The notes beneath the pieces were generated by a model. That model was not told the origin of the DNA and did not search any database. It saw only the letters and a list, made by a program, of their open reading frames with translations. DNA of 20,000 nt, taken from Elsinoe ampelina. Its lineage: Eukaryota. A program made the translations under genes and the position numbers. The stretch spans positions 61,392 through 81,391 of the forward strand of contig ML992525.1 of NCBI GenBank assembly GCA_010093995.1. Direction: 5' to 3'. Each line of letters begins with the position of its first letter. Position 1 is the stretch's first letter. This document shows positions 1 through 20,000 of this stretch, in pieces.

Positions 1-1
1 T

Positions 2-427
2 CTCGATAAATCAAGCTGCAGCAGATATGGTCTTGGATCCAATACTGCCCTGACCGTCACATCATTTGTTGCTGCGCACGTCAGTATCATGGTCGCGACT
101 TTCTCATGCGTCAAGCAATTCCTAGGAGCTTTCGACACTGGGGCATTTGGAACTGGGACCATCGGCAAATTGATGGACACACAAGACAAGTCGTACGAAA
201 TGTCTCAAGTGTCCAACAAGAGCGTGCCGGGGCAAGAGAGGGCGATCAGTCGACAAGATATGCGGCTACGACCAGACAATGTCGGGTATACCGTGACAGA
301 GATCGAAACAAGTGGCCAGATAGAGGCAGTTGATGGCTCCAGCGTTGCCAGTGATGATAGTGAGCAAGGCATCATCCGGAAAACCCAACATTGGGACGTT
401 ACGGATGGACCAGGAAGGGCGACTTGA
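2..427 (+). CDS. 3' end (partial) of a PTH11-like / fungal rhodopsin-domain integral membrane protein
   Basis: Frame is open from position 2 to TGA 425-427. Hydrophobic helix TALTVTSFVAAHVSIMVATFSCVKQFLGAFDTG resembles the last TM of PTH11-like proteins (S-I-x-x-A-T-x-x-C-x-K-x-F-L). It is followed by a polar tail ending SDDSEQGIIRKTQHWDV. The 5' part lies outside the window. Confidence 0.6.
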   Translation, partial: LDKSSCSRYGLGSNTALTVTSFVAAHVSIMVATFSCVKQFLGAFDTGAFGTGTIGKLMDTQDKSYEMSQVSNKSVPGQERAISRQDMRLRPDNVGYTVTEIETSGQIEAVDGSSVASDDSEQGIIRKTQHWDVTDGPGRAT

Positions 428-822
428 AGACTAGCCCTTTTGGATGTATACAAACCTGTTGGCATCCACTTCCAAAATATTGTCTCATCTGAAAGTCGCG
501 ATTGCACGGTGTGAGTTGCACGATTCCGGGCAGTAAGCAAAGTGACTTAATAGAGAGCGGTACAGATATATGCTGGTCGTGCAGCAAAAAGAATTGCTAT
601 GGAGGTGACGCGATGGAATTTTGAGCATGTGTAGCAGCTCCAAGCGTGTCAAGCGAAGGTCGGCGATTCTCAATCAAGACCCAACAAGCCGAGGCAATCA
701 TGAACGCCCAGCCAAAGCCAATCAATCGCTCCGCGCCATGCTGTACAGCGACATCATTGACATTGGTCTTTTCTCCCTCTCCACATCTGTCATAAACTGC
801 AGATGCGTACTATGCGACTGCA

Positions 823-2215
823 ATGGCACCAAGCTCGGTAACGTCCGCTACGACTACACATGATGATCCGTCGCATTACCTTTCTTCCTCGATCTCATCC
901 TTGTCATCACAACGCGCGCAATCCTCATGGCTAGCAAAAACATATCGCCAAGCGGCGCAGCTCTACCTCACACGACGACTCGCAGAAGCACTAGACGCGA
1001 TCGAGCCAGCTGTATTTCCAGACGCGTTTCTACAAGGGCACACCAATGGCAGCTCGGATGAAGACGGTGCGCGAACAACAGCACCTGTTGCTCAGTCGTC
1101 AAGAGGCACAAGGGTGAAGATTTGGAGCTTCTACCTGACTCTCCTCAACGCAATCATCGAACTGGGTCCGGAAGAAGGAAAATTGGCGTTTGGGAGCACG
1201 AAATGGAAGACCATTTCAAGCAAAGCGAGGACTGGCAATATATGGGATGAGGTTATCAGACATGGATATGGCGGATCAGAAGGGCAAGTGGATGGTGAGG
1301 TAGTCGCAAATCTGTTAGTATCCTTTGCAAGAGTAGCTATGCGAAAAGCTGACGCATACAAGCGCGACCTTGCTACTCACACACATGACCGATCAACGAC
1401 TGAATCAGCAACGCCTCGAGACGTACCTGTCCGCTTGCATGAATCCTGCGTTTGATGTGGCTGCGCACCTGGAAGCTTCTCAGAATGGTCGCCCGGTCCC
1501 GCGACGGACAGACAGCACAGGCGCAAGCACTCCGAGGGACCTCAACACCCGACTCAAACTCTTGGAACTGTACACCCTCCACGTGCTCCCTCGGAACGAG
1601 GAATGGGACTACGCTCGTGACTTCATCAGCATGAGTGAGGTGCTGGACGAGGAACGAAGGGATGCGTTCCTTGCCGCGTTGCAATCGCTGAGGGAAGAGA
1701 AAAGTCTCGATGCAATCCGCGAAGCAGAGCTCAAGAAACGGCAGGATGAAGAGCTTCGGAAACGTCGGGACGAGGAGAGTCGGCGAAGGCGAGACGAGGC
1801 AGAGGCAGAAGAAAGGGCAAAACGGGAAGAGAAGCAAAAGCCACCGCCACGAAAAGGACCTCCAGAATCTAATGCAGCTCGAGAGCAATCAAATCAATCC
1901 AGACAGGTTGGATCTTCTCAACGGACTCCAGCTCCACGACCGAATCGACCGGCAAGGAAGAGTCAACCACCTCCAGCGACTATCCTTCAACGCGCTTCGT
2001 TGGTCCTGTCATCGCTGCAGATGTCTTTGGTCAACGCGACTCACTCGATGCAGAAGAATCCGATGGCAGCACTACGATATCTGCTTTTCTTGTTTGCGTT
2101 CTTGGTGGCTGTGGCGAGAAGGGACGTGCGGCAACGGATCAGACGAGCCTTTGATGATGGCTTTTTGAAGCTGAGACAAACGCTTGGTATGGGCGTGAAA
2201 GTCTCCTATATTTGA
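823..2215 (+). CDS. PEX26: Peroxin Pex26 (tail-anchored Pex1/Pex6 receptor); join(823..1313,1363..2215), 447 aa
   Basis: Splicing joins two ORFs into ...EVVANL|ATLLLTHM.... Motifs KTYRQAAQLYLTRRLAEAL, KIWSFYLTLLNAI and LLELYTLHVLPRNEEWDYARDFI, a charged coiled coil, a C-terminal TM (ALRYLLFLFAFLVAVA) with a basic tail, and terminal GVKVSYI match my recollection of filamentous-fungal Pex26. Confidence 0.8.
1314..1362 (+). other. Intron of PEX26 (49 nt)
   Basis: Donor GTTAGT at 1314, branch GCTGAC 1348-1353, acceptor AAG 1360-1362. Removal restores the frame. Confidence 0.85.
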
Positions 2216-2582
2216 CCACGTTGTGAAAGCCATCTTAGTTGTCGCACTATTATACCCTTGGTCAATTGTATTTTTAGCGCATTCCCTTATCTCACTGGCT
2301 TCCTATGCCTGATGTTTGTGAGTGAAACCTACGATCAGGGCGGACCACCCCTTCAACTATAAACGGGGGGGTTGACCTCCGATGCCAACCCGGGGAAGCT
2401 CACCACCGCATCTTGGCCAATGCCCTCGACATCGACAACGACATACAACTTCAAGATCTTCTACACGCTCTTCCTTATCCTTTGTGGTTATGGCAATCAA
2501 TCCCTGAGCATGTTTCACATACCAATGGCCTGTCATTAAACGATAATTTCCTGTGGCTTAGAGGCCACGTTCCTCGATTATC

Positions 2583-3925
2583 ATGGATCCACAAGCTGTA
2601 GCCGAGTTGCAAGAGATTGTTGCGCAAGCAGGCATATTCAAATGGCCACTCTACTTCAGTATCCTAATACCACTATGGGCTATGATCGGAGGAATCGTGC
2701 GTCCCATATCATGCCTCCAACGGGCGAGCGAAGGCTAACAAGAATTGCTCTAGTCTTACCTCACACTCTTAGTTGTCGCACCGATCCCACGACCACCAAA
2801 GAAACCTGAGAAGCAATATGAAGCAATACTACCGGATGGTTCAGTCAGTCCCCCAACACCACTACCGGATTGGCATGAAGACTATAGAACACGGAAACTT
2901 GCGGCGAGGAGAGAGGGCAAATCGACCGCTGCTGTGCACACAACCACTGAGCCAGAGGTGTTCATGTCGCTAGTCGTTCCAGCCTTCAACGAGGAGGAGC
3001 GATTGACAGGCATGCTCGACGAGGCGGTCGAGTATTTAGACAAGGCATATCCCACCGATCTTAGCAAAGGGGTTGACAATGGCACCTTGTCTGAAACACT
3101 CAAAGGCGACAGCATTCGAGGAGGATGGGAAATCTTGGTAGTCTCGGACGGGTCCACAGACAAGACCAAAGATGTGGCGCTAGAATTCGCGCGCAAGCAC
3201 AAACTCTTTGACTCATCTACAACGAACGGGACAACAGCGCCCGTCTCGAAATATTCAAAGTCATCTGCGGCCGCACCAGTCGGGTCACCTGCTGGTACAC
3301 TCCGAGTCATTTCGCTCGAGCAGAACAGAGGCAAAGGCGGCGCCACTGTACATGGAATGCGGCACGCACGGGGAGCTTACGTTTTGTTCGCTGACGCAGA
3401 TGGAGCTTCACGCTTTTCAGATCTCGCAGGTCTTGTCGATGGCTGCGAGAGAGTTAAAGACACCAAGGGCCGTGCCGTTGGTATCGGCAGTCGAGCGCAT
3501 CTCGTTGGTAGCGAAGCGGTGGTGAAGGTATGTGTAAGCATGTCTGCCTATACGTGATCACGAGCTGACCCTACCAGCGTTCATTTCTCCGCAATGCTCT
3601 CATGCACTCTTTCCACGTTCTTTTGCGCATAATGACTCCACCCAAAACAGCTTCGATCAAAGATACCCAGTGCGGCTTCAAGCTCTTTTCGCGGCCTGCT
3701 TTGCCTTACATCGTACCATACATGCATAACGAGGGGTGGATCTTCGACGTCGAGATGCTGATGCTTGCCGAATATGCCAAGATACCAATGGTTGAGGTCT
3801 CGATAGGCTGGCACGAGGTGAAGGGGAGCAAGCTGAATGTGATATGGGATTCTCTGGGTATGGCATGGGGTCTTGCTATACTACGCTTGGCTTGGATGGC
3901 CGGCGTCTACACGAGGGACTTCTAG
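2583..3925 (+). CDS. ALG5: Dolichyl-phosphate beta-glucosyltransferase (GT2); join(2583..2696,2754..3527,3578..3925), 411 aa
   Basis: N-terminal TM (WPLYFSILIPLWAMIGGI|SYLTLLVVAP), then GT2 motifs SLVVPAFNEEERL, EILVVSDGSTD, NRGKGGA, LFADADGAS, IGSRAHL, IKDTQCGFKLF, GWIFDVEML and WHEVKGSKL. Confidence 0.95.
2697..2753 (+). other. Intron 1 of ALG5 (57 nt)
   Basis: Donor GTGCGT, branch GCTAAC, acceptor TAG 2751-2753. Contains an in-frame TAA; phase 0. Confidence 0.85.
3528..3577 (+). other. Intron 2 of ALG5 (50 nt)
   Basis: Donor GTATGT, branch GCTGAC, acceptor CAG. Joins AVVK|RSFLRNALM. Confidence 0.92.
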
Positions 3926-4625
3926 AGCGCTATTGGTTGCTGATAGACACGATCAACTACGGTGATGCCCTGATCGTCTATAGATCCAAGAAAAATAAGA
4001 AAGCACATGTGAATATAAATGCTCAAGCTCAAGTCCATGCTCTTCACTTATCGCCAAAAACTGCAACTTTTGGCGAGCATTCCGATGGTGATTGATCATT
4101 GACGGTCATCACTTCCAAGGTTCGTCCTGCACTTCACATTGCGATCATTCAATCCTGCACAAAACAATTCCACTTCGAATCGCTTGACCACATCGTACAG
4201 TGACCTTCTAAAATAGTAGACAGTCCACGAGGCTTGCTACGACTTTATACACACACAACTTGCCAGCTATCAGACCTTCGAGTGACAGAAAGTTAGACAC
4301 CGCAATTTCCAGAAGAACTCTACACAGGTTCACGACCACCGCTCAGCGAGATCGTTGTACTGCTGCTTGAGAGACACTGGTCGCACCTAAGCTCTCCGCT
4401 TCTGTTCTCCGATGATCACACCAACGCTTGAATAGCACAGATTAACACTCGCCGCTCAGCGGCAGGGAATCTGCTGGCTGGGAGGGGAAGCGGGCTTGGG
4501 AAGATATTGATGCTGCTTCTCACAGAGCTGTATTTGTGAGGCTCGGATCAGGACTTGGACGAGCGACCTAGGCAAGGATCCTGGCACAGGACTTCCATTC
4601 CCTCACAGTCGCCTAGTGAAGAAGC

Positions 4626-6506
4626 ATGGATCCACAAAGTGTCGTCTTTCAACCCCAGGATAATCTTTGGCGCCTGCAGAACGAGCTGCAGAGGATACAG
4701 GCTGTGCAAGCAGAACACTCGGATCGGATACTGAGGATAGAGAGGAAGCACGACGAGGACGCGAGGATGAAGTCGGTCTGGGGAGGTGCTTCACCTTTTC
4801 CCAACGTGCTAAGCGGCGGCACTCCACAGCAGAGTAAGAGCTTCGACAAGATGTGAGGTGAGGGACACTGATGATCTCTAGCTCCGCTCCATCAACCGAC
4901 GACAGATGCCTTCAAAGAGTTCGACGACGAATCTGCGAATCTGATCGGTAGTCTTCACCTCGACCCAGAAGAAGAGCCGAGGAGGATAGGAGCGACTTCG
5001 CGTGCAAACAGTGTGCGGTTCGACGAGTCGGCGAACCAAGGATGGGCTCACACATCACGGTCGTCAATGGACCTCATGCGGTCAGGCGGAGGCCTGCCAA
5101 TGAGCGAACGCACATCATCACACAAGTCCGAAGGCCGGGCCAGCTCTGTTCACTCCATACGCTCCGCGGCATCCGGTCGAGCGAATAGCTTGAACCTGGA
5201 TACTGGCTTTAGCTTCGGGGACTCCAACCGATCACCCGTCGACACTCCTGGTCTCGCCCCTGGTCTCTTCCTGCTCGGGTCTGTGCCGGCCATCATCAGA
5301 TGTTGGATGAACAACAGCTTCCGCCATGATGCCCTCTTATACGCTGCCGTTTGTACCGGGTCTCATAAGTCTTTCCTTGATCGAAGATTGGTGGACAGGC
5401 TGGGCTTCGCAAGTCGCATCAACATCACGACCTCTGGGTTGCAGACGATCGTGCTGCCAATGTACTTTCCCGAGGCCGTTCCTCACCCGACTTCAACCAG
5501 ATCTGGAAGCCCGGCACCTCAATTACCCACTCTCACAGTCACTTTCTCCATCTTGCCAGCTCCTCTGCTCGATAGCAGCGACGATAAAGGCATTCAGATC
5601 ATTCTAGGTAGCGATACCTTGCGAGTCCACAATGCTGACGTCCTCTTCTCTTCAAATAATCTCTCACTCTTTGATGATGACCGGAACAAGATCTCGATAC
5701 CTCTAGTGCGACCCGAGGACGAGCGGACTTTCAATGTCCTCCGGACGACTGCTTCTGAGCCTCAAGCACAAAGTCGACAAGTCAAGCCGGAGAGCAGCAG
5801 TCCCCCAAAGGCTATGATCAATGGTCTGGGGCAGAGCAGTCAGTCATCTGCGGAGAGTGTTCCATCACTGGCTGCTGGGGTTCCCATAGGCACACAAAGA
5901 ACTGCGGCGATAGCACCACCCCCAGGATTTGCGGCTGGACTAGGCGCGAACGACTCTAGCGAAGATGATGAGCCACCTTCGACGGGAAGATCGATACGAT
6001 TCGCCCAACTACCCTCACAATCATCCTCCTCAACCGCGACAGAAACTCCTTCAGTATCCAAGGACGGCGAGACTAATCGGACTACTCCAGCCCGGGCACC
6101 AACATCGCCAGCCATCTGGAGCAATTGGAGACAACGTGGACCGGAATCATCACAGACCAGTGCGATGGATTATGCAAATGCCAGCAAGGCGAAGGAGCCA
6201 GCGCCGAGGAAAGAATCGGGCATCAAGGTCTTGCGACCAATGAAGTCGGCTTCAAGGACATTCTCGGCAACGTCGACTTCGTCAGCCTCGAACGACGGCA
6301 AATCACGATTCTTCGATGACGGTAAACGGAGAGCAACAATGGAGTCGGTACCTGGCGATCAGCAACGTGAGGGTTCATCTTCAGTCGACGGTGGCGACAA
6401 GGGCATACAAGGACAGGGTGGCTCTTCCACTGGTGGTCAGGCACGGGTGAATCCTGCAGGTGGAGCATCTGCCTTCTCATGGTTGAGCAAAGGAGGCTCC
6501 AAGTGA
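4626..6506 (+). CDS. Uncharacterised fungal protein: N-terminal coiled coil + Ddi1/retropepsin-like domain (CTG motif) + disordered tail; join(4626..4833,4882..6506), 610 aa
   Basis: ATG 4626 and a clean intron join the two ORFs in frame (TPQQ|TPLHQP...RANSVRFDESA). Coiled-coil-like LWRLQNELQRIQAVQAEHSDRILRIERK. Central globular region with LYAAVCTGSHKSFLD and IILGSDTLRVH. Confidence refers to the gene model; the fold call is inference. Confidence 0.85.
4834..4881 (+). other. Intron (48 nt)
   Basis: Donor GTAAGA, branch ACTGAT, acceptor TAG 4879-4881. Contains an in-frame TGA. Confidence 0.88.
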
Positions 6507-7144
6507 GGGACCTACTACATCGCACACTGGATAGAGGTTGAGACGACTGTATGACCGGTGCGACATGATGATGAAGGATGAAACAATCCTAGGCATAATA
6601 CCTCGTAAGAACAGCGAGAATAATAATACAAACCATTGTGAAATGTGAATGATTATGACTGAGCAGAAGTGACAATGGCTGAATGTGGAAAGCAGGGGGC
6701 GGATAGAAGGCGCTCAGGAGAGACTGCTTTTTGTCTCTGCCAAAACGCTGCAGCTTCATCCATATATCTATCAATTCATAATTACCATCAGACAAGCGTG
6801 CTCCCGCCAGTTCATCATCGGCCAGTCAATCGCCAGACCAACCTCGCCATCCCACCAGAGATCCCCAAAGTTCGGCCAAAAATTTCAGCCCGCAGGACCC
6901 GCTCGCCGCCCAGCCCTGCACAAGAATCCAGGCACTTGGGAATTACGCACCATTCTTTACGTCAGACGTTCAAGCATCCGTCAAACCCCTCCGGACTACC
7001 TTCTCTCGCAAGCAGCATCCTCTGCTGTCACATCAATCTACCTGCTGTACCGATCGCGTCCTTCCCTCATCCGCGATCCACAGAAGAAACACTACTCATC
7101 CGCATCCTTCCCCGGAGCTGCCCAAACCTAGGGCAGCTCTCGCC

Positions 7145-10100
7145 CTGGCCGCAACAACGGCTTCCCACCCGAAGAAGCGCAAGACCACGCCTTCCACCAC
7201 AGCCACACCCACGGGCGTATCCCTCTTCGCTCCCGAAGTGCTCCATCCAGACCGCCAACCGTCGCCGTCGCTGGGAAGTTCGTCGCCTGCTCAGCTCACG
7301 AACGGCTTAGGGAGTACAAGCGCGCCTTCCTCTCCGCCCCACGCCGAGACCGCAGGACCGGTAGGTGGGCACAGGGGTTTCCTGGACGGCATCGACGCCG
7401 CGGCGGATAGTCCCAGCGAGGCGTATGCTGCGTTGACGCTGGGTGGTTCTGGGACTGGGTTTGGGATTGAGGACATGAGAGAGGAGGGAAGGAGGTCGGC
7501 GAGTCCGGCGAAGAGAAGTGCCGCTGCCATGGAGGGAGAGGAGAGCGAGGTCGAGATGGTGAACACTCAAGGAGAAGATGCGGCGATTGTGGATGAGAGG
7601 ATTAGCAGGGTCAGGGAGATTTCGAATACTTCAATCGAAGAGGGAGAGGAAGGATATGTCTTGGCAGCTGATTGGTTGAAGAGGGTGCAGGCGAGGTCAT
7701 CAGAGGGCAAGGGGAAAGGTGGACAGCAAGAGACGGCAGGACCGATCGGACCAGTCGACAACTCTGCGATTGTCCCCGAAGGAGCTTTCCAAGGCCCACA
7801 TCTGAAGTTCGAGAAGGGTGATGTCACATTCATCCCCATCAAGCCACAGCTGGAGCGAACAGAGGACTACGAAGTGTTGCCAAAGGCCGCTTGGGACCTC
7901 ATCGTGGAATGGTACGGCATTGCGGATCACCAACTACCCATCATCAGATTTGCAAAGAATACTGCACCTCCAGGATCAGCGGTGACGAACATTCAGTACG
8001 AGATCTATCCGCCTGTTTTCACGGTACGGAAGATGCTCAGTGCCGCCGACAAGTCTACCCGTCCACCTTCTCCGCCTGGGACTAATAACCCCAGCCAGGC
8101 AAATACTGTCCAGACAACACCAGAACGGGAAGCGCAGGCCGTGAAGCTTGTCGCTAGTCGTCAGGACAGATACCAGACTTTCCTCGCCCGGTGCAAGCGT
8201 GCTGCAGGCGTGCCACTTGAGCACAAAGTCAGGCCATGGAAGCAGATCAATACGCAACAGGTAGTGGTCAATCCAACGACTGCGAGCCGTCCTGGAATCC
8301 TCACGCCCGCTGCGTCAAGAACGAATTCTCCTGGTGCCGAGGACTCCACACAGTTGATATCTTCATCACCTCCAAGCCTTGTCGTGGATCGTTCTGAGTT
8401 TGACACCTTCGAGGAAGGTACCAGCATCGAGATCGTCGATCTCAAGGACGAGACTGGAAATCCGAAGTACAATGGCGGCGGCAGCATCACTCTCGACGTT
8501 GTTGGGCTTATCGAGGATCTGACGTTGATTCTTGAAGAGCAAGTACGAGGTCCCGCTGGTGGCGAATTCGTCTCGGATACCAAACGCACGAAAAAGAAAA
8601 ATGAAGAAGCTAAAGCAGCGACTGCTCAGGACTCGGATACTTCGACTTCGGGACCGGTCACGCGAGGTCGAGCTCGAAAGAGCGGTAAATCTCGAGGCAC
8701 CGTCGGGCTGCAGAATCTGGGCAACACTTGCTATATGAACTCTGCGTTGCAGTGTATCAGCCGCATCGAAGAGCTGGCCTGGTACTTCTTGAGCAACAAG
8801 TGGAAGCAGGAAATCAATGGCGACAACCCTCTCGGATATCACGGGAACATGGCCCGGGCTTATGCTGACTTTCTATCTGGGCTTCACAAGGAAGGGCAAG
8901 GCACGTTCACACCTAGGCAGTTCAAGAACGCCCTCGCCAATGCCCAGCCGATGTTTTCTGGATATGGACAGCAGGACTCCCAGGAATTCTTGAGCTTTCT
9001 GGTCGATGCGCTGCATGAGGATCTCAATCGCATTCACAAGAAGCCGTACCTCGAGAATCCAGACTCAGATGACAGCAAGGTACACGATCCAAATTACATC
9101 ACTGAACTTGGTGAGAAGTATCGCGAGAATCACCGAGCAAGGAACAATTCGATAGCCATGGATCTCTTCAGTGGTTTCTACAAGAATCGTATGGACTGCC
9201 CAGAGTGCAAGAAAGTCAGCATCACTTTCGATCCTTATTCTCTTCTGACCTTGCAACTCCCGATCGAGACAACATGGCAGCACAAGGTCATTTATATTCC
9301 GAACAAGGGCGAGGCAAGTCTGCGAATGGTCGACGTAGACAAAAGCGCCTCGATCCGCAACTTCAAGCAAAGATTCGCCGACAAGGTTGGAGCGAAAGCA
9401 GAGAATCTTTTCGTGGCAGAATTCTTCTCGAACAGACTCTACAAAGTGTGGAAAGACACCGAGCAGGTCAGCGAGATTGCTGAGAATGACAAAATTGCCG
9501 TCTTCGAACTTGACCATGCACCGACCAACATCAGCAAGACCAAGTCCTCGCAATATAGATCATTTTCGAGCCCGAGAAGCGAGGACATTCCGGATATGGA
9601 CTCACCGCTTGCTGACTACATGGCTGTCACGGTGGTCAACAGGACGAGGAAAAGTACGTTTTGGAATCCGACATACGAGCCATTGATTGTCATGATCTCG
9701 CGCGAGGAAGCCAAGGATTATGATCTGATACTCAAGAAGATCTTGGCCCAGGTTGCCAAGTATACTTCTCGCAATATCTTATCTGAGGATGCAGCTTTGC
9801 CAACACAACAGACAATCTCGCGCAAGAGCTCCGACAGTGGTCTGACCAGCAATACGGAAAGCCCAGAGCCGGTTGACGGTAAGCTCAGCGATCGGTCCGT
9901 GCCTTCAGAGGATGAGTACGTCAATGTCTCCATGAGGGATGGTTCTAGTCCACCTGCCGACGCACCTGACGACACTCAGGAGATCCTGAGACCTGGAACG
10001 GAAATTCCTAATGGGCTTCGCAGTCTCTTCCAGGTCGGATACTTCGCTTCAGTCAATGGCGACATGAATTGTACTGGTAACAATGGTACCATTGTGGCTG

Positions 10101-11789
10101 CGCCTATGATTGAGCGGGTGAACTACAACACATCGCGTAGAAGCTCTGTTGCATCCGCCACTTCCATACAGTCTGGGCAATCTGGCTCGACGGAACATTC
10201 GACCACAAGTGCAAGGAGCCAGACATTGTCTATCACTGCTGATGACGACGAGAGCGCGGCTACCCTTCTCACCGGTCACAATTCCGATCGCTGGGCGGGC
10301 GACGTGCACAGCGACTCTGATCAAAGCAATTTTGTTCAACCTGCCGACATGGTGGATGACAGCTTCAAAAGTAGCAGCCGTCGGAAGTATGAGAGGACAC
10401 AAAAGGGTCGTCATGGGAACAAACGTGCTCTCAAGACATATGGCAAGAGGGGTCAACGTCTGGCTCCACGCAAAACTGAGAATGTTCGCAGCTTCCCGCC
10501 CCGCAGTCTGTCCGGTCCCAATGCTTCTGATGATCCATATTATATCAAGCTGGGAGAAGGCATCGTGCTCGACTGGGCTGAAGAAGGTTGGGACGCCTTG
10601 TTTGGTTGTACCATTCGCTCGCCAGATGAACGTGGGTATGGTCTCATTGACGAGAAGACACTTCCTGTCGCCAAAGATCCCGAGCTAGATGCAAAGCTTG
10701 AAAAGCGTCAACGCAGAAAGAAGGATGGTATCTCATTGGAGGACTGCTTCGCCGAGACCGCAAGGACGGAGACATTGTCCGAAGAGAATGCCTGGTACTG
10801 CAATCGTTGCAAGGAATTGCGTCGTGCAGACAAGACGCTTGAAATCTGGACCGCGCCTGATATCCTGGTCGTGCATCTCAAGCGTTTCAGCGGTGAGCGA
10901 TATAGGCGGGACAAGGTCGATGTGCTTGTTGACTTTCCCACGGAAGGTCTCGATCTGTCCTCCCGTGTCGGTCTCCAGGAGGACGGGAAAGAGTACCTCT
11001 ACGATCTTTTCGCGGTAGACAACCACTACGGCGGTCTCGGAGGAGGCCACTACACTGCCTACGCCCGCAACTTCTGGGACGGAAATTGGTACGACTTCAA
11101 TGGTAAGCTCTCCTGTCTCACCCTCGTGCTCACTGCTAATGTGTCCAGACTCGATGGTCTCCAAAACCTCCCCTGGCTCCGTCGTGACCACGGCAGCCTA
11201 CCTCCTCTTCTACCGCCGCCGCTCCGACAAGCCCCTCGGTCCACCCTACCTCCAGGCTCTGGTCACCGAAGCCCGCGCCGCAGCCGACGCCTCCGACGAC
11301 GAACCCGTCGACGCCTTTGCCGGTGCAGGCCGCACTCTTGCCTCCGCGACAGAGCAGAAGAAATCCGACCCCACGACCCGCCTCCTCTTACCTGGTCCCA
11401 AGAAGCCGGAGCCGTTGTATGATTCTTCTCCGAGAGATGGCGCGCCAATCGGCACCTGCGATGGGAGGGTGATGCAAGGTCCCATTCGTCCGCCTGCGCT
11501 GGGGGGAGACGCGGGCTGGGGCTTCGGGGGACTGGATGGGACTGATGACGCGGACGCGGATGGGGATGGGGAAGGGGCGGGAGGCGCAGGGAGCGATGCT
11601 GATTCCATGAATCCTGAGACGGGAGAGGGAGATGGGGAGGGGAGGAGGGGGTTCATCTTGGGGGAACCGGAGGTGGAGCAGGAGGAGACGGGGGATATGG
11701 AGGGGGTGGTGCGCAGTGTGGAGTTTCTCGGTGATGGGGATGGGGATGGCAAGGCGGATGGCATTGACGAGGATGATGTGGAAGGGTAG
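7145..11789 (+). CDS. UBP12: Ubiquitin-specific protease, USP4/11/15-like (DUSP + C19 peptidase); join(start..11102,11149..11789). First in-frame ATG is 7475 (1422 aa); the proposed CUG start at 7145 gives 1532 aa
   Basis: DUSP motifs GYVLAADWL, GPIGPVDNSAI and DYEVLPKAAWDLIVEWYG. Cys box [20 protein letters not shown] (Cys codon 8729-8731), QQDSQEFL, Zn pairs CPEC and CNRC, VVHLKRF, His box YDLFAVDNHYGGLGGGHYTAY, WYDFN|DS, AYLLFYRRR. The start position is uncertain. Confidence 0.93.
11103..11148 (+). other. Intron of UBP12 (46 nt)
   Basis: Donor GTAAGC, branch GCTAAT, acceptor CAG. Splicing creates the FND motif and puts AYLLFYRRR in frame. Confidence 0.93.
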
Positions 11790-12381
11790 AGTTCTTCTTT
11801 GATGGTGGATTGGTGGGAGGGGTTGCGGGGTTCGAGTGAAGGGGATGAGGGGGTGGAGAGTTGGAGCGAGATGGAGGATGGGGATGGGAGTGTGGTTGCG
11901 GGAGAGGATGTGGTTGGGATGTTGCTGGCGAGTATTGGGGAGTGGGTGGATGTTGAACGTGGTGGGGAGAGGTGGGGGTATGAGGGGTTGGTTTCTTCGG
12001 AGGGGTAGGTCGTTGACGGGCTGGGGAAAGGGGGGGCAAGGTAGGGTAGTGAGTGATGGGCAGGGATCGGGTGGATGAGACATACGGATGGATGGCGATC
12101 GTTGCATGGTGGTATAGTATACAGGTCACTACAGAGCATAGGAGGCGTTAGACGCATGGAATATCGAGCATGGTGGTAGAAATGGCATTCGCTTGATCAT
12201 CACTGCTTGGTTCTGCCTTGATTGTCGTCCGACGCTCAGAGAAGTCTGACGCTCAGGGTAAATACTTGTGCAGAGGCAGATGCGAGGCTTGAAGGATATG
12301 ATCGCGAATCGTCAGATGATTTTTCCATTGATGGTTCACCTTCCAATACACCTGATCTCCCCTAGGGCACGAAAGAAGAGG

Positions 12382-15300
12382 TCAACTAAACCTCACCTCC
12401 CCCTCATAAACCCTCGCTCGCTGTTGTACCACAGCCACCAACTCCAGGATGAAATTCTGCAACACGACGATATTCGTGAGGACATGGCTCAGACTCACTT
12501 CCTTGGTCCCATCGTCCCTCTTACCCATGCCTTGCCCGTGTCCCACACGAGGCGAAGTCTCATAGTCTTCTCTTTCCGTGCCATCTCTTCCAGCAGCACT
12601 GCTTCCATCCCGCTCCTCACTGTCTCTTCCGTCATGACTCTGCCCTCCTGTCTCGCGGTCCTTACTCCTTCCCCTTTCAGGTGTCCCTACCGCAGAACTC
12701 CCCCTGCTACTCCCCGGCATGACTTCCCCTCTTAACCTCCCCGCTAGACCGACAGGACTGCGCGTTCGGGAGGCAAATCCGCTGTTGAAACCCGATGCTG
12801 TCTGCGGGGAAGACTCGGCCTCGCTTTCCGACTTTGTGGCGATGCCGATCACTCTGCCTCTACTGTCGAAGCGGACGCGGAGGTTGAGTGTTTCGGCGTC
12901 GTTCTCGCCTGATGAGCCGGGGGAGGCGGTGTACCGTGTTCCTTGGTGGGGTTCACGCGCGCCTAGAGGGGAGAAGCTGGGCGGGGAGAGGCCGCGGGCG
13001 GAGAGGCTGTTGTTGCGGCTGGGGTGTTTTGGTGGGGAGAGATGGGGGTGGAGAGGGGCCATGCGGGGTGGGGAGAGATTGTGATCTTTTTCTGGTGGCG
13101 GGGGCCGAAATACGCTGGCATTGAGGCTGGCGTGGGCGGGAGACGCGAAGGTTGGGTTACGCGACGTCGGGGAGCGGGATTGAACGTGAGCGTGGGTGAT
13201 AGAGGATGTGGGACTGGCTGGGCCGGCGATGTTGGTGGAGGGACGACGGCCACGAGGAATGGACGCTGCTCGGGTCGGGGAGGATGAGATTGAGGTTATG
13301 GAGGTGTGGCGGATGTGTTGGATGGGCGTACCGGCGTGCCTTGATCCCGGTCGTGACGGTGTGGGAGCCGGGCTTGGACTTGCGTGGCGCGATAATGACA
13401 AGGCTGGGTTCTTGGGAGGAATGAGCGGCTTGGCTGGCGACGAGAAGAGGTTGTCGATCTGTTGTGGTGTCTGCAGGATTGCTTTACGCTTCTGCAGTAG
13501 AGCATCGAATCGAGACAAGGAGTTCCGAAGAGAGTTGACCTGGCTTTCCAAGGACTGCAGAGTGCTGATGAGTACAGGTGCATTGGAAGGCTTGAGGATC
13601 GGCGGCCGATTAATGGACAGAGTTGCGGTCAAAGCAGATGCTTCTTCCTCGTCCAGCCATGATGGATCGAGGTGTCTGTGAGCATTCACCGTCTCTTTCC
13701 GCTTCTGGTTTTCGTATCGATCAGATCGAATGACCAAAAGGTCGCACAAGTCAATGTTGATGCTCATGCACAAGGCCATGACAGTCTCTGATAAAGCTAG
13801 ATTCGTATCGACTCCGTTACAAAGGAAGTTTTCGACAAGGGCGATGATGGCTTTCAAGCCAGTCTCATTCGTATCCAGCATCGACTTTGACACATGCTTC
13901 TGCATCTCGGAGAAGACAACGGAGTTATTGCGAGATGTGAAGCCGTGAGTAGCCTGGGCCCGTCGGACAACTGTCACCTCAAGGTTCCGCCGGACGTCAA
14001 ACGAAGCGCCGCTGAAAGCCTCGTCCATGCCATCGAGCCCGCCGATTGAGGCAGCGATACTCATCATAGCCGAAGTCTCCACAACAATGCCGCCAATAGT
14101 CCGCTCAGAAGTAAGATGCTCGCTCGTCAGTCTGACCAGAGCTCCGAGTGCATGCGCAGGTTGCAAAGTCAGTATAGTTGTGAAGAGCTTGAGTGCAGCA
14201 AAGGTCGTTTGTGGATTCTTTGACTGCAAGCCGTTGTGTATTAGGTCTACTAAGTTGAACAGACTCGGCTCCAGTCGTTCCTCTTCCGGCTCAGCGGGAG
14301 CCAGGATCATCAAGGACGACCGTCGCCTCATTACCGACGGTGAAGGAGGTCTTTCGGCGGGTGACCTTTGAGACGTGGCCAGGAGATATGAAAGCAGCAT
14401 ATTGGACAGACTTTCATCGGTCAAGGTCTGAAGAATGCTGTTCAAGTACGTCATGACTGCTACTGAAGAGCCGCCATCCGTATCCGAGGACTGCAACAGT
14501 GATGGATAGAGAAGCTGCTGGAGGAAAAGTATCTGAAAATGGTCCAACAGAGTCTGCTTGACATCGACGGATTTGCAGTGATCCAGGATGTCTTGCCAGA
14601 ATGTGAGATCGGACAGGAACGTGGCCATGTGAGCTTTGTGCGACTCGGACGATATGGTTTCTACACCCGTATCCTGATTATCTTCGAGGTAATCTGACAT
14701 TGCCAAAAGCATGGGAAGAGCATTTGGATCCTGAAGGAGAGATAGCTCCCTACTGAGCTGACTGTACAGAGCTCCAAGAGCAGAGGCCATGAGGGTAGGC
14801 AAGTCGCTGTGCACAATCCAAGCATCCAGAGTGACTGATCGCGAAGCAGCTTCGAATATGTACAGTAGTCCAGTCCTGGCAAAGTCGCCAATCCGTCCTT
14901 CGTGATGAACCCGATCCATGAAGAGATAGCATAACGGGAAGTCGTCCTTTTGTGTGATGCCAACAAAGCTCTTTTTCTCTCTCACAAACTCCTCTTCGCT
15001 CTCAGCTCTTCCAGACGGCGCAAACCACACATCGAGGATATCAGGTTCCAAGCGAATCTTGGCTGCTATGGCGAAAAGCACCTCCACAAGCTGCGCTTCG
15101 GTATCGTCGGTCACGTAGGCGTAGCCGGAATCCAGGACACGCATTGAGAATCGCATGAGGGACCTGGCGAAAGCTCTACTCGACACGAATCCCTCCATCT
15201 CGCTGTCGATGAGTATAGAGAAGAGGGCGACCGCTTCAGATATGACACGCTCATCTCTGCAGACCGAAGCAGCTCTTCCAATGGCTCCATAGATCTGCGA

Positions 15301-15660
15301 CGCGGCCGCGAATGACAGACAAGTGTACGGCGCGGGTGACCGAAGCTCTTCACGAAGGAGTGTCGACAACTGGCGGAGATCGACAACCAGTCTCTCGATC
15401 AGCGGGCCAGGCTGCGCGAGCAATTGAGGCTTGCTGCATCCTTGCTATATCCCCTTAGACTTGCTCCTCTTGATTCTGGCAGTCTACTCACGAGTGCTGA
15501 ATTGTATACGCGCTTGAAGCGATCAAGTCTTTGCTGCGGGTTGACCTTTTTGGGAGATGGTTGCTTATTTTGGCGACCTGATCCTCCTATCAGCCGGGAC
15601 CACTGGATACTCATCAGCCGCTTGTCTCGTATGCTCAAAGGCACGTCTTACAAAGTCCAT
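12382..15660 (-). CDS. fhipA: FHIP / FAM160 (RAI16-like) family protein, FTS-Hook-FHIP dynein cargo-adaptor subunit; complement(join(12382..15444,15492..15602,15652..15660)), 1060 aa
   Basis: Spliced N-terminus MDF|WSRLIGG...NPQQRLDRFKRVYN. Core motifs DRVHHEGRIGDFARTGLLYI, LGALYSQLSR, LLDHFQILFLQQLLYPSLLQSSD and NGVDTNLALSE. C-terminal SLSHVLTNIVVLQNFILELVAVVQQRA is typical of fungal FHIP. Confidence 0.85.
15445..15491 (-). other. Intron 2 of FHIP gene (47 nt)
   Basis: Minus strand: donor GTGAGT, branch-like TCTAAG, acceptor TAG. Phase 0, joins NSAL|QGCSKPQLL into the long ORF. Confidence 0.8.
15603..15651 (-). other. Intron 1 of FHIP gene (49 nt)
   Basis: Minus strand: ATGGACTTT|GTAAGA...GCTGAT...CAG|TGGTCC. 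Confidence 0.85.
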
Positions 15661-15910
15661 TGCATGTTGCGCGTCAGGCAACGTGAATCAGGGCGGCGTG
15701 GTGAAGCTTGATACTGTGTCCTTCGGGTCAAATTTGTGGATGAGTTCGCGCAATTTAGCATGTGGCCGCAGCATCACACATGACCGAGGTTCGCAACCAG
15801 AATCACTAAACTCTCATCATGACATGGTTCAGTGTTTGAAGCCGAGCGACGCGATCCTGACATGGCCCGGTGGGGTTGACGAGCTTGCAAGCTTGCCGCG
15901 GCTTATTAGT

Positions 15911-15980
15911 CCGCGCGGCTAAAAGCTTCACGTGATCAGAGGAGGATCACATGATTCTTTTTTTTTAAAAATAAAAAAAA
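15911..15980. promoter_or_regulatory. Candidate divergent-promoter elements: CCGCGCGG palindrome, paired E-boxes (TCACGTGA, TCACATGA) and a T9/A-rich tract
   Basis: Lies midway in the 624-nt gap between the FHIP ATG (15660, -) and the RING gene ATG (16285, +). Motifs are read directly; function is inferred. Confidence 0.4.
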
Positions 15981-16284
15981 CAGAGAAGGAGTTACCAAGC
16001 CGATATCCTTCTGGAACGTCTAGAGTAGGAGTGGCCAAATTTGATCGTAACCTCACCTTGCCGGGCACATCACCGATAGGTTGACAAGCTTTCCTTGAGT
16101 TCACTTTTGTTTCTCCTTCTTGACAGTTCAAAGTCTATTGTTCTTATGACGGCCAAAGCAATTAACCTTCATAGACATGTAGTCAGTGGATGACAATGGA
16201 TCTTATTGTGGTCGGAATATATATTCCACCTCTGGTGTCCTTGGACACATCTCATTCTTCACTTCCGCCACATCATCGACTATC

Positions 16285-17250
16285 ATGTCCGACTGCATGC
16301 CGCTCCGCTGGAAGGGACCACACCCACACGAACAAGCACAGCTATTACCAAGGAGGCAATCAAGATGCTCTCGAATACCCATACGCTCGTCACATACCGG
16401 AATGCACGCTCATCAGACACCACAAAATCCCATCCCTCTCGCGCCGTCACAATGTCCGATTTCTCCAGGCGTCTGGATCCCCCGTGTCATCGACCACGGC
16501 ATCAGCGCGAACGGGCGAAGCTCCGCGTCAGAAGGATCCGACATCCCATCCCCTTCTCCGCTGCCGCCGGACTTCCCTGTCCTTGAAGAAACACGATCCT
16601 TTCTGGAGCAGACAGCACACTTGAACCGTCTCTGGCGACAAGGAACCAACTTCGACTGCTTCGTACGCGAATATTTGCCGGAATACGATTGGGAATCGCG
16701 GTCAAGCTGCCCATCACTTGCAGAAGACCACTCCGATCTCGCCTCATGCTCAAGTTCATCCTCCATCGCCACCTTCGACAGCCGCTCACCCACGATCGAC
16801 AGCGACTCGCGGAACCCCACCGACCTCTCCAACATCACAACCGACCTGCCTCCCTGTCGAATCCCCTTCGACTTCCCCCTCGACCCAGCCAACCACACCT
16901 TTATGAGAGAGCCCGCTCCTATCTTGCTACGCACCCACGCCCATCCTTACGCTTACGCTCGCGACACATCCTCCTCAGAACCCCTAGGCCTCGACATGGA
17001 CTCTACTCGTCCTGAACCGCAAACAGACGAAGAGTTGACAGTTAAGCTAGACTGTAAGATTTGCTTTACACAGACGGCGGACACGGCCTGTATGCCGTGC
17101 GGTCATCTGGTCATGTGTCGGTGGTGTTCGGCGCAGTATGGTGACAGAGGACGACATTTTGGACACACATCGTTGAAGATCGGGCAAGGGTCGCTGTGTC
17201 CGCTTTGTAGGGAGTCAGTGGACGAGAAAGTGAGGGTCAGAGTCGTGTAG
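16285..17250 (+). CDS. C-terminal RING finger (C3HC4, zf-C3HC4_3-like) protein, putative E3 ligase, 321 aa; paralog A
   Basis: CKICFTQTADTACMPCGHLVMCRWC...CPLCR with all eight ligands present. First in-frame ATG is 16285 (the ORF track opens at GTG 16186). The N-terminal part is low-complexity. Confidence 0.7.
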   Translation: MSDCMPLRWKGPHPHEQAQLLPRRQSRCSRIPIRSSHTGMHAHQTPQNPIPLAPSQCPISPGVWIPRVIDHGISANGRSSASEGSDIPSPSPLPPDFPVLEETRSFLEQTAHLNRLWRQGTNFDCFVREYLPEYDWESRSSCPSLAEDHSDLASCSSSSSIATFDSRSPTIDSDSRNPTDLSNITTDLPPCRIPFDFPLDPANHTFMREPAPILLRTHAHPYAYARDTSSSEPLGLDMDSTRPEPQTDEELTVKLDCKICFTQTADTACMPCGHLVMCRWCSAQYGDRGRHFGHTSLKIGQGSLCPLCRESVDEKVRVRVV

Positions 17251-17471
17251 GCGGAGATGACGGTGATGGGGCCACTTGGCCCGAAAGACACGATGGAAAT
17301 GGTTAAGAGCCCCTACCCCACAGGGCTCGGCCTTAACGGACTTTGACGATAATCTACATCATCTTTACTCTTTTGCCTCTTAACCCTTTACCTTGTGCTA
17401 CATCTCTACCTAGAGAACACTTCATTGCGTTATATGTCTAATGTATTTTTTCACTACCGTATGTCATCACA

Positions 17472-19601
17472 ATGGGTACTCTTTCTGGACAAGATGTCCG
17501 CTTACCAGATCACTGCGAACACAAATTACCAACTAGCTGTCGCTTAACTTCACTTCGAAATTGTTGCGCCTGTGCCGACGAAAGAGCTCATAGTCCAACC
17601 TACACGACGTATATTGACGGTGTTGGATTGGTACCGCGAGGAAGACGCTGGGATAGATACTGTTGGTTCTGCAAAGAATTTTGGTCACACCGGGTCGCCG
17701 CAACCAATCTACTGCCTTCGCAGACTCGCATTCCAGAGGTCCCCGATCAGACCACCTTTCTGGAACGATGGTACGAATTTCACCGCGGTTATCGGATAGT
17801 CACGTCACCAGATGGTTGGGAAGAGCGGATAGCTGTCCTGGGAGAGCCATGGGGTGATGTGTCGCCGGGCCACCTTCCCCGGACGCTGGACGAGTTGCGA
17901 GCTGGCACAGTGAGAAGCGCTGCAGATCCGGTGCAGCATATCACGGTGGAGCGGAGCACAGCTGAAGATGGCCCATCGCTGGAAGAGACGTTTGACCGGC
18001 TACTAGAGCAGGTGGACGAAGAGGATACTACCAGGACGGAAGAAATGAGCACGGAATCGCGGAATGATATTGCTAGCACCCAGCCGAGTATTCCAAGAAT
18101 GTCTGAGACCGAGAGCGTCCAGATACAATCGCCGCCGAGAACTACCAGACAAGTTGCAGGTAACGTGATGCAGCCTGCAACCGAGAGCATCCAGATACAA
18201 TCGCCGCCGAGAACTACCAGACAAGTTGCAGGTAACGTGTTGCAGCCTGAAACCGAGAGCATCCAGATACAGCCGCGGCCGAGAACTACCAGCCAAGTTG
18301 CAGGTAACGTGATGCACCCCACTGGCTCGCTACAAGCTCAGCACCGACGCGTAGCTGCGCTCAGGAGAGAGCTTGGAAGGATGAGCAGCGGTGTTGAGAG
18401 AGTCGTTAGCGCGCTGCGAGATCTCGGTGAACTAACAGAAGTGAGCAGAGCAACAGGGGAACTTGCTCAGCTCGAAAGATCACTTGGCAACATTGTGTCC
18501 AGGAATAGTCTCGCAGCGAATCGGACTTTTGAGGACGCCACAGCCAATGCCGCTCCAGATCAAAGGCTTCAAAGCGGTACTACATGGATCCAGAATCAGA
18601 GGAATGAACGGCAAAGCATCGATCGTGATATCTCTGCGCTAGACGCACTTTTGGTCAGAATGCAAGAGCAGAGATCGGCGCTTGAAATGAGAGCCGAAGA
18701 CTTGCGTATAGACATTCTTCAGGGTCAACTTCAAATCGATCGATGGCGACAGGAAGGTAGAGGTGCAGAGAATGCTAGGCGGGTCTTCGGCACACGCGAA
18801 GACATGGATCGGGAAGATTGGGTCAGTCCAATCAATCAGATGTTCACCAGAGCCTACGACAGGTTTAGGGATGCCGAGCAGGCACGAAGAGAGAATCGCA
18901 CGCCACCTGTATGGGGACTCCCTCCGCCAGCACCCAATCGGCAAGATATGTCATCTCGACCCAATGCCCACCAAGCGAATATTCCTGATCGACCAGAACC
19001 ACATTCGTCGCGCGACAGACGGTACATGTCTCCACAAGACGATGTCTCCGCTGAGAACGATCTTGCAATGCAGCAATCACTAGCACAATACTACTCCGAC
19101 CTCGCCTCCCCACCCCGATCCACGTCCACCACCACCTTCGGCAATCCTTACACCACCATCGACAACGAACCCCGCCACCCCACCGACCACGCCTTTCTAA
19201 GAGAAGACCCCACTACCTTCCCTCACACGCACGCCCACCCCTCCGCCCACACGTATGCCCACTCCTCCGCCCACCCCTCCGCCCGCACCTCCGCCCGCAC
19301 CTCCGCCCGCGACACCTCCCCCGGCCCGCCTCCCCTACCACTCGGCCTCGACGTCGACCCCGACCGTCCCGAACCGCGCACAGATGAGGACTTGACGGTA
19401 AAGCTAGACTGCAGGATCTGCTACACCCAGCCGGCCGAGATAGCGTGTCTGCCGTGCGGTCATCTGGTCATGTGCAGGTGGTGTTCGGAGCAGCATTGCC
19501 CCGGGTTGAGGAGTGATCGGACGGTGCCGGAGAGGAAGGGGACGCAGTGTCCTGCTTGCAGGAAGGTGGTGAAGAAGAAGGTTAGGGTGAGGTATGGGTA
19601 G
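17472..19601 (+). CDS. C-terminal RING finger (C3HC4) protein with N-terminal Cys/His-rich domain and coiled coils, putative E3 ligase, 709 aa; paralog B
   Basis: ACAATGG start context and an intronless ORF. RING CRICYTQPAEIACLPCGHLVMCRWC...CPACR. N-terminal DHCEH..C..CCAC..H..YCWFC. Central heptad-like segments and RVFGTREDM. Confidence 0.9.
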   Translation: MGTLSGQDVRLPDHCEHKLPTSCRLTSLRNCCACADERAHSPTYTTYIDGVGLVPRGRRWDRYCWFCKEFWSHRVAATNLLPSQTRIPEVPDQTTFLERWYEFHRGYRIVTSPDGWEERIAVLGEPWGDVSPGHLPRTLDELRAGTVRSAADPVQHITVERSTAEDGPSLEETFDRLLEQVDEEDTTRTEEMSTESRNDIASTQPSIPRMSETESVQIQSPPRTTRQVAGNVMQPATESIQIQSPPRTTRQVAGNVLQPETESIQIQPRPRTTSQVAGNVMHPTGSLQAQHRRVAALRRELGRMSSGVERVVSALRDLGELTEVSRATGELAQLERSLGNIVSRNSLAANRTFEDATANAAPDQRLQSGTTWIQNQRNERQSIDRDISALDALLVRMQEQRSALEMRAEDLRIDILQGQLQIDRWRQEGRGAENARRVFGTREDMDREDWVSPINQMFTRAYDRFRDAEQARRENRTPPVWGLPPPAPNRQDMSSRPNAHQANIPDRPEPHSSRDRRYMSPQDDVSAENDLAMQQSLAQYYSDLASPPRSTSTTTFGNPYTTIDNEPRHPTDHAFLREDPTTFPHTHAHPSAHTYAHSSAHPSARTSARTSARDTSPGPPPLPLGLDVDPDRPEPRTDEDLTVKLDCRICYTQPAEIACLPCGHLVMCRWCSEQHCPGLRSDRTVPERKGTQCPACRKVVKKKVRVRYG
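18108..18320 (+). repeat. Coding tandem repeat, 72 nt x ~3 (24-aa unit TESxQIQSPPRTTRQVAGNVMQPx)
   Basis: Units start at 18108, 18180 and 18252 (ACCGAGAGC...GCAGGTAACGTG), with only a few substitutions between copies. Confidence 0.97.
19230..19313 (+). repeat. Coding minisatellite, 12 nt x ~7 (TCCGCCC(A/G)CNCC; SAHP/SART)
   Basis: cacgcccacccc tccgcccacacg tatgcccactcc tccgcccacccc tccgcccgcacc tccgcccgcacc tccgcccgcgac. Confidence 0.9.
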
Positions 19602-19849
19602 GGTAGGGCAACTCGGTGGAGGAGTGAACGGGAGAAGATAGTTGAGAGATCTGGTAGTCACAGTGGCTAATTACTACCAGAACTATCTGTCAGCCTGATG
19701 TAAGGCTTGCAGATCCTGCGTTGACGGAGTCAGAGGTGTAGCAAGTCAATATACAGCTAAGATGGCGTTACAGAGGACTCGACATTTTGCGATTGGGAAC
19801 ACGCTCATAAAGCACCGAAGTAGACACCCGCCCGTTAATCATATCATCA

Positions 19850-20000
19850 TCCCCAAAAAATCCCAATACCGTTCAAGGCTTGTCCCTCCTCTTCCCCTGA
19901 CTCTTTCCCCTTGTCCCCTCCCTTCGCTTTTCTTCCCCCCCCCAACCAGATCAAAACACAAACCCCTCCCCCCCCCTCCCATCCCCCGTCACCCACCCCA
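19850..20000 (+). other. Pyrimidine/C-rich low-complexity tract, probably promoter or 5' UTR of the next gene
   Basis: Long C runs and CT-rich sequence; no ORF is visible within the window. Confidence 0.4.

What the first reader, a model, noticed from the sequence alone, without database searches (positions are those of the whole stretch)
5280..5720. Ddi1/retropepsin-like domain with catalytic Asp replaced by Cys (CTG instead of DTG)
Seen: the only globular-looking part of the 610-aa protein reads PAIIRCW...LLYAAVCTGSHKSFLDRRLVDRLGFASRI...TVTFSIL...IQIILGSDTLRVHNADVLFSSNNLSL. Established: Ddi1-type retroviral-like aspartyl proteases have, in this order, A-F-V-D-[ST]-G-A followed by a helix ending in G-L, then an F-x-V-L strand, then hydrophobic-hydrophobic-G-x-D-x-L-x-x-H-x-A. 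All of these elements line up here, but the Asp position is TGT/Cys (5352-5354). Inference: this is a domesticated retropepsin fold acting either as a catalytically dead dimerisation or polyubiquitin-binding scaffold, or as a Cys-dyad variant (redox, metal or nucleophile) in a homodimer. The protein has no USP motifs of its own.
Basis: partly seen in the sequence, partly recalled or inferred. Interest (0 to 1): 0.78.

Follow-up and report, generated by a model that had tools for sequence, protein, structure and literature searches.

The report
Ddi1-like protease fold with Cys for Asp
A fungal protein found across the filamentous ascomycetes carries a hidden copy of the retroviral-type (Ddi1-like) protease fold. 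The acid residue that does the cutting is almost always a cysteine, so the domain most likely serves as a pairing and binding module, not as a normal aspartic protease.

Summary
Bases 5277-5717 encode the only folded domain of a spliced, expressed 610-aa protein (exons 4626-4833 and 4882-6506). The codon at 5352-5354 is TGT (Cys), in the motif C-T-G-S.

- **Fold.** An AlphaFold2 model (pLDDT 90.6) matches Ddi1 retroviral-protease-like domains: yeast Ddi1 at Z 14.2, rmsd 2.3 A, 113 of 114 residues. Other retropepsins score Z 7.8 or less.
- **Position of the Cys.** A domain-only profile finds four PDB sequences at E<=10, all Ddi1. It places the Cys on the catalytic Asp of D-T-G-A.
- **Conservation.** Of 296 distinct domain sequences, 285 have Cys, 10 have Ser, 1 has Gly and none has Asp. 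Both Cys codons are used.
- **Dimer.** A homodimer prediction passes its controls and puts the C-T-G-S loops of the two copies against each other.
- **Annotation.** Pfam has no model for the family. Database names calling it a ubiquitin hydrolase come from gene models fused to the neighbouring USP gene.

Best reading: a dimeric pseudoprotease scaffold in a mostly disordered protein. A thiol-based role (redox, metal or nucleophile) is not excluded, but a lineage that stably carries Ser argues against it as the general role. I judge this a new variant of a known kind, of moderate interest.

The parts
4626..4833 (+). Exon 1 of the 610-aa gene (ATG at 4626; 69 codons plus 1 base)
   Evidence: ORF reading. 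The N-terminus matches full-length homologues such as P0010. It is covered by spliced contigs.
4834..4881 (+). Intron, 48 nt, GT..AG
   Evidence: Joint 4833>4882 'skips 48, GT..AG' in contigs of runs X1, X2 and X3, from 2 studies.
4882..6506 (+). Exon 2, including the stop TGA at 6504-6506
   Evidence: X1 record 1 covers 4300-4833 and 4882-6536.
4659..4781 (+). N-terminal long helix (residues 12-52), a possible coiled coil
   Evidence: Helix 12-52 at pLDDT 76-89 in the model of homologue P0010. P0010 has the same length as the window protein over this stretch. Coiled-coil pairing was not tested.
4953..5033 (+). Conserved linear-motif block 1 in a disordered region (residues 94-120). It includes S-R-A-N-S-V-R-F-D-E-S at 4998-5030.
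   Evidence: Invariant S109, R110, V114, R115 and F116 in 70 full-length sequences. pLDDT is below 50.
5064..5192 (+). Conserved Ser/Arg-rich block 2 (residues 131-173), disordered
   Evidence: Invariant R147, S150, S153, G155, S158 and S159 in P0010 numbering. pLDDT is below 50.
5277..5717 (+). Ddi1-type retropepsin-fold (RVP-like) domain, residues about 201-347
   Evidence: AlphaFold2 pLDDT 90.6. Foldseek and VIA-align match Ddi1. Profile hits in the PDB are Ddi1 only.
5298..5306 (+). R-C-W in the first strand: R and C invariant, W nearly so
   Evidence: R 236/236, C 236/236, W 234/236. The role is unknown.
5352..5363 (+). [quoted passage not shown]
   Evidence: HMMER aligns Y-A-v-v-C-t-G-s with K-A-F-V-D-T-G-A of yeast Ddi1. 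C in 285 of 296 distinct sequences. The loop lies in the predicted dimer interface.
5466..5528 (+). Flap-position loop (domain residues 73-93): Pro/Ser-rich, conserved, less confidently modelled
   Evidence: Block pLDDT 69. E75 227/236, A76 232/236, R84 216/236, P93 232/236. It lies between strands 65-72 and 94-102. That this is the flap position is my inference.
5598..5639 (+). I-I-L-G-S-D...L-R-x-H-N-A-D: the second retropepsin signature and the consensus helix
   Evidence: Aligned to I-D-V-L-I-G-L-D-M-L-K-R-H of yeast Ddi1. G120 235/236, D122 226/236, H127 203/236, D130 233/236. Helix at 121-126. It lies in the predicted interface.
6114..6131 (+). Conserved I-W-x-x-W-R motif in the disordered tail
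   Evidence: W477 nearly invariant and R478 invariant in P0010 numbering.
6219..6239 (+). Conserved G-I-K-V-L-R-P motif in the disordered tail
   Evidence: K510 and V511 nearly invariant, L512 invariant in P0010 numbering.
6450..6485 (+). Conserved C-terminal N-P-x-G-G-A-S-A-F-S-W-L motif, a few residues before the stop
   Evidence: G593, A597 and F598 invariant. It sits at the C-terminus of stand-alone homologues from several classes.

Best explanation
The gene encodes a stand-alone, expressed protein of about 600 aa that is found across Pezizomycotina. Its only folded domain is a Ddi1-type retropepsin (RVP) fold in which the catalytic Asp of D-T/S-G-A is replaced by Cys (C-[TS]-G-S).

The domain keeps the parts of the fold that make the symmetric dimer. 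These are the Thr/Ser of the 'fireman's grip', the Gly, the I-x-G-S-D strand and the consensus helix. It therefore most likely forms a retropepsin-like homodimer, helped by the N-terminal long helix. Without the Asp dyad it cannot work as an aspartic protease.

I read it as a pseudoprotease. In this reading a dimeric, cleft-bearing module organises two long disordered arms whose invariant short motifs recruit partners.

- Shown here: the fold, the position of the Cys, its conservation, expression and splicing.
- Predicted: the dimer, and the Cys at the two-fold axis touching T36' and G37'.
- Inferred: the scaffold/adaptor function, and packing and hydrogen bonding as the reason the Cys is kept.
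For: **Fold.** The AlphaFold2 model of residues 5250-5730 with 122 sequences has pLDDT 90.6 and pTM 0.83. The best Foldseek PDB hits are all Ddi1 RVP domains: 5ys4_D at 5.8e-07, then 4z2z, 2i1a, 4rgh and 3s8i. VIA-align gives 2i1a_A Z 14.2, rmsd 2.3 A, 113 of 114 residues, 20% identity. Eight Ddi1 entries score Z 13.0-14.2 and the next entry scores 7.8.

**Sequence.** The domain-only profile A2 (40 sequences) finds 4 of 177,635 distinct PDB sequences at E<=10. All are Ddi1 (0.0085, 0.0089, 0.27, 0.27). The Cys is aligned to the Asp of D-T-G-A or D-S-G-A.

**Conservation.** Position 35 is C in 229, S in 6 and G in 1 of 236 sequences. It is C in 285 of 296 distinct sequences after adding metagenome loci, and never Asp. 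In 80 loci the codon is TGC in 42 and TGT in 32, so the amino acid is kept through synonymous change.

**Ser is tolerated.** There are 8 separate non-Cys tips or clades. Within a G37A clade (support 0.98), four distinct sequences read S-[ST]-A-S. The six Ser loci behind them use TCT, TCC and TCG.

**Dimer.** Two copies of the domain score 0.76, against 0.01 for the best of 3 controls (ESMFold2; my alignment was not used). In the tool's calibration on microbes the mark was reached by 21 of 30 proteins solved as pairs of one chain and by 0 of 23 solved as single chains. On eukaryotes it was reached by 17 of 29 and 0 of 30, but by only 1 of the 7 with no older solved relative, so the pass may be from memory of Ddi1 dimers. 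The runs agree in at least 70% of contacts and the partner's pLDDT is at least 76. The interface covers residues 9-15, 33-39, 118, 120-122, 124-126, 128-134 and 139 on both copies, with the pairs 36-36', 35-36' and 37-35'.

**Architecture.** Only the helix 12-52 and the domain are ordered in the full-length homologue model. Pfam finds no family in the protein.

**Background.** Retropepsins act as homodimers with an Asp dyad in D-T/S-G-A. The Thr/Ser makes the fireman's grip and the Gly is highly conserved (PMC7072860, passages read).
Against: The Cys is conserved about as strongly as a catalytic residue (96% of distinct sequences, through both codons). The neighbouring T/S-G-S is also kept. 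This is more than many dead sites show and leaves room for a thiol-based function.

No partner, substrate or phenotype is known. The scaffold role rests on architecture alone.

The dimer is a prediction that may reflect the model's memory of solved Ddi1 dimers. I could not read model coordinates, so the S-S distance across the axis and the state of the cleft are unknown.

Single-sequence searches and the whole-length profile missed the relationship. The sequence evidence therefore rests on one profile search with modest E-values.
Confidence: 0.6

Rival explanations
1. Thiol pair with its own chemistry. In the dimer the two Cys227 side chains sit where the Asp dyad sits. They would act as a redox switch (a reversible inter-subunit disulfide) or as a metal-binding site that controls pairing or cleft access.
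For: Cys is kept in 285 of 296 distinct sequences through both codons. The C-T-G-S loops of the two copies touch in the dimer model. In retropepsins the two catalytic residues face each other across the axis (PMC7072860).
Against: Ser replaces Cys in at least 8 separate tips or clades, including an established lineage with three different Ser codons. Ser can form neither a disulfide nor a thiolate site. No further Cys or His ligand is placed at the interface: C18 and H127 are not among the interface residues. The 35-35' pair is not among the lowest-error contacts listed. No metal test was possible.
Confidence: 0.17
2. A new catalytic type on the retropepsin fold. Cys (or Ser in some lineages) acts as a nucleophile, so the protein is still a hydrolase, for example of peptide or isopeptide bonds.
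For: The only replacements seen are Ser (10) and Gly (1), and Cys/Ser exchange is typical of nucleophile sites. The cleft-forming elements are conserved.
Against: No general base is apparent. H127 is inherited from the Ddi1 helix block and is not listed at the interface. One sequence has Gly at the site. In the Ser lineage the neighbouring Gly is also changed to Ala, which looks like relaxation or repacking, not a tuned active site. No thiol or serine hydrolase on this fold is known to me (recalled), and searches listed none.
Confidence: 0.08
3. The region is the N-terminal part of the downstream DUSP-USP deubiquitinase, making one 2,100-2,300-aa protein as in some database models. The RVP-like domain would then be a regulatory domain of that enzyme.
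For: Four representative proteins fuse the two: P0123, P0124, P0128 and P0146, of 2149-2266 aa, all with DUSP and UCH domains. They come from four Dothideomycetes genera. A USP lies downstream on the same strand in 18 of 36 loci that have at least 4 kb of downstream sequence.
Against: The frame ends with TGA at 6504-6506, a few residues after the C-terminal motif N-P-x-G-G-A-S-A-F-S-W-L. Stand-alone homologues of several classes end on the same motif. Fifteen of 36 loci have no USP within the flank, 2 have it upstream and 1 has it on the other strand. Fused models in other fungi join different neighbours: a GDSL lipase, and thiamine synthesis enzymes. The spliced contig of X1 ends at 6536.
Confidence: 0.03

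Closest known systems
Ddi1/Ddi2 retroviral-protease-like (RVP) domain (MEROPS A28, Pfam PF09668; structures 2i1a, 4z2z, 3s8i, 4rgh, 5ys4)
   Same: Same fold at Z 13-14. The order of elements is the same: strand, active-site loop, strand, helix ending in G-L/F, then the hydrophobic-x-G-x-D strand and the consensus helix with His. A symmetric dimer through the active-site loops is predicted.
   Different: Cys, never Asp, at the catalytic position (0 of 296). Ser in place of the motif's Ala. A longer first hairpin loop. A Pro/Ser-rich loop of about 20 residues where the flap hairpin lies. No UBL, HDD or UBA domains detected. Below every Pfam threshold (0 of 40 members). Restricted to Pezizomycotina among the named members.
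Retroviral and bacterial retropepsins (HIV-1, FIV, M-PMV and XMRV proteases; APRc; RloA/RimB-type)
   Same: Clan AA half-barrel fold, with the D-T/S-G-A-type loop and the hydrophobic-hydrophobic-Gly signature in the same order (Z 6-7.8).
   Different: Much more distant than Ddi1: Z 7.8 or less against 14.2. All of them are active Asp enzymes. No viral or transposon gene context is seen here.
Pseudoproteases in general (for example iRhoms and CspC; abstracts seen in the listing) and aspartic-protease relatives with altered catalytic residues (for example Plasmodium HAP, listed)
   Same: The fold is kept, the canonical catalytic residue is lost, and the family is conserved. This implies a non-canonical function.
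   Different: I found no described retropepsin-fold family with a conserved Cys at the Asp position in the searches (listings and abstracts only). HAP is a pepsin-type two-lobed enzyme, not a retropepsin dimer.

Membership tests
Ddi1/Ddi2 family (PF09668, MEROPS A28) | RVP domain fold superposable on solved Ddi1 RVP domains | tested here: met
   2i1a_A Z 14.2, rmsd 2.3 A, 113 of 114 residues; 8 Ddi1 entries at Z 13.0-14.2. Foldseek E 5.8e-07.
Ddi1/Ddi2 family (PF09668, MEROPS A28) | Catalytic Asp in D-T/S-G-A | tested here: not met
   C-T-G-S in the window. 0 of 296 distinct family sequences have Asp. HMMER aligns the Cys to the Ddi1 Asp.
Ddi1/Ddi2 family (PF09668, MEROPS A28) | Match to the Pfam model above its gathering score | tested here: not met
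   0 families at E<=10 for P0001 and P0002. 0 of 40 domain sequences hit any clan AA family at E<=10.
Ddi1/Ddi2 family (PF09668, MEROPS A28) | Ubiquitin-like N-terminal domain, helical HDD domain, and (in yeast) a C-terminal UBA domain. This architecture is recalled, not taken from a call. | tested here: not met
   No Pfam family in the 540-aa exon-2 protein. The full-length homologue model shows only a single helix and the RVP-like domain.
Clan AA retropepsin-like fold (acid protease superfamily) | Half-barrel fold with the active-site-loop position and the hydrophobic-hydrophobic-Gly signature in order | tested here: met
   Every row shown through Foldseek rank 50 (30 rows; ranks have gaps) is a clan AA protein. 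G120 is conserved in 235 of 236. Block alignment.
Clan AA retropepsin-like fold (acid protease superfamily) | Homodimer with the two active-site loops interlocked (fireman's grip through Thr/Ser) | tested here: inconclusive
   T36 is T in 193 and S in 40 of 236. The predicted homodimer scores 0.76 against 0.01 for the best control, with a 36-36' contact. The pass may be from memory of solved Ddi1 dimers. No experiment.
Ubiquitin-specific protease (UCH/USP, PF00443), the name several databases give the family | UCH catalytic domain with Cys and His boxes | tested here: not met
   No Pfam family in P0001. UCH and DUSP are found only in the separate downstream ORF 7238-11422 and in the fused models.
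Pseudoenzyme (pseudoprotease) | Enzyme fold kept, canonical catalytic residue missing, family under purifying selection | tested here: met
   Absence of any activity is not testable with these tools.

The most novel reading that the evidence does not exclude
The symmetric Cys pair at the dimer axis is a working centre, not a relic. It would be a thiol dyad that replaces the Asp dyad of retropepsins, giving either a redox- or metal-gated dimeric switch or a new thiol-based hydrolase type on the clan AA fold. It would be conserved across a whole fungal subphylum and hidden under a wrong database name.
Probability: 0.15. Interest if true: 0.85.

Novelty: new variant of a known kind. Interest (0 to 1): 0.55.

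Why it matters
Ddi1-type domains are the main cellular relatives of retroviral proteases. Their non-catalytic uses are little explored.

- **A natural experiment on the fold.** This family spans all Pezizomycotina classes seen among the named members: Pezizomycetes, Leotiomycetes, Lecanoromycetes, Eurotiomycetes, Sordariomycetes and Dothideomycetes. It has kept the fold and the dimer-forming residues while fixing Cys at the catalytic position. It can show what the retropepsin dimer does without the Asp dyad.
- **A gap in annotation.** Pfam has no model for the domain.
- **A naming error.** Names such as 'Ubiquitin carboxyl-terminal hydrolase 19' and 'UCH-domain-containing protein' are carried by members that have no such domain.
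- **A handle on function.** The invariant short motifs in the disordered arms offer a direct route to finding partners.

Tried and rejected
- **Searches that found nothing.**
  - Pfam on the 540-aa and 160-aa pieces: 0 families at E<=10.
  - phmmer of the domain against the PDB: 0 hits.
  - The whole-length profile A1 against the PDB: 0 hits. Only the domain-only profile A2 worked.
  - Pfam on the 40 A2 members: seven unrelated families, each hit by one member (best E 0.034), none from clan AA.
- **Own genome.** None is held. I therefore could not check that a canonical Ddi1 exists beside this gene, and I had no tool-given Ddi1 sequences for a profile-profile comparison or a joint tree.
- **Basidiomycota lead.** The Atlas placed two unnamed Basidiomycota clusters nearest (0.90 and 0.83) and a Ddi1 cluster at 0.76. 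The profile search among proteins of 84-287 aa found only 16 fragments of the same ascomycete family. The lead is unconfirmed.
- **RNA evidence.** No RNA holder is listed for the stretch. The runs laid are labelled RNA only by guess, but three of them carry the spliced form.
- **Gap between the two genes.** No contig of the four runs covers 6616-6979, between this gene and the USP. I do not count this as evidence.
- **Literature.** The searches (listings and abstracts only) showed no paper on this family. 'Ubiquitin carboxyl-terminal hydrolase 19' with 'fungus' gave 2 papers that mention the name once each.
- **Earlier findings of this scan.** Nothing.
- **C35S/G37A size swap.** I considered this a compensatory pair across the axis. 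It occurs in one clade only, and C-A and S-G combinations also exist. It is a hint, not evidence.
- **Polyubiquitin binding.** Nothing supports it.
- The coordinates in 'parts' were worked out by hand.
Full report
**1. What is in the sequence**

The + strand of 4875-6506 is one open frame. Together with an upstream exon it gives a 610-aa protein:
- ATG at 4626;
- exon 1 at 4626-4833;
- a 48-nt GT..AG intron at 4834-4881;
- exon 2 at 4882-6506, with the stop TGA at 6504-6506.

The intron is not only my reading. Contigs of three of the four public runs laid, from two studies, carry the joint 4833>4882 ('skips 48, GT..AG'). One contig of run X1 covers 4300-4833 and 4882-6536. The gene is therefore transcribed and spliced as modelled.

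Codon 5352-5354 is TGT (Cys), within A-A-V-C-T-G-S. I-I-L-G-S-D is at 5598-5615 and H-N-A-D at 5628-5639.

**2. The family**

A word-indexed search with the domain region gave 615 proteins at E<=0.001 among 1630 candidates. The best 120 are 59-71% identical and mostly from Dothideomycetes.

An exhaustive phmmer search of 1.84 billion cluster representatives found 160 clusters at E<=0.001. Of these, 151 were at 1e-10 or better and 118 at 1e-30 or better. This is a compact family with no distant tail.

Named members come from six classes of Pezizomycotina:
- Pezizomycetes: Geopyxis, Kalaharituber, Ascodesmis, Rhizina
- Leotiomycetes: Podosphaera, Diplocarpon
- Lecanoromycetes: Caeruleum, Letrouitia
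- Eurotiomycetes: Emmonsiellopsis
- Sordariomycetes: Chaetomium, Thielaviopsis, Rhypophila, Neopestalotiopsis
- Dothideomycetes

The closest member is an Elsinoe fawcettii model, 94% identical over the domain. All are 'hypothetical protein' or carry a ubiquitin-hydrolase name. I found no characterised member.

**3. Conservation of the motifs**

I aligned the query with the 235 of 260 stored proteins that cover domain residues 12-150. This gives 236 sequences, which are redundant at different levels.

| Domain position | Counts (of 236) |
|---|---|
| 35 | C 229, S 6, G 1 |
| 36 | T 193, S 40 |
| 37 | G 231, A 5 |
| 38 | S 230 |
| 17 | R 236 |
| 18 | C 236 |
| 19 | W 234 |
| 120 | G 235 |
| 121 | S 222 |
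| 122 | D 226 |
| 127 | H 203 |
| 129 | A 228 |
| 130 | D 233 |

I then added translated metagenome loci and removed identical sequences. This left 296 distinct sequences: 285 with Cys, 10 with Ser, 1 with Gly and none with Asp.

The metagenome scan used two peptide patterns. One of them contains the Cys, so that set is partly biased towards Cys. The other pattern, around R-C-W, is independent of it.

In the 80 loci the codon is TGC in 42, TGT in 32 and a Ser codon in 6 (TCT 3, TCC 2, TCG 1). Cys is thus held at the protein level through synonymous change.

The six Ser loci read S-[ST]-A-S. On a FastTree tree the four distinct sequences among them fall in a clade (support 0.98) in which G37 is Ala. 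That clade also holds three C-S-A-S sequences, one of them from Neodothiora. In all there are 8 separate non-Cys tips or clades. The Ser in the Hortaea representative P0020 is a singleton: the 10 of 14 checked cluster members (P0287-P0300) in which the motif was found all have Cys.

**4. Fold**

Single-sequence methods see nothing. Pfam gives 0 families at E<=10 and phmmer against the PDB gives 0 hits. The profile of whole-length proteins also gives 0 PDB hits.

The AlphaFold2 model of the 160-aa piece, built with 122 sequences, is confident: mean pLDDT 90.6 and pTM 0.83. The weaker blocks are at residues 1-10, 81-90 and 101-110.

Foldseek against the PDB returns 34 matches at E<=0.001. The top ones are all Ddi1 RVP domains from Leishmania, yeast, human, Toxoplasma and Cryptosporidium, at 5.8e-07 to 6.4e-05. 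Pepsin-type enzymes and Rickettsia APRc follow.

VIA-align gives Z 14.2 for yeast Ddi1 2i1a_A (rmsd 2.3 A, 113 of 114 residues, 20% identity). It gives Z 13.0-14.2 for eight Ddi1 entries. The next entry is at 7.8, and retroviral proteases are at 6-7.6. Ddi1 stands far above the rest.

**5. Is the Cys at the catalytic position?**

I built a domain-only alignment, A2, from the query plus 39 of the 42 diverse segments printed. I left out three segments with long insertions or an odd motif: P0179, P0226 and P0246.

Its profile finds 4 of 177,635 distinct PDB sequences at E<=10. These are two yeast Ddi1 constructs (0.0085 and 0.0089) and two Leishmania Ddi1 constructs (0.27 each).

In the printed alignments:
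- Y-A-v-v-C-t-G-s lies on K-A-F-V-D-T-G-A (yeast) and on K-A-F-V-D-S-G-A (Leishmania);
- the following strand and the helix ending in G-L are also aligned;
- i-q-i-f-l-G-s-d-v-L-r-a-h lies on I-D-V-L-I-G-L-D-M-L-K-R-H.

The E-values are modest. However, the hits are exclusive to Ddi1 and agree with the independent structural result.

The secondary structure fits as well: strand 30-34, the C-T-G-S loop, strand 41-44 and helix 45-51.

**6. Dimer**

Retropepsins work as homodimers. An Asp dyad sits in D-T/S-G-A, the Thr/Ser forms the 'fireman's grip', and the Gly is highly conserved (PMC7072860, passages read).

The prediction for two copies of the domain scored 0.76, against 0.01 for the best of three controls. 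The tool's calibration was as follows:
- On microbes, the mark was reached by 21 of 30 proteins solved as pairs of one chain and by 0 of 23 solved as single chains.
- On eukaryotes, it was reached by 17 of 29 and by 0 of 30.
- Only 1 of the 7 with no older solved relative reached it, so the pass may be from memory of solved Ddi1 dimers.
- The runs agree in at least 70% of their contacts, and the partner's pLDDT is at least 76.
- My alignment was not used.

The interface is symmetric: residues 9-15, 33-39, 118, 120-122, 124-126, 128-134 and 139. Low-error pairs include 36-36', 35-36' and 37-35'. This is the retropepsin arrangement. The two C-T-G-S loops meet at the axis.

I could not read coordinates, so the sulfur-sulfur distance is unknown.

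**7. Architecture of the whole protein**

The model of the full-length homologue P0010 (607 aa; 64% identical to the window's exon-2 protein) was built from 70 sequences. It has:
- one long helix at 12-52 (pLDDT 76-89);
- the domain at about 203-355;
- nothing else above pLDDT 50.

I used the homologue because the window's own full-length protein would have had to be typed as a joined sequence.

The disordered arms nevertheless hold invariant short motifs:
- S-R-A-N-S-V-R-F-D-E-S (residues 109-119)
- E-R..S-H-K-S.G-R.S-S
- I-W..W-R
- G-I-K-V-L-R-P
- N-P-x-G-G-A-S-A-F-S-W-L at the C-terminus

**8. The USP name**

The downstream ORF 7238-11422 has DUSP and UCH domains. Four representatives of 2149-2266 aa fuse the two genes. 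They come from Elsinoe, Aulographum, Eremomyces and Lophiotrema.

Of 36 metagenome loci with at least 4 kb downstream of the domain:

| USP position | Loci |
|---|---|
| Downstream, same strand | 18 |
| Downstream, other strand | 1 |
| Upstream | 2 |
| None within the flank | 15 |

Fused models elsewhere join other neighbours: a GDSL lipase in Diplocarpon mali, and thiamine synthesis enzymes in Neopestalotiopsis.

The conserved C-terminal motif followed by a stop codon speaks for a separate gene, as does the spliced contig that ends at 6536. The names 'UCH-domain-containing protein' and 'Ubiquitin carboxyl-terminal hydrolase 19' on members of about 600 aa have no domain behind them.

**9. Interpretation**

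What is shown: a Ddi1-type retropepsin fold, Cys at the Asp position, strong purifying selection, and an expressed stand-alone gene. Without the Asp dyad the canonical acid mechanism is gone.

The residues that make the dimer are kept: Thr/Ser 36, Gly 37, the G-S-D strand and the consensus helix. An N-terminal helix could add a second pairing element.

My best reading (0.6) is a dimeric pseudoprotease module that organises two disordered, motif-bearing arms.

The Cys is conserved more strongly than I would expect from a relic, so a thiol function remains possible. I give redox or metal 0.17 and a nucleophile 0.08. Against a universal thiol role stands the lineage that stably carries Ser with three different codons, together with several other independent Cys-to-Ser changes. 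Ser preserves size and hydrogen bonding, but not disulfide or thiolate chemistry.

**10. Novelty**

Pfam (2025 copy) has no model for the domain. Five literature searches (listings and abstracts only) showed no description of it. The scan's earlier findings hold nothing.

The fold and the idea of a pseudoprotease are both known. A subphylum-wide Ddi1-like domain with a fixed Cys at the catalytic position appears not to have been described. I rate it a new variant of a known kind.

Noticed in passing
window 4998-5030 (residues 109-119): The motif S-R-A-N-S-V-R-F-D-E-S lies in a disordered region. S109, R110, V114, R115 and F116 are invariant in 70 full-length sequences. It resembles an RVxF-type docking motif for protein phosphatase 1. 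That consensus is recalled, the first position does not fit it, and it was not tested.
   Followed up: no
window 7238-11422 (+) and loci L008, L009, L013, L016 and others: A DUSP-UCH deubiquitinase gene lies downstream on the same strand. The same arrangement holds in 18 of 36 metagenome loci with enough flank, and 15 have no USP nearby. Four database models fuse the two genes.
   Followed up: partly
database names of homologues: Stand-alone members of about 600 aa are named 'Ubiquitin carboxyl-terminal hydrolase 19' (UniRef) or 'UCH-domain-containing protein' (NCBI, Hortaea), although no UCH domain is detectable. The name was probably propagated from the fused models.
   Followed up: partly
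loci L014, L020, L037, L053, L055, L079; proteins P0081, P0097, P0106: One clade (support 0.98) has G37 changed to Ala. Within it, part of the sequences also have Cys35 changed to Ser, reading S-[ST]-A-S. This could be a size-compensating pair across the predicted dimer axis (contact 37-35'), but it is seen in one lineage only.
   Followed up: partly
window 5466-5528: At the place where retropepsins have the flap hairpin, the family has a conserved Pro/Ser-rich loop (P-E-A...S-S-R-S-x-S-P-x-P-Q-L-P) with lower model confidence. It could be a phosphorylation-controlled lid over the cleft. This was not tested.
   Followed up: no
window 5298-5306: R-C-W in the first strand is the most conserved spot of the domain (R and C 236/236, W 234/236). 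It is not among the predicted interface residues, and its role is unexplained.
   Followed up: no
window 6151: C>T in the contigs of runs X2, X3 and X6 but not X1. It changes TCA (Ser) to TTA (Leu) at residue 493, in the disordered tail. This is probably a strain polymorphism.
   Followed up: partly
window 2934-3925 (+): The upstream neighbour is a family-2 glycosyltransferase read in two ORF pieces (2934-3557 and 3602-3925), probably split by an intron.
   Followed up: no
Atlas hits for P0002: The nearest clusters by language-model features are two unnamed Basidiomycota clusters of about 200 aa (0.90 and 0.83). They could be relatives outside Ascomycota. The profile search did not find them.
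   Followed up: partly

Follow-up and report, generated by a model that had tools for sequence, protein, structure and literature searches.

The stretch of DNA analysed here (the window; 20,000 nucleotides of Elsinoe ampelina contig ML992525.1) carries on its forward strand a UBP12 gene, the product of which has the architecture of Ubp12/UspA (USP4/11/15-type) deubiquitinases, with an N-terminal DUSP domain followed by a USP/UCH domain and with Cys and His boxes that are invariant in the alignment. A DUSP and a split USP domain are likewise found in A. nidulans UspA, S. pombe Ubp12 and human USP4, USP11 and USP15 (PMC6627422, PMC7407660). Homologs are annotated as CSN-associated Ubp12, and on this homology the protein of the window is predicted to act as a deubiquitinase and to bind the CSN.

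As the initial annotation had reported, the UBP12 frame is open from position 6782 while its first in-frame ATG (GAG GAC ATG A) only occurs 231 codons downstream, at 7475. Moreover, the region from 6684 to 7424 contains no ATG in any frame. The sequence elements to which that annotation had drawn attention, GCC-CTG-G at 7145, ACA-ACG-G at 7157, PKKRK at 7169–7183 and the peptide SPSEAYAALTL, were all present. The features of the locus are as follows:

6980..7156, + strand: AUG-free 5′ leader of the UBP12 mRNA (minimum extent, from RNA contigs)
7115..7139, + strand: conserved RNA hairpin with a 9-bp stem (7115–7123 pairing with 7131–7139) and a loop of 7 nt; its 3′ end lies 17 nt upstream of the ACG
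7145..7147, + strand: in-frame CTG in good context, four codons before the ACG, unconserved
7157..7159, + strand: ACG conserved among orthologs, candidate near-cognate start of a long isoform (A at –3, G at +4, C at +5)
7157..7474, + strand: 106-codon Ser/Pro/Thr-rich extension with conserved blocks PDRQPS and SPSxAYAxLxL, which Dothideomycete homologs share
7169..7183, + strand: PKKRK, a K-K/R-x-K/R basic cluster at residues 5–9 of the long isoform, candidate monopartite NLS
7425..7436, + strand: out-of-frame uORF of three codons (MLR and a stop) with a weak context (GCGT ATG C); its end lies 39 nt upstream of the main AUG; position not conserved
7475..7477, + strand: first in-frame AUG, start of the short, annotated-type isoform (from the sequence, with a matching Met in many database models)
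7643..7954, + strand: DUSP domain of Ubp12 (Pfam PF06337, E 1.4e-13)
8702..11102, + strand: USP/UCH catalytic domain, first-exon part, containing a large insert (Pfam PF00443, E 3.1e-57)
11103..11148, + strand: 46-nt GT..AG intron, the sole joint in the UBP12 contigs (seen in X1, X3 and X8)
11149..11789, + strand: last exon of UBP12 (RNA contigs)

Three continuous RNA contigs from three studies (X1, 6996–11101; X2, 7005–8256; X8, 6980–7772) cross the region gap-free and with unchanged letters, so that ACG 7157 lies unspliced and unedited on the mature mRNA. The RNA nature of these contigs was read from their spliced GT..AG joints, and their letters differ from the genome at 6151 and 10413 only; because contigs lose rare variants, rare transcript forms could escape detection. 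The earlier view that no upstream ATG is spliced in thus agrees with the unbroken coverage, and a simple motif scan of 6500–7660 returned no branch-point match. The contigs, of which X1 starts with an adapter-like loose end, are unable to fix the transcriptional start site (TSS), and the leader is therefore given at its minimum extent. Contig coverage is absent over 6711–6979, which weakly hints at the TSS, and is thin upstream of 7454 in run X3. A 211-codon ORF in another frame, running from an ATG at 6675 to 7310, starts upstream of the UBP12 contig starts. Exon-end arithmetic gives the short isoform 1422 aa, while the long isoform would have 1528 aa.

An invariant ACG and the probable coding sequence behind it

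In 19 of the 26 usable ortholog loci, an ACG directly precedes [AS][SF]-x0-4 and a basic cluster. L009 (which was recovered without use of the motif) and L020 combine the hairpin with an in-frame ACG and have the basic cluster further on, and the extension is missing from L008, L010 and L036. The divergent loci L032 and L043 have a weak-context AUG (T at –3) in place of the ACG, followed by KRK and then by 181 and 219 codons, respectively, up to the next AUG, with no out-of-frame ATG in between; this reads as the same logic with another leaky codon. At the protein level, a T-[ASEP]-[SFA]-x0-5-basic motif lies upstream of the DUSP domain in 131 of 304 homologous models, one of these (P0264) being a stray match.

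When the motif Thr was chosen from amino acids alone, it was encoded by ACG in 17/17 sequences, while 23–25% of the other Thr codons are ACG. A purine occupies –3 in every case (A in 16, G in one), and the codons flanking the invariant ACG vary, with six kinds at –1 and five at +1. The 17 sequences are related, and hence do not represent 17 independent events. An in-frame ATG between the upstream stop and the ACG was absent from all 21 sequences inspected for it, with in-frame stops standing as close as 5 (L007), 12 (L015 and L016) or 13 (L006) codons upstream of the ACG. These data suggest that part of the Ubp12 protein very probably initiates at ACG 7157, and at its counterpart in other filamentous ascomycetes. 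A literature search found no earlier report of a non-AUG start for UBP12/uspA, a gene that supplements or subscription papers could list.

For the three informative pairs that are closest, substitutions at codon positions 1/2/3 numbered 11/7/29, 11/15/34 and 20/15/55 in the extension, and 14/14/14, 10/12/10 and 13/5/14, without third-position bias, upstream of the ACG. Distant pairs show less of the bias, and none is seen between the window and L002 (23/18/18, in a poor alignment), the extension of which has 57 codons only. Coding-type evolution thus begins at the ACG and not before. The initial annotation had anticipated coding conservation over 7145–7474 and an extension of 110 aa; both hold from the ACG onward, giving 106 aa, while the part upstream of the ACG falls away. 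Its proposed ortholog alignment bore out the conserved ACG, the basic cluster and, in close pairs, the third-position-biased substitutions. A long ATG-free open stretch could arise by chance in a single GC-rich genome, although the ortholog data make chance untenable for 7157–7474. Coding in 6782–7156 was considered and rejected, as orthologs show frame shifts and in-frame stops down to five codons from the ACG. Upstream of the motif, the E. batatas and E. fawcettii models, read by eye, partly match other frames of the window. A first scan of metagenomes, for which one DUSP query was used, yielded no match.

The distance from the ACG to the first AUG floats between 57 and 150 codons among orthologs, and differs even between the near-identical L025 and L028. 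Across 19 sequences, the 6666 nt between the two codons contain only 7 out-of-frame ATGs versus 27.7 ± 4.1 expected (0/1000 simulations as low), whereas 77 versus 59.8 expected were counted past the AUG. Since leaky scanning to AUG 7475 requires avoidance of out-of-frame AUGs, this depletion fits the leaky scanning that had been proposed earlier. On these sequence data, it is quite probable that both the long and the short form of Ubp12 are made.

The classical monopartite NLS consensus is K-K/R-x-K/R, a pattern that PKKRK satisfies. The window has KKRK, most orthologs have KKRK, KRRK or KKRR, and L004 has KKPR; the cluster is likely to work as an NLS. PKKRK lies upstream of the AUG, so that a short isoform would lack it as initially claimed, but two further basic clusters are retained in the short form.

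A hairpin upstream of the ACG

Both the out-of-frame ATG at 7425 and an RNA hairpin at 7115–7139 had been overlooked. The hairpin recurs in 19/19 sequences (–12.6 to –21.1 kcal/mol; stems of 7–11 bp), ending 8–22 nt upstream of the ACG with a spacer that is mostly 9 nt and lies within 8–13 nt in 15 of the 19. In the window, the fold of 7085–7215 has a z of –3.31, and one of 200 shuffles folds as well. Over the interval from –48 to –5, which was picked after the hairpin had been seen, all 19 sequences have the hairpin and the mean z is –2.5, versus –0.30 to +0.38 in seven control windows, although z falls below –2 in just 11 of the 19. As MAFFT misaligned the palindromic arms, these were compared by hand. 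At the stem, the E. batatas model reads EPP in place of ELP, for which a compensating change in its 3′ arm is predicted.

No Rfam covariance-model match was returned for 6900–7500 at E <= 1. No in-frame near-cognate codon is conserved 9–22 nt before the hairpin, such codons being found at scattered positions in 8/19 sequences, and no conserved stimulatory hairpin of the Kozak 1990 type was found downstream of the ACG, where the windows' mean z was –0.30 to +0.38. A genome-wide search for the combined hairpin and ACG pattern matched this site only (the reversed control gave one match), and hence gave no sign of a gene family under the exact pattern.

Taken on sequence and fold, the hairpin seems on balance to have a role in initiation, either enhancing or reducing it. 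Alternatively, it might be a sequence-specific element without effect on scanning, such as a palindrome in the DNA for a transcription factor to bind, or a target site of an RNA-binding protein. The 3′ arm is indeed letter-identical over 6–7 nt in 13/19 sequences across several classes, which exceeds the need of pairing alone. However, the loop plus inner stem varies from 4 to 14 nt in length, G-U and U-G stem variants occur in L003, L004 and L005, other stem sequences stand at the same place in L019, L020, L025, L006 and L007, and the spacing to the ACG is held within 8–13 nt in 15/19. These features argue against a sequence-specific element, which we consider unlikely. The hairpin occurs in all three frames among orthologs.

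Hairpins that stimulate a non-AUG start are known from the downstream side, at +14 in the work of Kozak (1990) and at +18 in PTEN-beta (PMC5666671). Like these, the UBP12 hairpin keeps a fixed, short spacing to a weak start codon, but it is located upstream of that codon instead. In yeast, start-proximal upstream hairpins drive the 40S subunit backward, with an effect that plateaus beyond –12.2 kcal/mol, and upstream structure is selected against; the account, as available, examined this on engineered AUG starts only (bioRxiv 10.1101/2021.12.08.471614).

Competing explanations and the proposed mechanism

Many database models of the gene look wrong at their 5′ end, being AUG-truncated (often starting at the Met corresponding to AUG 7475), provided with invented first exons or fused to a neighbour. 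An upstream AUG exon, or an upstream gene, that is genuinely spliced into the frame is what database model P0003 proposes (4626–6500 joined to 6806 onward); a donor-like site exists at 6503, and 37 of the 131 motif-bearing models place more than 200 aa before the motif. The joint was nevertheless not seen in four runs, and contigs of the upstream gene continue unspliced across 6503, to 6536 (X1) and 6615 (X2). In addition, the fused partner varies by lineage (PX/sorting nexin, GH76 and others) and the pre-motif sequences are unrelated, a pattern expected of gene-finder artefacts, so that a spliced origin of the start appears highly improbable. C-to-U editing, with the hairpin as guide structure, would turn the ACG into an AUG and would suit the invariant ACG, its AUG-like context and the conserved structure adjoining it. 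Position 7158 is however unchanged in the three covering contigs, in which minor or stage-specific editing would be invisible, and to our knowledge no C-to-U mRNA editing exists in these fungi; we regard this as the most far-fetched of the readings.

Of the two near-cognate codons that the initial annotation had put forward, the ACG stood up and the CTG at 7145 did not. GCC-CTG-G offers a good context, and among near-cognate codons CUG is in general the most efficient (PMC5666671). Yet only 2/19 sequences have CTG at this position, its context is strong in the window only, an NTG codon within six codons is missing from 16/19 sequences, Leu is missing there from the Elsinoe fawcettii model, and the codon sits just 5 nt from the hairpin. 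Initiation at the CTG, or shared between CUG and ACG, is thus very improbable, and in this lineage CTG 7145 may serve at most as a minor additional start. The ACG might on the other hand be the main or only start and the long form the real protein, the downstream AUG being an internal Met or serving only shorter transcripts with a downstream TSS. Such a scenario would agree with how very strongly the ACG, its context and the extension blocks are conserved, and with the floating position of the first AUG. The fourfold depletion of out-of-frame AUGs between the ACG and the AUG, however, matters only if scanning ribosomes cross this region, and this argues against it, as do the three loci without extension and the finding that yeast 40S subunits pass over ca. 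90% of CUG codons even where the context is optimal (bioRxiv 10.1101/2021.12.08.471614). We therefore hold an exclusive or predominant ACG start to be improbable.

The reading that we prefer, with a probability of roughly 0.8, is a leaky ACG start with an upstream hairpin, yielding a long and a short Ubp12. In this mechanism, 43S complexes would scan the AUG-free UBP12 leader, melt the 7–11 bp hairpin and reach the near-optimal-context ACG 8–22 nt (mostly 9 nt) past it. A minority would start there, producing a long Ubp12 that begins with M-[AS]-S-x-x-KKRK, while the remaining complexes would cross ca. 300–400 nt from which most AUGs have been purged and initiate at the first AUG, producing the shorter annotated protein. 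The position of the hairpin is such that, with a ribosome halted at the ACG, the stem would re-form at the mRNA exit channel, where it most likely would tune ACG use by pulling back the 40S subunit and forcing rescans. The long-to-short ratio would then respond to eIF4A activity, temperature and start-codon stringency. The long form would enter the nucleus, most likely via the importin-alpha route, and supply a CSN-independent nuclear pool. We tentatively speculate that hairpin, spacer and ACG, retained in several classes of filamentous ascomycetes, might together form a natural device for start-site use. The hairpin would then set near-cognate initiation by re-forming inside or behind the scanning 40S subunit, and the device would adjust, in a manner sensitive to eIF4A or temperature, how much of the deubiquitinase is nuclear.

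Relation to known systems and to Ubp12 biology

A close likeness is N. crassa cpc-1, in which NCC8 is an ACG in near-optimal context that is kept in 98/100 Pezizomycotina species; as in UBP12, a conserved ACG lies in the frame of the main AUG and upstream of it, and annotations do not resolve the start (PMC5487733). In cpc-1, however, several NCCs are tied to GCN4-type uORFs (PMC5487733), while UBP12 lacks a conserved uORF and combines its single ACG with an upstream hairpin and a basic cluster at residue 6. Leaky non-AUG starts by which a protein gains a targeting signal, while being identical in all else, are already described in fungi, for yeast ALA1 (ACG) and GRS1 (UUG; PMC5666671), Cryptococcus LeuRS (ACG; PMC7049704) and, with a PTS2, Ustilago PGD (PMC7214817). 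The signals in the accounts cited are mitochondrial or peroxisomal; the UBP12 case would differ in its candidate NLS, carried by a deubiquitinase.

The upstream non-AUG start of FGF2 involves CUG. The alternative-start isoforms of this mammalian protein differ in nuclear versus cytoplasmic localisation (PMC5666671), resembling UBP12 in that an upstream non-AUG start gives a nuclear isoform; FGF2 has several starts, though, and no homology of its elements to those of UBP12 is known.

In A. nidulans, VeA levels as well as development and secondary metabolism are under the control of Ubp12/UspA, the deubiquitinase associated with the CSN (PMC6627422). UspA was published as a single 1418-aa protein from AUG, in an account of which the available text mentions neither an NLS nor the start codon (PMC6627422). 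The A. nidulans var. acristatus model starts with MSGSE and has its catalytic Cys at 469, the published UspA number, and corresponds to the short form. Under its native promoter, UspA-GFP was mostly perinuclear with a smaller nuclear pool, and karyopherins were pulled down; BiFC with CsnB also gave a nuclear signal (PMC6627422), from a UspA fusion the length of which fits the annotated short ORF. Together with the dependence of efficient nuclear transport of S. pombe Ubp12 on the CSN (PMC7407660), this BiFC signal indicates that the extension need not be required for entry into the nucleus.

The small nuclear pool of UspA is left unexplained in the available text of PMC6627422, and a minor isoform that annotations miss, with a basic cluster at its N-terminus, would provide a directly testable reason for it. 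If so, ORF-based UspA/Ubp12 constructs would miss the nuclear isoform, and the upstream hairpin device would be a type of non-AUG control element that we have not found described. As a conserved natural case of an arrangement known from engineered yeast mRNAs and normally selected against (bioRxiv 10.1101/2021.12.08.471614), the hairpin may offer a handle on how 5′ structure bears on start-codon choice.

The UBP12 locus and its transcripts

The UBP12 product contains DUSP and UCH domains, its homologs carry the name Ubp12, and its residues 1–300 are 100% identical to the Elsinoe ampelina database model P0003. As the initial annotation stated, the UBP12 frame stays open from 6782 onward without an ATG of its own until 7475, with GCC-CTG-G at 7145, ACA-ACG-G at 7157 and PKKRK encoded at 7169–7183. 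We refer to the stretch from this ACG to the AUG as the extension. The window sequence is free of ATG in every frame from 6684 to 7424; a single weak out-of-frame ATG at 7425, overlooked initially, opens a 3-codon uORF. The following features are also referred to:

4237–6615, + strand: gene upstream of UBP12, fused to it in P0003
7115–7123/7131–7139, + strand: perfectly paired hairpin (fold z –3.31), overlooked initially
16183–17250 and 17442–19601, + strand: two adjacent ORFs, each with a C-terminal C3HC4 RING (PF13920)

The two RING ORFs have similar C-terminal tails and are probably a local duplication; the second holds a 72-nt repeat in three copies (18103–18316). Extreme + strand G-skew (up to 0.75) was observed at 11400–12100, spanning the acidic last UBP12 exon and the 3′ end of a convergent RAI16-like gene.

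Four public runs were aligned to 3400–12400, their RNA nature being read from splice joints and not from run records. Because every run has at least one GT..AG joint (3525–3576, 4833–4882, 11101–11148), the contigs represent spliced RNA. Single contigs from three studies span the region without gaps or altered letters (X1, 6996–11101; X2, 7005–8256; X8, 6980–7772), and coverage by X3 is sparse 5′ of 7454. The hairpin, CTG, ACG and extension therefore lie on the mRNA. Neither an upstream exon nor editing at 7158 was seen in the majority form captured by the contigs, the TSS and rare forms lying beyond them, and for that form the initial view that no upstream ATG is spliced in holds. P0003 instead joins the upstream gene (4626–6500) to the UBP12 frame at 6806. 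The contigs disfavour this model, since its joint is absent from all four runs and contigs of the upstream gene pass its donor unspliced, reaching 6536 and 6615. The 543-aa exon of this gene gave no Pfam match, whereas fused partners in Eurotiomycete and lichen UBP12 models bear PX or GH76 domains instead, so that "sorting nexin-41"-type names on some UBP12 entries look artefactual. Single-base differences from the window at 6151 and 10413 are common to X2, X3 and X8 and absent in X1; as far as the contigs tell, they are strain polymorphism and not editing.

The conserved ACG codon and the coding signal downstream

Homologous protein models covering the region share (F)-T-T-[AS]-S-x-K-[KR]-R-K, upstream of which the sequences are unrelated. 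The motif occurs in 131 of 304 proteins (one stray match included), among them Dothideomycetes, Eurotiomycetes, Lecanoromycetes, Geoglossomycetes, Leotiomycetes and Sordariomycetes (Neurospora intermedia, Fusarium, Pyricularia). In a set of 184 proteins, 94 of the 109 without the motif start too late to show it, because at most 260 aa precede the DUSP domain.

For the DNA comparison, 67 loci were chosen solely on the catalytic motifs, with no regard to the 5′ end. A DUSP match was present in 31. L013 and L046 were excluded because they lay too near a contig end, and L035, L049 and L051 because their DUSP matches were weak, so that 26 were usable. In 19 of these 26, ACG lies immediately 5′ of [AS][SF]-x0-4-basic cluster; L009 and L020 have the hairpin and an in-frame ACG with the basic cluster farther downstream, L032 and L043 a weak in-frame AUG 5′ of KRK, and L008, L010 and L036, whose nearest named protein is from Rhinocladiella, are without the extension. 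With three near-duplicates removed, 16 loci plus the window gave a set of 17 sequences. When the Thr was picked by amino acids alone, its codon was ACG in all 17, which are related and so not independent events, albeit spanning several classes; ACG accounts for 23% of the other Thr codons within the extension and for 25% of those from the DUSP domain on. The flanking codons vary, and the context is A (16) or G (1) at –3, G or T at +4 and C at +5 in 17/17. In 21 sequences examined, the frame holds no ATG from the upstream stop down to the ACG, and in four loci this stop lies as few as 5, 12, 12 and 13 codons before the ACG. The proposed near-cognate start is thus supported at ACG 7157, but CTG 7145, with a counterpart in 2 of 19 sequences, was discarded as a conserved start.

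Substitutions were counted by codon position (1/2/3) in ten aligned pairs. From ACG to AUG, three close informative pairs yielded 11/7/29, 11/15/34 and 20/15/55. In the 150 nt 5′ of the ACG, where gaps break the frame, they yielded 14/14/14, 10/12/10 and 13/5/14. The bias was weaker in five distant pairs, a near-identical pair gave 2/1/4, and the window showed none against L002 (23/18/18; lengths 318 and 171 nt). The coding conservation that the initial annotation proposed to look for is hence visible as a conserved ACG with its basic cluster and as third-position bias in the close pairs.

Its proposal of leaky scanning to a short AUG form also gains support: across 19 sequences the extension holds 7 out-of-frame ATGs in 6666 nt versus 27.7 ± 4.1 expected from synonymous resampling, in which none of 1000 runs gave so low a count, while a control stretch 3′ of the AUG holds 77 versus 59.8 expected. 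Selection for ribosomes that scan on as far as the AUG would produce a depletion of this kind. In L032 and L043, which are divergent and probably early-branching, the same arrangement recurs with a different leaky codon: their upstream AUG has T at –3, KRK follows about 75–85 residues later, and the 181 or 219 codons up to the next AUG are free of out-of-frame ATGs. Both long N-termini (L032:2280, L043:2400) open in the identical weak context TGT ATG ACG CCT.

Leftover out-of-frame ATGs cluster about 80–88 nt past the ACG (L006/L007, +82 to +85; L025/L028/L033, +79; L004, +82 and +88) and open short uORFs, either by chance or as a damping element. The related loci L008, L010 and L036 (L008:3159, L010:1995, L036:3102) each have an out-of-frame ATG 55–61 nt before the first AUG, with a common 20-nt motif farther 5′; this is possibly a conserved uORF in place of the ACG system.

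The hairpin upstream of the ACG

The window –48 to –5 before the ACG, picked after the hairpin had been noticed, folds at –12.6 to –21.1 kcal/mol in 19/19 sequences with a mean z of –2.5 (below –2 in 11), versus mean z values of –0.30 to +0.38 in seven control windows, downstream ones included. A spacer of 8–22 nt, 9 nt long in 9 of 19 sequences, separates the 3′ arm from the ACG. Because the hairpin occurs in all three frames across sequences, it does not reflect protein constraint. A weak 5-bp helix including part of the ACG (7147–7162) is predicted in this species alone, no conserved structure being seen in the ortholog counterparts.

In a single-molecule study in yeast, hairpins just 5′ of the start codon push the 40S backward and force rescans, their effect levels off beyond –12.2 kcal/mol, and start-proximal ones are selected against (bioRxiv 10.1101/2021.12.08.471614); the UBP12 hairpin matches those described there in position and strength. 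An effect on ACG use, in either direction, is likely. The 3′ arm is letter-identical over 6–7 nt in 13 of 19 sequences, as a sequence-specific binding site might be, but the others carry G-U variants or entirely different stems at the same place, and we consider such a site unlikely. No Rfam match to the hairpin region was found, nor a second copy of the exact hairpin-plus-ACG pattern in this genome.

Predicted isoforms and localisation

At sequence level the extension behaves as a conserved near-cognate extension and not as the downstream-hairpin type of non-AUG start. It would work like the cpc-1 ACG extension (PMC5487733) and resembles the near-cognate dual targeting of ALA1/GRS1 (PMC5666671), Cryptococcus LeuRS (PMC7049704) and Ustilago PGD (PMC7214817). 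No report of a non-AUG start for UBP12/uspA was found in the literature searched, although one may be listed in supplements. Our confidence is about 0.8 that the ACG-initiated extension, with its unusual hairpin upstream, is genuine, deeply conserved and seemingly missed by annotation.

A clean nuclear/cytoplasmic split between the two forms sits poorly with several observations. For Aspergillus nidulans UspA, a length of 1418 aa and C469 as the catalytic residue are given (PMC6627422); because an A. nidulans var. acristatus model starting at the MSGSE Met also places the Cys at 469, the published UspA is the short form. Yet a BiFC UspA fusion of annotated-ORF length also gave a nuclear signal with CsnB (PMC6627422), and efficient nuclear transport of S. 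pombe Ubp12 depends on CSN (PMC7407660). The short form also has two further basic clusters.

Most likely, both UBP12 forms are made by a split of scanning ribosomes between ACG and AUG. A fraction would initiate at the ACG, giving a form of 1528 aa beginning M-A-S-H-P-K-K-R-K, and the remainder at the AUG, giving 1422 aa (arithmetic on exon ends), while the hairpin could either restrain a strong ACG or allow it several attempts. Since PKKRK fits the classical monopartite NLS pattern, the long form would, via this candidate signal, feed a nuclear pool of the deubiquitinase.
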